60,392 bases of DNA. It comes from Nannocystales bacterium (GTDB taxonomy: Bacteria; Myxococcota_A; Polyangia; Nannocystales; Nannocystaceae). The position numbers and the translations under genes were made by a program. A model generated the notes under the pieces. That model was not told where the DNA came from, made no database searches, and saw only the letters and a list, made by a program, of their open reading frames with translations. Below are positions 1 to 60,392 of the stretch, piece by piece; positions within the stretch are counted from its first letter, which is position 1, and each line of letters opens with the position of its first letter. The stretch covers positions 271,042-331,433 of the forward strand of contig JBOEGF010000014.1 in assembly GCA_050633305.1 (NCBI GenBank), written 5' to 3'.

Positions 1-766
1 TCTTGGCGGGGGCAGCCTTCTCGGCGGGCGCAGCCTTCTTAGCGGGTGCCGCTTCGGCGCTGGGCTCTGGTGTGATGGCTGGGGCGCTCACGAAGTCTTC
101 GTCCGTGGAAGAAGGCGTCTCGGGATCGGGAGCCCTCGCTTTTTTCTTTCGAGGAGCGCGCTTTTTCTGCTTGGGGGCTTCGGCTGGCGCGGCTGCGTTC
201 GGAGCGGCGGTGTTCTCTTCGTCGGTCGGAGCTTCCGCCGCAGGTTTGGTTTTCGCCCGACGGCTCTTCTTCTTCTTCTTCTTCGGCGGCGGCTCGGCGG
301 CGGCGACCTGTTCGGCTTCGGTCTCGGTCTCGGTCTCAGTCTCAGTTTCGTTGGACTGGGGCTCGTCGTCAGCGTCAGCGCCAGCGTCGTCATCGGCCTC
401 CGTCGAGTCCGATGCCGCCTCCCAGATCCCGAAGATTGCGCCCGCAGGGTCACCGATCACGGCGACGGGGCTGTGGCCCTCGACGTCCGAGGTGTCGACC
501 AGGATTCGAGCGCCTGCATCCCGAGCACGGGCGACCGTCTCCGCCACGTTGTCCACGGCGACGTACGGCATCCAGTGGGCGGGGAGCTCTTCGTCGGCCT
601 TGAGCTGGATCCCCCCGCCTGGAGCTGCGGGCGTGTTGATCTGGGTATAGGTTTCCCCACCGATCGGCACGTCGTCGAACGACCATCCGAGCACTTGCTC
701 GTAGAACGCGCGAGCGTGCTGGATGTCGTCAGTGTTGAGCTCGAGGTGGACGAACGCGCGATGCAT
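1..766 (-). CDS. VOC/glyoxalase-bleomycin resistance family protein with a long acidic and Lys/Ala/Pro-rich C-terminal tail (runs off the window edge)
   Basis: Not in the ORF track because it has no stop in the window. ATG at 766 reads MHRAFVHLELNTDDIQHARAFYEQVLGWSF...HWMPYVAVDNVAETVARARDAGARIL...DPAGAIFGIWE, a typical VOC pattern, followed by a low-complexity tail. Confidence 0.85.
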   Translation of the reverse strand, partial: MHRAFVHLELNTDDIQHARAFYEQVLGWSFDDVPIGGETYTQINTPAAPGGGIQLKADEELPAHWMPYVAVDNVAETVARARDAGARILVDTSDVEGHSPVAVIGDPAGAIFGIWEAASDSTEADDDAGADADDEPQSNETETETETETEAEQVAAAEPPPKKKKKKSRRAKTKPAAEAPTDEENTAAPNAAAPAEAPKQKKRAPRKKKARAPDPETPSSTDEDFVSAPAITPEPSAEAAPAKKAAPAEKAAPAK

Positions 767-915
767 GCAGACCCAGTCAGACTGGGTCTTACTACGCGCG
801 CCGAGGCGACTTCAACGCTTAGCAGCCAGTGGCGAAGCCCGGAACGAGGCTCCACTCGCGTTTTTGGCTCTCAGAGCCGGGCTGTGAGCCCCTGATGGAG
901 ACGAAATCGAGGCGG

Positions 916-1506
916 CTACTCGATGAGGAAGGTCTTTTGGAGGGTCTTGTTGTGCCGGATGACGGTGACGGTGACGCGGTCGGCATCCTGCAGGTCCGAG
1001 ATTGCTTCGCGGGCGGCTCTGCGGGACTCGAGCCGCTGGTCATCGACGGCGGTGATCAGGTCGCCTTCCCGGAAGCCGAGCCGACGGAACAAGCCACCCT
1101 TGACGGTGTTTTCCACCCGGAAGCCGTTGAGACCGCTGCACTCTCGCTGAGGGACCAGGTCGCCAGCGCTGCGAAGCTGGCGTGGGTTGGCGACGACCGT
1201 CTCAACGACCGAGCGAGGGACCCAATGAGTCTCGGTCGCGCGGAAAACCTTGGCCCCAAGACGCTTGAGGTCGGCATTCCCGCGGCGCTTTCGGGCCGAG
1301 CGACGGTTGGGTTTGACCTTCTTGCCGTCTTGGTAGACGTCGATCTGGGTACCCGGGGCAGCCTTGGCAACGACCTTCACTTGAGTCTGGTGGCCACCAC
1401 CGTTGCAGAGCAAGCCTCCGTGAGCCGCGTACGCAAACCCAGCGGCGATGGCCAGCGGTGCGATGGTGTACAGCAGCTCCTTGGAGACGAAACGACGCGA
1501 GGACAT
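916..1506 (-). CDS. Membrane-anchored PDZ-domain protein resembling the C-terminal part of type II secretion GspC
   Basis: N-terminal hydrophobic helix. C-terminal GFRVENTVKGGLFRRLGFREGDLITAVD...VTVTVIRHNK matches the GspC-type PDZ pattern. Confidence 0.65.
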   Translation of the reverse strand: MSSRRFVSKELLYTIAPLAIAAGFAYAAHGGLLCNGGGHQTQVKVVAKAAPGTQIDVYQDGKKVKPNRRSARKRRGNADLKRLGAKVFRATETHWVPRSVVETVVANPRQLRSAGDLVPQRECSGLNGFRVENTVKGGLFRRLGFREGDLITAVDDQRLESRRAAREAISDLQDADRVTVTVIRHNKTLQKTFLIE

Positions 1507-1556
1507 GCACTCATGATATGGCATGATCGTTTCCGCTTCATGCGTCTCGGCCCACG

Positions 1557-1955
1557 ATGAGCCGCAAAAAGAACAAGATCACCGGCGACAACGCCGCGCT
1601 TGCGACCAACCCGTTTGCGGCCGCCCTCGGCGGGCTCGCCGGCGCCGAGGTTGCGCCGGGTCCCGAGCCCCAAGCCCCGCCAAGCAAGCAGGGCGGGGAG
1701 CAGAAAACCGGACTCGACCTAGGACGCCGTGCAGTGGTCCGACGCCAGAGCAAAGGGCAGGGCGGGAAGACGGTCACATGCGTCGAAGGAATTCCCCCGG
1801 CGACCGCCGAGGTATTTCTTCCACAGCTGAAGAAGGAGCTTGGCTGCGGCGGGCGTATCCAAGATGAGATGCTGGTCCTTGGGACGCGGAACCACGCCCG
1901 CGTGGCGGACTGGCTACAGTCCGCGGGTGTACCGCGGGTCACACTCGGGAACTGA
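1557..1955 (+). CDS. yciH: SUI1/YciH family translation initiation factor
   Basis: RRQSKGQGGKTVTCVEG...LKKELGCGG...LVLG SUI1 signature, with an N-terminal NPFAAAL extension. Confidence 0.85.
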   Translation: MSRKKNKITGDNAALATNPFAAALGGLAGAEVAPGPEPQAPPSKQGGEQKTGLDLGRRAVVRRQSKGQGGKTVTCVEGIPPATAEVFLPQLKKELGCGGRIQDEMLVLGTRNHARVADWLQSAGVPRVTLGN

Positions 1956-2040
1956 TCGGGGAGCGCGCGCTCCTGACAGTGGACGCATGTAGGCGTTACC
2001 GCTACCGTAGAGGCCGTGGGGCTTCGTCCCGCTATTCCCC

Positions 2041-3294
2041 GTGGAAGAGGCCGATCCAAAGACCGACATCTACGGCACGCCCGTGCTGAAGCCACGCGAG
2101 CCGACGGCTGAGCTTCCGATCGCCGAGGTGGATGTGCTCGGTCTGCTCGGCACGCAGATCCACGGGGGCTTCGTCGTCGAGGAGCTCATCTCGAGCGATG
2201 GCTTGAGCATGGTGTATCGCGCCGTGGCGCCCGACGGCTCGGGCGAGGCAGCCCTGAAGTGTTTCTACGGACTGCGGACCCTGTCCCCCGAGAGCCTGTC
2301 GACGTTCCGGGATCGGTTCCGCCGAATCACATCACTGCTGGGGGCGCTCTCCGCCGACCAACCGAGCATGACGCGGGTGCTGGGCCAGGGCTGGATGGGC
2401 GTCGGCGATCGCGAGATCCCGTGCATGTTGCTCGAGTGGGTCGATGGGGTCTCGCTGCAGACCGTTCTCGACGCCGAGCGGCGAGACGGCAGTAAACAGC
2501 GTTCCATCACCGAGGTGTTTGCGTTGATGCACCCCACGCTTCGTGCGCTGGCGGCGGCCCACGCCTATGGGCTCACGCACCGCAACCTCAACCCGGGCAA
2601 CCTCTTTGTCGACGACGCCAACCTGGCTCTGGGTTCAACCGTTCGCATCATGGACTACGCCCTCGCGAGGCTCGAGGGCGAGCCGTTCGACGACGCGATC
2701 ACCTTCCTCACCCCCGAGTACGCCTCGCCGGAGCAATTCATGGGGTACGAGCATCTCGTAGGCCCCTGGACCGACGTGTTCGCCATGGCCCTGGTGCTCA
2801 TGGAAATGATGCTCGGTGGGCGGCAGGTCATGCCCGGAGACGACTTCGAGTCGCTGCGGGATGCATGCCTCGACGAGGAGCGACGACCCACGCCACGCTC
2901 GTTCGGACTCGACGTGTCGGACGCGGTCGAGATGGTGTTCCTCCGCGCATTCGAGATCAATGTGCACCGCCGATACAACTCGGGGGCTCATTTCATGGGG
3001 GCGTTGTCGAGGGCACTCGAGAGTGGGGACGCCCAGCATGTGTCCGCGGCGGGCGAGATCCAGCACGACGCGTCGCACTACCTCACCCGCAATGGCAAGC
3101 CGCCCGCTGTCCGGGAGAAGACCGGCGACGAACCGTCATCGCTGGGTGGGGACACGCTCGTCACGGCTCCCGTCGGCGGCGAGTCCAAGGCTCCTTTGCC
3201 CGCGATCATCACGGGTGAAACCGTCATCGCACCGCGGCCGGTTCGTACGGGACAGACCGTGCTCGCACCGGTGCCGACGCTCGAAGATTCGTGA
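2041..3294 (+). CDS. Hanks-type Ser/Thr kinase-fold protein, probable pseudokinase
   Basis: Contains AALK, LEWVDG, HRNLNPGN (HRD changed to HRN), DYA (for DFG), YASPEQ and TDVFAMA. Confidence 0.85.
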   Translation: MEEADPKTDIYGTPVLKPREPTAELPIAEVDVLGLLGTQIHGGFVVEELISSDGLSMVYRAVAPDGSGEAALKCFYGLRTLSPESLSTFRDRFRRITSLLGALSADQPSMTRVLGQGWMGVGDREIPCMLLEWVDGVSLQTVLDAERRDGSKQRSITEVFALMHPTLRALAAAHAYGLTHRNLNPGNLFVDDANLALGSTVRIMDYALARLEGEPFDDAITFLTPEYASPEQFMGYEHLVGPWTDVFAMALVLMEMMLGGRQVMPGDDFESLRDACLDEERRPTPRSFGLDVSDAVEMVFLRAFEINVHRRYNSGAHFMGALSRALESGDAQHVSAAGEIQHDASHYLTRNGKPPAVREKTGDEPSSLGGDTLVTAPVGGESKAPLPAIITGETVIAPRPVRTGQTVLAPVPTLEDS

Positions 3295-4688
3295 CGGAAG
3301 TGACCTCGGTGCTCCCGGTTCGGCTCGATGTCGACATCGCGACGCTCCCAACGATCTTTCCCACGCCGTTTCGCCAAGGCCGACCCCATCCGGTTGCCGC
3401 GCGTGCTGCCGAGGAACTCCAGACGTACCTGGCGGCAAACCTGCCGTCGGAGGTTGTCCGAGGTCCGATGGGTGGAAAGATGTTCGGCGTCCTGGTCGTG
3501 GTCGACGCTCAGGGCAGGCCGGGTGCGTTGTGGGGGTTTGCGGGCATGGTTCAAGGCTCTCGACGTCTGCCTGGCTTCGTGCCCGCCGCGTGCGATCAAG
3601 ACGCGTTCGACCGGCTGTGGGCGACACAAGGCGCACGCGTGGAGTCCTTCAATGAAGCGATTACGGCGGCACACGGTCCGGTACGTGCGGCTCTCGAAGC
3701 CCAGCAGCAAGCGGTCTCCCGCGCGCTGCTTCCGAAGTTGCAGGAGACCTATCAGCTCAGCAATGCGCGCGGCGAGACGAAAGGGTTGGGACCACTTTTT
3801 GCGCCGAGACCGATCCCCGGCGGAGCGGGCGACTGCGCCGCGCCGAAGCTTCTCCAACACGCCTACCGGATCGGCGCGCGTCCGATTGCGCTGGCCGAGT
3901 TTTGGTGGGGTGAAGCCACGCCCGCAGGGGGGCGCCACCATGGGGTCTTCTATCCGGCGTGCCGAGGCCGCTGTGCCAAGATCCTCCCCTTCATGCTCGA
4001 GGGCCTCGAGTGCGAAGCACCACCCGAGTACGGAAACCACGGCGTGCTCGACGACGCGCCAAGCACAGTCTTCGAAGATGGCGATCTGTGGATCGTCGAC
4101 AAGCCGAGCGGGCTGCTCTCCATCCCCGGTCGTGGCAACGCGCTGCGCGACTGTGTTCAACTCCGCCTTCAGCAACGCGCCGGCCTGGAGGATCCCAGCT
4201 GGCCCCGACTCGTGCACCGACTGGACCAGGCCACCTCGGGGCTGTTGATCGCGGCGAAGAACAAGGCCGCCTACGTGGGCATCCAACAGCAGTTCTCTCG
4301 AAGAACGGTCAAGAAGCGCTACGAGGCCCTCGTACACGGCCAACTGACGGGTGAGGGGCTGATCGACCTCTCCCTTGGACCCGATCTCAACGATCGGCCT
4401 CGCCAGGTCCACGACCCACTCCACGGAAAGCCCGCGGTGAGTCGGTGGGCATCACGGGGCAACGAGGGCGCGCACGCACGTGTCGCGTTGTGGCCCCAGA
4501 CGGGTCGCACCCACCAGCTGCGAGTTCACGCTTCCCATCCGCTCGGGCTGCGGGCACCGATGCTTGGCGACCCACTCTACGGGTTCCCCGATGACGCGCC
4601 CCGTCTGATGCTCCACGCAGCGGAGCTCCAGTTCGCGCACCCACGAGGCGGGCACGACTTGGAGTTCTCCGCCGTGGTTCCGTTCTGA
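3291..4688 (+). CDS. RluA family RNA pseudouridine synthase (long form with N-terminal GAGDCAAPKLL domain)
   Basis: Motifs VDKPSGLLS, VHRLDQATSG, TGRTHQLRVH and GDPLYG. The start overlaps the kinase stop (GTGA). Confidence 0.93.
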   Translation: MTEVTSVLPVRLDVDIATLPTIFPTPFRQGRPHPVAARAAEELQTYLAANLPSEVVRGPMGGKMFGVLVVVDAQGRPGALWGFAGMVQGSRRLPGFVPAACDQDAFDRLWATQGARVESFNEAITAAHGPVRAALEAQQQAVSRALLPKLQETYQLSNARGETKGLGPLFAPRPIPGGAGDCAAPKLLQHAYRIGARPIALAEFWWGEATPAGGRHHGVFYPACRGRCAKILPFMLEGLECEAPPEYGNHGVLDDAPSTVFEDGDLWIVDKPSGLLSIPGRGNALRDCVQLRLQQRAGLEDPSWPRLVHRLDQATSGLLIAAKNKAAYVGIQQQFSRRTVKKRYEALVHGQLTGEGLIDLSLGPDLNDRPRQVHDPLHGKPAVSRWASRGNEGAHARVALWPQTGRTHQLRVHASHPLGLRAPMLGDPLYGFPDDAPRLMLHAAELQFAHPRGGHDLEFSAVVPF

Positions 4689-4705
4689 GGGGCGGCCCCT
4701 CGAGG

Positions 4706-6310
4706 CTACGATCGGCGTCGACGGGTCAGCGCGCCAAACATGGCGAGCGCAAGCAGGCCGAGCGGGGTCGAGCCTCCACTGCTTCGACAGCCGCAGCCGT
4801 CTTCCCCGCCCGCGTCGTCGTCCGCGCCTGGACCGGACGACGATGCGTCGCCGCTGGCATTCGTGCCGCCGCTGTCGGATGTGCTGCTGTCGCTTGAGCC
4901 TCCGCCCTCGGCGTTGGAGTCATTGCCGCCGGAGCTTCCGTCATCTCCGCCGCCGCCGGTGTCGTTGCCACCACCGGTGCTGCCGTCGGTTCCGCCATCG
5001 GTCTCGCCTTCGTCGATGTCAGGGAACTGCTTGAATCCCGCCTGCAGTATCCAGCCGGGGTTTCCGTCCGCATCGAACGCATAGGCACCGACGTCGGGCG
5101 GGTCGTTGACCGGCAAGCCGTTGAAGTCGAACTCCGCCGCGTAGTCGGCCGTACCGGTTCCTTGCAACGCGCCCGCGGAAGGGAACACGTCATTGGGGAC
5201 GCCGCCGTGAAAACCTGCGTCTACGAAGTCCGCGACGAGGTCTCCGTCGGCGTACCCGGCGTTGGCACCCTCGAGTCCTCCCAGGCCGATGTTGCCCACA
5301 ATGACGATCTGTCCGACTTCTCCGGCCACCCTGATTGCAGGCCCGGCTTCCGAGTAGACCGCGTTGTTGGCGATCGTCACGGGTCCGACTGCGCCCGAGA
5401 CGTTGATCGCTCGGCTTCCGGGGACGACGATCGTGTTGTGAGCGATGAGGATGTTGTCTGGCGCCCCGGATTGATGGGGTTGCAGAGAGATCCCGCTGGC
5501 GTTGGCGCTGAGGATGATGTTGTTGCGAATGACCGAGTCTGCGGCCGATTGGATCGCATGGTCCCCGCAGTTCCACATCGCGTTGCCCTCGATGATGTTC
5601 GCCTCGCCGTTGCCGACCGCGCTGTAGGTCAGGATGCAGGGGTAGTTGGTGTCGTGGATGACGTTGTCCCGGATGATGTTTCCGTGGCTGCCTTCCTTGA
5701 GCTCGATGCCATCGCCCTGGGTGATTGTGGGTCCGTTGGTGTGGTGCACCCAGTTGCGCTCGATCACGGAGTTCGTCACGCGACATGCGTCGTTGTTGCA
5801 GCCCAAGTACATGCCCTCTCCGGTGTGGTCCGTATCGTGGATCTCGTTGTCCACGATGTGCAGGGCCTGATAGGTGACGCCGCTGTCGTTGGCGCGGACC
5901 GCAACGTCGTTGGTGCTGTGGATGTCACACTGCGAGATCGTCAGGTGGTCGGCCGACGAGATTCGCAGTCCTGCCGAGCCGCCGGACCACTCGATGCCCT
6001 CGAAGGTCACCCACTGGGCGTTGATGTCGACGATGTTCTGATTCGCGTTGGGCCGATGCACGTGCGGGACTTCGCCGTCCCGGGCGCGAATCGTAATCGG
6101 TTGGGCCTCGGTACCGACGAGGTCGACCCCGAAGTGTTGCTCGACGACGTACATGCCGCCTCCGAGGACAAGTTCGTCGCCTGGCTGAAGTGTTGCGATG
6201 GCGGCCTCGATGTCGTCCCCGGCCGCGATCTCGTAGGTCTCCGCTTGGCTGAGCGAGGGCACCGCAAGCCACACTCCGATTCCGATCCCGACGACGCCGA
6301 CACGTTTCAT
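4706..6310 (-). CDS. Secreted right-handed beta-helix repeat protein with MYXO-CTERM anchor
   Basis: Signal peptide, repeated IxxNxIHDT/IRNNII beta-helix motifs, a Gly/Ser/Asp linker, and C-terminal GCGCRS...hydrophobic...RRRRS. Confidence 0.88.
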   Translation of the reverse strand: MKRVGVVGIGIGVWLAVPSLSQAETYEIAAGDDIEAAIATLQPGDELVLGGGMYVVEQHFGVDLVGTEAQPITIRARDGEVPHVHRPNANQNIVDINAQWVTFEGIEWSGGSAGLRISSADHLTISQCDIHSTNDVAVRANDSGVTYQALHIVDNEIHDTDHTGEGMYLGCNNDACRVTNSVIERNWVHHTNGPTITQGDGIELKEGSHGNIIRDNVIHDTNYPCILTYSAVGNGEANIIEGNAMWNCGDHAIQSAADSVIRNNIILSANASGISLQPHQSGAPDNILIAHNTIVVPGSRAINVSGAVGPVTIANNAVYSEAGPAIRVAGEVGQIVIVGNIGLGGLEGANAGYADGDLVADFVDAGFHGGVPNDVFPSAGALQGTGTADYAAEFDFNGLPVNDPPDVGAYAFDADGNPGWILQAGFKQFPDIDEGETDGGTDGSTGGGNDTGGGGDDGSSGGNDSNAEGGGSSDSSTSDSGGTNASGDASSSGPGADDDAGGEDGCGCRSSGGSTPLGLLALAMFGALTRRRRS

Positions 6311-6442
6311 GCCGCCAATCGTCGTTCAGCGGGGCCTGCGGGGCTATCGGCAGAACTACCGATTTCCCTCCGAGCATGACGCGCACAGCGCGAAAACCCC
6401 GAACAGCGCCGCGGGTGCGACGGCTGCTCGGGGTCTGTTGGC

Positions 6443-7528
6443 TCAGCCTTCCACTTTCAGTTGCAGTTGTCGCTGGACATCGGCGGGCGACACGACGACC
6501 GAGAGGTTTGGGATTCGCTCGGCCATCTCCTTGAAGAGCTCGAGCTCCTTGAGTCGAAGGAGCACCGGGTTGTTCTCGAGCAGGCGCGCGGTGTTGGCAA
6601 GCGAGCGCGTTGCAGCGGTCTCTTCCCGACGCAGAATGTTCTGCGCGGCTGCCCGCTTCTCGGCCTCGATGACCTGGTTGAGAAGCGCTTTCATGTCTCC
6701 GGGGAGAACAACATCCTTGATGTCCAGCCGAGCAAGACGCACGCCCCACGCTTCCACACGGTGGGTCACGTCCGCGGTCATTCGTGCCGCGATTTCGCCT
6801 CGCTGCTCGAGGAGTTCATCCACGCTCGAACCTGCGACCGCCGTACGAGCGGCAAGTTGCACCTCGGCATAGAGCGCGTCGTGGAGTACGGCGGTGCTCT
6901 TCACCGCCAGGACTGGATCGGTGATCCGGTACTTGCACACCAGGCTCAGCCGCAGGGTGGCCTTGTCGGCGGTGATCAGCTCTTGACCGCTCACGTGCAG
7001 TTCTTGCTCTCGCGTATCGAGCACGATGGTTTCGACAGTGCGGTCAAACGTGCTGAGCATGTACGAGCCCTCTGCGAGCGCTTCGACCAGTTCACCGTCT
7101 GCGAATACAACTGCGCGCTGCCACGGCGCCACAACGAGCGTGCGAACGATGCCGCTGAGGTGCCCCCAGAACCGGGAAGGCACCTCGACGTGTAGGGGGC
7201 GGAGGTCGACGATGTCGGCGTCGATGCGTCCGGCGAACTGCCACAGGACCCACTCTCCGGGTCCGACGATGCGCAGTGGTGCGCCCCGGTGCGAGATGAG
7301 AGCGAGCTCGTGTGCGGCGACCTCCAGCATCCGTGCGTCCTCGGAAGGGAGGACGCGCTCCATCCCCGGCTGGAGTTCCGTGACTTTCTGGCTCGCCGGG
7401 ATGGTCTGGACGTCCACCTCCGCGAACCACCGTCGCACGCGATGCCGACCCGGTCCGAGGAACCGAGTGAGCACGCCGTTCTCGTAGACCAGCGCGCGCT
7501 GGTGTTCTTGAATGACTGCATTTTTCAT
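6443..7528 (-). CDS. SPFH/band-7 (slipin) family protein
   Basis: GGAGG RBS before ATG 7528. Contains GQELITADKATLRL, IKDVVLPGDMK and RREETAATRSLANTARLLENNPVLLRLKELE. Confidence 0.9.
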   Translation of the reverse strand: MKNAVIQEHQRALVYENGVLTRFLGPGRHRVRRWFAEVDVQTIPASQKVTELQPGMERVLPSEDARMLEVAAHELALISHRGAPLRIVGPGEWVLWQFAGRIDADIVDLRPLHVEVPSRFWGHLSGIVRTLVVAPWQRAVVFADGELVEALAEGSYMLSTFDRTVETIVLDTREQELHVSGQELITADKATLRLSLVCKYRITDPVLAVKSTAVLHDALYAEVQLAARTAVAGSSVDELLEQRGEIAARMTADVTHRVEAWGVRLARLDIKDVVLPGDMKALLNQVIEAEKRAAAQNILRREETAATRSLANTARLLENNPVLLRLKELELFKEMAERIPNLSVVVSPADVQRQLQLKVEG

Positions 7529-7794
7529 CGTTGTTCCTCCTGCTTCGAATGCGGCCCATCGCCGACGTCTGCTGCAGAGCCTTGGCCGAGAACACGAGAA
7601 GAACGGGAGCGAAAACCAAGGCGAGGCCTTGCGGGGCCCGTCCCTCGGCAACCGGCGTGCATGCAGGCCGACGCAGAGTGAAGCGCAACAGCGGGCCGTC
7701 CTTGGCCACAGCCTGTGCACCGACGCACCACAGAGCGCAGCGACACCACCAGAGCGGCTCACCTCTGGGGTGGACCGGTCGTCGGGTTCGCGCT

Positions 7795-7987
7795 CCCGTT
7801 CAGTCGATTGTTCTCGTACTACAGATCTTCATTCTGTCGCGTTTACCAATTCCGCCACTCCCCCATAGGAGTGGGGGAGCCAGGATTCGAACCTGGATGA
7901 GCCTCTGCTCTTCACAGAGGGTTGGGCTTCAAGCCCGATCTCGGCCACTCGCGATCTGGGGAACCCTCGGTGCCGATTCGACCCGGG
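7795..7987 (-). ncRNA. YrlA-like Y RNA (circularly permuted tRNA mimic)
   Basis: On the minus strand, in order: T-arm CCAGG-TTCGAAT-CCTGG (7896-7880), closed 8-bp acceptor-like hairpin CTCCCCCA/TGGGGGAG (7879-7858), D-arm TGGCGGAATTGGTAAACGC (7857-7839). The ends can pair: CCCG-GGTCGA (7987-7978) with TCGACT-gaa-CGGG (7807-7795). Confidence 0.7.
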
Positions 7988-8189
7988 CTGCTCTTCCGGA
8001 GTTGGAGTCTGGAACAGAGCACGGAGGCGTTGGAGGGCCGCCTGGGATGCGACCAAGGCTCTACAGAAGACGCCGCGTCCGGCGTGCGTGTCTCCGGGGG
8101 GAGACGCGGCACGTCAGACGCTAGGCGATGGAGATGGGGTTGAGCACAGGGATGTGACTCCTTCTTCGAATCCGCTTCGAAGCTGGAGC

Positions 8190-8217
8190 GGTTTAGCGCC
8201 GCAACCAAGTTCGTCAA
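8190..8217 (-). promoter_or_regulatory. Possible sigma70-type promoter for the ncRNA/slipin transcript
   Basis: TTGACG-16 nt-TAAACC on the minus strand. The -10 match is weak. Confidence 0.3.
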
Positions 8218-8395
8218 GACAATTTGTTCGGGGCCGTGTCAGCTAGAGCGCTTGATCTGCGACGCACTACGCTCCGGCTTTCGCCGTCGGCGTCGTTCCG
8301 ACGCATCACGCACTGCATCGAACTCTCGGTCCTCGCGCATCTCAGTGCGATTTCACTTCCTTGTTTCCATCGCCGCGCGGCGTCACGTTGTTCAT

Positions 8396-8773
8396 GTGGA
8401 TACGTTTCCCATCGAAGACCGTGCCGGGCTCCCGGCCCAAGCACTGACTTCGTTGCGGAGGGCGGTCGCAGTTCAGAACACCCTTCAGTCGGCTGTTCGG
8501 TGGGCGCTCGCGGAGGGGTATCGGCTCCTCGATGTGATCGACCAGGACGAGTTCACCCGGGATGTGGTGTTCGAAATGGGCGCGCAGCAGTACCTCGTGT
8601 ACGACGCGACGTGACTGGGTTCGGTCACGGCGGTCGCCGTGTGGGACTCCGTACCGACGGCCGATGTGCTTCTCGAAGCGCGTCTGGAGCGGGGCTGGCG
8701 GCCCACGCCCACCCCGACCGTTCAAGGGCCGCGCGTCCTGGGCCACGCCGCCAAGTACGACGCGAGCGTCTGA
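8396..8773 (+). CDS. Putative selenoprotein of unknown function (about 125 aa, in-frame TGA at 8612-8614)
   Basis: GTG 8396 reads ...DVIDQDEFTRDVVFEMGAQQYLVYDAT-[TGA]-LGSVTAVAVWDSVPTADVLLEARLERGWRPTPTPTVQGPRVLGHAAKYDASV-stop 8773. This ends 13 nt before the stop of the convergent gene. A SECIS-like hairpin follows the TGA. Confidence 0.7.
8615..8650 (+). promoter_or_regulatory. Bacterial SECIS-like stem-loop
   Basis: Stem CACGGC (8626-8631)/GCCGTG (8636-8641) with apical loop GGTC starting 17 nt after the TGA. A lower stem GGGTTC/GGACTC is possible. Confidence 0.65.
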
Positions 8774-8786
8774 CTCAGGGCACTCG

Positions 8787-9593
8787 TTATGCCGGCTGCT
8801 CGGTCGACGCTTCGCCTTCGGACGAGACGACATCCGTGGTCGCGGGGAACTCACCGTCCTCGATACAGGACACTAGGTAGGCTCGAACTCGCTTGGCGAG
8901 CTTGGACGCGCTCTCGCCCTGGTACGGCGCGGTGTCGAACTGGGGTCCGACGAAGACATCCACGGTTTGGAACGCGCGGAAGAACCAGCCCATGTTCTTG
9001 TTGTTGACCTCGTAGAGGCCACGGACTGCGATGGGGACCACAGGCATCCCGGCGTTGACCGCCATGCGGAAGACACCCGTCCTGAATTGGCCCACGTCCC
9101 CGGTCATCGTGCGGTGCCCTTCGGGAAAGGTCAGGACCGACATCCCGATCGCTTTGCGGTTCTTCGCGGCGGCGCTGATGTCCTGGATCAGGGTCTCGCG
9201 CTTGGTTTTGTCGACAGGAATTCCTTTCGACAAGCTCATCAACCACCCGTAGATCGGGATCTTGAACTGCCAGGCGTTCATCAACCCCGAGAACGCGTGC
9301 GGGATGACCTTTGCGGCCAGCATGCCGTCGAGCAGGTTGATGTGGTTCTGGCCGAAGACGCTCCGAACCTCGGGGTCGAAGTCCGGGTGGTAGTGCACCC
9401 GTAAGCGGATCGTCGCGATGGGCAAGGTCGCGGAGAACAACGGCGCCGTCACCCAGCCGTGCACCTTCTGGTAGGGGAACCGAAGGAGCAGCAGGGGGAG
9501 CGTGATGAACGCACCCAGGCCCATGACCGCGAAGGCAGCAGTCCATACGGCGGCGCTGTAGAGCGCCTGGCCGATCTTGCCCAGCAGCTTCAT
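8787..9593 (-). CDS. plsC: 1-acyl-sn-glycerol-3-phosphate acyltransferase (PlsC family)
   Basis: NHINLLD (HxxxxD), FPEGHRT and VVPIAVRG motifs, with an N-terminal TM helix. Confidence 0.88.
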   Translation of the reverse strand: MKLLGKIGQALYSAAVWTAAFAVMGLGAFITLPLLLLRFPYQKVHGWVTAPLFSATLPIATIRLRVHYHPDFDPEVRSVFGQNHINLLDGMLAAKVIPHAFSGLMNAWQFKIPIYGWLMSLSKGIPVDKTKRETLIQDISAAAKNRKAIGMSVLTFPEGHRTMTGDVGQFRTGVFRMAVNAGMPVVPIAVRGLYEVNNKNMGWFFRAFQTVDVFVGPQFDTAPYQGESASKLAKRVRAYLVSCIEDGEFPATTDVVSSEGEASTEQPA

Positions 9594-9806
9594 CCGCCGG
9601 ACTGTAGGCGATTGCGCCGTCTCAACCGTGCGCGCCGAACGGGGGGGCGGCAGGTGGCTGTTATTGCCGGCGTTTTCCCGTTTTGACACCAGGTGCAACC
9701 CCAGGTTGGCGCGCGTCTCGGTGAGCGGTTCGAAAACTCGAGCCTGTTTCGGCAAAGCGGACGTACCGCGGAGAAGACCCGCACCTTCGGATCCGTCGGA
9801 GTGCAC

Positions 9807-10925
9807 GTGAAGGCAACGAACATCGCAGCGGTGCTCGTCGCGTTGGCGATTGCCGGCTGCGACACTCCAACTCCTCACGACGAAGCCAACGACTACGGCC
9901 CGGGGATCGTCGTCCCAAAGCCCGAGCCTCGCCCGGTTCCCACGCCTGAGGTGAAGGAGGAGGTCCCCGTCGAAGATGGTCCGAACTGCGGCGAGCAGAG
10001 CATCGTCTTCGACTTCGCCACGCCGCAGGTCATGCTCGTGCTCGACAAGTCAGGGTCGATGGCGTCCAACACCTGGGACCACGACCGCGACGATGCCACA
10101 GCCGAGATCACGCGATGGGCTTCGCTCCATCAGGTGGTCCAGAACGTCACGACCGATTTCGATGCGCGGATGGAGATGGGAGCCGTCTTGTTCCCGGCGA
10201 TCGACGCGCCCAACGAAAGCAACGCCTTGGCGTGCTCGATGGGCGAGGCACCGGACGCGGGGTTGTCTGCGATGGGTGGCGATGCGGTGCTCGGTTCACT
10301 TCCGGCCGCCGATTCGGCGAGCATCTTCGGTGGAACCCCGGCGACGGCAGGGGTCCGCATGGCTGCGGCCCACCTTCTAGACGTACAGAGCGAGCAGCCT
10401 CAGGCGATCGTGCTCATCACCGATGGCGCAGCCAACTGCGCTGAGGACTCCATCGGATCGGGCTTGTTTCTGCAGTACGACAGCGCGCTCCCCGTCGCGG
10501 CCGCGGAAGCGTTCGCCGCTGGGATTCCGGTCTACGTGGTCGGTATCGATATCGAAGATGAGCTGCTGGAGCTTCCCGTCGCCAACCCTTGGGAACGGCT
10601 CAGCGAAGTCGCCGACTACGGAGGCGTTCCTCGCGACGGTGACGTCCCGTTCTACGATGTGTTCGACGAAGTCGAACTCGACGCTGCGCTGGCGTCGATC
10701 GCTGAGGAGGTCAGCTGTGCTGTACCTGTTCCCGAGCACTTTGATTCCGCTCGGGTCGAATTGACCATCGATGGCGCTCCGATCCTGGCTTCGGATTCCT
10801 GTGAGGCGGGGGAGGGGTGGATCGCGGACAGTCCCGGGCAGCTCCGGCTGTGCCCCGACACTTGTCTTGCGGCCCAGACCGGAACGACTGTGGAGGCCAC
10901 CATGAGCTGCATCCCGGAGGGCTGA
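9807..10925 (+). CDS. vWA-domain Cys-rich lipoprotein (myxobacterial type)
   Basis: Lipobox IAGC, MIDAS motif LDKSGSM, GGTP, LITDG, VYVVG, and a Cys-rich tail. Confidence 0.88.
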   Translation: MKATNIAAVLVALAIAGCDTPTPHDEANDYGPGIVVPKPEPRPVPTPEVKEEVPVEDGPNCGEQSIVFDFATPQVMLVLDKSGSMASNTWDHDRDDATAEITRWASLHQVVQNVTTDFDARMEMGAVLFPAIDAPNESNALACSMGEAPDAGLSAMGGDAVLGSLPAADSASIFGGTPATAGVRMAAAHLLDVQSEQPQAIVLITDGAANCAEDSIGSGLFLQYDSALPVAAAEAFAAGIPVYVVGIDIEDELLELPVANPWERLSEVADYGGVPRDGDVPFYDVFDEVELDAALASIAEEVSCAVPVPEHFDSARVELTIDGAPILASDSCEAGEGWIADSPGQLRLCPDTCLAAQTGTTVEATMSCIPEG

Positions 10926-11005
10926 GCCCGTTTCGCGTGCCTAACTGCCCACGTTTTGTTCCGCCACATGGCCAGCGTTGCTCCAGGCTGCTAGCTTGTC
11001 AGCGG

Positions 11006-11623
11006 GTGGCGGACGACGCAGAGCTACTGGAGCAGTGGCGGGCGGGCGACCGCAAGGCCGGCGAGGCCCTCTTCGACCGTCATTTCGACGCCGTCGCGCG
11101 GTTCTTTCGCAACAAGGTCGATCGCGGGATCGACGATCTCATCCAGCGGACGTTCCTTGCGTGTGTGGAGTCCCGCGATCGTTTTCGCGGTGACTCCAGC
11201 TTTCGGACCTACGTTTTCGCGGTCGCGCACAACGTGCTGGGCAAGCACTACCGGAGCAAGCGGCGGCACGGCGACAAGATCGACTTTGGTGTCACGTCGG
11301 TGCACGACATCGCCCCGTCGCCCAGCATGATCGTCGCCAAGCACCGGGAGCAGCAGCTCCTCCTTCAGGCGCTGCGACAGATCCCGCTCGACCTCCAGGT
11401 TGTGCTCGAGCTGTACTACTGGGAGCGGCTCCCTGCCAACCAGGTCGCCGAGGTTGTCGGTGTCCCCGAGGGCACCGCGCGCACCCGGATTCGGCGCGCC
11501 AAGCAGCTTCTCGAGCAAGAGATGGCGAAGATCGCCAACAACCCCAAGGACCTCACGTCCACCTTGGTCAACCTCGAGGACTGGGCCGCCGACTTGCGCG
11601 AGCACCTGCTCGACGAGAAATAG
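11006..11623 (+). CDS. ECF RNA polymerase sigma factor
   Basis: DAELLEQWRAGD...DDLIQRTFL...SFRTYVFAVAHN (region 2) and VAEVVGVPEGTARTRIRRAK (region 4). Confidence 0.92.
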   Translation: MADDAELLEQWRAGDRKAGEALFDRHFDAVARFFRNKVDRGIDDLIQRTFLACVESRDRFRGDSSFRTYVFAVAHNVLGKHYRSKRRHGDKIDFGVTSVHDIAPSPSMIVAKHREQQLLLQALRQIPLDLQVVLELYYWERLPANQVAEVVGVPEGTARTRIRRAKQLLEQEMAKIANNPKDLTSTLVNLEDWAADLREHLLDEK

Positions 11624-11638
11624 GGCGGGGGCCGTTTT

Positions 11639-12535
11639 CTAGCCGGCGCGCGCAAGAAGTTCGGGGGCTGCGATCCCGACGAACGCCCGGAACCGATGGT
11701 TCGGATAGGCCGCGATGATCTGCTCCTCGAGTGTCTTGGCGGCGGCCGCTCCCAGTCCCGCATTCGCGACGGCGTCGGCGCGTGCGGCCGCCTCGCGCAG
11801 GTAGGCGCTCTGTTCCGCCACAAGCCCCCTTCCTCCTGAGGGACCCCGCCCCGGGTGGACGAAGTCGATCCCCATGGCTTCGAGCTCCCCGAGTCGGGCC
11901 TGCCAGCGGTCGAGCATCCCGAGTTCCATCCAGCTGTGTGCGCCGTTTGCCACGAGGTCGCCGACGAACGCGTGGTTGTTCCACTGGACCACCACGTGGT
12001 GTGCACCGCAGCCCGCACCCAGGACGTGCAGCGTCAGCTCCAATCCTGCTCTTCGAAGGGTGGTGGTTGTGTCACCGAAGGCATCCGGTGCTGCGGGAAT
12101 TCGGGGGAAGTCGGGCGCATAGCGGTCTCCGAATGCCCGCAATCGCTGCGCATGAACGGCCGGGATTGCGGCCCGCACTTGGGTCGAGGTCAGTACCTCG
12201 ACGCCCCGAGCCTGAAACGTCGACGTCCCGTTGAACTTGTCCGGGTTCGGGTGAAGCACAACGGCGGCGACGACCGGTTTTCCGGTGACGGCCTCCGCCG
12301 CATCGAGCACCGACTCGGCTTCGCTGGCGAGGAACTGGGTGTCGAACACGACGACCCCCTCGTCCCCCTCGACCCAATAGGAGGCAGTGGAGAACGACCA
12401 CGGGGTGGACTCGTACCGCCCCACGCTGGGCGAGGGGCTCGACGTTCGCGCGGGCGCAACAGAAACGCGGGCCCGCGTCGCGCAGCCTGATGCGAGACAC
12501 GCTCCACTCCCGAACAAGACTTGGCGTCGCAACAT
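11639..12535 (-). CDS. Metallo-beta-lactamase-fold protein with degenerate metal ligands, probably exported
   Basis: VVVFDTQF, LHPNPDKFNG (for HxHxDH), FVGDLV, HPGRG. N-terminal RR...LASGC signal. Confidence 0.8.
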   Translation of the reverse strand: MLRRQVLFGSGACLASGCATRARVSVAPARTSSPSPSVGRYESTPWSFSTASYWVEGDEGVVVFDTQFLASEAESVLDAAEAVTGKPVVAAVVLHPNPDKFNGTSTFQARGVEVLTSTQVRAAIPAVHAQRLRAFGDRYAPDFPRIPAAPDAFGDTTTTLRRAGLELTLHVLGAGCGAHHVVVQWNNHAFVGDLVANGAHSWMELGMLDRWQARLGELEAMGIDFVHPGRGPSGGRGLVAEQSAYLREAAARADAVANAGLGAAAAKTLEEQIIAAYPNHRFRAFVGIAAPELLARAG

Positions 12536-12608
12536 GACCCCGTTCTTAGCGACATTCCGAGAAGCGTTCGACGCACATTCGGCCAGATACTTGCTATTTT
12601 CCGCCACG

Positions 12609-13388
12609 ATGCGTGTCGACGTTGATCGAAGCCGGGCGCGCTGTTTCGGCCTCGCTGAAGACGTGCGGGAACTCGACGCGCGCTGGCATCGGCATCGTAA
12701 GCACCAGCTTCTGTATGCGGTTCGGGGCAGCATGCGGTTGTGGGTCGAGGATGCGATGTGGCTGCTTCCTCCGGGCCGCGCGGCGTGGCTGCCTGCGGGG
12801 GCCCGGCATCGCGTGACGTCAGGGCCGCTCTCCTTGCGAACGGTCTATCTGCACCCCGAGCTCATCGGTGGCTTTCCCGCGCAAACGAGCGTGTTCACGG
12901 TCGACTCGCTGGCAGCCGAGATGATCCAGCATGCGATGCGGTGGGGACCACGGCACCGCATCACGCCGCTGAGTCGGGCCTTCTTCGAGACGTTCGCCAG
13001 ACTCTGTCTCGAGTGGACAGAGTCCTCGCTTCCTCTTCGGCTTCCCGTGGCCCGATCGGAGGCCCTGCAGGTTGCGATGGATTGGACGCTCGTGAACCTC
13101 GAGCGGCATCCCACCGCGGCCCGGGCGGCTCGGGCCGCGGCCCTCAGCCCGAGAACCCTCGCCCGTCGCTTCGCGGAGGAGACGAAGACAACCTGGCGCC
13201 GGTACCTTCATGACGCACGCATGATCGAGGCCGCTCATCGTCTCGGCCTCCCCGCCGCGACAGTCGGAGAGGTTGCGAATGCGCTCGGCTTCGAGAGCGT
13301 CTCGGCCTTCAGCCGCGCATTCAAGGCGTTCACGGGCCAAACCCCTCGCCAGATGCTCGCCCGCCATCCAGCGCCGCAGCGCAACTGA
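12609..13388 (+). CDS. AraC family transcriptional regulator with N-terminal cupin domain
   Basis: WHRHRKHQLLY...WLPAGARH cupin. C-terminal SPRTLARRF and VANALGFESVSAFSRAFKAFTGQTP. Divergent from the MBL-fold gene. Confidence 0.92.
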   Translation: MRVDVDRSRARCFGLAEDVRELDARWHRHRKHQLLYAVRGSMRLWVEDAMWLLPPGRAAWLPAGARHRVTSGPLSLRTVYLHPELIGGFPAQTSVFTVDSLAAEMIQHAMRWGPRHRITPLSRAFFETFARLCLEWTESSLPLRLPVARSEALQVAMDWTLVNLERHPTAARAARAAALSPRTLARRFAEETKTTWRRYLHDARMIEAAHRLGLPAATVGEVANALGFESVSAFSRAFKAFTGQTPRQMLARHPAPQRN

Positions 13389-13525
13389 ATCCCGCCGCCA
13401 AAGGAGACCCTCGCTGCTACGCCCCTGCGTCGTAGGTTCCCACGGGTCGCCCTCCGTTCCCAGGGCCTGAGCTTCGTTCGACGCAAGCCCAGACAAGCCC
13501 GCGACGTTTCGCTATCGTCCGCTCC

Positions 13526-14242
13526 GTGGAGCTGATCCGCATCTCCAGAAAACTCGCCGACGCTTGCGACACGCTCTCTTTTCGAGAGCCGGTCACACAC
13601 GTCTACAACCCTCTCCGCTACGCGCAGGCCTCGGTCGAGCAGTACCTCACCAAGTACGGGAAGAAGACCGGACGGGTCGTGTTCCTCGGCATGAACCCTG
13701 GGCCCTGGGGCATGGCGCAGACCGGCGTGCCGTTTGGCGAGGTGTCCTTTGTGCGCGACTGGATGAAGCTCGACGCCAAGGTCGACAAGCCCGAGCACGA
13801 GCACCCCAAGAGACCGGTGCTGGGCCTCGAGTGCCAGCGTAGCGAGGTCAGTGGTGCACGCATGTGGGGCTGGGCCAAGGAGCGCTTCGGCCCTGCGCGT
13901 AGCTTCTTCTCTCGCTTCTTCGTGCTCAACTACTGCCCGCTGTCCTTCATGGAAGAAGGCGGCCGCAACGTGACGCCAGACAAGCTCCCCAAGGATGAGC
14001 GCACGCCGTTGTTCGAGATCTGCAACGAAGCCCTCGGCGAGACGATCGACGCGCTGGCGCCAAAGATGATCGTGGGCGTGGGTGCGTTCGCCAGAAAACA
14101 GGCCGAGCGAGTTGTGGGCGACCGAGGCATTGAGATCGGGCAGATGCTCCATCCGAGCCCCGCGAGCCCCAAGGCCAACCGGGGCTGGGCGCCCGCCGCA
14201 GAAGCGGACCTTCGCGGTCTTGGAATTGAGCTGCCGGAATGA
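13526..14242 (+). CDS. SMUG1-type single-strand-selective monofunctional uracil-DNA glycosylase
   Basis: VYNPLRYA, GMNPGPWGMAQTGVPFGE, RSEVSGAR, NYCPL and HPSPASP, all SMUG1 motifs. Confidence 0.93.
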   Translation: MELIRISRKLADACDTLSFREPVTHVYNPLRYAQASVEQYLTKYGKKTGRVVFLGMNPGPWGMAQTGVPFGEVSFVRDWMKLDAKVDKPEHEHPKRPVLGLECQRSEVSGARMWGWAKERFGPARSFFSRFFVLNYCPLSFMEEGGRNVTPDKLPKDERTPLFEICNEALGETIDALAPKMIVGVGAFARKQAERVVGDRGIEIGQMLHPSPASPKANRGWAPAAEADLRGLGIELPE

Positions 14243-14682
14243 GCGTCGACGTCGTCACCGAGATCGAGCTCAACGCGTCGGTTCATGAAGTCTCCACCTA
14301 CGTGGCCGACCCGGACAACGCACCGAACTGGTACGAGAAGATCGAGTCGATCGAGTGGGTCAGTGCGCCGCCGCTCGCCCTGGGCTCGAAGATGAAGTTC
14401 GTCGCTCACTTTCTGGGGCGGCGTCTCGTCTACACATACGAGGTTGTCGAGTACAAAGCCGGCCGTAAGCTTGTCATGCGAACCGCAGAGGGGCCGTTTC
14501 CGATGGAGACCACCTACCTCTGGGAGAAACTCCCCGGCGATCGCACCCGGATGACCCTACGGAACCGCGGCCAGCCGACAGGCTTCTCAAAGCTGATGGC
14601 GCCGCTGATGCGTGGTGCCATGCGCAAAGCCAACGAAGAGGATCTTCGCGCGCTGAAGGTCCTCTTCGAAGGTTCCGGCTGA
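14239..14682 (+). CDS. SRPBCC/polyketide cyclase-dehydrase family protein
   Basis: YVADPDNAPNWY...FLGRRLVYTYEV...GPFPMETTY. ATGA overlap with the SMUG1 gene. Confidence 0.88.
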   Translation: MSVDVVTEIELNASVHEVSTYVADPDNAPNWYEKIESIEWVSAPPLALGSKMKFVAHFLGRRLVYTYEVVEYKAGRKLVMRTAEGPFPMETTYLWEKLPGDRTRMTLRNRGQPTGFSKLMAPLMRGAMRKANEEDLRALKVLFEGSG

Positions 14683-14732
14683 GCGCCGCGGAGCTACGGG
14701 CAGGTACACGTTCGGGTTCGCTGGACCTTCTC

Positions 14733-15200
14733 GTGTACGGGGCACTCATTGCGTGCGTCGCCGAACTCGCCCGGGCGCAGGATCGCTTGGCTCGCGTGCA
14801 CGAGTACATCGAAGAGGCACTGGCCCTCATCAAGAGCACCGCACCGGTCGCGCTGCGGATCCGGGCGGTCGGGGCCTCTCTCCTCGCGGAACAAGGCCGG
14901 GTGAACGAAGCCCGCGTGCTCTTGGAGTTCCAGGCCCGGCGCTCCCTCGGACGAGCCAGCGACGCAGGCAAGGCCGAGCTCATCCTGAAGACCGACTCCT
15001 GCACCATCGAGTGGAGCGGAACGTCGCTCGACTGTCCGAGGCGTCCCGTCCTGTGGCGGCTTTTCCTCGGACCGTGTGAGCAGGCGCAGGGACTCCAGGC
15101 TGCTGTGCTCATCGAGTGCATCTGGAAGGGAGAGCCGGTGCCCCTCGCTCATCGAACTTGTGGATGGGGTGTACCGGCTGAGTGTTCCCCAACTCCACAA
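14733..15200 (+). pseudogene. Remnant of a TPR/winged-helix regulator-like gene
   Basis: An alpha-helical Ala/Leu-rich segment, then LDCPRRPVLWRLFL...LIECIWKGE, with LIELVDGVYRL in another frame. No clear start, and the ORF overruns the convergent gene. Confidence 0.35.
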
Positions 15201-15718
15201 CCCTCGAGCCACTCCGTCGCACGGGCGTGCGACCGAAGCCGCACGAAGTCGATGTGGCTCCACGCAAGATCCGCTCGCGCGTCGTCGAACCGCGTTCGGT
15301 TGACGGAGTAGCGGTTCCAGCTCCACAGGACGACGTTGTTCTCCGGATTCGGAGAGAACAGCGCGCGCAGCGACTCGCGGTTTCCGTTCCACAGTTCAGT
15401 CCTGCGAATCGCTCGACTCAAGGAGCGCAAGATCAGTTGGCGCATGACCGTCGGGCGCGGGAGGTCCAAGAAGACAACGGTGTCCGCCCGCTTCCAGATC
15501 ACATCCCGCGCCTTGGTGTAGTTGCCATCGATCACCCAGGCATCGCCCGCCACAAACCGGCTGATCTCGTCGCGGAAGTCTTCCAGCGGGCGCGGCTGCC
15601 ATCTGGGAAGATGGTGAATCGCATCGAGTTCCAGACGAGGGACGCCGGTCCGGCGCGCGATCGCAGCGGCAAGCGTCGACTTCCCTGACCCACTGGATCC
15701 GACCACGTTGACTCGCAC
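15149..15718 (-). CDS. P-loop kinase, adenylate kinase-like/topology modulation protein (FlaR-like) family
   Basis: VNVVGSSGSGKST Walker A, ELDAIHH, WVIDGNY, ADTVVFLDLP, ELWNGNRE. Confidence 0.88.
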   Translation of the reverse strand: MRVNVVGSSGSGKSTLAAAIARRTGVPRLELDAIHHLPRWQPRPLEDFRDEISRFVAGDAWVIDGNYTKARDVIWKRADTVVFLDLPRPTVMRQLILRSLSRAIRRTELWNGNRESLRALFSPNPENNVVLWSWNRYSVNRTRFDDARADLAWSHIDFVRLRSHARATEWLEGCGVGEHSAGTPHPQVR

Positions 15719-15892
15719 TGCCGTACGCTCGCACGCTTCGCCGCCGACCCCAACCGGGAGTGGTCGTATGATCCGTCTTCGGGACAAACCCCCTCCGCAG
15801 GAACCGCGCATCGCGGCGGCGGATCTTCTCGTCCAAGGGACCCTCTGAAAAACTCGCAATCGTTCTCGGCGTGACGGGTACTCTCAAACCGG

Positions 15893-16090
15893 GTGAATCA
15901 GCTATACCGCTCGCTTCAAGACCGCTTGTTTCTCGGGGTCTGCGGTGGGCTCGCGGAGCGCTACGGATGGGATCCCACGTGCGTCCGACTTGCCTGTGTC
16001 CTTCGCGTGTTCGCGGGGGCGCCGGGCATCGTGGCGTATTCGGTGCTCGCTCTGGTCATGCCGCGCCGTCAGCTCCCGGCCGCCGCGTAG
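15893..16090 (+). CDS. PspC domain protein
   Basis: LYRSLQDRLFLGVCGGLAERYGWDPTCVRL...AYSVLALVMP, a PspC signature. Confidence 0.88.
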   Translation: MNQLYRSLQDRLFLGVCGGLAERYGWDPTCVRLACVLRVFAGAPGIVAYSVLALVMPRRQLPAAA

Positions 16091-16186
16091 ACGCGCCGTT
16101 TGCCCGGTTGGCCAGCGCAGACGCCGGCTCACTTCAGTCGACCGATATTCGGACCGCTGAGGGTCGGAGCCATCGCGAACCGAGAG

Positions 16187-19100
16187 TCACGCGAGCCATT
16201 GGCCTTCGTCCGAGTCGCGAATCGCGTCGACACACGCAGCGCAGAAGCGGGAGCGGTGATGGGCCGCGCTGCGTGTGTGGTACATGACGCACGGGACGTC
16301 ATTGCCGTGACCATCGGGGTCCGTGAGAGCAATGGGCACCTTGACCTGACCTCCGACGCCGTCAGCCGGGATACCGTAATTCACCGCGAGGTCGTTCGCG
16401 ACGTTGGTGGTGTTGTGACCACAATGATCTCCCTCCCCACCGTAGGTCTGGTCGTAGTGGAGGTTGGCGTTCGTGGGCACCATTCCCAGGCAGTGCCCGA
16501 TCTCATGCATCAACAACACCAGTGTGGAGCGCCGAGCGGCCGCCGTCCCGTTGGTGCCTGAGAGATAGTTCGTGTTCACGAAGATGTTCTTGCCATCCCG
16601 GTTTCCGCCCAGCTCTTGCACCACTCGTACCTTCAAACGTAGGTCCGCATGTTGTTGCAGAGCCTCGTTTCCTTGAACGGGGACCGTGACCAACGCGCGA
16701 TGGTCGTTGACCCGCCGTACCCGGAACGTCTGCGTCGGAATGTCACCGATTCGCAACTCTTCGATGATGTGGTCGAGACGATGGGGAAGCACGATGCGCT
16801 GCTCTGGGTGTCGTAGCTGGATCCTGCAGGTCCACGCATCCTGGTCCTGCGCGATGTCGAGGAGCTCCGACTGGTAGGGACACGGCCCCCCGAAGGGCGG
16901 CTGATACGTGTCCGGGTTCGGCGTCGCCCACCTGGGGTTGTCCTCGTCGTCGTGCTCGACGTCCGGATGCCAGGTGACGTTGTGTAGCTCGGCACCGAGC
17001 GGTGTCGCAGACTGGCTCGCCAAAATGATGCGAATATGCCGCGGCGCATGGGTCAACCCATGTTGGAGGTCCACGATGTTCTTCCAGTTCCAGCGCGCGA
17101 TCTTCTGATCGGTGACGTAGGTGTGAATCTCGGATGGAATCCGGATCGGGGGCTCGGCCTCGATCAGGTCCACGTTCGACGCCGCGAACGTCTGCTTGAG
17201 CTCGGCTTTGACCGCGTCGTACAGCGCTTGCCCTTCATCGTCCATGCAGAACACGGAGTAGTAGAGCCTTCGCTCCGCCTCGATATCGTCCGACACCGCT
17301 GGGCCCCCGACACGTGGGTCGGTCCCGTTCTGCGCGACGACGTTGTCGAACACGGCGAAGTAGGCTCGTAGGGGGTTGACGATGCCCTTTGCCAAGCAAT
17401 GACCCTCGAAACCTCGCGTGTAGTCTGACGTGTCGATCAGTACCCGCTTCGTCGCGTTGGACGTGGTCGCCGCCCGAAGCAGCTTGAGCTTGGCGGCGAT
17501 GTTCGCAACCACCGGCAGCCCGAACGACACCCCCTTGTCTCCCGCGAGCCCCGTGTAGTCATTCTGGGCAGCAAGAACCTCCTGGTAGGTCGGGACCACT
17601 CCCTTGACCTGCATCTCATCGATGATCTCGCGGTTGATCGTGTCGCGGTGGCGCCGGTTGACCAAGACGATCCGACCCCAAATGTCGTCGTCCCAGGCGT
17701 CGTCGACGTTCACGTTGCCGATGTTCTGATCGGGCAACGCGACCGTCAGAGCCTGCAGAAACCGCACCCAACCCAAAACGGTGTCGCAGTTGGCAACGAG
17801 ATCATCGTCGGGCCAATCCCAATCATCGAGCAGTGCAAGCACGTTGTCGTACCCACCCCGTAGCGCCACCAGGGGGTTTGCGTGGAGCTGGGTACGGTTG
17901 CGGAATTCCTGCAACTGTAGCCTCTGCCGTTCGCTGAGCTTCTGCGCGCGCTCTCGCCGTTCGAGGTCGGGCAGGACCATGTTGCGCTCGACCATGTTCA
18001 GCTGGCCCTGCACCATGTTGGGCTCGTTCGCGAGCCGTTGACGGCACTGCTGCAGACGTGTTCTCAGAGACGTGCGAAAGCGATGGATCTGTGGCAAGCG
18101 GAACGCTTCGAGCAACGTCTTCGGCGTGTAGAGTTCGGTCTGGTCCGAAGGCACCATCACATCGATGCCCGGCCCATACCCCCGCGATGCGTGCTTGCTT
18201 CCGTTTTGCATGCACCCCCCGACGAAGAGGGTGTTGTGCGGATTCCGGGGTACCTCCGCCTCGCCCACAGTCGACCGCTGAATGTGTGCGTTTCGGATCT
18301 CGTTCCAGAAGAAGGGAAACGAACACTGCTCGTTGCTACCCGTTGCCAAAAAGAGGACCTGGTTCCGAACATTGTTGTGATTGACCACGGCCTGCACGGC
18401 GTCCTCACGGAACGGTAGGATCTTGCTGCAGTTGACGACACACACGCCTTGGTCCGCCGCCCAGTTGAACGCTCGTGCGGTCGCAGCGGGCGTGATGGCG
18501 CCCAGCGTTTGCCCCTTCTGCACCATGAGGTCGAGGATCTTGATGTCGCCGGATCCGTAGGAGGCCTGGGCAGCAACGTTGGTTCCGTGCTTCGATGGTT
18601 CGTCTAGCAGGAGATCTCCGTCGTCCACGGTCACGCGGTCTCGGTCGCCATCCTCCTCGTTGTCGTCATCTCCGGGGTTGGGGATGCTGTGAAAGTACTT
18701 GGCCCCGACCATTCGGGGCTTGAGATAGTTCCCATCCAGCTCGTCGTCGAATACTCCGGTGTCGCAGACGCCAATCTTCGCCTCGTCGGCTTTGACATCG
18801 TCGGAAGAGGCGTCCTGAATCAGGCTAAACCAGGCGTCGTCGCCTGCAAACGCGTCGGCGTTCGCCATGGAAAACGCAGCGAACGCGCCCACGGGGTTGG
18901 CCGGCGCGGTCACGTTGACCCTCAGCACCGACCGATGCAGAAGCACGCCGTCTCGTCCAAGCAGCGTGGCCTCGATGAGCTCCGGGCCGTTGCCGGTCTC
19001 GAGCCCCACCACGGTGAACTCTCGCATCAGCTTGTACTGCCAACGGATCTTCCAGCGCGCCTCGTCGCACGGGAGCACGGTTGCACCGGTCTCCAGGTCC

Positions 19101-19648
19101 CGCAACGGGTTCTCGATGCCGGCCGCATCCTCGGCCATCCGAACCCTGGAGAGATACCGATACGGGGTCTCGGTCACCGACCGTGTCGCGGGCCGTTGCC
19201 CCAGCTTGGCCCCCACATAGCAAAGCTCCACCGTATACGGCGCCCGCACGTTCTGGTTGACGATGACAGCAATGCGGGCCGTCGTCCCCTTGCGCACGTC
19301 GATGCGTTCGATTGCTGCTCTAGCACCGTCGGTCACTTGGACCCAACGAACCTCGAGCGGTGCGACGTTGCGGTTGTTATGCCCCCGACCGAGTGCGACA
19401 ACGCGATTCGGTCCGGGCCGCTCGGGTTCCGTGATGCGAACGGTTCGGCAGCCCAGCGTCTTCAAGAGCCAGCGCTTCACCTCCTCGGGGGTGCGTAGCG
19501 TGAAATCCCCCACCGCAATCGTTACGGTAAGTCGGTCTTCTTGGTCGCGGCCCAGCGCCCCTCGCGAGATCAACCAGTCGCGAACTTGCGTCTTCTTGAG
19601 GGTGACCCCGCGCTTCGTGACGACCTTCGTGATGTGAGTCCAACGCAT
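16187..19648 (-). CDS. Large multidomain protein: S8 subtilase domain with helical insertion plus C-terminal HExxH metallopeptidase-like domain
   Basis: Triad-like motifs IGVCDTG, HGTNVA, ATGSNE and GVSFGLPVVA. C-terminal LMHEIGHCLGM...CVMYH...FCAAC. No signal peptide. Confidence 0.8.
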   Translation of the reverse strand: MRWTHITKVVTKRGVTLKKTQVRDWLISRGALGRDQEDRLTVTIAVGDFTLRTPEEVKRWLLKTLGCRTVRITEPERPGPNRVVALGRGHNNRNVAPLEVRWVQVTDGARAAIERIDVRKGTTARIAVIVNQNVRAPYTVELCYVGAKLGQRPATRSVTETPYRYLSRVRMAEDAAGIENPLRDLETGATVLPCDEARWKIRWQYKLMREFTVVGLETGNGPELIEATLLGRDGVLLHRSVLRVNVTAPANPVGAFAAFSMANADAFAGDDAWFSLIQDASSDDVKADEAKIGVCDTGVFDDELDGNYLKPRMVGAKYFHSIPNPGDDDNEEDGDRDRVTVDDGDLLLDEPSKHGTNVAAQASYGSGDIKILDLMVQKGQTLGAITPAATARAFNWAADQGVCVVNCSKILPFREDAVQAVVNHNNVRNQVLFLATGSNEQCSFPFFWNEIRNAHIQRSTVGEAEVPRNPHNTLFVGGCMQNGSKHASRGYGPGIDVMVPSDQTELYTPKTLLEAFRLPQIHRFRTSLRTRLQQCRQRLANEPNMVQGQLNMVERNMVLPDLERRERAQKLSERQRLQLQEFRNRTQLHANPLVALRGGYDNVLALLDDWDWPDDDLVANCDTVLGWVRFLQALTVALPDQNIGNVNVDDAWDDDIWGRIVLVNRRHRDTINREIIDEMQVKGVVPTYQEVLAAQNDYTGLAGDKGVSFGLPVVANIAAKLKLLRAATTSNATKRVLIDTSDYTRGFEGHCLAKGIVNPLRAYFAVFDNVVAQNGTDPRVGGPAVSDDIEAERRLYYSVFCMDDEGQALYDAVKAELKQTFAASNVDLIEAEPPIRIPSEIHTYVTDQKIARWNWKNIVDLQHGLTHAPRHIRIILASQSATPLGAELHNVTWHPDVEHDDEDNPRWATPNPDTYQPPFGGPCPYQSELLDIAQDQDAWTCRIQLRHPEQRIVLPHRLDHIIEELRIGDIPTQTFRVRRVNDHRALVTVPVQGNEALQQHADLRLKVRVVQELGGNRDGKNIFVNTNYLSGTNGTAAARRSTLVLLMHEIGHCLGMVPTNANLHYDQTYGGEGDHCGHNTTNVANDLAVNYGIPADGVGGQVKVPIALTDPDGHGNDVPCVMYHTRSAAHHRSRFCAACVDAIRDSDEGQWLA

Positions 19649-19687
19649 GGGTTGTCTCCAATGCCGCAGTCGCGGGTCGAGGTTGTT

Positions 19688-20323
19688 TCAGCCTGAGTAG
19701 GCTTTGGTGAGAGCGTCGGACGTTCCGTCGTTGAACGTCCCCGTCGGCTCCAGCTCGTTGTCGATCTGGAATTCGACGAGGGCGTCTTGAAAGCGCTCGT
19801 CCCCCTCCTCGAACTCGAGCGGACCTGCGTAGTAGCCGAGGCTACGCAGGCGCCCGGCAACACCGCGAAGCGAGTCCAGCGGCTCGAGGCAGCGCAGCGA
19901 GAACGTGTATTCCTCATTCTCGTGAAAGCGCACCACCGCCGTGCGAGCATTCGGCGGAACGTAGTGCTCGAGCACACCGTCGTCGTCGGTCTCCCGGTCG
20001 TTCGAAAGCACGACCCCATCGACCTCCAGTTCGTACGGGGCGTTGGCCCGGGGCTCATCTTCGATCGCGAAAGTCAGCCGCAGGGTCTCCGGCACTCCCT
20101 TGCGGCGGAAGCGATGGACTTTGCCCGTAGGTGCGTCGACTTCCTTGCTGCGCAGCTCGGGGACGTTGACCACGTCCCCCGCTGTGAGGATGTAGGGATC
20201 CCCGCGGAGTTCCCTGAGGTCTGCATTCTCCTCCACGTTCCACAACGTCTCGGGAAAGAAACCGTGGGAGAACGCAATGCTGGCAATGCATTCCCCCTGT
20301 GTGACGACGTGTCGCGTAGGCAT
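19688..20323 (-). CDS. LysM plus peptidoglycan-binding domain protein
   Basis: HVVTQGECIASIA...LWN...N..LR...P.IL..GD.V.VP (LysM). C-terminal RLRSLGY...ALVEFQIDNELEPTG (PG-binding 1). Confidence 0.85.
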   Translation of the reverse strand: MPTRHVVTQGECIASIAFSHGFFPETLWNVEENADLRELRGDPYILTAGDVVNVPELRSKEVDAPTGKVHRFRRKGVPETLRLTFAIEDEPRANAPYELEVDGVVLSNDRETDDDGVLEHYVPPNARTAVVRFHENEEYTFSLRCLEPLDSLRGVAGRLRSLGYYAGPLEFEEGDERFQDALVEFQIDNELEPTGTFNDGTSDALTKAYSG

Positions 20324-21086
20324 GGTCGCTGTTTGTAGTGGTACGCACGAACCACGGCTCGAACAATGTCAGCGGAGTGTCGAGTCGATGCCCGGGGGCG
20401 GCCAGCCAGCCTGCGCGGCGATGGCATGTTTGCAGTCGATGGGCGCCGAGATCTTGAGGCGCTCGCCGAGTCAAACGGGACGCCTTGGCGACGTGCTGGT
20501 ACCGACGCATCGGCCGCAAGGGTTCGCGTGAACCGAGAGCGGACGAGTAAGCCCGGCGCGAAGGTGCTCGAGAGGAGCCCGCCGCCGGCGGCTAGAGGTG
20601 AACTGACGGGGTCTCTCACGACCGGTGTGTCCGTCGGGCTTCTTGGGGCGCTCCCGGCCCCACGTGTCCTTTTTGGCCTCGAGTGTCGAGGCGGTCCTTG
20701 GAGGCGGTCTTCGCGGATGCGTGGCGAAACCCACGGGTCCGTCGAGCCGCCTTGGAGCAGGAACTCTCGGCTGAAAGCGCTGCTGACTTCCTGGCCGTAT
20801 TGCGCGGATTGGATGCAACAGCTGGCGATTGAGCTGACTGATATGAACTCACCGCATTCGAAGAAGAAGTCTGACGAACTCATCCGGAGCTGGAGCGCAA
20901 CTCGAGGAGGAGAAGAGGCTCGCGATGCGAGCGAGGCCCTCTGGGAGTATTGGAGCGAGTGGCCGTCGGCGACGATGCGTTCGACGTGGCGCTCTACTTC
21001 CGAGCGTTGCGTGTACCTGTGCGAGGGTGCGGGAACATCGTGGGCGAGGTTGTTCGTCGGGACCGGCTGCTTTCGCCGGGGTCCCG

Positions 21087-22178
21087 CTACGCGGGGGGGA
21101 TGACCGTGGCCGAGAACGCACCGATGCAGTGCAACTCCACCTGTGGGGTGGGGCCCAAGCATCCGGAAAGGCACTTCAGTTTCGTCGGGGCCGAGGTCAT
21201 CGCGACCACTTCACCGCCGGTGGTCCGGAGCTTCGCGCCACTTGGGACGGCGGCATACGTCGGCCTCGTCGCACCGTACCCGGCCGGAACGCCGCCGGGG
21301 ATCCCCACAGACTTCGTTGGGATCGAAGCTTCGTCGATCCACCCCACTGCATAGGTTCGCTCTTCGAGCACGAAGTTGGCTGCAACCAGCGCGCGTCCAC
21401 CTTTGCCTCTGCCAAGGCGTTGGATGGTGATCGGACCCGAGAGTTTCGCGAACGCGTCGCCATCGGGTTTGTCCGTCATCACGAGGCCCCCCATGGGAAA
21501 AGAATCGACTCTCTTCGAGTTGGGGAGTGTGCGGGGATCCTCAGTAGCGAGTTCGTAGGCTTTCCCGACCGCGGAATCGGGAATCCAGCCCTTTCCCTCG
21601 ACAGCCTCGACCTGGATGGAGACCTCGAGCATGCCGTCGAGTTCGCGCTGAACATCCAGCGGCGTGCCGGGGACGAGGGAGAGTCCGATCTCCGGCTTCA
21701 TCGTCTTGGCATCCGCCGTGGGAGTGGCGACGACGAACGTCGTGGTGACCGGACGCAGCGCATCGGGATTCACCCAGACCTGGGTCGTAACTGCTTCGGA
21801 CGCACAGACGACGCGTAGTCGCTCGCCCTCGCCTGCGTCGGGGTTGGCGATTGTGGGCAAGCCTTGCGAGAAAGGAGCGCGCGACCGTTCGACCCGCCCG
21901 ATGGGCGTGTCTCCGTCCGTGGTGGGGTAAACAAGAACACGCTCGGTGAAAGCCGCGCGATGCGAGCAGCCTTCGGATCCGGGGCAAGGGCTTTCGAAGT
22001 CGTCCTGCGCAGCAGCGGGTTCGGACGTTGTCTCGGGTTCTGCAGCGAGAGGTTGTTCACCAGCAGCCGAGGGAGCGGTCGCGACCGACTCCGTCGGAGT
22101 TTCGACGTCTCGAGGGGTCGCACTCGGTGCGCAGCCGAGAGCGGTCATGAGAAACAGCAGTGGGGCTCGGACGCACAT
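21087..22178 (-). CDS. Hypothetical lipoprotein
   Basis: Lipobox ALGC after ATG 22178, a Pro/Thr/Glu linker, and a long ORF with natural composition. Confidence 0.7.
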   Translation of the reverse strand: MCVRAPLLFLMTALGCAPSATPRDVETPTESVATAPSAAGEQPLAAEPETTSEPAAAQDDFESPCPGSEGCSHRAAFTERVLVYPTTDGDTPIGRVERSRAPFSQGLPTIANPDAGEGERLRVVCASEAVTTQVWVNPDALRPVTTTFVVATPTADAKTMKPEIGLSLVPGTPLDVQRELDGMLEVSIQVEAVEGKGWIPDSAVGKAYELATEDPRTLPNSKRVDSFPMGGLVMTDKPDGDAFAKLSGPITIQRLGRGKGGRALVAANFVLEERTYAVGWIDEASIPTKSVGIPGGVPAGYGATRPTYAAVPSGAKLRTTGGEVVAMTSAPTKLKCLSGCLGPTPQVELHCIGAFSATVIPPA

Positions 22179-22530
22179 TCCTACGCGGAAGCTATCACCC
22201 GTGGCTACGCCCCAGGTCGAGCCAAGCTGGGTCCGGATGCCTGCGATGCGGCGGGTCTGCCCAGGGCATGCTCGCCGGCCGCTAGGAAGCTCGGGCCAAG
22301 GCGTTTGGAGGCCAGTCAGAACCACGACCACGAGGAGCCGCCCCCACCTTGATGCGGGCGCGGGGAGCCCGCTACCGCAGCGCTCGACGTTGGAGGTGCT
22401 GGCGCCATCTTCGCAAACCGCAGCGTGGTGTCGCGCGACTTCCGGAAGATGACACACGGCACAGCCAAGGCCCTGTTTGCGGGTGGTCGAGACTTTCCAA
22501 CCGAGCAGGGCAGTATCGTTCCCCGAAGAC

Positions 22531-24615
22531 ATGATTGTTGTGAACCGTTCTCCGTGGCTGAAGCACTCCGCTCCTCTGTTCGCCGGCGCAACCTTGTTGG
22601 CCCTCACCCCCTCCGCGGCCCAAGCGATGGACCCCTTCGAGGACTCCACTCCGTTGGTCAACAACATGACTGCCACCAGCGGAGCGCCCATGGGTGTCGC
22701 GGACATGAACGGGGACGGTCTCGACGACATCGTTCGCCTCGACGACACGCGCTACCTCGAGATCGAGTACCAGCAGCCCGACGGCACGTTCGAGGTCAGT
22801 GCAACGATCGACACGTTCGTTCAGTCCTGGTCCATCGCCATCGCTGACGTCGACGGCAACGGCTTCAACGACATCTTCCTCGGCGGTGCCTTCGACGACA
22901 AGCTGTTGTACCTCGCCAATGACGACGGCAGCGCCTACTCGGAATCGAGCCTGCCGGGACCGGGCATCTTCGTGCAGTGTTCCAGCTTCGCCGACATCAA
23001 CAACGACGGCGATCTGGACTTCTTCGTCTGTTCCGACACCAGCAAGTCCCTCGTCTACCACGGCGATGGAACGGGGACGCTGACGGCGACGTATGAGGCG
23101 TTGGACCCCGAGTCCACCGTTCCCTCGGACGACTCGGGCAACTACGGCAACGTGTGGACCGACTACGATCTCGATGGCGATATCGACTTCTACCTATCGA
23201 AGTGCCGGCAGGGCGTCAACAACCCTGAGGACGGCCGTCGCCTCAATCAGCTGTTTCGCAACAATGGCGATGGCACGTTCACCGATGTGGCGCCGGACGT
23301 CGGACTACGCCCGCGGGGGCAGACGTGGGCCTCCGACTTCGCCGATATCGACAACGACGGCGACCTCGACGCGATCGTGCTCAACCACGACTACGTTGCA
23401 GCAGACGCGCCGAGCGAGCTCTACGAGAACGACGGGACGGGCATCTTCTCGCCCATCACCGATGCGGCGGGGGTTCGAGGAGCTCTCGACTCCGTCGGGC
23501 TGGGGATTCAGACCTACTTCGGGGACTTCGACAACGATGGCTACGTGGACCTGCTGATCTCGACGGGCGATGGGGACCACCAGGTTCTCTTCAACGATGG
23601 CGACGGCACGTTCAGCGTGGACAACTCGGTCCTGCCCAGCGACGACGACGTTCAGAGCTTCGCCATCGGTGACCTCAACCATGACGGCGCGCTGGATATC
23701 GTCGCGGGGTACGGAGCCGGTTTCAACCAGCCCACCAACAACCCAGACCGGCTGCTGCTCAATCCAGCCAACAACGGCAACAACTGGCTCGAGGTTCGGT
23801 TGACCGGGACCACCAGTAACCGTGCGGGCATCGGGGCGGTGGTGCGCATCACGGGCAGCTGGGGCACTCAAACCCGGGAATTCCGGGCCGGTGAAAGCTA
23901 CGGCATCAGCCACAGCCACACCGAGCACTTCGGGCTGGGCCCCGATGAAACGATCGACACGGCCACGATTACCTGGCCTTCGGGAACGGTCGATGTCATC
24001 GAAGACGTCGGAGCCAACCAGGTCGTTCATGTCTTCGAAGGGTGCGAGACGGAGTTCTTCGTCGATGCTGACGGAGACGGGTTCGGCGACCCATCCACAG
24101 GGGAGGTGTCGTGTTTCAAGGCAGAGGGCCGTGTCGAGGACGCGACCGATTGCGCCGACGACGAACCGAACAACTTCCCGGGCAATGCCGAGGTCTGCGA
24201 CGAAGAGGACAACAACTGCAACGACGAAGCCGACGACGGCATCGACTGCGGAGCCGGCAGCTCGGGCGGAGACGAGTCCGGTACCAGCGGTGGCGGTGGC
24301 TCGAGCAGCGACAGCGGCGTCGACCCGACTGGCGACTCGGACGGCACCACCACTGGACCCGTCGACCCGATGGGAACGTCGAGCACTTCGGACGGCAACC
24401 CGACCACGGGCACGCCGACGACCGCCGGGCCGACCGATCCTTCGGGCGCGGCCGACTCGACGGGCTCGGGCACCGACGGGGAAACCGACGGTAGTCCAGG
24501 CCAAGCCGACGGCGGTGGATGTTCCGTCGGCACATCGGGGGACGGCGACGTGTCGCCGTTCCTCTTGCTCGGCCTGGTCGCACCCCTCGCCCGACGCCGC
24601 AAGCGTCGGTCGTAG
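22531..24615 (+). CDS. FG-GAP/VCBS repeat plus ASPIC-UnbV (CRTAC1-like) surface protein with MYXO-CTERM
   Basis: Repeated DxNGDGLDD/DIDNDGDLD motifs, NRAGIGAVV...HFGLG...WPSG (ASPIC), DADGDGFG...EVCDEEDNNCN motif, and C-terminal GGGCSV...RRRKRRS. Confidence 0.92.
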   Translation: MIVVNRSPWLKHSAPLFAGATLLALTPSAAQAMDPFEDSTPLVNNMTATSGAPMGVADMNGDGLDDIVRLDDTRYLEIEYQQPDGTFEVSATIDTFVQSWSIAIADVDGNGFNDIFLGGAFDDKLLYLANDDGSAYSESSLPGPGIFVQCSSFADINNDGDLDFFVCSDTSKSLVYHGDGTGTLTATYEALDPESTVPSDDSGNYGNVWTDYDLDGDIDFYLSKCRQGVNNPEDGRRLNQLFRNNGDGTFTDVAPDVGLRPRGQTWASDFADIDNDGDLDAIVLNHDYVAADAPSELYENDGTGIFSPITDAAGVRGALDSVGLGIQTYFGDFDNDGYVDLLISTGDGDHQVLFNDGDGTFSVDNSVLPSDDDVQSFAIGDLNHDGALDIVAGYGAGFNQPTNNPDRLLLNPANNGNNWLEVRLTGTTSNRAGIGAVVRITGSWGTQTREFRAGESYGISHSHTEHFGLGPDETIDTATITWPSGTVDVIEDVGANQVVHVFEGCETEFFVDADGDGFGDPSTGEVSCFKAEGRVEDATDCADDEPNNFPGNAEVCDEEDNNCNDEADDGIDCGAGSSGGDESGTSGGGGSSSDSGVDPTGDSDGTTTGPVDPMGTSSTSDGNPTTGTPTTAGPTDPSGAADSTGSGTDGETDGSPGQADGGGCSVGTSGDGDVSPFLLLGLVAPLARRRKRRS

Positions 24616-24729
24616 TAGCCCCGGCGGTGGCCCTGCGGGGGCCGATTCGGCTGCCGAGCTAGGGCGGTTTGGAGGTCCACGTTGCGGGGGCCGCGAGCTT
24701 CGTCTGCATGACGGCAAGCCGTCCTGGAT

Positions 24730-25998
24730 TCAGCCGGGCCAGGTCGCGGACCGCGTCAGGTCAGCATGGAATTCGAAGTGGAGTGGGCCTACGGCAAGCT
24801 CCGACGACCCGCCGAGCTGAATGCGACCACGGCTGCGGTCGGTGGTGACGTCCACACTGACGATGTCCCGGAACAGCAACGGGCCCACCGAGACCCCGTC
24901 GACCGTCGCTTCGGCGGCGGCGAATTCGAGTTCCAGCGCTTCGATCTGCTGGAGGCCACTCGACGGATCCACGGTCACGGCGGTCGGCTGCAGTGTCGAG
25001 AGGTGAGCATCCGTGACAACGACGTCGTGGGTGGCTCCCGTATCGTCGGTGAAGGGAAAACTCAGGGACGGCAGCGAAAACGTCATCAGCACTTCCGGTT
25101 CGCAGGGGCCACTCCCGGTACACATCGAGTTGTCGTACGACAGGACACCGTCGGCCAACGCGCTCAGGGGGTTTAGGGGGTCCGAAAACGACAGCTGTGC
25201 GTCCGCTTCCCAGACGGCGCCGCCCATACCCTGAGCCTCGCACGCCGTGAGGTACACAGGCTGAGGCTCGAAGTTCCCGGGATCGCAGTCTCCGTTGCCA
25301 TCCCGCACGATGAGCTCATACAGGAGTTCCGCTCCCTCTGGGTTCAAGGTTTCGAGCGACGTCGCCAGCCATTCTTCGCAGCGTGCAGCGCAGAACTCGG
25401 CCGCGGCGAGGGGCTCCCAGTCCCCCTCAATACACGCCTCGAACGGGTCTAGGGCGAATTCGGATTCGTACTTGTCCTGTTCGTCTTCCTGTTCGTCTTG
25501 GTCTTCGTCGAGTCCCAGCGCGACCTCGAACTGCGCGACACAGGCGGCCGCGTTGGCGTTGGGGTTCTCCGAACCAGCCTCGTCTCCAGTCCCCGCGTCG
25601 CTTGAGATTGCGTAGACGGGAAACGGGTGTTCTTCCAGCGTGCACCCCACCTTGGAGCCGTCTTCCTCGTGGATTGCGGCCAAGGGAAAGTCGCTCGGAT
25701 TCGCGTCCATTTCTCCAGTGTGCTGGTTCTCGGACTGCGAGCACGCCGCGGACATCGCTGCCTTCGTCACCCCGCCGTCAATGTTGCGGTTGATGCAGAC
25801 TTGTTCGGGCTCATCCTCGTTGGCCGAGGCGCCCGGTTCACACGCGACGACCCAGCCGTTGTCGACAGGCTCCCAGGCCTCACATGCCCCATGCAGCACT
25901 CCGGCAAGCCCTGTGCCCAGGGCTACAGCGACTCGGATCCCCCACCGTCGAGCTGCGGGAGCAGCATTCGAAGGGCTTCGACTCATCTCGGTCTTCAT
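24730..25998 (-). CDS. Hypothetical Cys-rich acidic exported protein, probable lipoprotein
   Basis: Hydrophobic signal ending HGAC, many cysteines, acidic composition. Confidence 0.7.
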   Translation of the reverse strand: MKTEMSRSPSNAAPAARRWGIRVAVALGTGLAGVLHGACEAWEPVDNGWVVACEPGASANEDEPEQVCINRNIDGGVTKAAMSAACSQSENQHTGEMDANPSDFPLAAIHEEDGSKVGCTLEEHPFPVYAISSDAGTGDEAGSENPNANAAACVAQFEVALGLDEDQDEQEDEQDKYESEFALDPFEACIEGDWEPLAAAEFCAARCEEWLATSLETLNPEGAELLYELIVRDGNGDCDPGNFEPQPVYLTACEAQGMGGAVWEADAQLSFSDPLNPLSALADGVLSYDNSMCTGSGPCEPEVLMTFSLPSLSFPFTDDTGATHDVVVTDAHLSTLQPTAVTVDPSSGLQQIEALELEFAAAEATVDGVSVGPLLFRDIVSVDVTTDRSRGRIQLGGSSELAVGPLHFEFHADLTRSATWPG

Positions 25999-26365
25999 AT
26001 CCAGTACGTGTCGCGAGGAGAGACGTGGTTCACGAGAAAGCGCGTTCCGCCTCGGAAGCATGGTGATCGGGCTGACGGACGTCTCCCGACCTCGCCTCCC
26101 GGTCTGCACCGAGGGCCCATCGAGGTCAGGTTCCCCCTGCGGTCTCCGCAATCCGGTCAAGGGGCGCCCGCGTCGGGGCCTGCGCCTGAAATGATCGCGC
26201 AACGGCGACCGCGACCGCTTCGCCAACCACGTGACCCCCGCGCTTGAGCTGTTGGGCTTGGTCGAACAGGATCGACAAGCCGGCGGAGACCGAGTCTGTG
26301 TCCTCGGAGACGAAGTGTCCCTTCGCCACCCCGGAGACGAGACCCCGTTGGTAGGCTCGCCGGGC

Positions 26366-26806
26366 ATGGTTGACACCACCCTGCCGGACCCTGACACGCT
26401 CTCCGTCTTCCAAACTGACGAGGAACTCGGCACGTTCTGGAGTTGGATCGAGCAGGCGCGCGCGAACGAAGAGGCCTACCGCGCAACGCTGCGAGAACTC
26501 AGCAGCACCCAGCTGGTGCGGTTGGTCTGGACGTTCAAGGAAGTCGAAGACCGGCTCTTCGATGTGCTCGAGGATCTCGAGTTCGAGCCACTGCTCGGCG
26601 AAGACGAGTCGGTATCCGAAGACCGCATCGAGGACTTCTGCGGCTGGATGGTCGTGCAGGGCAGGAGCCAAGTCGAACAGTGGCTCGCTGACCCGGAATC
26701 GCTCGAGGCCAAGGAAGACTTCACCAAAGAGATGGGCATCGACGCCCGCTACATGGCCGAAGAGGAGTACCGAGAGCGTCACGGGGACGGGCCGCCCACC
26801 TACTGA
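26366..26806 (+). CDS. DUF4240-like acidic protein
   Basis: FWSWIEQAR...SEDRIEDFCGWMVVQGR...LADPESL pattern. Confidence 0.6.
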   Translation: MVDTTLPDPDTLSVFQTDEELGTFWSWIEQARANEEAYRATLRELSSTQLVRLVWTFKEVEDRLFDVLEDLEFEPLLGEDESVSEDRIEDFCGWMVVQGRSQVEQWLADPESLEAKEDFTKEMGIDARYMAEEEYRERHGDGPPTY

Positions 26807-26851
26807 CGAAGCTACATCCCCCGAGGACGCCACGGCCGGCGCGGCGAAAGG

Positions 26852-27799
26852 TCACGGCAGGCTTCGGGCCGCGCTGGGGGACCGACCGGTCATCCGCTTG
26901 AACGCGCGGCTGAAGGCGGCCTCGGATTGATAGCCGAGCTTACCCGCGACTTCGGCGATGGAGGCATCGTCCTCGCGCAGCCAGCTGTGGGCGACAGCCA
27001 TGCGCCAACGGGTTGCGTACCGGACGGGCGGTTCACCCAACAGTTCGGAGAACCGAGCGGAGAATGCCGAGCGGGACATACCGGCTTCCTTGGCGAGCTC
27101 CTCGAGGCCGACCTCGCGCTCCGGCTCGCGGTGGATGTGCAAGATGGCCCGGCCGATGCGTTCATCTCGTAAGGCGCCCAGCCATCCAGCGTTGGCTTCG
27201 GGCGCGGTCGACAGCCAGGAACGAACGGCCTGGACGACGATGATGTCACACAGCCGCGTGATGATCGTTTCGCCTCCGGGCCGCAATGACTTGGCTTCGT
27301 CGGCGAGGAAACGGAGCGTGCTTTGCATCCAGTGTGACTCCGCATCGCTCCATGCATCGATGTGGATCAGATTCGGCAGCATCGAGACGAACTTGCTCGC
27401 CACCGGATGGTCGAGGCGCACGGCCCCGCACAGCATCGTCGTTTCTTGGCCACCTCCTCCGTGCTCGACCTGCTCGTAGCGGTCGGAGAGTTTCTGGACA
27501 TCGAGCGAGAAAAAGTCGACCGACGGCTGGCCGGACTCGCTGAGGAGGCGGTGTCCCAAACCGTGGGGGACCAGAGCCAGGTCTCCGGGTTGCAGGCAGC
27601 GCAGGGGGTGTTCCGGAACCTCGATCCAGCAGTGCCCCTGGGTCACGACGTGGAACATGAGGGTGCCTTCGAGCGGCGGCATGTCCACGCCGTACGGGGC
27701 GGTGAAGGTCGAGCGGCAGTAGAACGCACCACTCATTCGCAGGTGGTGCAGCGCTTCGCCGACGGCGTCGATCCGGCCGGGACGGGGGCGGTCGCTCAT
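26852..27799 (-). CDS. AraC family transcriptional regulator (cupin_6 type)
   Basis: FHVVTQGHCW, GDLALVPHG..H, GWLGALRD, AGMSRSAFSARF, LGYQSEAAFSRAFKR. Confidence 0.93.
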   Translation of the reverse strand: MSDRPRPGRIDAVGEALHHLRMSGAFYCRSTFTAPYGVDMPPLEGTLMFHVVTQGHCWIEVPEHPLRCLQPGDLALVPHGLGHRLLSESGQPSVDFFSLDVQKLSDRYEQVEHGGGGQETTMLCGAVRLDHPVASKFVSMLPNLIHIDAWSDAESHWMQSTLRFLADEAKSLRPGGETIITRLCDIIVVQAVRSWLSTAPEANAGWLGALRDERIGRAILHIHREPEREVGLEELAKEAGMSRSAFSARFSELLGEPPVRYATRWRMAVAHSWLREDDASIAEVAGKLGYQSEAAFSRAFKRMTGRSPSAARSLP

Positions 27800-27938
27800 G
27801 CGAGGAAGCATCGCCCGCCGCGGGCGAAGAATCCATGGGACAGGACTTTTGGTCATGAAGTGCGGATGGATGGTCATCGTAAGTCCCGCTGGCGGGGCCT
27901 AGTCTGGAAGCAGCAAGAACAACGAAAGCGAACTCAGA

Positions 27939-28622
27939 ATGAGCGAACAAGACCGAAAACTCGAGATTCTAGTGGTGGGAGCAACGGGCGGATCCGGCCG
28001 TGCGACGGTCGAGCACCTTCTGCGGGAGGGCTGCCGGGTGACGGCGTTCTCCCGCAATGCCTCCCGTTTGGCAGAGCTCTCCCCCGAGCTTCGGATCATC
28101 GACGGTGACGCGAGCAACCCAGACGATGTCCAGCGGGCCGTGCGGGGCCATGACGCGGTGATCGTCACCCTCGGCATTACCGAGAACCCGTTCCGCGTTC
28201 GGCTGATGGGAACAGCACGCACCCCGATCGACATCCGCTCGGTGGGAACGCAAAACGTCATCGAGGCGATGAAGCTACACGGCGTTCGCAAGCTCGTCGT
28301 ACAGACCACCTACGGCATCGGCGAGACCGAGGGCAGGCTCGGGTTCGGAGACCAGTTGTTCTTCAGCCTAATCCTGAAGCCTCAGATCGACGACACGAAG
28401 GTGCAAGAACAGTTCGTACGCCAGAGCGGACTGGACTGGACCCTCGCCCAGCCCGTGCATCTGACGGACGAGACCTCGGGCGCCCCGGCGTTCATCTCCG
28501 ACAGCGGAGAGACCGAAGTCATGAAGATCCCCCGCCGGTCCGTGGGCGGCTTCCTGAGTACCGCAGTGCTGAGCGAGCGATTCGTCGGGAAGTCGGTGGC
28601 GTTGTCGGGGAAGGCGGCATGA
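27939..28622 (+). CDS. NAD(P)H-binding Rossmann protein (flavin reductase/BVR-B-like)
   Basis: ILVVGATGGSG, IIDGDA, QSGLDWTLAQP. Confidence 0.9.
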   Translation: MSEQDRKLEILVVGATGGSGRATVEHLLREGCRVTAFSRNASRLAELSPELRIIDGDASNPDDVQRAVRGHDAVIVTLGITENPFRVRLMGTARTPIDIRSVGTQNVIEAMKLHGVRKLVVQTTYGIGETEGRLGFGDQLFFSLILKPQIDDTKVQEQFVRQSGLDWTLAQPVHLTDETSGAPAFISDSGETEVMKIPRRSVGGFLSTAVLSERFVGKSVALSGKAA

Positions 28623-29086
28623 CGACCCTGGTGTTCATCGCCGCCTTCGCTTCGGCGTTGCTGGGCGGCATGTTCTTCGCGTTCTCGTCGTTCGTCATGC
28701 CCGCGCTTGGCAACATCGCGCCGCACGAGGCGATGAGGGCGATGCAGCGCATCAACATCGACGTCTTTTGTTGGTCGTTTGCAGCCGTGTTCTTCGGTGT
28801 GCCGATTGCGTCGCTGGGCCTCGTTGGCTACGCGGTGCTCCACTGGTCGGAACCTTGGTCGGGGTCTCTGCTGGCGGGCGGCCTTCTCAACACCGTGGGG
28901 TCGCTGGGCGCCACGGCGCGCGGGAACGTCCCGCTGAACGAGAGGCTGGCGAAGCAGTCGTCCTCGTCCGCCGACGCGAACTCCTACTGGACGGCGTACG
29001 CGAAACCCTGGGTTCGCTGGAACAGCCTACGCGCGGCCGCGAACCTGTGCGCGGCGGCGGTGTTGTTCGCCGCGCTGGTGCCGTAG
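28619..29086 (+). CDS. DUF1772/anthrone oxygenase family membrane protein
   Basis: GMFFAFSSFVMPAL...AMQRIN...NVPLNERLA...W..Y...W.RWN. ATGA overlap with the upstream gene. Confidence 0.9.
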   Translation: MTTLVFIAAFASALLGGMFFAFSSFVMPALGNIAPHEAMRAMQRINIDVFCWSFAAVFFGVPIASLGLVGYAVLHWSEPWSGSLLAGGLLNTVGSLGATARGNVPLNERLAKQSSSSADANSYWTAYAKPWVRWNSLRAAANLCAAAVLFAALVP

Positions 29087-29144
29087 TCGCTCGCCCGAGA
29101 CAGTCAAAGGGGCGGACTCTCTGTGCCGCGTGGAGGGTCCGTCC

Positions 29145-29555
29145 CTACGGCCTCGTCAGCGTAGCGAGCTCGCGCTCCAACATCTGGGCTTCCCAGTCGA
29201 CCCGCTGCGCCTCGAGCGATTCGTTCCCATAGACAACGGCGGCACAGTCTTCGGCCGAGGACAGGATTGTGCTCAGAGAGCACGAGCCCATGAACACCGT
29301 GGTGACCACGTGACGGACGGACTCGTTGAGCCCAGGACCGGCAAGGATCTCGGCGTCGTAGTGGGTGTGCATGTCGATGAAGCCCGGCATCACCCACTGG
29401 CCTTTAGCCTCGATGACACGGTCGACCAACCCGAGCGATGCGGCGGCGGCGTGCTCGGCCGTTGCGACGACCCCGTCGGCGACCAGCAGGTCGCGGCGCG
29501 TTGGGTCGGACCCGGACCCATCGAAGAACACGCCGTTTCGAATCAGTGTCTGCAT
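29145..29555 (-). pseudogene. Truncated N-acyl-D-amino-acid deacylase/amidohydrolase (N-terminal about 105 aa only)
   Basis: LIRNGVFFDGSG...VMPGFIDMHTHYDAE...SVRH.VTTVFMGSCS. Similarity ends abruptly near 29240, whereas family members are far longer. Confidence 0.8.
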
Positions 29556-29581
29556 CGGTCGGCCCCGCGATCACCACAGTA

Positions 29582-29607
29582 AGATAGATAGCGACCACTA
29601 TCTATCT
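29582..29607. promoter_or_regulatory. Operator-like inverted repeat
   Basis: Perfect AGATAGATAG-cgacca-CTATCTATCT, AT-rich, ending 26 nt upstream of the amidohydrolase ATG. Confidence 0.65.
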
Positions 29608-29734
29608 CTGTGTTCATGGAGGCTCACGCCCCTTCACTGCGGCGACCGGGCGGCGATGCCAAACTCGGGCACCCATCGCGGCCGATGGGCCAAAGAACCG
29701 GCGCCATCTCTGGGGTCGATTCGCAGCTCACCCG

Positions 29735-32203
29735 TCACAGTTCCAAGGTGGTCAAGTTCGCATCCGACTCGATTTGCTCGGAAGTGAAAGGGAACTCGAA
29801 CCAATCGTGGGCGGACCAGCGCTCGGTTTGATCGAGGAACCACGGCGAGTCGGGCTCGGTGGCCTGGCTGTATGCCAGCACCCCCGTAGCCTTGGGCGCG
29901 TCTGCTCCCAGTTGCACCGCGTGGAGGTAGCTCGCACCGAAGACTGTCGGCGGCTCGAAGCCATCGAGGCTTTCGACCCAGCCGTCGAATGCGTAGAACC
30001 CATCGGTGCTCGCGTTGACGTCGAACACGCCCTCTCGGCCCAACCCGCCTGGGACGGCTATGGGGCCTTCGGCGGTCAGCAGTGCGTTGACGGAGCCCCA
30101 CGGGGCATCAGGGGCAACCCCGTGCTCATCGAAAGCCAGCGCGACGCGGGCAAGCGTGTCACGAACCTCGGCCCGGATCGCGGGGTCGGTCGTGTATCCG
30201 CTTGGGGTGGTCAGTGGCTCCTCGATGGATGCGGGGACTTCGAACATACGCTCGGGTCCCTGCATCGCCATCCACAGGCCTCGGAATACCGCGGCACCGG
30301 TGCTCGCGGTGCCGTTGCGGCGGTCCCAGCTCTGGAGGGCTGCACACACTCCGGAAAGGTCGACAAGGGTTCCGTCGACCTCCCCCGTCGGGGTGGCCTC
30401 GCAGTCCGAGACGATGTCCGCGGCGAGCAGCTCTCCCCCTCGATTCCGCGTCTGAGCGAACACGGCTCGGGCGAGCTCCGGGGTGAATCCGCCTTCGCCC
30501 AGTCCGTCGTCGCCCGAGAGACGGTCGTGGATCATGTGCAGCCCGAGGCTGGGTCGTAGTCCCAGGCCTTCGCCGCTCACGCCGAACACGGGAGAAAAGC
30601 CCGAGAGCAATGTGTCGGCGTGGGGCCGGTCGTAGGCGTTGTTGCTGTTGGCGACGTAGTCGGAGCGAACGACGCGGGGCGACGCACTTGCGGGCAGCAG
30701 GCCTTCCCAGTCGCACGCGGAACGGGTGCCGTCGAGCAGCACGAAGCCCGACGTGAGCAAGAGTTGTGCGGTCGGGGTGGTCACGCATTCGGTGACCTGC
30801 TCACTGGGTACGTTGGGAATCGCGGAGACGTCGCCGAACCAGACGTCCCCCGCAGCGTCGCTGGCGACCACGTACGACCACGGGATGCCACGGATGTCTT
30901 CGAGGGCCGATTCGACTTCGAGGACCGTGCTGGCCTGCGCAATGTGCAGGAGTTGCTCGACCATGCGGGTGTTCGTCGCGTTGACGTCGCGGACCGCGAA
31001 GGCCGAGGTTGTACTCCAGCCCATGCCGAATGCGGGCGCGTCCAGCAGGGGGCGCCCCTGGGCACGGTAGAACGGCACCTGCCTGGGTGCGGCCTCCCCT
31101 GCGACCTCGATCGAAAGCTGCGCCGCGTCGACCGAGTGCTCGGCACCGTCGACGACGTAGCGCATGGGGTCGTCGGTCAGCGCAAGTTCGGCTTGGGTGT
31201 GTCGCGCGGCGTTGGAGAAAGTGAGTCCCCAGGCGATGTCGCGCGTGAATCCGGCGGCGGGCAGCGGAAAGCCTCCGAGCGCCGGCCCCATGACGTCGAC
31301 CTCGCCTGGGATCGACGCGTGTATCAAGTACAGGCGCTGGCTGCCCGACCATGGAAAGTGTGGGTTGTAGAGGTGAACCGAGGACCCCTCGAGGGTCGCA
31401 TCTCGGCCGATCGCCCAAGCATTGCTTCCGGCTCGAGCCGCCGGAAGTGGGCGAGGTCGGACGCTTGGCGGCAGGGGGGACGCAGCCGATGGCGGCGCCT
31501 GAGCCAGCAAGCTGACCAGCGCTTCCCCGCTTCCAACCATGGCGGCCGCAACCCAGATCCGATACAGGTCAGCCGCGGTCACGTCGCTACTGAACTCGAC
31601 GGCGCACAGCGGCCGGTTCGGGTTGTCGACGAGGTAACGGTTGATGCCCGCGGCGTAGCCCTCAGCGAGGTCGATGACCCGGTCATCGCCCGCTTCGAAC
31701 CCGGCTACGATCGCCTCATCGTCCAGCCATCCGCGGTAGAACTGATCGGACCGAATGGCGGGCACGGTGGTGTCATGCACTGCGTTCGTCACCGGCGCAT
31801 CGGCGCCCAGCTGGGCCGAGAGGCGTCCTTGGACCTCTTCGATTCGATGGGCCAGCAAGCAACGATTGTCTTCGGTGTACGCGTAGCCCACGCCGTAGCC
31901 GAGGCCGAAGTAGGTCTCCGATTCGACGTGGACGACGCCATGCGTGGTGCGGCGCAGCGTCGCAACGGTGGAGTCGCCGCCCTCGGTTGACCCCGTGCTC
32001 GCCGTTTCTGCACCTCCGCCCGTCGTGGTGAAAGATTCGGCGGGGTCGGTGTTGCTGGACGTGTCGGTGGTCGTCCCCACGGACGACGATGTCTCGACCG
32101 TCGTGTCGGTGGCCGGACCGGGACTGCATGCAATGAAGAGCAGCGCCGCGAGCAATGCTCGTGACGCCGTTCGCGTGTTCGTGGCCTGAGAACGAGAATA
32201 CAT
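29735..32203 (-). CDS. Penicillin acylase family Ntn-hydrolase (PvdQ/AHL-acylase-like) lipoprotein
   Basis: Lipobox FIAC, RTTHGVVHV, GSNAWAIG (nucleophilic Ser), NPHFPW, DYVANSN, LAYSQ. Confidence 0.9.
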   Translation of the reverse strand: MYSRSQATNTRTASRALLAALLFIACSPGPATDTTVETSSSVGTTTDTSSNTDPAESFTTTGGGAETASTGSTEGGDSTVATLRRTTHGVVHVESETYFGLGYGVGYAYTEDNRCLLAHRIEEVQGRLSAQLGADAPVTNAVHDTTVPAIRSDQFYRGWLDDEAIVAGFEAGDDRVIDLAEGYAAGINRYLVDNPNRPLCAVEFSSDVTAADLYRIWVAAAMVGSGEALVSLLAQAPPSAASPLPPSVRPRPLPAARAGSNAWAIGRDATLEGSSVHLYNPHFPWSGSQRLYLIHASIPGEVDVMGPALGGFPLPAAGFTRDIAWGLTFSNAARHTQAELALTDDPMRYVVDGAEHSVDAAQLSIEVAGEAAPRQVPFYRAQGRPLLDAPAFGMGWSTTSAFAVRDVNATNTRMVEQLLHIAQASTVLEVESALEDIRGIPWSYVVASDAAGDVWFGDVSAIPNVPSEQVTECVTTPTAQLLLTSGFVLLDGTRSACDWEGLLPASASPRVVRSDYVANSNNAYDRPHADTLLSGFSPVFGVSGEGLGLRPSLGLHMIHDRLSGDDGLGEGGFTPELARAVFAQTRNRGGELLAADIVSDCEATPTGEVDGTLVDLSGVCAALQSWDRRNGTASTGAAVFRGLWMAMQGPERMFEVPASIEEPLTTPSGYTTDPAIRAEVRDTLARVALAFDEHGVAPDAPWGSVNALLTAEGPIAVPGGLGREGVFDVNASTDGFYAFDGWVESLDGFEPPTVFGASYLHAVQLGADAPKATGVLAYSQATEPDSPWFLDQTERWSAHDWFEFPFTSEQIESDANLTTLEL

Positions 32204-32260
32204 TATCGATTCGCTCGTTGGCCTCGGAGGTAGCAGTGCACATTGGCCTGCGCAACCGCG

Positions 32261-32310
32261 GCGCGCTGCAGTGTCGCGCGCCGCAGTGTCGCGCGCCGCA
32301 GTGTCGCGCG
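32261..32310. repeat. 15-bp tandem repeat, about 3.3 copies
   Basis: GCAGTGTCGCGCGCC at 32268, 32283 and 32298 (last copy partial), upstream of the acylase gene. Confidence 0.9.
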
Positions 32311-32416
32311 ACGATGGGTCACACCTTCATGGCCCCCGACGGTAGTCCCAATCGACTCCTCCGCGGAGGGCTTGGGCCGCGGGCCCGGTGGCCCACTCGG
32401 CGCGTTACCAGGGCCG

Positions 32417-32905
32417 TCAGTCCTGGATGACGCGGTAGGTTTGAATGCGCGACGCCGCGTTTCCACTCATCGGGGGCAGGTAGCACTGCAGCATGAAGTG
32501 GCTCCAACTGTAGCCGTCGTTCACCGGGTCGACGTCGAGGATCTGGTAGCCGCTGCTCGACCCAGACGAGCACTCCCACGACGAGTACTGATACGAACCG
32601 CTCGGGTTCTTGCTCGCGGCGCGGCAGCAGGCGTTGGAGGTGGGGTGTTGGTCGACAACGAACACACGCCCGGAAACTTCGGTCGCGAGGTCGTCCACGG
32701 GTCGTTCCGCAGGGCAAACAGCATACATGCCGGACGAAGTCTGGTTTTCCGCCTCACCGTCGATTCGCACACTCAACGGGTTGTCTCCGGTCGCGACACA
32801 TGCTGCGCCGGGGTTGTTTTCGTAAGTCGGAGCAGCAAAGGCGATACTCGCCAGGGTCAGGGTTCCGAGGAACGATGCCAGGGTGATCGGGCGTAGGGTC
32901 TTCAT
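32417..32905 (-). CDS. Secreted 6-Cys protein, paralogous to the C-terminal domain of the upstream protease
   Basis: Signal peptide MKTLRPITLASFLGTLTLASIAFA. The mature part aligns by eye with the protease C-terminus. Confidence 0.85.
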   Translation of the reverse strand: MKTLRPITLASFLGTLTLASIAFAAPTYENNPGAACVATGDNPLSVRIDGEAENQTSSGMYAVCPAERPVDDLATEVSGRVFVVDQHPTSNACCRAASKNPSGSYQYSSWECSSGSSSGYQILDVDPVNDGYSWSHFMLQCYLPPMSGNAASRIQTYRVIQD

Positions 32906-32943
32906 GATGTACTCGTGGGTGTGGTGAAGGTCAGTGTGTGGCA

Positions 32944-34212
32944 TTACCGAAATGCCTGTTGTGGCCGATACGTGTGAATCCCAGATTCGCCCCCGCTCGA
33001 CGACGGAGGCACCGAGCAAACCAGACTGAACTGGCTCCAGCTGGTGTTGTCGTACAGGGACGGGACTTGCAGCGTCTGGTACGACGACGAACTCCCGGAC
33101 GTGCACTCCAGCGCGCCATCGATCTCGGCGCCACCAGGGTTCTTGCTCCGTACGAAGCAGCATACGTCCTCGGTCGGGTGTCGGTCGTAGACGAACATAC
33201 GAGGAACATCCAGCTGGTTGGCGAAGACTCCCTCATCGTAGACGCGGCGAACTGGGCACACCACTTCCGCGGTACTCGCAGAATCGTTGTATGCGACCCC
33301 GTCCAGTGCGTAGTCGAGGCTGTCGTCCCCGGTCGCCCGGCACCGTGTTCCCGGACGATTGTCCAGTTGCATCGGCGGCGGGTTGACAATCGAATTCACC
33401 CATTCGTGGAACGCCGCAGCGCTGGTCTCCCGGTTGTAGTCGGTGAGGTTGCCTGCCTTCGACACTCCTGTGAGCCTCGAACCGTTCCAACATGATGAGC
33501 CCGAGTCTCCCGGAAGGAGCATTTGGCCGTCCTCATTGGGAACATCGAACCGGTACCAGGTGTGGGAATCCACGGGGTCGGCGATGATCTCGAACGTACC
33601 GGTTCGCAACGTGTTCCCCGTCGATGTCAGGCACGAGCCCCATTGGCAGAACTGCCCGGAACCGCACTGGGCACTCGTGGTGCAAGAGTTTCCGATCGCC
33701 ATGGCGCCGTACCCGGCACAGAACACGTCTTGGCCGACCAACGCATTGGTGGATCCGGTATAGACTGGTAGCGACGCCACGCCGGTATCGATCGGCACAG
33801 ACAACCGAATCAGCTCGACGTCCACCCCGTTGGCCGTGTCAGGGTGACGCCGAAGTTCCTCCGCGGTGCGCACAACCGTGCCCGACGGTCCAAGCCAAGT
33901 GACGCTCACCGCTGAAGGCGATTCGTCCGATGGCATGCAGTGGGCGGCGGTGAGGACCCACTCCCGGTTGAGCAGTGTTCCTGTACAACCCCCGGTGCTG
34001 CTGCTGACTCGGACGATGTTTCGAGTCCAGCTCTGTGCGCTGGTACTCCACGGGTCCCATACGTCCCCGTTGAGGATACGAAGCTCAGAGTCTTCGTCGT
34101 CCTCCGCGTCAAGGCTCAGGACTTGGGCACTCTCGCCATCAGTGCATCCTGCGGCGAAGGCCATGATGAACAGGAATTGCCATCTTTGCAATGACTGGTA
34201 CATCGTGGTCAT
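32944..34212 (-). CDS. Trypsin-like (S1) serine protease lipoprotein with C-terminal Cys-rich domain
   Basis: Lipobox AAGC, activation site R|ILNG, CTGTLL, LTAAHC, DVELIRL, GDSGS. Confidence 0.92.
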   Translation of the reverse strand: MTTMYQSLQRWQFLFIMAFAAGCTDGESAQVLSLDAEDDEDSELRILNGDVWDPWSTSAQSWTRNIVRVSSSTGGCTGTLLNREWVLTAAHCMPSDESPSAVSVTWLGPSGTVVRTAEELRRHPDTANGVDVELIRLSVPIDTGVASLPVYTGSTNALVGQDVFCAGYGAMAIGNSCTTSAQCGSGQFCQWGSCLTSTGNTLRTGTFEIIADPVDSHTWYRFDVPNEDGQMLLPGDSGSSCWNGSRLTGVSKAGNLTDYNRETSAAAFHEWVNSIVNPPPMQLDNRPGTRCRATGDDSLDYALDGVAYNDSASTAEVVCPVRRVYDEGVFANQLDVPRMFVYDRHPTEDVCCFVRSKNPGGAEIDGALECTSGSSSSYQTLQVPSLYDNTSWSQFSLVCSVPPSSSGGESGIHTYRPQQAFR

Positions 34213-35129
34213 TGCCTCAGGCCGACGTTCTTTGGCGATGGCGTTCGTACGGTCAAGGACGGGGCGGCCGGCCTTCTTTCGGTCGCACCATTCATCGGCG
34301 GCGTCACCTTCGGGTTGTTGCTTCCTGCGACGTTTGCGCAAATGGCCAGGCGTTCGTTGTCCCTACAATCCAGATCCAGACTGCTCAGAGCAGGATTCGA
34401 AGAGCCTCGGTTGACTCGCCATTCGGGGGAGGTCGTTTTCGTCTGAGACCCGAGCCGGGCGCTTGGAAGTCTTGTGAGTATGGTTCGTATGCGCATGCGT
34501 CTTCCTCTGCTGTGCAAGGAAGACGCGGCTGTCATGGAATGTGACCGACAAATATCCCGACCGGTCGACCGGATGACCAGCACCCTCTCTCAGCCGCTCC
34601 CCGCAGCCCCCCCGCACGAACTGCACGAGGGTCACGAAGACGTCGGTTACCGAGCAACACTTTGGCCCAACGAGTCGCCGCGCCGGCTCTCTCACCGCAT
34701 TGTGTTCTCGTGGCGGCTCTCGGGATGTTGTCGCCGACGCGCGGCGGGTGAGTTCTTCGTCCATTCCCGACCACGATTGCCCGCACGGGAGACACGTTGT
34801 GGTCCGCCAACAGCCAACTCGACCATTTCCTGCCCTTGTTCGGCGAAGAAAGACCCGGCACAGCTTCCGTTGGCTGAGCGGCGCCGAGTTCGGTGCGCTG
34901 CAGGGACGGACACGAGCGCAGCCGGGTGCAAGCAAAGGGTGCAAGCGTCGACCAGCGTGGAGCTCGCGGAGCTGAGATGAGGAGGGGCGCCCCGTCCCGC
35001 GGGAATCCCGCTGGCCTCGAGGAGGCTGCTTCGGGGACCCAAAGGGGGGCATGCAGCAGGTTTTGAGCGCACATACGAGTTCCCCGATGGCCCCCCCGAA
35101 ACTTTCCGGGTCATGGTCTGTGGGAACGT

Positions 35130-35747
35130 TTGGTGCCCCACAGATCCACAGCGCCTCGCCGGGCTGACGCCGAGCTCGACGAGATCGCGTTGGCGCGCGC
35201 AAAACGGGGAGACGACGATGCCACCCGAGACCTCGTTGCGCTCTACCAGGGACGCTGCTTTGCATTGGTCGGGCGCATGCTGGCGCCGCGTGGGCTCGGG
35301 ACGCTGGTCGAGGATGTCGTCCAAGAGACTTTTCTACGGGCGTTCCGGGCTCTGGGGGAGTTCGAGTTCGGGGGGCCGGCCAAACTCTCCACGTGGTTGC
35401 TAACCATCGCGTCCAGGCTCGCGATCAACGAGATCAAGCGTCGTCGGCCCGCGTCGACCGACCTCGACGCGCAGGAGTTGGCTGCCCAACTCCCGTCTCG
35501 TCAGCTCGCCGATTCCGACCTTCATCGCCACCGGTTGCGGATTGCCCTGTGCCAGGCCATTGGCGAACTTACCGTCGAACAGCAAGCCACGTTCGTGCTG
35601 CATCAGTTCCATGGGCTTGACGACAAGACCGTCGCCGGTGCCCTCAAGGTCGAAGTGGGTGCGGTCAAGTCGAGACTTCATCGCGCCCGCACCCAACTCC
35701 GCAAAGCCCTCCGCGAGGTCATCGATGAGCACCCCTCCGCAGTCTGA
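35130..35747 (+). CDS. ECF RNA polymerase sigma factor
   Basis: EDVVQETFLRAFRAL..F...AKLSTWLLTIASRLAIN and VGAVKSRLHRAR. Confidence 0.92.
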   Translation: MVPHRSTAPRRADAELDEIALARAKRGDDDATRDLVALYQGRCFALVGRMLAPRGLGTLVEDVVQETFLRAFRALGEFEFGGPAKLSTWLLTIASRLAINEIKRRRPASTDLDAQELAAQLPSRQLADSDLHRHRLRIALCQAIGELTVEQQATFVLHQFHGLDDKTVAGALKVEVGAVKSRLHRARTQLRKALREVIDEHPSAV

Positions 35748-37077
35748 CGAACTCTCCGAGCTCACGGCACAGTGGGACTACCGCGAACCACCGTCCGGCT
35801 TTGTCGACCGCGTCGCTCGGGCTCGACGAGAGGCTGTGGAGGTTCGCGTGCCCCGAACACGACCGGCCCTGGCCTGGAGCGGTTGGTTTGCTGCCGCGGC
35901 GCTCCTGCTTGCCGCGATGGCGCTGTGGCCTTCCGACACGGAAGCTCCGGACGTCGCGATGGCCGCACCAGTTCAGGGCTCCCATCGCGTCTCGAAGAGG
36001 ACCTCGATCGCGCTGGGTCACCGCGGTGTGGCCGTCGCCGACTCGGGAGCAACGCTGCGCTACGCGATCGACGAACAAGGATCGGCGAGCGTCTCCCAAC
36101 CCCTCGGCACGGTCTTCTACCGGGTCGAACCGGGCGGGCCCTTCAATGTCACGACGCCGCATGGAACGGTGGAGGCCACCGGGACGTGTTTCTCGGTTCG
36201 CGTGCTCCGAACGACCACCCTCGTTGAGCTCCACGAGGGACGAGTTGCACTTCGGACCGCGGAACTCGAGCGGCTGCTCGATGCGTCTTCCGAAGCGCGG
36301 TCGGCGAGGCTTCACGGAGGCAAGATCTCCGTAGGTCCCCGGAACCCAGACGCGATGTCCACATCTCTTCCAGCCGAGAGCGGGGCCCTCCGAGCCCGAC
36401 TCCGCGAACAGGAGCAGGAGCTCCGCAAACTTCGGGCGGACCAGGCTGGGCTTCAAGCGCAGCTCGACCACACGCCTCGGGCCGACACGACCCTGGCGTG
36501 TGCCGTCGCCGGCCCCGACACTCCACCCACCCCAGCGTGTTCGTTCCCCCACCCCGAACCGGCAGTGCTCTTGGAGATGGGGCGATGTGGTGTTGTCAAG
36601 ACCGACTACCCGGCCCTGCTCGTGGCCGCCACGGCGCCGCAAGTGTTGGGGTCTCACTGGGACAAAGCGGGGCTGACCACAGAGGAAAGCACGCGACTTC
36701 TCGCTCGCGGGTTGAAGTTTCGCGCGCGGTACCTGGCCGTCCTTCGGGCGCTGTTCGTCGAGGCCGGTGGCACCCCCGACGTCGCACGTGCGCTCAGCGG
36801 ACGTCCGCTACTGCTGCAAGCCGATCAGCGTTTCGAGCCCGAGGAACTGGAGTCGTCGAGACGGCAACTCGCGCTCGAACGTGCCGGCCTCGTCGACCCG
36901 CTCGGCGACGACGAGATGGCGCTCGAAGACCGGTACATTCGCCATCGACTCGGCGCCGGGGATGCGTTCGAAGGGGTCGTCGCCGAGGTCGTCGGGACCG
37001 AGCGGGCGCGGCAACTACGACGGGCGCACAACGGGTGGCGAGGAGAAAGCACGGTTTTCGTCGGCGAATGTGAATGA
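35725..37077 (+). CDS. FecR-like transmembrane anti-sigma factor
   Basis: Overlaps the sigma stop. One TM helix, then GTVFYRVEPGGPFNVTTPHGTVEATGTCFSV...VELHEGRV (FecR domain) and a coiled coil. Confidence 0.85.
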   Translation: MSTPPQSDELSELTAQWDYREPPSGFVDRVARARREAVEVRVPRTRPALAWSGWFAAAALLLAAMALWPSDTEAPDVAMAAPVQGSHRVSKRTSIALGHRGVAVADSGATLRYAIDEQGSASVSQPLGTVFYRVEPGGPFNVTTPHGTVEATGTCFSVRVLRTTTLVELHEGRVALRTAELERLLDASSEARSARLHGGKISVGPRNPDAMSTSLPAESGALRARLREQEQELRKLRADQAGLQAQLDHTPRADTTLACAVAGPDTPPTPACSFPHPEPAVLLEMGRCGVVKTDYPALLVAATAPQVLGSHWDKAGLTTEESTRLLARGLKFRARYLAVLRALFVEAGGTPDVARALSGRPLLLQADQRFEPEELESSRRQLALERAGLVDPLGDDEMALEDRYIRHRLGAGDAFEGVVAEVVGTERARQLRRAHNGWRGESTVFVGECE

Positions 37078-37126
37078 CCTGAGCACCCCCCCGAAACTTT
37101 GGAGCGTTGCCGCGGTGTGAAGGGGC

Positions 37127-37849
37127 GTGCGCCGACTCGTCTACCCTCTCGGGTTCTCTCTCACCTTCCTCGGCTGTGCCGCCAAGACACCCTCTGCCAG
37201 GCTGGCGGGCGCCGAGGACTCTGCTGTGCGGTCCTCCGTCAGCCGGACCCGGGCCGCCGTCGTGGGCCACGAACTGTTCATTCTGGGGACCCTCGACAGT
37301 TCCACGCACGCCTTGCTGCTCCCGTTGCTGCGCGCGCATCCGGAGGTCGGCACCCTGGTCCTCACCGCCAACGGCGGCTCGATCGATGATGCCGCGAATC
37401 TCGAACTCGGCCGAGCGCTTCGCCGTCGCGAGATCGCGACTCGGGTCGCCTCTCGCGGGGTCATCGCCTCCGGTGCGGTCGACTTGTTCTTGGCAGGAGC
37501 TCGCCGAAGCATCGGCGTTGGGGCCAAGGTCGGCGTGCATTCGTGGGAGCACTGCTTCACCGATGACGCGCACCCGCAGCCCGTCTGCAAGCAGGCGAAG
37601 GACCACCCCGTGGACGACCCCGGCCACGGCATGCATCGCGACTACACGGTGGAGATGCTAGGCAGTGATGTCTTCTACTGGTTCTCGATCGAGGCAGCGG
37701 GCTCCGACTCGATTCACTGGATGTCGTCGTCCGAGCTCGCAGAGCACCAGCTCGGGGGGGTTGCCGACGCCCCTGGTTTCGAACAACCCTTTGGAGAGGC
37801 GTTCGAGCGCGAACGGCGAGACATTCTCGGGCCGGACGCGGCGTCGTAG
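37127..37849 (+). CDS. ClpP/crotonase-like fold lipoprotein (COG3904-like)
   Basis: Lipobox FLGC, GGSIDD, IASGAVDLFLAG, VGVHSW. Confidence 0.75.
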   Translation: MRRLVYPLGFSLTFLGCAAKTPSARLAGAEDSAVRSSVSRTRAAVVGHELFILGTLDSSTHALLLPLLRAHPEVGTLVLTANGGSIDDAANLELGRALRRREIATRVASRGVIASGAVDLFLAGARRSIGVGAKVGVHSWEHCFTDDAHPQPVCKQAKDHPVDDPGHGMHRDYTVEMLGSDVFYWFSIEAAGSDSIHWMSSSELAEHQLGGVADAPGFEQPFGEAFERERRDILGPDAAS

Positions 37850-37879
37850 GGGGCCACGGACTCCGCTGTCCGAGGGAGC

Positions 37880-37995
37880 GGGGGCCGCCGACGCTCGCTG
37901 CGATGAACGAGGCGCTCCGTCGGCCGCTGGCCATCCAACGCCTGCTCGAGTGCATCGAGCACGAGGTCCGAGCGCATCGAGTGGTCCCACCAGCG
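37880..37995 (-). mobile_element. Degenerate IS3-family transposase (integrase core) fragment
   Basis: SMRSDLVLDALEQAL..QRP...LVHRSER resembles the IS3 OrfB segment SMxTDLVLDALEQAL...LIHHSDRG. No inverted repeats seen. Confidence 0.6.
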
Positions 37996-38132
37996 ATGAC
38001 GAAATGGCACTCGGTCACGTGGGTCGGTGACGCAGTGCCCCTCTCGTCACCGCGAAAAACGACAATACGCTAGAACACCACGCATCGTACGTTGGTCCGG
38101 GGTGTGCACTGCCCGGGCGCATGCACGCTCTC

Positions 38133-38498
38133 ATGACGCTCACCCGTTGGCCCCGCATCGCTCTTGCGATCGGCGCTCTGTCCTTCTCCGCAGCGATGCT
38201 CGTGTATACGGGCAGCCACGACGACACGCAGGTGTCCGAACCGCTCTGCGCAGCACCGGCCCCGACCGAGCCGCCGCCGCCAGAAGTGACGGTCTTCGCA
38301 ACGATGCAAGCTGTCGACCCGGACCAATCGCTGGCCACCGTCTACACGCCCAGCCGCGGCACCTGGACGGCCGGCGTGGGCGATACGCTCAGCCCCGGCA
38401 TGGTGGTGACGGCAATCGACAGCGGCCATGTGAGCTACGCCCGGGGAGAGGCCACCGGCGTGCTCCTGCTGGACGACTCGATCGACGTCAGTCGCTGA
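38133..38498 (+). CDS. Small membrane-anchored protein with GspC-HR/PilP-like beta domain
   Basis: N-terminal TM, Pro linker, then ATMQAVDPDQSLATV...VGDTL...VVTAIDSGHV...LLL. Confidence 0.5.
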   Translation: MTLTRWPRIALAIGALSFSAAMLVYTGSHDDTQVSEPLCAAPAPTEPPPPEVTVFATMQAVDPDQSLATVYTPSRGTWTAGVGDTLSPGMVVTAIDSGHVSYARGEATGVLLLDDSIDVSR

Positions 38499-38697
38499 GC
38501 CGCCTGGGCAAGACGACCCGCGAAGCCAGTGTGGTGGCGACCCGCAGAGGCGACAATGAGCGACGAGCAGTCGCGGCCGCTCCACCCCCGAGAAGAAGCG
38601 GGCCTTGAACGACGATGCCGCGAAGCCTGGCGGTCTTGCACGACGCGACGAACAAAGGCCTCAAGGCCAACCTGCGGTCGGACCCGAGGGCGGTGCT

Positions 38698-39363
38698 TCA
38701 ACACTCGAAGTCGAGGTCGAGAATCTCCCCCCGCCAGTACTCGAAGTCCCCCTCGGGGGACCTCCACGCCACGTGCCCGCTCGACGGTGCACGGATCGCC
38801 CCGAACTCTCGATACTCACCGAACTCTCCTCCCCATGGTTCCGAAGTCTCGTCTCGACACCGCGCGTCCGTGTGGGCCCGGACGATGTCCCCAGCGTCGT
38901 CGAACACCAGGTCCATCGAGGTTGCTTCGTCGAATACCCAGACCCGGACGGTACGCGCGTCGAGCTGACGGAAGCGAAGCTCGGGGTTCTCCCACAACGC
39001 CAGCGGGCACCAGGGGAGTTCGGCGAGGTAGCGCTGCGCTTCGCCGCGATCGACCTTGGGACCGCGCGCATGGGCGACGGGAACCAGCCCCCACACCTTG
39101 GCGTCGAGCCGACCCTTGCCGTCCTCGAACGCGTCTTCCACCACCGCGGTCACCAGCGGTGCCATCTTGAAACGCGCGTGCCAGACGAAGGCCGTTCTGT
39201 CGCTACGCATGCGTTGCTCCGCCGTGAACGGCATCCACCGCCGCTCGGGGCCCAACCGCATCTCCCCACGCTGGTGAAAGAGCACCGGACAAGCCTTCTC
39301 TGGCGGCTGAACCACGGCACGAAGCACGAAACGGTCGATGAGTTCAGGACGCTCCCGCACCAT
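38698..39363 (-). CDS. DUF6544-like protein
   Basis: QRGEMRLG...WMPFTAEQ...FVWHARF...EAQRYLAELPWCP pattern. Confidence 0.75.
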   Translation of the reverse strand: MVRERPELIDRFVLRAVVQPPEKACPVLFHQRGEMRLGPERRWMPFTAEQRMRSDRTAFVWHARFKMAPLVTAVVEDAFEDGKGRLDAKVWGLVPVAHARGPKVDRGEAQRYLAELPWCPLALWENPELRFRQLDARTVRVWVFDEATSMDLVFDDAGDIVRAHTDARCRDETSEPWGGEFGEYREFGAIRAPSSGHVAWRSPEGDFEYWRGEILDLDFEC

Positions 39364-39469
39364 TGAGGAGTCGCTCCTCCAACGAAACCACACCACGAAG
39401 GCTTTGCCGGCTCCGCACCGTCACCCCCGCAGAAGTCGCCGCCACCGTCACCGATCCGGCCTATATCGG

Positions 39470-39897
39470 TGCATCGGCCCGCTTCGCGACGAGCAGGAGC
39501 GACGCAGGGCGGAGCTGGCGACCTACGAGAAGCTCCTCAAACGTCTCAAGAAACTGATCGATGCGGGCACGATCAAGATCTCGTTCCGCAAAGGCCGGAT
39601 GATCGTCGAGTTGGAGTCTGCCGCCTTGTTCGATTCCGGCAAGACGGCCCTCGAGGAGGAGGGGCAACGGGCACTCGCCGAGCTGGTCGAAGCGTTCTCT
39701 GCCGTCTCCCACCGCGACTTGATCATCGCTGGCCACACCGACAATGTCCCGATCAAGACGCGGGTAAGGCCCACAACCGCCGCATCGAGATCCAGCTCAT
39801 GCCGAACCTCGCACCGCTCAAGGGCATCGACCAGCATCTGACGGAGCAGTCGAAGCCGAGGAAGAAAAAGAAGGGCAAGAAGAAGAAGTCGAAGTAG
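39470..39897 (+). pseudogene. OmpA/MotB-family remnant with internal deletion and frameshift
   Basis: LFDSGK...AGHTDNVPIKT in one frame jumps at about 39762 to GKAHNRRIEIQLMP in another. The NWELS...RA core and the N-terminus are missing. Confidence 0.8.
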
Positions 39898-40079
39898 CGC
39901 CTGCGCGCACCCTGGCGCAGGAAGCCCTCGACCGGCTCACCGCTGGCTCGAGGAGCGCACAGGCGGCTCGTACGCTGCGCTCGCGCCGAAGCTTCAGCAG
40001 CGCTGGAGCGGCTCGAGCCGTCAGTGGAGCGAGGAAGGGCCTTTTCTGGCCGGCGGAGCGGTGGCATGCTCGGCATCGC

Positions 40080-40463
40080 GTGACTTTTCGACGAGCCGCA
40101 TCCCTCCTGGTGTTGTTGACCCTCGCAACCTGCGACGCCGACTCAGACGACGGCGGCTGTGAGGTGAGCGACGATCCTGCATCGGTGACGATCGACAACC
40201 GGACCGGCGGCACGGTGGAGTCGATCACGGCGACACCGTGCGATGGTGGCCAAGAGGTCGAGCTGCCGTTGCCTGGAGAGAGCTTGGCGTTCTCGGACCA
40301 GGCGACGCTCGAGCTACCGGGGCCAGGATGCTGGTTGCTTCACTGGAACGGCAGCGGGTGCACCAACGACCCTCCACACCGAACGACCAGCGATGTTTGC
40401 GGCGGCGACAGCTACGCGTGGAGTTTGACGGTTGATGACCGCGTGTGCGATGGCGGCTGGTAG
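40080..40463 (+). CDS. Small Cys-rich exported protein, probable lipoprotein
   Basis: Hydrophobic signal ending LATC, with several cysteines. Confidence 0.7.
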   Translation: MTFRRAASLLVLLTLATCDADSDDGGCEVSDDPASVTIDNRTGGTVESITATPCDGGQEVELPLPGESLAFSDQATLELPGPGCWLLHWNGSGCTNDPPHRTTSDVCGGDSYAWSLTVDDRVCDGGW

Positions 40464-40876
40464 CGGCTGAGCGGCTGCGTTGGGTTCCGCTCGTTCTGCG
40501 AAGAACGGCGTGGGTGTTCGCCACGTTCAGGGCAGAGCCGAGAACGGAAGGAGTTGTTCGAGCGCAGGCCCGGGCGGAGGTGGCCGAGCGCCATGACGCT
40601 CGGCGGCGTGCTGGGTTCCGCTTCGACCTTGTCGCACGCCACGAGCAGCAACCCTGTGAGTACCCATCCTGGGAATCGCACGGCCCGAGCATACTCGGTG
40701 CGCATGCGTGAGCGGTTGTCGCTCCTACGCGGCGTTCCGCAGGCCAGTCTTGGGTGCCTTCGTGGGGGGGGCGGTGCCGGAACTGCCACTTCAAGGACCC
40801 CGTGGAGTGCAGTCCTCTCGGGTATGGCCGTGGTGCCGAGGAAGCACGCACTGGTCGGGGCGCCCGACCCAGTCCG

Positions 40877-41488
40877 TCAGGAGCCAACCTGAGCACGGGC
40901 GGCCTCGACCTCGTGCCCGATACGACAGCCGGGGAAGAAGAAGGAGGCGATCGTGTAGCGCAGCGTGGGGGCGTCAGGATGTGGTGCGCCTCCGCGGTGG
41001 GCGATGTTGGAATGAAACATGGCGAGGCGTCCGGGCTTGGGGATCACGCCGGCCACGACCTCTCCCGCGCTGTCGTAGAAGAGCGTCTCTCCGCCCCAGT
41101 CGCGCCTCCACGCAACGTTCCCGTAGTACAGGAAGCTGACGGCTTGGGGCGCCTGGCTGTCTTGGTGGGGCAGCAATGCGGTGCGACTGTCGACGGCGGC
41201 TGCGTAGACGTGACTCAGCCCAACCGTTGGGTCGCTGACGCCGAAGCGCTTGCTTTGGCTGTCGAGCAGGGCCTCGAGGACCGGGTAGAGGAACGGGGCC
41301 CGCTTGAATGGCTCGTTGGCGATGTTGCAGTTGAGTTCGTTGTCGAACGAGTCACGACGCTCGTAGTTCAACTGGGCGATGATCGTGGAGAAGTTCGCGA
41401 CTTCTTGGGGGTCGAAGAGATCATCGAAGACGAGGAGGCTGCGGTCGGACTCTACGGTGAACTGGCGGGTGGGAACTGTGGGTTTCAT
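40877..41488 (-). CDS. 2OG-Fe(II) oxygenase (prolyl-hydroxylase-like), putative RiPP tailoring enzyme
   Basis: PHQD (HxD), WGGETLFY, PKPGRLAMFHSNIAH and RYTIA. ATGA-coupled to the upstream MFP gene. Confidence 0.9.
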   Translation of the reverse strand: MKPTVPTRQFTVESDRSLLVFDDLFDPQEVANFSTIIAQLNYERRDSFDNELNCNIANEPFKRAPFLYPVLEALLDSQSKRFGVSDPTVGLSHVYAAAVDSRTALLPHQDSQAPQAVSFLYYGNVAWRRDWGGETLFYDSAGEVVAGVIPKPGRLAMFHSNIAHRGGAPHPDAPTLRYTIASFFFPGCRIGHEVEAARAQVGS

Positions 41489-42399
41489 GGCGCGTCACTT
41501 CCTTGCTTGCCGGCATTCGGAACGATCCAAAGCGCACTGCCGATCGCGCTCTGGGTCTGGGCGACTCCGGCTTCCGCGAAGTACAGTCCAGTGATCGGGT
41601 CGGGCCTGGGCGCAAGCCACACGACAGACCCTGCTTGGTCTTGGCGAACTCGATTGACGCCCCAGCGAATCGGGCTGCCGACCTCGTACTGCGGTTTATC
41701 GCCCGGAGCGACCGCGAAACGGAGCCTCCGTGCATCCTTGGACTCGACACGAACGAGCGGCTGTCCTCGAGAGACCCACGCACCAGGATCCACTTCGATG
41801 GAGGCGACGATACCGGCGAACGGGGCGTTGCCATCGCCATCCGCAATGCTCTGCTCGAGGGATGACAGCCCCACCTCCAGCGTGTGGCGCTGGGCCTTGA
41901 TGACACGAGACTGGCCGGCTTCGATCGCCGCGTCGAACCTCGCATTGCGCACCAGCTCACCGGCAACATGCTCGGAGACCTGCGACAGATCGGCTGCGGT
42001 GCGGTCGAGCTTCTCTTGGCGGGTGGTCGCGGCAGCGACTTGCTTGGCCGAGACCGTGAGCTCGGCCCGGGCCTGCGTACGACGGGCGTCGTCGTCGGGC
42101 ATGACGATTGAGAACAGGGGAGCCTCGCCTCGAATCTCATCACCCACTTCCACCTGGAACGACACGAATCCCGAGCGGCGCGCGGGGATGGTCAGGCTTC
42201 GCGAGGGCACGAGCACCGCAGGCCGGACGTCGGACCTTGCGGCCACCGGGGCCAAGTTCACGCTGCCTGTCGAGGGCTCCTCGTCGAGGCGTGCCTCCCC
42301 GGTGGGCTCGGGCTGTCGTTGCGAGGAAGGCCGCTGGGGCGTGCAAGCGGCCAAGGAGAGCTGCAGCACAAGAAACGACCCCCGAAGCGACCTCAGCAC
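41485..42399 (-). CDS. Efflux membrane-fusion protein/periplasmic adaptor lipoprotein
   Basis: Lipobox LAAC, lipoyl half-motifs IPARRSGFV...VEVGDEI and APFAGIVASIEVDPGAWV, and a helical hairpin. Confidence 0.85.
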   Translation of the reverse strand: MLRSLRGSFLVLQLSLAACTPQRPSSQRQPEPTGEARLDEEPSTGSVNLAPVAARSDVRPAVLVPSRSLTIPARRSGFVSFQVEVGDEIRGEAPLFSIVMPDDDARRTQARAELTVSAKQVAAATTRQEKLDRTAADLSQVSEHVAGELVRNARFDAAIEAGQSRVIKAQRHTLEVGLSSLEQSIADGDGNAPFAGIVASIEVDPGAWVSRGQPLVRVESKDARRLRFAVAPGDKPQYEVGSPIRWGVNRVRQDQAGSVVWLAPRPDPITGLYFAEAGVAQTQSAIGSALWIVPNAGKQGSDAP

Positions 42400-44609
42400 G
42401 CGAGTTGTTTCCCTTCATCGTTGGCGACCTGCGAGGCAACCAATCGCGCATAACGTCCGTCGAGCGCCATAAGCTCGTCATGGCTGCCCTGCTCGACGAC
42501 CTGGCCGCGATCCATCACGACGATGATGTCGGCGTCGCGAATGGTGGACAGGCGGTGGGCGATCACCAGCTTGGTCGCGCCATTCTCTCGGAGACGCTGA
42601 TGGACCAGCCCTTCGGTTTGCGCGTCGAGGGCTGACGTCGCCTCGTCCATGACGATGATGTTCGGCTCGCTGACGAGTGCTCGGGCGAGCGCGAGCCGCT
42701 GGCGTTCTCCCCCGGACAGTGATGTTCCCCCCTCGGCAATCGGCGTGTCGTAGCCGTTGGGCTCCTCGAGAATCCGCTCGTGGATCATCGCCGTACGGGT
42801 CGCCCGGATGATCTGCTCGTCGTCGACGTCCGCGCCGAACGCGATGTTCGCTCGGAAGGAGGCCGACAGCAGTTGTATCTCCTGCGGAACCACACCCAGC
42901 TTGGCCCGATACTCCAGCCGGTCGGCGTCGTGCAGTGAGACTCCGTCAACGGTGACCTCACCGCGCGTGGGGGAATGCATCGCGAGGAGAAGCTTTGCGA
43001 CCGTGCTCTTTCCGGACCCCGTTGGCCCCACGATGGCGACCGTCTCGCCAGGGCCAATGCGTAGGTTGAAGTCACGAAGGATCGGCCGAGCCTCGTTGTA
43101 GGCGAAGTCGACATTGCGAAACTCGATGGCGCCCGCAGAGTCGATCACAGGGGGCTGTACCCCGGCTTTCGGGAGCTCGCTTTCTTCGACCAGGACGTCG
43201 TTGACGCGAACGGCGACGCTTTTTGCTGCGGCGAGGCGTTCGAACGCCCCGATCACCGAACTCATCGGCGCCATGAAGGCCGGCGCCAACGCGATGGAAG
43301 CGAACATGCCGCCCAGCGTCATCTGCCCGCTGACGACCTGCGTTCCGGCGAAGCCGATGACCACGGCGGGGACGAGCATGGCGACGCTCGGGCTGACAGC
43401 ATCGAGCACCGCCTCGAAGTTCCCTTGGCGGCGCTCGACGGTCAGCACGTCGACGAACGGCGCCGACCAACGTTGAAGCATCGCTTGTTCTCGACCCATC
43501 GCCTTGATGCTTTGCACGTTGTTGATGAGCTCGAGCTGACGCGTCTGGCAGATTGCGTCCGCCGTGAGGTACTCGGTCATGAGGCGCTCTCGGGTTCGGC
43601 GGGTCAGCCTCGTGAAGCCGGCATGCACGACCGCGATGATGAGCACGACCGACGCGAGCGACGGACTCATCCACACCAACGCAACGAAGAACACCACGGC
43701 CGCACCCGCATCGAGGGCAGTGGACAGCGCAAGGCCGGAGATCGCTTCGCGAATCCGTCCCTGGCTGTTGACTCGCTGGAGCACGTCTCCCGAGGACATC
43801 GAGAGATGGAAGTCGTACGGCAGATGCATCAAGTGAAAGAGGAACCGAGACCGCATCGTCGACTCCAATTGCACGTCGAGAGCAGTCAGGATTCGGCCGC
43901 GTACGATCGACCCCCAGAGCTTGGCCACCGCAGCAACGACGATTCCCGAGGCGACGATCCATAGCTGAGAGATGTCCCCCCAGGGGATCACATCTTCGAC
44001 GGTGACGGCGATGGCAATGGGGACGCTCAGGCCAAGAGCCTGCAGGACCACTGAACACAGAACCGCAGCGACCAACTCCTTGCGCCGTTCGAGGATCAGT
44101 CGCATGTGTGGCGCCAGCGGGGCTTCCTGGGCCTCGAGTGCCCTAAACTCCGGCAGGCGCTCGAAGGTCATGGCGATGCCCGTGAAGTGATCGGAGATCT
44201 GCTCGAGTGACATCTCGAACAGCGCCCCCGCGGGGTCCAGGACCTCATAACGTTCCCCCCGCTTTCGACCGAGGACGACGAAGTGGTCCATGTTCCAGTG
44301 CAGGATCGTCGCAGGCCCCAGGTCGCCGAGGCCCTCGACATCGACCTGGTAGGCACGGGCATGCAAGCCGTGTTTCGTGGCTGCCTTCGCGAGTTGTGCG
44401 AGTGTCACACCTGAGCCCATCGCGCCCACATCACGACGCAGGTCACGAAGCGGAACGTGTCGGCCGTGGTAGCGCAAGACCATCGCGAGGCTGGCCAACC
44501 CGCATTCGACGGCACTGAGTTGGCTGACCAGTTCGAGTCTCTTCCCCTTGGCGAGTGCGTCTGCGAGCCGAGTGGTGATGCGACTGGAAAACTGTGTCGG
44601 GGAGTTCAT
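42393..44609 (-). CDS. Peptidase-containing ABC transporter (PCAT; C39 peptidase + TMD + NBD)
   Basis: QLSAVECGLASLAMV (catalytic Cys), HWNMDHFVVL (His), VLDPA, GPTGSGKST, LSGGERQR, DEATSALD, IAHRLST. Confidence 0.96.
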   Translation of the reverse strand: MNSPTQFSSRITTRLADALAKGKRLELVSQLSAVECGLASLAMVLRYHGRHVPLRDLRRDVGAMGSGVTLAQLAKAATKHGLHARAYQVDVEGLGDLGPATILHWNMDHFVVLGRKRGERYEVLDPAGALFEMSLEQISDHFTGIAMTFERLPEFRALEAQEAPLAPHMRLILERRKELVAAVLCSVVLQALGLSVPIAIAVTVEDVIPWGDISQLWIVASGIVVAAVAKLWGSIVRGRILTALDVQLESTMRSRFLFHLMHLPYDFHLSMSSGDVLQRVNSQGRIREAISGLALSTALDAGAAVVFFVALVWMSPSLASVVLIIAVVHAGFTRLTRRTRERLMTEYLTADAICQTRQLELINNVQSIKAMGREQAMLQRWSAPFVDVLTVERRQGNFEAVLDAVSPSVAMLVPAVVIGFAGTQVVSGQMTLGGMFASIALAPAFMAPMSSVIGAFERLAAAKSVAVRVNDVLVEESELPKAGVQPPVIDSAGAIEFRNVDFAYNEARPILRDFNLRIGPGETVAIVGPTGSGKSTVAKLLLAMHSPTRGEVTVDGVSLHDADRLEYRAKLGVVPQEIQLLSASFRANIAFGADVDDEQIIRATRTAMIHERILEEPNGYDTPIAEGGTSLSGGERQRLALARALVSEPNIIVMDEATSALDAQTEGLVHQRLRENGATKLVIAHRLSTIRDADIIVVMDRGQVVEQGSHDELMALDGRYARLVASQVANDEGKQLAC

Positions 44610-44655
44610 GGCAGGGCCCTAGTCCGGGAGAGAGGGGCGAGAGGAGCGGTATGGG

Positions 44656-45621
44656 TCATGCGTCGGCTCGGAGCAGACCAAGCCCCTCGAGGACGCGTAA
44701 GAACAAAGAGCGGCGGCGAACGACAAGTTCGGCACGGCCGGCCAGGCCATCCACCAACACATCGCCTCCCCCGTGCCCAGCAGGCACAGCACTTGTTGGG
44801 GACCCAGATGCAGGTGCGCGACGGTCAGGGGCGAACTTGGCGCGTATGGCTACGACCGTTCTCGGCTGTGTGTCGGTGTTCCCGCCGTTTGGCTGGCTCA
44901 GCGCGCTGCGACGGGTCGGGGATGCCGGAGCCAGCGCTTCGTGGTCAACCTCGGTCACCGTGAACCAGAACGCCTCTCGCTTGCCGTCGTCGAACTCGAC
45001 CCGCAGCGCATCGCCGGTCTCGATCCTGGGCGCGAGATGACCGGGAAAGTAGGCGATCGCTTCCGGAGCACTTCCGGGACGCTGGATCGAAGCGAGAATG
45101 TCCCCCTTACCGACGACGCTACCCTCTTCGACGCGGATCGCGGTCACGGTCCCTGTGTCCGGACTGGTGATGGTGAGCTGGTCCATCCGTGCTTCTGTGA
45201 GGGAGAGCGCCTGGTCCAGATCCCGAAGTCTCCGCTTCACCTCCACATCACGTGGTGTTCGAAGCATGGCGAACATCGCTTCGTCGCGGGCGCGTCGTGC
45301 CATCTCCAGCTCTCGCCCAAGTGCCTCATCGTGCAGCCTCATGAGGGGGACCCCTGCCTGCACGTGCTGGCCTGCCTCGACCGCGACGTCTGCCACGACC
45401 GAAGGAGCCGGAGCGCGAGCGAACTGGGTGCCCGGAATCCGAATGACGACGCGGCCCTGTGCAACGTTGTTGCTCGTCAAGAGCGCGGAGAGCAGCAGTG
45501 CTGCAACGAGGGCCACGCTGAACAACACAGGGAGTCGAAGCAACCTGGGGGCGGCCAGGGAGCGGTGACGGGCAACGCCGTCGTTTCGCACACGCGACAC
45601 GCATGCTTCCCGAAACTCCAT
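44656..45621 (-). CDS. HlyD-family secretion adaptor
   Basis: N-terminal TM, ARAPAPSVVADVAVEAGQHV and ITSPDTGTVTAIRVEEGSVV. Directly upstream of the PCAT. Confidence 0.88.
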   Translation of the reverse strand: MEFREACVSRVRNDGVARHRSLAAPRLLRLPVLFSVALVAALLLSALLTSNNVAQGRVVIRIPGTQFARAPAPSVVADVAVEAGQHVQAGVPLMRLHDEALGRELEMARRARDEAMFAMLRTPRDVEVKRRLRDLDQALSLTEARMDQLTITSPDTGTVTAIRVEEGSVVGKGDILASIQRPGSAPEAIAYFPGHLAPRIETGDALRVEFDDGKREAFWFTVTEVDHEALAPASPTRRSALSQPNGGNTDTQPRTVVAIRAKFAPDRRAPASGSPTSAVPAGHGGGDVLVDGLAGRAELVVRRRSLFLRVLEGLGLLRADA

Positions 45622-45791
45622 ACGCGAATCCTTTGGAACAACCAGAGCGAATCTGACGCGCGATGTTTTTCAGAGTGTTTTTGTGCAGCGGCGTCAGATA
45701 CCCGCCGCTGATCCCAATGTATCCGTGCTCGGGCGTCACGGACGACTTCACCGTCGCACGCAGGCGTCCGAACCCGATAGGACGAAATCAC

Positions 45792-45980
45792 ATGAGCAAC
45801 AGCAAAAAAGAACTCACCCTTGAAGACTTGCAAGACGTTCGCGGCGCCGCCGAAGCCGCGGGGACCAAGTGCCACACCTCTCGTACGGAGGATGGCTGCA
45901 CGAAAGCGGGCGCGGTTCGTACCGAGAGCTGTGGGTGCGAGGCGGCTGTCGCCCCCGCAGCCCCGATGCCCGCGGGCTGA
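45792..45980 (+). CDS. RiPP/bacteriocin precursor peptide with double-glycine-type leader (62 aa)
   Basis: AGGA RBS. Leader MSNSKKELTLEDLQDVRGA, then core AEAAGTKCHTSRTEDGCTKAGAVRTESCGCEAAVAPAAPMPAG. Divergent from the HlyD/PCAT operon. Confidence 0.88.
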   Translation: MSNSKKELTLEDLQDVRGAAEAAGTKCHTSRTEDGCTKAGAVRTESCGCEAAVAPAAPMPAG

Positions 45981-45996
45981 TTCGGTAGAGCTGATC

Positions 45997-46026
45997 GCGC
46001 AGGAAGTGGGCGCCCACTTCCTGCGC
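45997..46026 (+). promoter_or_regulatory. Strong stem-loop after the precursor gene
   Basis: Perfect 30-bp palindrome GCGCAGGAAGTGGGC-GCCCACTTCCTGCGC with no long U tail. Confidence 0.75.
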
Positions 46027-46073
46027 TTCGACTATCCCCAAAGAGTTTCCACCCCATTCAGGTCCCTGACGCG

Positions 46074-47264
46074 ATGTCCCCCAACCCAACTGCCCGCCAA
46101 TCGCTCATGCGCCACACGCCCATCGAGCATTCTCTGAAGGACGAGAGCATTGGGGTCGAGCGCCGCCCGTTCGATGCTCGCTGGATCTACTCCGACCTCA
46201 CCAAGACGTCGAACGCGGGGTTCAACCCATTCGTCGGCAAGGTATTCGTTCCAAGCGGGTCGATGTTTGCCGCGTGGTTCGACGATCCGGAAGCCGATTT
46301 CCGCGCGTTGAATGAGAGCGATACGCTTCTCTACGAACTCTATTTCTTCGTGCACGACTACCTGCACACCTGGGCGACACGGCAGATCCAGTCTCTGCTG
46401 CCCCTGCGGGGGTTTGGCCGTAGTCGGGTCGACGAGGGAAACCTCGAAGACTACGCGTTCTTCATGTTGATCACCGAGGCGTGTGCGACCGTTGGCGGGG
46501 ACTACTGGTGGCTGTCTTGCACCGACCTCCCCGGTGAGTTGAACATCGGATCCAGGTTCCGCAACTTGACGGTGTCCTACCGCGAGGAGGATGAACCCGA
46601 GTTTCGCCGCTTCAATCGCGAGTTCTCGGCCCAGACGCCAGCGTTCTTCGGGCAGATCGCGAACTTCTACAACACCGGTCGTTTCCCCGGGTTCGATGCA
46701 AACGATGTCCGGCGCAGCCCCATCTTGTTGAACTGGTTGCGTCACGAGACGACCTACGGCGAGCTCCAGCGCCGCTACTCTCGCGCCTGGCTTCGGCACC
46801 TGGGCGGCCTTCCGTTGGTCTCCAACGCTGAGCTGGACGCGCCCGTCGCCTGCGACGAGCCCTGGCAGCAGAGTCTGATTCGCGACATCGGTGAGCGTCT
46901 GTGGGCGAAGGTCAAGGGGGGCGAGATGTTGGCTCAGCCCGCTCAGATCCCCGCCGAGGAAACGTGGCGTGCGCCCAACGTTGGCCCGATCGACTTCCGC
47001 TTCACGAACCTTGCGAGTTTTGACGATCCCGATGGTGAGCTCGAGCGCAGGGGGATGGTCGACGACTCGCGCGGACATTGGGTCAACCAGCGCCTACGCC
47101 TGCTCGATTTTCCCGCGGATGACCCCGCGTTCCGTCAGATGATTCCCGCGTTACGGGCGACGGTGGAGCGGGATGGTGGGGCACTGTTTCGATGGGCGCT
47201 CTCCCAGAAAGCGCCGGAGGTCCGAGGGACCGAGGAGCTTCGCGACATCTTCAATCTTTGCTAG
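46074..47264 (+). CDS. Uncharacterised protein with zincin-like HDxxH...E motif, putative RiPP maturase
   Basis: 396-aa ORF directly after the precursor. FVHDYLHTW followed about 35 residues later by ITEACA. Confidence 0.75.
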   Translation: MSPNPTARQSLMRHTPIEHSLKDESIGVERRPFDARWIYSDLTKTSNAGFNPFVGKVFVPSGSMFAAWFDDPEADFRALNESDTLLYELYFFVHDYLHTWATRQIQSLLPLRGFGRSRVDEGNLEDYAFFMLITEACATVGGDYWWLSCTDLPGELNIGSRFRNLTVSYREEDEPEFRRFNREFSAQTPAFFGQIANFYNTGRFPGFDANDVRRSPILLNWLRHETTYGELQRRYSRAWLRHLGGLPLVSNAELDAPVACDEPWQQSLIRDIGERLWAKVKGGEMLAQPAQIPAEETWRAPNVGPIDFRFTNLASFDDPDGELERRGMVDDSRGHWVNQRLRLLDFPADDPAFRQMIPALRATVERDGGALFRWALSQKAPEVRGTEELRDIFNLC

Positions 47265-47267
47265 GCT

Positions 47268-48740
47268 ATGGGGAATCAGTCCACAGGAGAATGCCGTTGG
47301 TCGGTGGCGACCGCCCTGGCGCCCGCGAGTTTTTCGAGCCTGTTCGGGGAGCACGCGCATCTGGGGTTGCGCACGTGCCTCGCCGACATGGGGGGCTTCT
47401 CGACGCCAAGGTTGCCGGCCCGTGCCGCCTGGGCCGACTTCCAGCACACAGCCCTGTACCCCGGCCGGCTTCGCCAAGGTTCGGGACGGGCCGTCTTCTA
47501 TGAGGGCCACTATCTCAAGGGGGTGGGGCGCACGGCTTTGGCCGCGAACTGGACCCTGGAGGGGGATACGCTTCACGCCACCGGACACCTTGCACCCAGC
47601 GCAGGCGCCCGCGAGCTGTTGATCTCGCACTACATGAAATGCAAGGGACTCTCGGACACGATCGTTCCCTGTGAGGGGCTGCTCGTTGCAGCCATGGAGA
47701 CCGGGTTTGCGGCGGCCTACACAGCGTCAATGGCGAGTGATGGTTGCTCTGTGCCAACCTGCGATCGGGCCTTGCAAGCGATCAGCGTCAAGGGAGATGA
47801 CTTCGCTCGGTGGTCCAACTTGGTGTGGTTGGCCAACCAGATGCCCGCGCAGGCCGAGTCAGTCATCGCGTGGTGTTCGCTCGCTGGCCACTTCGCTGCT
47901 GAGCGCTCGGGTGCATCCTCTGCATCGACGGCACCCTCGGAGACGGGCTCCTGGACGGCGCGTGAGGTCGCCGAGTCCCTGGCGCGCGCGGCCCGACGAG
48001 CGATCGAGACGCTGGCGATCCACGTGCGGGCAGGTGTGACGTGGAGCTCGTATCACAACAACTCGACCCTCGATGGACGCTTTCTGGACCTCGAGCTGCC
48101 GACGGTCATCGCAGAGCCCGTGCTGTGTCGGTTCGTCATCAGCCACGAATCCCTGAGCGCATCACAGTTGCCGCACCATGGTGTGCTCTTCGGTATGGAG
48201 CTGCTCTTCGAGGCCCAACAGATTCGTGTCGCCGTGCGAACCCTGATCGACCGTTTTCGGCTGCTTCGTTCTGTGGCCGTTACCCCGTCGGTGGCTCAGT
48301 TTCTCGAGGAACTCGAGTGCGCTCTGGAAGAGGCGTTCGGAGAACGGCACTGGGTCACGAGCCGCGAACAACAGCGGCAGACCCTGACCAGTCTCTTCGA
48401 AGACGCCTGCGTCTCCACGTCGCGAGCGCGGCGGGCTGCGGACGAGGCGATGGCTGAGTTCTACGAAGAGGACGGGGGCGAGACGGACGTGGCTGGCCGG
48501 CTCTTGCCTCTCGCCCTTCCGGCGCCCGAACCCGGGGGCCACGTCGGCGTCTACCTCCTCGATGGGGGCCGGTGTTTGGAGTCAGCACGGGCCCGAGATG
48601 AGCGAGGGGCCTTCTTGACCTCCATCGAGCAAATCGAAGCCTGCTCGACGCCCGAGCGATTTCTCGATTGCGTGCGAGAGGGGCTCAAACGGATCGAGGC
48701 CGCGACAGCTCCGACGAGAAGGCAGGTGCTCGATTTCTGA
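47268..48740 (+). CDS. SelO/YdiU-like (pseudokinase-fold nucleotidyltransferase) protein, putative RiPP maturase
   Basis: YPG...QGSGRA...LKGVGRT...G...S..RELLIS..M and HNNSTLDGRFLD match the order and spacing of the SelO motifs GDGR, LKGAGxT, RExLxS and DNxxxxGxxxD. Starts 3 nt after the upstream stop. Confidence 0.75.
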   Translation: MGNQSTGECRWSVATALAPASFSSLFGEHAHLGLRTCLADMGGFSTPRLPARAAWADFQHTALYPGRLRQGSGRAVFYEGHYLKGVGRTALAANWTLEGDTLHATGHLAPSAGARELLISHYMKCKGLSDTIVPCEGLLVAAMETGFAAAYTASMASDGCSVPTCDRALQAISVKGDDFARWSNLVWLANQMPAQAESVIAWCSLAGHFAAERSGASSASTAPSETGSWTAREVAESLARAARRAIETLAIHVRAGVTWSSYHNNSTLDGRFLDLELPTVIAEPVLCRFVISHESLSASQLPHHGVLFGMELLFEAQQIRVAVRTLIDRFRLLRSVAVTPSVAQFLEELECALEEAFGERHWVTSREQQRQTLTSLFEDACVSTSRARRAADEAMAEFYEEDGGETDVAGRLLPLALPAPEPGGHVGVYLLDGGRCLESARARDERGAFLTSIEQIEACSTPERFLDCVREGLKRIEAATAPTRRQVLDF

Positions 48741-48852
48741 GATGGCCCATCCCGCGACGACCTGGAAACGTCGGGCTTCGGTTTGTCGGTGGCAGCCCGG
48801 CAAGGCCTCCTCGGAGTTTTGGGGCGGTGGACATGCCGTCCGGACGAAGAGT

Positions 48853-49458
48853 ATGGTCGGCGCGGCCTCGTCCGTGACTCCGGAAGACATCGACAGGGCC
48901 CTCAGGGGCGACCGAGGGGGGATGACGGCCTTGGTCGAGGGCCTCAGGCCGGCGGTTCAGGCGGAGGTTGCGTATGCACTGCTGCGTCGATGCGGGCAGG
49001 CTGGGCCAAGCGCACGGCAGGACCTGGCCGATCATGTGCAGGAGGTCTTTGTCAGCCTACTCGCCAACGACGGCAAGGCTCTTCGGTCGTGGGATCCCAA
49101 GGGGGGGCGGAGTTTGACGAGTTTCGTGCGGCTCGTGGCCCGACGACAGGTGGCGACGGCTCTGCGCAGCGGACGGAAGAACCCCTGGCGGGAAGCCCCG
49201 ACCGACTCCGAGGTCTTGGAGTCGGTGCCCGCACAGCAGGAGCACGCGCAACGCGTCGAATCTGCCGACTTGCTGGCTCGGGTGCTCCAGTGCATCTACG
49301 GCCGACTCGATGAACGGGGGTTGTTGCTCTTTCAGATGCTGTATGTGGAAGAGCGAAGTGTCGAGGAAGCCCAGGCCTCGACTGGCATGACTCGCGATGC
49401 GGTCTATGCTTGGAAGTCTCGGCTCAAGAAGATGGTCAGGGATATCGCGCCCTGCTGA
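48853..49458 (+). CDS. ECF-type sigma factor (myxobacterial group)
   Basis: DHVQEVFVSLLANDGKALRSWDP..GRSLTSFVRLVARR and GMTRDAVYAWKSRL. Confidence 0.85.
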   Translation: MVGAASSVTPEDIDRALRGDRGGMTALVEGLRPAVQAEVAYALLRRCGQAGPSARQDLADHVQEVFVSLLANDGKALRSWDPKGGRSLTSFVRLVARRQVATALRSGRKNPWREAPTDSEVLESVPAQQEHAQRVESADLLARVLQCIYGRLDERGLLLFQMLYVEERSVEEAQASTGMTRDAVYAWKSRLKKMVRDIAPC

Positions 49459-49480
49459 GCAAGCACCCCGACTGAAGGCG

Positions 49481-50416
49481 ATGACCATGACGGCTGAAGA
49501 CGAGAGATTGTTGCGAGACGTTGCAGAGCAGCTTCGAGACCGGGAGCGCCAGATGCCGCGGTGGGAGGCGGTCACATCGGGGCGCATGTCGATCGACGAT
49601 GCTCTGACGACACAACCGCAGCAGGACACGGACCCTCCGAGTGCCGAGCTTGCCCGCGCCCTGTTCTCGCCCTACAGCGCGGAGGAAGAGAACGCGTTGG
49701 TCGATCAGTTGCTTGCCAGAGATGACGACGGCACGCGAGGTGAGGACGCTGAGGGGGAGGACGCGGAGGCTGAGGAGAACCAAGTTCGCGGCACGTCTGC
49801 CCCGTTGCGGATCGTGGACGACTCCGAGGATTCCGACGACGGGGGAACCGATTCTGGCCGCGGCACAAATCGTGAAACGCAAAGCTCCCGGGCGTGGCTA
49901 TGGGGGGGGCTCGGGGTCGCGGCGGCGGCGGTTCTGCTTGGTGTCTGGAGCATCGCGCCCGGTGACGGGTCCGCGAGTTCAGAGCGATCCACGATGGTTG
50001 CTCGGGCGAGTTCGGTGCCGTCCTACGCGCTGGAACTGGACGGCAAGGTTCACGCGACTCGTTCGGCCAAGAGTGGGGACGATGGCGACGTCGAGCGCTT
50101 CGCCTCCGACAGGCCGCTCGTGGCTGTGCTTCGGCCTGCGTCCGCGGGGGCGCAGGATGTAGGAGTTCGTGTCTGCGCTCTTTCGAGCACCGGTGCGTTG
50201 TTACCATTGGGGGTTTTGCCAGAACGTGCAGCTTCAGGCAGCTTCCGCATCGCCGAAACCCCAGAGGCGATGGGGCTTGGGGCAGGGGAGTGGACGTTGG
50301 TGTTCTTGGTCGGAGACGCAACCGCGGTTGCGGCGGTTGACCTGGAAAGGGTCGCGAGTGAAGACTTCGACGGGCCATGGCAGACGATCCGGGCCCAGGT
50401 CGAGGTTCTGCCCTAG
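49481..50416 (+). CDS. Single-pass membrane protein, probable anti-sigma factor
   Basis: Follows the ECF gene. Acidic cytoplasmic N-terminus, TM WLWGGLGVAAAAVLLGVW, and a beta-rich exported domain. Confidence 0.7.
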   Translation: MTMTAEDERLLRDVAEQLRDRERQMPRWEAVTSGRMSIDDALTTQPQQDTDPPSAELARALFSPYSAEEENALVDQLLARDDDGTRGEDAEGEDAEAEENQVRGTSAPLRIVDDSEDSDDGGTDSGRGTNRETQSSRAWLWGGLGVAAAAVLLGVWSIAPGDGSASSERSTMVARASSVPSYALELDGKVHATRSAKSGDDGDVERFASDRPLVAVLRPASAGAQDVGVRVCALSSTGALLPLGVLPERAASGSFRIAETPEAMGLGAGEWTLVFLVGDATAVAAVDLERVASEDFDGPWQTIRAQVEVLP

Positions 50417-53229
50417 CGGCCCTTGGCGCTTCGTTGTTCGTTTTGCTCGCGTGCGGTGAGCCGCGCGGTGGCTCGGCGCGCGCGCAGCTCGGTGCGAGTC
50501 CTGCCACCTCGGCTCACGCTGCCCCCGATTCTCCGGCGGCCCTCGATCCCTTGTTGTCGCCGGTTCGGTTCTCGGGGTGTCGGGCGGTCCATCGTTCCGG
50601 GGTTTGCTACGCACCGCGCAATGGAGCGGTCGCGTTGTGGGTCCCGAAGAGCGTGGGCGTACCGAAGACGGTGCGGGTGGATGGTGTGGAGTCCAAGTTG
50701 GACCTCGTTGCGCAGGCCGATGGTCACCACCTTGAAGTCGAGCTCGAGCAAGACAAGGCGGAGATCGACGTCGAGATCGAACACCCGGACACTTCGGGGT
50801 CTCGATGGCGGCTACAGGTCGAGCCGCTGAGCAAGCAGGACCCGCCGCTGTTCGATCGTGTGCGATCCCTGGCGAAGCAAAAGACGCCGGGGCTCGCCCT
50901 TGCCGAAGCGCAGGCCCAGCTCGAGACCGCGGAGCTGGCTGATCGAATGGTGACACTCGAGCTCGTCGCCAACATCCATCTCTCCAATGGGGAGGTCGAC
51001 GAAGCGCTGCAGGTGAGTGAAGACGGCCTGAGGCGAGCGCTTGCGGCCAACGTGCCCGATAGTGCGGTGCGGCACGCGATGCGAGGGGTGTACATCTCTC
51101 TGTACGTCAAGCCGGACCTCGAGCGAGCGCGGTCGCTGCTCTCTGAAGTGGCAGAGCTCCTCCCACTGTCGATGGGGACTGCGGCGCAGCAGGCCTACTA
51201 CGAGGGGTTGTTGTCGCTGCGAGAGGGAGACCTACGCAAGGCCGAGTCCAAGTTGGCCAACGCGGTGCAACGGGCACGTGAGACGAAGAGCGTGAAGCAA
51301 GAATCGCAGGCCCTCGAGATTCTCCTGGTTCTCCGTGCGCAGGCGGGACACGGGCCCGCGTTCGAAGCACTCGCTGGACGTTTGCAGGAACTCGGAGCGC
51401 ACGCTCGCCCCTGCGGACGGGCGAGCCACTCCAACAACCTCGCATGGGCTCGGTTGCTGGCGGCGGATGACGAGGAGGGTCTTCTCGCGGCGCGGGCAGG
51501 ATTCGAGGCTGCGCTGGGAGCCGCGGCGCAGGGGGGAGACTGCCCGAAGCTGGAGGTCGAGCACGAGGCCCGCCTGAACTTGGCGATCGTTGCGGCTCGC
51601 TTGGAGGATTGGACGGCGGTCGAGCGCTACACGGCGGAGCTCGACCGGGCGAAGATGCCGAGCACCAGGATTTGGCGGGATCTCCTACGTGCGCAGCGCT
51701 GGACCGCGAAGGGGGAACATCGGCGGGCACGTGTCGTGCTCGAATCGGTGATCGAACGCGCGGACGGCTTGAGCGACGCCGGCCTGCGCTGGCGTGCCAA
51801 CATCGCCCGAGCGGAGACGGAGCGCGCGAGTGGACGTACCAACGAGGCCTTGACCTACTACGACCGCGCCCGGTCGGACTTCGAGGCGCGCCTCCGACAG
51901 GTGCCGATGGACGGCGGCCGAACGCGCCTTGCAACGCATGCAGACCGCGGGACACAAGGCGAGCTCGAGTTGCTCCTCGAGGTCGGCCGCGTCGACGAAG
52001 CGCTCTGTGTGGCACGACTGGCCCGCCTCCGAAGCCTCCGCCACCTCGCTCGGCTCGACCGGATCTCCGGGCTCGGGCCTGAGGAACGCGCCCGGTGGAC
52101 TCGGTTCATGGAGCGCTACCGTCGCGATCGGGAAGCGCTCGACGCGTCGATCGAAAGGGACTGGGAACGACCCGCGGACGAACTTGCCCGAGTCCGAGTC
52201 AAGCGAGCCTCGCGTGTCCGTGAGCTCGCGCGCGAGCTGGATGCGGCCTACGCCCGCATCGACGCCGGGGGAGACGATGTGAGCTGTTCTTCGCTGCCCT
52301 CGCCCCCCGCCGACGAACTCCTCCTTTTCGTCCGCCCGCTCGGCGACGAACAGGTCGCATTTGCGCGGCCGGGCGACGGAGCGTTCGAAACCCGCGCGTT
52401 CCGATTTTCGTCGACCGGTTCGGGCGAGAACGAAGCCCTCGCAGCAGTCCTGCTTGCGCCGATCTCCGGCCTTCTCGACAAACATCGACGCATCCGCCTG
52501 ATCGCGCTCGGTCCCGTCTCGTCGGAGGACTTTGGGGGTCTCCCGTGGAACGGGCACGCCTTGATCGAGTCGCATCGATTGACCCATGCGTTGGACCTCC
52601 CGCGGACTTCACGATCCCCGCTGGGCACGGATCCCCCGAGCGCCTTGCTTCTTGCCGCGGGGGACTCGGGGCTGCTGCACCAGGAGGAGGAGGTCGAGAC
52701 GGTTTCGACCTACCTGTCGAGCATGGGGTGGCAGGTGGCCCGCCCCTTGTCGCCGCCGATGGCCGAGGTCATGAAGCAGCTCTCGGAGGTCGACCTCGTC
52801 CACTACAGCGGCCACGCGAGCACAGGAGGTGGGTCTTCAGCCGATGCCGGCTGGGGCAGCCGACTTCAGTTTGCGTCGGGCATAGGGATCGGCGACATCC
52901 TGATCCTGCCTCGTGCTCCACGAGTCGTCGCATTGTTCGCCTGCGAAGCGAGCGAGCTGAGTCCCCGAGCTCTGGCCGGCAGCATGAACCTGGCGCACGC
53001 GTTCTTGCTGGCAGGCAGCGACGTTGTGTTTGCCGGTGGTGGCGCGGTCGATGACGCAAGTGCAGCCTCCTTTGCCAAGCACTTCTACGCCGCGCTCTCT
53101 GAAGCGCCGGTCACCGGCCGGCCTTTGCGAACCAGCGTGGATGCGAGCTTGGACGCCTTCCATCGTGCGCAGCGTAGCTACGCGCGGCAGCACGGCACTT
53201 CGGGTCCATTTCGAGCCTGGACCCCGTAG
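50377..53229 (+). CDS. TPR-like plus CHAT (caspase-like) domain lipoprotein
   Basis: Lipobox LLAC, helical repeats, and the CHAT dyad motifs VHYSGHA and LFACEAS, followed by LAHAFLLAG. Confidence 0.9.
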   Translation: MADDPGPGRGSALAALGASLFVLLACGEPRGGSARAQLGASPATSAHAAPDSPAALDPLLSPVRFSGCRAVHRSGVCYAPRNGAVALWVPKSVGVPKTVRVDGVESKLDLVAQADGHHLEVELEQDKAEIDVEIEHPDTSGSRWRLQVEPLSKQDPPLFDRVRSLAKQKTPGLALAEAQAQLETAELADRMVTLELVANIHLSNGEVDEALQVSEDGLRRALAANVPDSAVRHAMRGVYISLYVKPDLERARSLLSEVAELLPLSMGTAAQQAYYEGLLSLREGDLRKAESKLANAVQRARETKSVKQESQALEILLVLRAQAGHGPAFEALAGRLQELGAHARPCGRASHSNNLAWARLLAADDEEGLLAARAGFEAALGAAAQGGDCPKLEVEHEARLNLAIVAARLEDWTAVERYTAELDRAKMPSTRIWRDLLRAQRWTAKGEHRRARVVLESVIERADGLSDAGLRWRANIARAETERASGRTNEALTYYDRARSDFEARLRQVPMDGGRTRLATHADRGTQGELELLLEVGRVDEALCVARLARLRSLRHLARLDRISGLGPEERARWTRFMERYRRDREALDASIERDWERPADELARVRVKRASRVRELARELDAAYARIDAGGDDVSCSSLPSPPADELLLFVRPLGDEQVAFARPGDGAFETRAFRFSSTGSGENEALAAVLLAPISGLLDKHRRIRLIALGPVSSEDFGGLPWNGHALIESHRLTHALDLPRTSRSPLGTDPPSALLLAAGDSGLLHQEEEVETVSTYLSSMGWQVARPLSPPMAEVMKQLSEVDLVHYSGHASTGGGSSADAGWGSRLQFASGIGIGDILILPRAPRVVALFACEASELSPRALAGSMNLAHAFLLAGSDVVFAGGGAVDDASAASFAKHFYAALSEAPVTGRPLRTSVDASLDAFHRAQRSYARQHGTSGPFRAWTP

Positions 53230-53246
53230 CAGACCGTGGTGAAACG

Positions 53247-55421
53247 CTAGGGCGCGACGAGGATCGCGTTGCTCACCGTGAACTTGCGGTCGGACGACCC
53301 GTAGTCGCAGGTCATGCTCGCGCTTACGACCGCTCGGACGGCGGTCTTTGGGACGCCCCCGCTGCTCGCGGCGAACGAGGGGTTCGCCACGGTATGGATC
53401 GTGCTCGAGTCCAGGGGGAGCGCACCGAGGTTGAAGACCGACGGGGCGGAGTAACCCTGGTAATACACGGTCAGGGACACGTTGTTGACCGTGATGTTGG
53501 TCTTGTCGTACGCGGCGTTGAGCGAGGCCGTGAACTTGTCGTCGTCGATCTGGCACACGTCGCAGAATGGGTACTCGGGCTGCGGGTTCGTCCAAGGCTG
53601 AGGCAGATCGTCCGTGAGCATCCCGAGGATTGGCACCGTCGTCTCGACTGCTTTTCCGCAAGCGTCGAAGCAGACGTGCGTATTGGCATCGAGCTCCACC
53701 GACAGTGGCGTCGCCACACCGGCGTAACTATCGACGACCAGCTGGGTGTCCGAGGTGTCGACCTCCGTGTCTGCACACTCGATGGCCGTGCAGCTCTCCG
53801 GCGCGTTCAGGGCTTCACATGCGGACTTCACCGTGCCACATAGTGAGATGCGGTGAACCGATGTGGAGGGCTGGCCCGTGAGGTTCACAGCGGACTGCTG
53901 CGGGGTGGCGAGATCGACACCGCCCGCGTGAACCAGTGCCATCACCTCGGCAGCGCTGAGTCCGGGGTGTTGGGACCAGACCGTTGCCGCAGCAGCGCTG
54001 GCGACCGCGGCAGAGACCGACGTGCCCGTGAAGGTCTCGTTGACCGCGCTCGGCTGGTCGATCTCCGCAGACGCGTGATATCCGGGGGCTGCAATGCGGG
54101 GCATGCTGCCCTCGCGGGTCATGGCGATGGGGAGCTCGTCATGCCCGATCGCACCGACCGCATGGACCAACGGTGTGTAGCCGAGCGACGCCGGTGGCTG
54201 CGTGCTCCACCCATCGGCATGGGGCGTGGGGCTGAACCCCAGATCATCGCACTGGGCGGCCGTGGGGGCGGAAAGGCGCTCCCACGCGCCCGGGTTGAGC
54301 GCGCCGTACTCGCAGCCTCCCACGGGTTGGTTTCCCGCCGAGACGATGATCAAGGCGCCTTCACAGGAGGCGCGTACGAGTGCGGCGTGAACGGCTTGGG
54401 TGCGTACGGGGATGTCAACTTGGCTTGCGGGGTTCAACAGGGTGTTGATGTGCGAGGACGCGCCGCCGCCCACACCGATGTCGCCGAAGTGTGCATCCCA
54501 TCCCACGCTGAGGTTGAGCACCAGTCGCTGCGCATCGTCGGACCCTCGGGAAAGGAGCCAGTCGTTGACCGTGTTGTCGATTGCACGCGCGAGGTCGACC
54601 TGACCACCAAAGTGGCCTCCACCCCATGTGTCGGTCGTCGGAAGTCCCACGTTGTTGTAGTAGCGGGGCAGGGCGAGCTCGGTCGTGACCGTCCGAGGGC
54701 AGTTTGGGCCCTGGTCTCCACACGCGAGGTCCGCGATGAGGTCGGCCATGGCTTCCCCGTGCGGCGATCGGGCTTCAGCGCCGGCAATCCGGGCCGTGTC
54801 CAGAACCGCAACGGTGACCCTGTGCCCCGGTTGGTTCAGGTGCGCGTCGGGATCGCTCATCCGCCCGGCGTGCTTGCGGAACGTGTTCGTCAGCGTCGCG
54901 GCCGTGGGGTCTGCCAGTGCGTTGTTCTGGGGAAAGACCCAGTCACAATCCGGCTGCATGGCGAGCACATCGGTTGGCAACGCGTCGTACTGTGGAGCCT
55001 CTTTGAACTTCGGTTGCGTCGAGGCCCACTCGTAAAGGCAGTAGCGGTTGAGGACCGGGACGTTCCCCGCGAACACTGGGGAAACCCTCCATACCCCAGT
55101 GGACGTCGAGATCTGAGTGCCGCCAGGACATGGGGGAGCCGAAAGCGTTGGCTTGGGGTTCTTCTCATCCGCCGATGATGCGGGCGGAGGCTTCGGGGGA
55201 CCGATCAACGCGACGATGCGTCGCCCGTCGCAGGCGGTCGCGATATCGGGCGGCCCGAACGAGCTAGGGTCGCTGCAAACCGACGCTGCGCGCAGGCGGG
55301 TGTCGCCCTCCTCGTTCGCGTCTTCGCCAGGGACGTTGTCCCCGGCATCACAGGCCGAGGGAACAACGAGCGTGCAGAGGGTAAACAAACTCAGGCGTGT
55401 CGAGATATGCATAGGTGTCAT
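53247..55421 (-). CDS. S8 subtilisin-like serine protease, exported Cys-rich probable lipoprotein
   Basis: VAVLDT, HGEAMA, VLNLSVGW, SAGN, GTSVSAAVAS. Signal ending PSAC. Confidence 0.9.
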   Translation of the reverse strand: MTPMHISTRLSLFTLCTLVVPSACDAGDNVPGEDANEEGDTRLRAASVCSDPSSFGPPDIATACDGRRIVALIGPPKPPPASSADEKNPKPTLSAPPCPGGTQISTSTGVWRVSPVFAGNVPVLNRYCLYEWASTQPKFKEAPQYDALPTDVLAMQPDCDWVFPQNNALADPTAATLTNTFRKHAGRMSDPDAHLNQPGHRVTVAVLDTARIAGAEARSPHGEAMADLIADLACGDQGPNCPRTVTTELALPRYYNNVGLPTTDTWGGGHFGGQVDLARAIDNTVNDWLLSRGSDDAQRLVLNLSVGWDAHFGDIGVGGGASSHINTLLNPASQVDIPVRTQAVHAALVRASCEGALIIVSAGNQPVGGCEYGALNPGAWERLSAPTAAQCDDLGFSPTPHADGWSTQPPASLGYTPLVHAVGAIGHDELPIAMTREGSMPRIAAPGYHASAEIDQPSAVNETFTGTSVSAAVASAAAATVWSQHPGLSAAEVMALVHAGGVDLATPQQSAVNLTGQPSTSVHRISLCGTVKSACEALNAPESCTAIECADTEVDTSDTQLVVDSYAGVATPLSVELDANTHVCFDACGKAVETTVPILGMLTDDLPQPWTNPQPEYPFCDVCQIDDDKFTASLNAAYDKTNITVNNVSLTVYYQGYSAPSVFNLGALPLDSSTIHTVANPSFAASSGGVPKTAVRAVVSASMTCDYGSSDRKFTVSNAILVAP

Positions 55422-55951
55422 GGTCGAGCCCGAACCGCGTAGAACGCGGGCAACGTCTTGTGTCCCGATGAAGGGAACGACTACGTACCCATTCGACATG
55501 ACCCTCGAAGATCGGACGAATGAAAATTCGGGGTCGCTGACGGAGACCCGCGCGGCGGTTGGTAGAGAGGCCCGGCTGGCCGGCTGGCCACCGACGTCTC
55601 GATCGTAGGGTCGCGGCGTTTGAAGTGAGACGACGAGGAATCCGCGGGCCAGGAGCGTCGTCCCGGACAGCTGAGAAGGGGCAATATCACGCAGCTGAGC
55701 AGCCGACCTGCACGCCGCGTGTGGTCTCGAGGTCGACGAGGATTGGTGCTCGTCGTGTGAAGAGGGGGTCGACAACGGCAACAGCTGCGAGCAGGAGTGC
55801 TCCTCGAGCTCCCTGAGGTGCATGCTCGCAACGCCCGAGTCTTACGAGGATCCGGCGGACAAGCAGCAGAGCTGCGCGTCGTCCCAAGGTGACGAAACCT
55901 GCCAGTTCGAGAACTGCAGCGCGGGCAGCACCTCGGGGGGAGGCCAGTCGC

Positions 55952-56530
55952 TCAGGCGCGTCCGAACAGCCAGTCGACCAAGCTGGCGCCGATGAGGGTT
56001 TCGGCTGCGACAAACGGCAGTAGCCCCAGCGCAGTTCCAAGCACATAGGGGCCGAAGCGCACCTTCGACACACCGAGCATCAACTGCATCGGGCCAAAGG
56101 TGAAGAAGGTCAGCCGCAGGACGAGCACGGTTCGAACCCCCTTGGTGGCCAGAGCTTCGTCATAGCCCGCGAGGCGTTCGGGGATCCGTTGCTGCACCCA
56201 GTCGTACCCAACGAAGCGAGCGAACCCGAACGCAGTGCATCCCGCGAGCGTCGCCCCTGCCCACGACAACGGCAGGGCGAGCGTTGCTGGCCAGACCAGG
56301 CTGGCCGCGATGATGAAGACGTGCGCGCTCAGTCCCACCGGCTGCAGGATCGCGAACGCGAGCAGGAAAACGATCGGGCCCCAGATCCCCGACGCCTGCA
56401 GCCACGCCCGGACCTGAGCAGCATCGAAATCCTCGTAGAACCCACCGAACAGCACCGAGAGCACGGCCGCGAGAAACAGCAGGCCGAGCGCGAACTTGAG
56501 CCACTTGGCTCGTGCTCGGTCAGGGTTCAT
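55952..56530 (-). CDS. TVP38/TMEM64 (VTT/DedA superfamily) membrane protein
   Basis: Multiple TMs, GATLAG..AF..ARFVG, LVLRL, YVLGTALGLLP. Confidence 0.9.
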   Translation of the reverse strand: MNPDRARAKWLKFALGLLFLAAVLSVLFGGFYEDFDAAQVRAWLQASGIWGPIVFLLAFAILQPVGLSAHVFIIAASLVWPATLALPLSWAGATLAGCTAFGFARFVGYDWVQQRIPERLAGYDEALATKGVRTVLVLRLTFFTFGPMQLMLGVSKVRFGPYVLGTALGLLPFVAAETLIGASLVDWLFGRA

Positions 56531-56945
56531 GGGCGCGAACCTAGCAGGCAGCGGCCACCGATGGCGGACTCCATTGGCCTCGCTCCACGCAGAGGAGCGC
56601 AGCCGGGGTTGGCCGACACCACGCCGTGGTGCAGCACCGGCCCGTGGTCGGCGGAGGGACGAGCCCAGACAGCCGGGCGAGGAAGGTGTGCCGGCCCATC
56701 AGGATGGAACGAACGCCGAGGGTGCGGCCCTTACGAGAATCCTCCGGCCTTCTGAGAAAAATCGCCAGCGCCCTGATCGAACTTCAACCCGCGGACATGG
56801 ACAGAGTTCAGAAGCCTCCGAGGCTCATATGGAGGACTCTGTCTCGGTTGCAGAGTTTAGCGAGAGGTACGCCCTGGAGGATTCGCCAGCGTTGCGCTTG
56901 CAAACCGGAGCGCCGCATGGCCCCATGGGCAGGAAAGGGCTCCCC

Positions 56946-57425
56946 ATGTCGACCAAGAATCCTGCAGAAATCGCGATCGAGAGCAGCTACGCCAGCTACC
57001 GCCGGTACGGGATCCTGATGGTCGTCGTAGGTCTATCGGGGGGCTTGCTGTTGCTGTTCCTCGCGTCGCGGCACGGGATCGATGTCTCCAACGACTGGCC
57101 GCAAGCCCTCGGCGGGCTAGGAGGTCTGGCAGTGGCGGCATTCGGCCTCTCGTGGCTCGTCCCCGCATTGCCCGAGACGCTCCGTCGTCACCCGGAGGCC
57201 GTCAGACAAGCGTGGGTCCACAAGAGCCTCCCGACCGGTGAGTTCTTCGTCTACCTCGTGTTGCCTCGGCGGAAGTACAAGCTGAGCGTGGCCAACGAGG
57301 GGCAAGCCAGTCAGGTCCTGGCCTACCTGAAGAAGCGCTGCAAGAAGGCCTCTTTCGAGGTCCCCGCGCACGCGAAGGTCCGCAGCGTCGCGGCCCGAAG
57401 CCGCCACGACAACCTCGACGGCTGA
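56946..57425 (+). CDS. Hypothetical two-TM membrane protein
   Basis: AGGAAAGG upstream of ATG 56946. Two hydrophobic helices and a basic C-terminal domain. Confidence 0.65.
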   Translation: MSTKNPAEIAIESSYASYRRYGILMVVVGLSGGLLLLFLASRHGIDVSNDWPQALGGLGGLAVAAFGLSWLVPALPETLRRHPEAVRQAWVHKSLPTGEFFVYLVLPRRKYKLSVANEGQASQVLAYLKKRCKKASFEVPAHAKVRSVAARSRHDNLDG

Positions 57426-57528
57426 GCAACGCCGCTCGTTTCGGCCCCTCTGGCCGTTGGATGTCCAACTGGATGGGCCCGGGGCGGCGGCGTTTCGGCT
57501 CGACCGCACCGGGCTCCACAACGGGTTG

Positions 57529-58095
57529 TTAGACGGCCTTCATCGCTTCGATGGTGGCATCGCAGGCTTCTTTGCAAGCCTTGCAGGTGTCGTGGTGACC
57601 GACGTGCGGCGTGCAGGCCTTGGAGCAGTCGGTGCAGCCATCGATGCAGAGCTTGGCGATGGCCTTGAGGTGCTTCGAGTTGTTTGCGGCGAGTGACTCG
57701 CTGGCGCGGCAGATGGCCAGCATGTCGTTGACCGCCTTGGCGCAGTCGCCCATCGACTTGTCGCCGGTGCTGAGCAGGCGGATGCAGTGCGACAGGCACG
57801 CCTGTCCAGCCGCGATGCAATCGGCAAGCGTATTCACCAGTGCCATGTCGCCGGCTTCTCCGGCGGCGGCGGCGTCCTGTCCTTTGTGGCCTTCGTGACC
57901 CTCGTGGCCTTCGTGCTCGTCCATCTTGCTGTCCTTCTTCTCGTCGGCCTTGGCGTCGGCTTTTGCGTCCGCCTTTTTGGGTTCGGCTTTCTTGGGTTCG
58001 ACCGGGTCGGCGGCGCAGGCGACGACCGAAGCCGTGGCTTGGGCCGCAAGCGCGCCCGCACCCGCGAGCAGTAGTTCTCGTCGATGAAGTCGCAT
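57529..58095 (-). CDS. csp1: Tat-exported four-helix-bundle copper storage protein (Csp1-like)
   Basis: RRELLL Tat motif, repeated CxxxC/CxxC (CIAAGQACLSHC, CIDGCTDCSKAC, CKACKEAC), and an HEG-repeat linker. Confidence 0.9.
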   Translation of the reverse strand: MRLHRRELLLAGAGALAAQATASVVACAADPVEPKKAEPKKADAKADAKADEKKDSKMDEHEGHEGHEGHKGQDAAAAGEAGDMALVNTLADCIAAGQACLSHCIRLLSTGDKSMGDCAKAVNDMLAICRASESLAANNSKHLKAIAKLCIDGCTDCSKACTPHVGHHDTCKACKEACDATIEAMKAV

Positions 58096-58102
58096 CGGGG
58101 GC

Positions 58103-58588
58103 CTATCCGAGGTTGGTGAGGCAGGCCGAAGCGCCGCTCACGGTGACGCCCTTGCCCTCTTCGACGTCGAGCGATTTCACCACGCCGTCTTCCACGGTCA
58201 TGCTGAAACGCTTGCCGCGAACGCCGAGGCCGGCGCCGGAAATGTCCTGGTCGAGGCCCATGGCCTTGGTGAAGTTGCCGTCCCAATCGGGAAGCATGCT
58301 CACCTTGCCGTCGGCGCCTTGTTGGTCACTCCAGGCCTTCATCACGAAGGGATCGTTGACCGAGAGGCAAGCGATCTCGTCGACGCCTTTGCTCTTGATG
58401 TCGGCAGCGTTGTTGACGAAGCCGGGGAGGTGCTCCATCGAGCAGGTGGGAGTGAATGCGCCGGGCACGGAGAAGAGCACGACCTTGCGGGCCTTGAAGA
58501 ACTCGCCGGTGTCGACGTCTTCGAGGCCTTCGGCACCAAGGCGCTTGAGTTTCACTGCGGGGACGGTGTCGCCAACGTTGATCGTCAT
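58103..58588 (-). CDS. Peroxiredoxin (Prx5-like)
   Basis: VPGAFTPTCS..HLPGF, SVNDPFVM..W, DGNFTKAMG. Confidence 0.95.
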   Translation of the reverse strand: MTINVGDTVPAVKLKRLGAEGLEDVDTGEFFKARKVVLFSVPGAFTPTCSMEHLPGFVNNAADIKSKGVDEIACLSVNDPFVMKAWSDQQGADGKVSMLPDWDGNFTKAMGLDQDISGAGLGVRGKRFSMTVEDGVVKSLDVEEGKGVTVSGASACLTNLG

Positions 58589-58781
58589 CGTTCGTATCCT
58601 GGGCGCGCAAGCGCCGGCGCCACGCTAACCGCAGCCGGTCCCCCCCACAACGCGTGCCCGCAAAAAAGCACTCAGACGGCCTGCCAAACGGGGGATCGGC
58701 CGCAGGCCCTTGTCCGGACCCGGACGAGTGAGGCTCCCGATGGAGTCCGTTGTCGTTTCGTGATAGGCAGGAAGGACGGCG

Positions 58782-59942
58782 ATGACCGATACCGAGGCGC
58801 CAACGTCGGGCCCTTCGCGGGGTGCGGCCCTGATCGACAACACCTCGCCAGACGAGATCCCGCGAGCGGCGTCGAGGCCGTCGCGGGTCAAGTCGTTGCG
58901 CCATTCGATGGCCGACATGTTGGTCGGGACGGTGTTGGCCGATCGGTACCGTCTGCAGAAGCGCATCGGCGAGGGCGCGATGGGATGGGTGTTCTTGGCG
59001 GAGCACCTGGAGATCGGGAAGAAGGTTGCGGTCAAGGTTCTTCGCCCGTCGCTGTGCAAGCTCCCCGAAGCCGTCCGCAGATTCCGTCGCGAGGCACGGT
59101 CGGCATCTCAGATCGGGAGCCGCCACATCGTCGATGTCACGGACTTCGGCACGACACCCAACGGCGCCGCGTTCTACGTCATGGAGTACCTCCACGACGG
59201 GGAAGACCTTGCGGCGCTGATCAAGCGCGACGGCAAGGTGCCGTGGATGCGCGTGGTCAACATGCTCAAGCAGCTGTGTGTGGCGCTTCAGGCTGCCCAC
59301 GACGACGGGATCATCCACCGCGATGTCAAGCCTGCGAACTTCTACCGAATGGAGTTCGAGGGCAACCCGGACTTCATCAAGGTGCTGGACTTCGGCATTG
59401 CGCGGCTGAGCAGCCCCAAAGACAGCATTATCACGGCGACGGGCGTCATCATGGGAACGCCCGACTTCATGGCGCCCGAGCAGGCGCAGGGCAAGCACGT
59501 CGATGCGCGCGCAGACATCTACTCGCTCGGCGCCTGCGCATACTCGTTGCTCACTGGGCGGCCTCCGTTTGTTGGCGCCAACGAGTACGACGTCATCTAC
59601 AAGCAGCTGAACGAAGACCCTGACCCTCCTGGACAGGTCTTCCCGGCGGGCGGGATCCCGGCCTGGCTTGATGATGCGGTGCTGCACGCGATGCGAAAGG
59701 ATCCCGAGGATCGCTTTCAGTCGATGAAAGAATTCCTCGCCGCGCTCGAGGACGCGGGCAGCCAGGCGCTTGCGACCGGGCGAAACGAAGCCGCCGCTGA
59801 GCAAGCTCCGACCAAGCGCGCGAAGCCTCGGCTTCCTTCCAAGCGACCGATGCCGATCAACCCGTTGCTGCTCGTGGCGGCTGCCGCGGGCTGCACGGTG
59901 GTCGGCGCGGTCGGCTACTACATGCTGTTCTACGTCGGTTGA
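58782..59942 (+). CDS. Ser/Thr protein kinase with C-terminal membrane anchor
   Basis: IGEGAMG, VAVK, HRDVKPAN, DFG, APE and DIYSLG are all intact. C-terminal TM. Confidence 0.95.
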   Translation: MTDTEAPTSGPSRGAALIDNTSPDEIPRAASRPSRVKSLRHSMADMLVGTVLADRYRLQKRIGEGAMGWVFLAEHLEIGKKVAVKVLRPSLCKLPEAVRRFRREARSASQIGSRHIVDVTDFGTTPNGAAFYVMEYLHDGEDLAALIKRDGKVPWMRVVNMLKQLCVALQAAHDDGIIHRDVKPANFYRMEFEGNPDFIKVLDFGIARLSSPKDSIITATGVIMGTPDFMAPEQAQGKHVDARADIYSLGACAYSLLTGRPPFVGANEYDVIYKQLNEDPDPPGQVFPAGGIPAWLDDAVLHAMRKDPEDRFQSMKEFLAALEDAGSQALATGRNEAAAEQAPTKRAKPRLPSKRPMPINPLLLVAAAAGCTVVGAVGYYMLFYVG

Positions 59943-60120
59943 GTCCGACCTCGCGCACCTCATGCTTGGTTTGACCAGGCGCGCGCAAAACACGCTTGCA
60001 GGGCCAGGTACGTGCCGTGCCGGGTGGATCCCCCCTGTGTGCACGGCCTGCTAGGTGGGGGTAACGCACCGTTCTCCCCGGTTTGCTGAATCTGGGAGCC
60101 GGGGGGCCCGTCGGATGAGC

Positions 60121-60392
60121 ATGTACCGCCAGATGACGACGCTCGGGTTCATCCTGCTGGCCGCCGCCACCTCGGCCGGCTGCAGCTTCCACCTCGGCAG
60201 CGCCAACAGTGCGCCTCAGCCCGCGTACTACAGCTACCAAAACGGCTACGCGAAGGCGCCCCGCGAGGCCCAGGCTCAGCCCGCTCGGGCCAGCCGTACC
60301 CCTGCGAGCAAGCCCCCGCGTGGTGACGCTCCCAGGCCTGCCGCGACGACACCTTCGCGTGCCAACCCCGAGGTCTCGAAGCCGAAGCGTGC
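60121..60392 (+). CDS. Lipoprotein, N-terminal part (runs off the window)
   Basis: MYRQMTTLGFILLAAATSAGC lipobox followed by a Pro/Ala-rich open frame to the window end. Confidence 0.65.
   Translation, partial: MYRQMTTLGFILLAAATSAGCSFHLGSANSAPQPAYYSYQNGYAKAPREAQAQPARASRTPASKPPRGDAPRPAATTPSRANPEVSKPKR

Follow-up and report, generated by a model that had tools for sequence, protein, structure and literature searches.

Does the TGA at positions 8612–8614 end a short gene, or does it encode selenocysteine (Sec) inside a longer one? The window analysed here, the whole stretch of 60,392 nucleotides from a Nannocystales bacterium, contains an ORF that starts at GTG 8396 and appears to stop at this in-frame TGA, after which the frame stays open for 52 codons up to a second TGA at 8771–8773. 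The original prediction was that a selenoprotein gene with a SECIS-like hairpin is hidden here, truncated by gene callers to 72 aa and filling the space before a convergent plsC gene. The layout was as described. The convergent gene is fairly called plsC-like, 13 nt separate the two genes, and the 72-aa database entry (P0002) is 100% identical to the read-through product over 58% of the query. The open frame alone is unremarkable, as long frames are open on both strands of this ~65% GC DNA. Because GC-rich DNA gives long frames on both strands, a single sequence proves little, and it is the comparative data that lift the case above chance. With these data we put the probability at about 0.9 that 8396–8773 (+) is one gene for a 125-residue selenoprotein with TGA 8612–8614 read as Sec, arranged as follows:

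8396..8773, + strand: proposed complete selenoprotein CDS of 125 codons, one of them for Sec, followed by the stop TGA
8396..8398, + strand: GTG, the likely start, at which the gene call P0002 begins
8612..8614, + strand: in-frame TGA, proposed Sec codon (residue 73), assigned from conservation of the aligned codon among homologues
8615..8770, + strand: C-terminal 52 codons omitted by gene callers, the most conserved segment of the family
8626..8641, + strand: putative SECIS hairpin, with stem 8626–8631 / 8636–8641 and apical loop GGUC 8632–8635
8771..8773, + strand: TGA, probable true stop; homologues end nearby and conservation ceases beyond
8787..9878, − strand: convergent acyltransferase ORF (PF01553, E = 7.6e-19)

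Read with TGA as U, the frame from GTG 8396 gives 125 residues with the Sec context YDAT-U-LGSV. N-termini of homologues fell at positions equivalent to GTG 8396, with conservation absent upstream, and their C-termini lay 48–84 codons past the Sec codon at a TGA, TAG or TAA, with nothing conserved after it. A six-frame search of 60 related genomes gave 17 matches in 16 of them (the window's own included), each with exactly one TGA, so that the predicted conservation of the codon held in 17 of 17 cases. The strong matches covered query residues about 5–120, the span over which read-through homologues aligned, at 45–79% identity, and the TGA column was invariant in all 16 rows of the alignment of read-through proteins (A1). 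In a scan of one genome per species (185,579 species) 385 loci were found, and the aligned codon was TGA in 80/80 of the best 80 of these 385. A second scan seeded with the Cys homologue P0191, together with two further loci, contributed 81 loci, 80 with TGA and one (L133) with the Cys codon TGC, while the scan seeded with another Cys homologue, P0028, returned zero loci. When 177 loci were pooled and reduced to 139 distinct gene cores, the codon was TGA in 138, TGC in one, and TAA or TAG in none. The terminal stops of the same 139 genes were TGA (89), TAG (30) and TAA (19); the one remaining gene is cut off by the end of its contig. Since the terminal stops vary and the internal TGA does not, the internal codon is unlike an ordinary stop. 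The homologues are kin, so these counts are non-independent trials and overstate the independent support. When the phylum was sampled evenly (201 genomes), only nine genomes had a match, eight with TGA and one a distant Cys-bearing relative. By record title, the loci came from Nannocystaceae, Polyangiaceae, Kofleriaceae, Myxococcus, Corallococcus, Pyxidicoccus and Haliangium, and also from MAGs labelled Acidobacteriota, Planctomycetota, Gemmatimonadota and Thermoanaerobaculia; the few labelled Clostridia, Actinomycetota, Comamonas or Alphaproteobacteria may be mis-binned or mislabelled.

Conserved coding beyond the TGA had been named as a further mark of recoding, and it was found. The segment that follows the TGA, LG.VTAVAVW...ELL.ARL..GW.PTPT...G..LGHA, shows the family's strongest conservation. 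Over the 45 codons past the TGA, the first, second and third codon positions had diversities of 0.243, 0.204 and 0.515 (87 distinct sequences), and the median dN/dS was 0.265 (286 usable pairs of 300 sampled). As judged from these substitution patterns, the 45 codons are under purifying selection.

In the databases, metagenome catalogues included, this family is stored mostly in pieces. Searched with a profile, 1.84 billion representative proteins yielded 850 matches at E ≤ 0.001, of which the best 150 were classified. Of these 150 clusters, 98 were N-terminal pieces ending at profile position 72–73, 27 were C-terminal pieces beginning at position 75–83, 24 spanned the Sec site, and one was a spurious repeat protein. 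All 18 close relatives of the window's protein were similarly stored as entries of 70–147 aa with 54–58% query coverage. NCBI/UniRef entries of 71–72 aa that stop immediately ahead of the Sec position, named "hypothetical protein" or "Uncharacterized protein", come from Myxococcus xanthus, M. virescens, M. stipitatus, Corallococcus, Pyxidicoccus and Hyalangium. At the Sec column of the 24 full-length proteins within the best 150, the residue was C in 12, W in 4, S in 3, R in 2, G in 1 and P in 1, with one gap; six further Cys forms were present among additional database matches. Cys homologues exist in these sequence collections but are rare. The original prediction had listed Trp, Arg or Gly, or a TAA or TAG codon, at this position as counting against Sec: the three residues do occur (7 of the 24), as do Ser and Pro, whereas neither stop codon was seen in the 139 genes. 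These non-Cys forms are a small minority compared with the 125 or more entries that break precisely at the TGA. Codons for S, R, G and W are single-base neighbours of TGA. The only W form checked at the DNA level, P0233, has TGA at this codon. Because the codon is TGA, and a true TGA stop is also read as W in the same entry, its W is a table-4 (TGA = Trp) mistranslation.

We next consider the hairpin, CACGGC / GGUC / GCCGUG at 8626–8631 / 8632–8635 / 8636–8641. Its 6-bp stem starts 11 nt past the TGA. The loop lies 17 nt past it, as originally described. In bacterial Sec-UGA/SECIS systems such as the E. coli formate dehydrogenase genes, an in-frame UGA is likewise followed by a stem-loop in the coding region whose loop starts with GG; the host protein there is unrelated. 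The SECIS element of E. coli fdhF has GGUC in its loop, and the minimal element lies 11 nt past the UGA. The isolated hairpin of the window had a folding energy of –9.3 kcal/mol (z = –3.09), and 0 of 200 shuffled sequences were as stable. Wider contexts were unremarkable, the 49-nt one being matched by 69/200 shuffles and the 89-nt one by 55/200. According to PMC13188914, a bacterial SECIS has a loop of 3–9 nt, a stem of 4–16 bp, a G within the first two loop positions, a UGA-to-loop distance of 16–37 nt and an MFE ≤ –7.5 kcal/mol. The window's hairpin (4-nt GGUC loop, 6 bp, 17 nt, –9.3 kcal/mol) agrees with this consensus as given there.

Covariation in the stem had also been proposed as a check, and compensatory changes were found in two of its six pairs. 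RNAalifold recovered the 6-bp hairpin unprompted from the 16-sequence alignment, in which 99% of the cells in the hairpin were paired. Eight sequences had C-G as the outermost pair, six G-C and one G-U, and in one it was unpaired. One pair further in, 14 had A-U and two G-C, and both G-C cases cost amino-acid replacements on both sides of the stem. The covariation score was reached by 0/500 column shuffles, and slid registers collapsed. Synonymous diversity at codons +6 to +8, which cover the loop and the upper stem, was 0.11, 0.05 and 0.05, compared with about 0.5–0.7 elsewhere. Conservation of the hairpin overlaps to a large extent with that of the amino acids A-V-A-V-W. Among 83 distinct stretches downstream of the TGA, 58 formed at least 5/6 pairs in the window's register and 25 did not. 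Those 25, from Myxococcaceae and elsewhere and carrying.VSVW in the protein, had an alternative hairpin 6 nt downstream, GUCUC-CGUGU-GGGAC, whose loop lies 23 nt from the UGA; this difference from the formate dehydrogenase elements, a CGUGU loop in a 6-nt-shifted register, extends to 47 of the 138 TGA genes. The remaining 91 carry the hairpin in the window's register, and none has neither (at least 5/6 pairs). RNA and protein constraint are hard to separate at the shifted hairpin because it is almost invariant, with one compensatory change. Loss of the hairpin in the single genome with a Cys codon was considered and rejected. As 5/6 pairs still form there, that genome is no natural control.

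Presence of the Sec machinery in the genome was the other expectation, and selA, selB, selD and tRNA-Sec were all found. The genome around the window spans 11.0 Mb in 90 contigs (92% complete) and contains selA (397.3 bits), selB (265.2 bits, or 296.3 including a C-terminal piece), selD (366.5 bits, itself with one in-frame TGA) and tRNA-Sec (67 bits), each exceeding its curated cut-off. Of the 16 gene-bearing genomes among the 60, 14 were matched by selA, above the cut-off in 13 of them and in the last as a fragment where a contig ends, and the remaining two had selB, tRNA-Sec and a TGA-containing selD, so that at least part of the machinery was present in 16/16. Among genomes without the gene, selA was found in 25/44. 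The sequence-level hallmarks of Sec recoding are present and, on these, the recoding mechanism is canonical. By analogy with the established bacterial mechanism, the UGA at 8612–8614 would not be read as a stop during translation; the hairpin at 8626–8641, with its GGUC loop, would act as the SECIS element and recruit SelB with Sec-tRNA(Sec), Sec would be inserted at residue 73, and translation would proceed through 52 further codons before terminating at 8771.

Could the same observations arise without Sec? A true stop at the TGA would leave two small genes, one of 72 aa (8396–8614) and one of 44 aa from an in-frame GTG at 8639, and gene callers and public databases do keep the N- and C-terminal halves as separate entries. 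We consider this extremely unlikely. The eight codons from the TGA to that GTG (LGSVTAVA) belong to the family's most conserved stretch, Cys-containing homologues are single proteins over both halves, the structure prediction described below is a single high-confidence domain in which the TGA falls at the turn of a beta-hairpin, and the internal codon is never TAA or TAG in genes whose terminal stops are mixed. The UGA might instead be read through by means other than Sec, either by near-cognate Trp, Cys or Arg decoding stimulated by the hairpin or as an occasional regulated extension, and the W, R, G and S residues in some database proteins would fit such decoding. However, Cys is the commonest replacement (12/24), the usual signature of Sec, and the one W form that was checked is a product of translation table 4. 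Every genome in which the gene was found has Sec machinery, as against selA in just over half of those without the gene, and the hairpin fits the SelB-type SECIS model. Moreover, 89 of the 139 genes, the window's included, end at TGA as their ordinary stop. Non-Sec read-through is thus very improbable in our judgement. Finally, a nonsense mutation could have turned the locus into a pseudogene, or the gene proper could be the 170-aa ORF on the opposite strand (8342..8854, –), which is the longer of the two in high-GC DNA that opens long frames on both strands. A TGA conserved across records labelled as several phyla, followed by codons with a dN/dS of 0.27, argues against a pseudogene. The minus ORF is not coding-like because the variable position (0.515), position 3 of the plus frame, is its codon position 1. 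The chance of either is close to negligible. We retain the reading of the TGA as a Sec codon.

The selenoprotein encoded in this way would belong to a family of about 120–135 aa with the consensus D.T-U-LG around Sec. The original prediction did not recognise it as a known family, and that judgement held throughout the collections and literature covered. The read-through protein had zero matches in Pfam or NCBIfam (release 20.0). Its N-terminal half had a sole, sub-threshold Pfam match (BMFP, E = 0.13), and for 21 full-length homologues, the spurious repeat protein P0038 excepted, Pfam matches were sub-threshold only (E = 0.011–0.06). Four Cys homologues searched against NCBIfam gave zero matches, no PHROGs or PADLOC model matched the protein or the Cys homologues, and the best E in a sequence-profile search of the PDB was 0.24. 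As predicted, the 125-aa protein has zero Cys, and neither CxxU nor UxxC occurs around Sec, in its own flanks or in the family consensus. The neighbourhood was similarly uninformative. When flanking ORFs of 80 loci were clustered, no neighbour was common to more than seven loci; the recurrent ones (HlyIII, a chemoreceptor, GlnRS, a HEAT-repeat protein) are functionally unrelated, and neighbour genes were conserved only among close relatives.

A structure of the whole read-through protein was predicted with AlphaFold2 from an alignment of 77 rows (the window's protein, 10/15 relatives, 45/79 distinct loci and 21/24 database proteins). The model is one compact alpha+beta domain (pLDDT 94.9, pTM 0.88) with the predicted order strand, two helices, four-strand meander, helix, small hairpin and short helix. 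Sec73 is placed in the turn between strands 4 and 5, and the motif QDE(F/Y)T.D in the turn between strands 2 and 3; from the meander topology, the two turns would be expected along a common edge of the sheet. Foldseek gave no match in the PDB at E ≤ 0.001. The best VIA-align score over 48,161 chains was Z = 6.2 (OsmE, 4dm5), within the chance range stated by the tool, and a search of the ESM Atlas with the natural Cys homologue P0028 gave scores of 0.84 only, at noise level. The predicted order of secondary structure does not look thioredoxin-like, and no thioredoxin-fold chain was among the Foldseek and VIA-align matches listed.

Conserved residues point to a possible site around Sec. D51 and D56 were invariant, and E52 nearly so, in the 77 sequences, including those without Sec or Cys at the Sec column. 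In the 139 genes, a His in the motif (QDE.T-H-D) was present in 125, and a Cys 43–50 residues past Sec was also present in 125, at exactly +47 in 109; 119 genes had both, six the His only, six the Cys only, and eight neither. These eight include the window's protein and all of its genus. A His-Asp-Sec/Cys/Ser catalytic triad was considered and dropped, the His being missing in 3/3 Ser forms and 4/12 Cys forms.

For the function we favour, at a little short of even odds, a redox site with Sec as its reactive centre. In typical members the Cys 47 residues past Sec could form a selenenylsulfide with Sec and act as the resolving residue. The window's lineage would have to act as a single-Sec form, since its His and Cys are both absent, and would be reduced by an external thiol. 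With no CxxU or UxxC motif and no Cys partner, the case for a redox mechanism in this lineage is weak. A different role for the same selenoprotein would be metal binding, in which Sec73 would share a soft metal ion with the motif His (QDE.THD), the distal Cys (U+47) and the invariant Asp residues. Sec ligates Mo or W in formate dehydrogenase and Ni in [NiFeSe] hydrogenase, and a site of this kind would resemble these. Co-occurrence of the His and the C-terminal Cys in most genes and their joint loss in eight would be consistent with such a site, as would acidic residues retained even in sequences without Sec or Cys, and a predicted fold that is not recognisably thioredoxin-like. Several metal-binding selenoprotein families are listed in a 2026 review (PMC13188914). 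However, no metal-binding family or fold was matched in Pfam, NCBIfam, the PDB profile search or the structure search, and the window's lineage retains a costly Sec without the His or the Cys, which fits a self-sufficient reactive Sec better. We regard the metal site as the less likely of the two but a serious rival, and keep the redox site as our working proposal. The near-exclusive use of Sec suggests that Cys is a poor substitute at this position.

Among known selenoproteins, the closest parallels are other orphans. DG, DW and DF (deep-Sep, PMC12013277) and GOS_B and GOS_C (PMC2398784) are also small, with one Sec and no known domain, and were recognised by the same marks of a conserved TGA, Cys homologues and a SECIS-like hairpin. 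No sequence relationship was found, and the NCBIfam models assigned to them in Table 1 of PMC13188914 gave nothing at E ≤ 1 against the window's protein or the Cys homologues. In contrast to the many Cys homologues described for those families, Sec is dominant in the window's family (138 TGA to 1 TGC). The MerB-like SaoL (bioRxiv 2022.07.06.499078) suffered the same annotation artefact, but is reported to have a CU motif and a conserved nine-gene neighbourhood, whereas the window's gene is without conserved neighbours. Glutathione-peroxidase-like and peroxiredoxin-like selenoproteins are comparable by analogy only: there is one reactive Sec, with a distant Cys in most members of the window's family, and conserved Gln and Trp may be likened to those proteins in the same way. 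They are unlike it in that no sequence or fold similarity was found, the two helices and four-strand meander predicted here being not recognisably thioredoxin.

The 119 prokaryotic selenoprotein families in Table 1 of PMC13188914 each have an assigned profile model (Pfam, TIGR, NF, cd or PTHR); compared by the Pfam, TIGR and NF models of that table, none matched the window's protein. The new deep-Sep families come from Desulfobacterota (PMC12013277). BSepDB compiles 111 known families, and its accessible description does not mention myxobacteria; Peng 2016 and Zhang 2006 were searches for known families, and Myxococcus is not mentioned in their accessible texts. The motifs TULG, QDEYT and QDEFT are absent from the text supplements of the GOS selenoproteome (PMC2398784) that were available. 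No description of the window's family was found in the running text of the literature searched, and an earlier mention in a figure, a bioRxiv supplement or the BSepDB website is conceivable. As far as checked, the family, which is common in myxobacteria, is unreported. We would go further only tentatively, and rather doubt the full picture, in proposing this protein as founding member of a widespread myxobacterial orphan family with near-obligatory Sec, a fold without a solved relative, and a new Sec-His-Cys catalytic or metal site lost in part in the window's lineage.

If the Sec reading is true, the ratio of 138 TGA to one Cys codon would be the reverse of that in most selenoprotein families, and it would be so in aerobic soil myxobacteria, Myxococcus xanthus included. 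In a family without a thioredoxin-type motif whose Sec is almost never replaced by Cys, selenium probably does something that sulfur cannot. Selenoprotein genes are systematically mis-annotated, and recognition of this one would correct hundreds of gene models of the family and add one family to the about 119 catalogued in prokaryotes. Since the gene is present in genetically tractable myxobacteria, its function would be directly testable.

The selenoprotein family seems to use two SECIS registers, because some homologues lack the hairpin seen in the window and carry one 6 nt further downstream. The window's hairpin is not formed in homologues from Myxococcaceae and some others (25 loci, a subset of loci L051-L112). 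Alignment of these 25 loci (alignment A4) revealed a common GUCUC-CGUGU-GGGAC hairpin in the shifted position, spanning TGA+18 to +34, with its loop 23 nt after the UGA. Among the 138 TGA-containing genes, 91 have the window-type register vs 47 with the shifted one.

No convincing gene was found in the 630-bp stretch at 7763-8395 of the window, upstream of the selenoprotein gene. Two features were noted there:

7858-7896, - strand (context 7910-7860): tRNA-like piece, T-arm plus acceptor-like stem, weak tmRNA-model scores
8333-8350, + strand: terminator-like hairpin with a T-rich run after it, 46 nt before the start codon of the selenoprotein gene

The tRNA-like piece consists, in order, of the T-arm CCAGGUUCGAAUCCUGG, CUCCCCCA, a 7-nt loop and GGGGGAG closing the acceptor-like stem. 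It matched the tmRNA_permuted model weakly (21 bits; gathering score 47), as it did cyano_tmRNA (18.6 bits), and ARAGORN detected no tRNA or tmRNA over the window. A standard tmRNA is encoded elsewhere in the same genome (G000:C7:7661-8025, 168.6 bits). The piece could be the 3' remnant of a tRNA or tmRNA, for example an integration-site scar.

The database protein P0233 shows Trp at the Sec column. It is the product of the same gene as genome locus L120:1501-1872 (+), translated under a code that assigns TGA to Trp; the L120 DNA has TGA at this column, and the real TGA stop of the gene was also read through in the P0233 entry. The same translation artefact may lie behind other W forms in protein databases. 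Cys occupies the Sec column in a 143-aa protein from another genome of the phylum (L117 61..492, -; G219:C4), which has the N-terminal part in common with the family (…GEFHHDVV…LVVSTN-C-NGG…) and differs in its C-terminal half. Pfam and NCBIfam hold no family for this protein, which may belong to a wider superfamily around the selenoprotein family.

Both the His of QDE.T-H-D and a Cys at U+47 are present in 119 of the 139 family members, and 8 have neither. The window protein has Arg at the His position (residue 55, 8558-8560) and no Cys at U+47 (residue ~120; C-terminus at 8750-8770); both are likewise missing from its genus.

Besides a strong copy of the selenoprotein gene, genome G024 contains a second, very weak match (L036, G024:C29:307583-307900, +; E 0.00875, 33% identity) that has one TGA, like the strong matches, and may be a diverged paralogue. 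The selD gene of the window's genome (L001, G000:C4:133193-134122, -) also carries one in-frame TGA, as does selD in the related genomes G031 and G054. SelD is therefore a second selenoprotein in the window's genome, and the same holds for G031 and G054.
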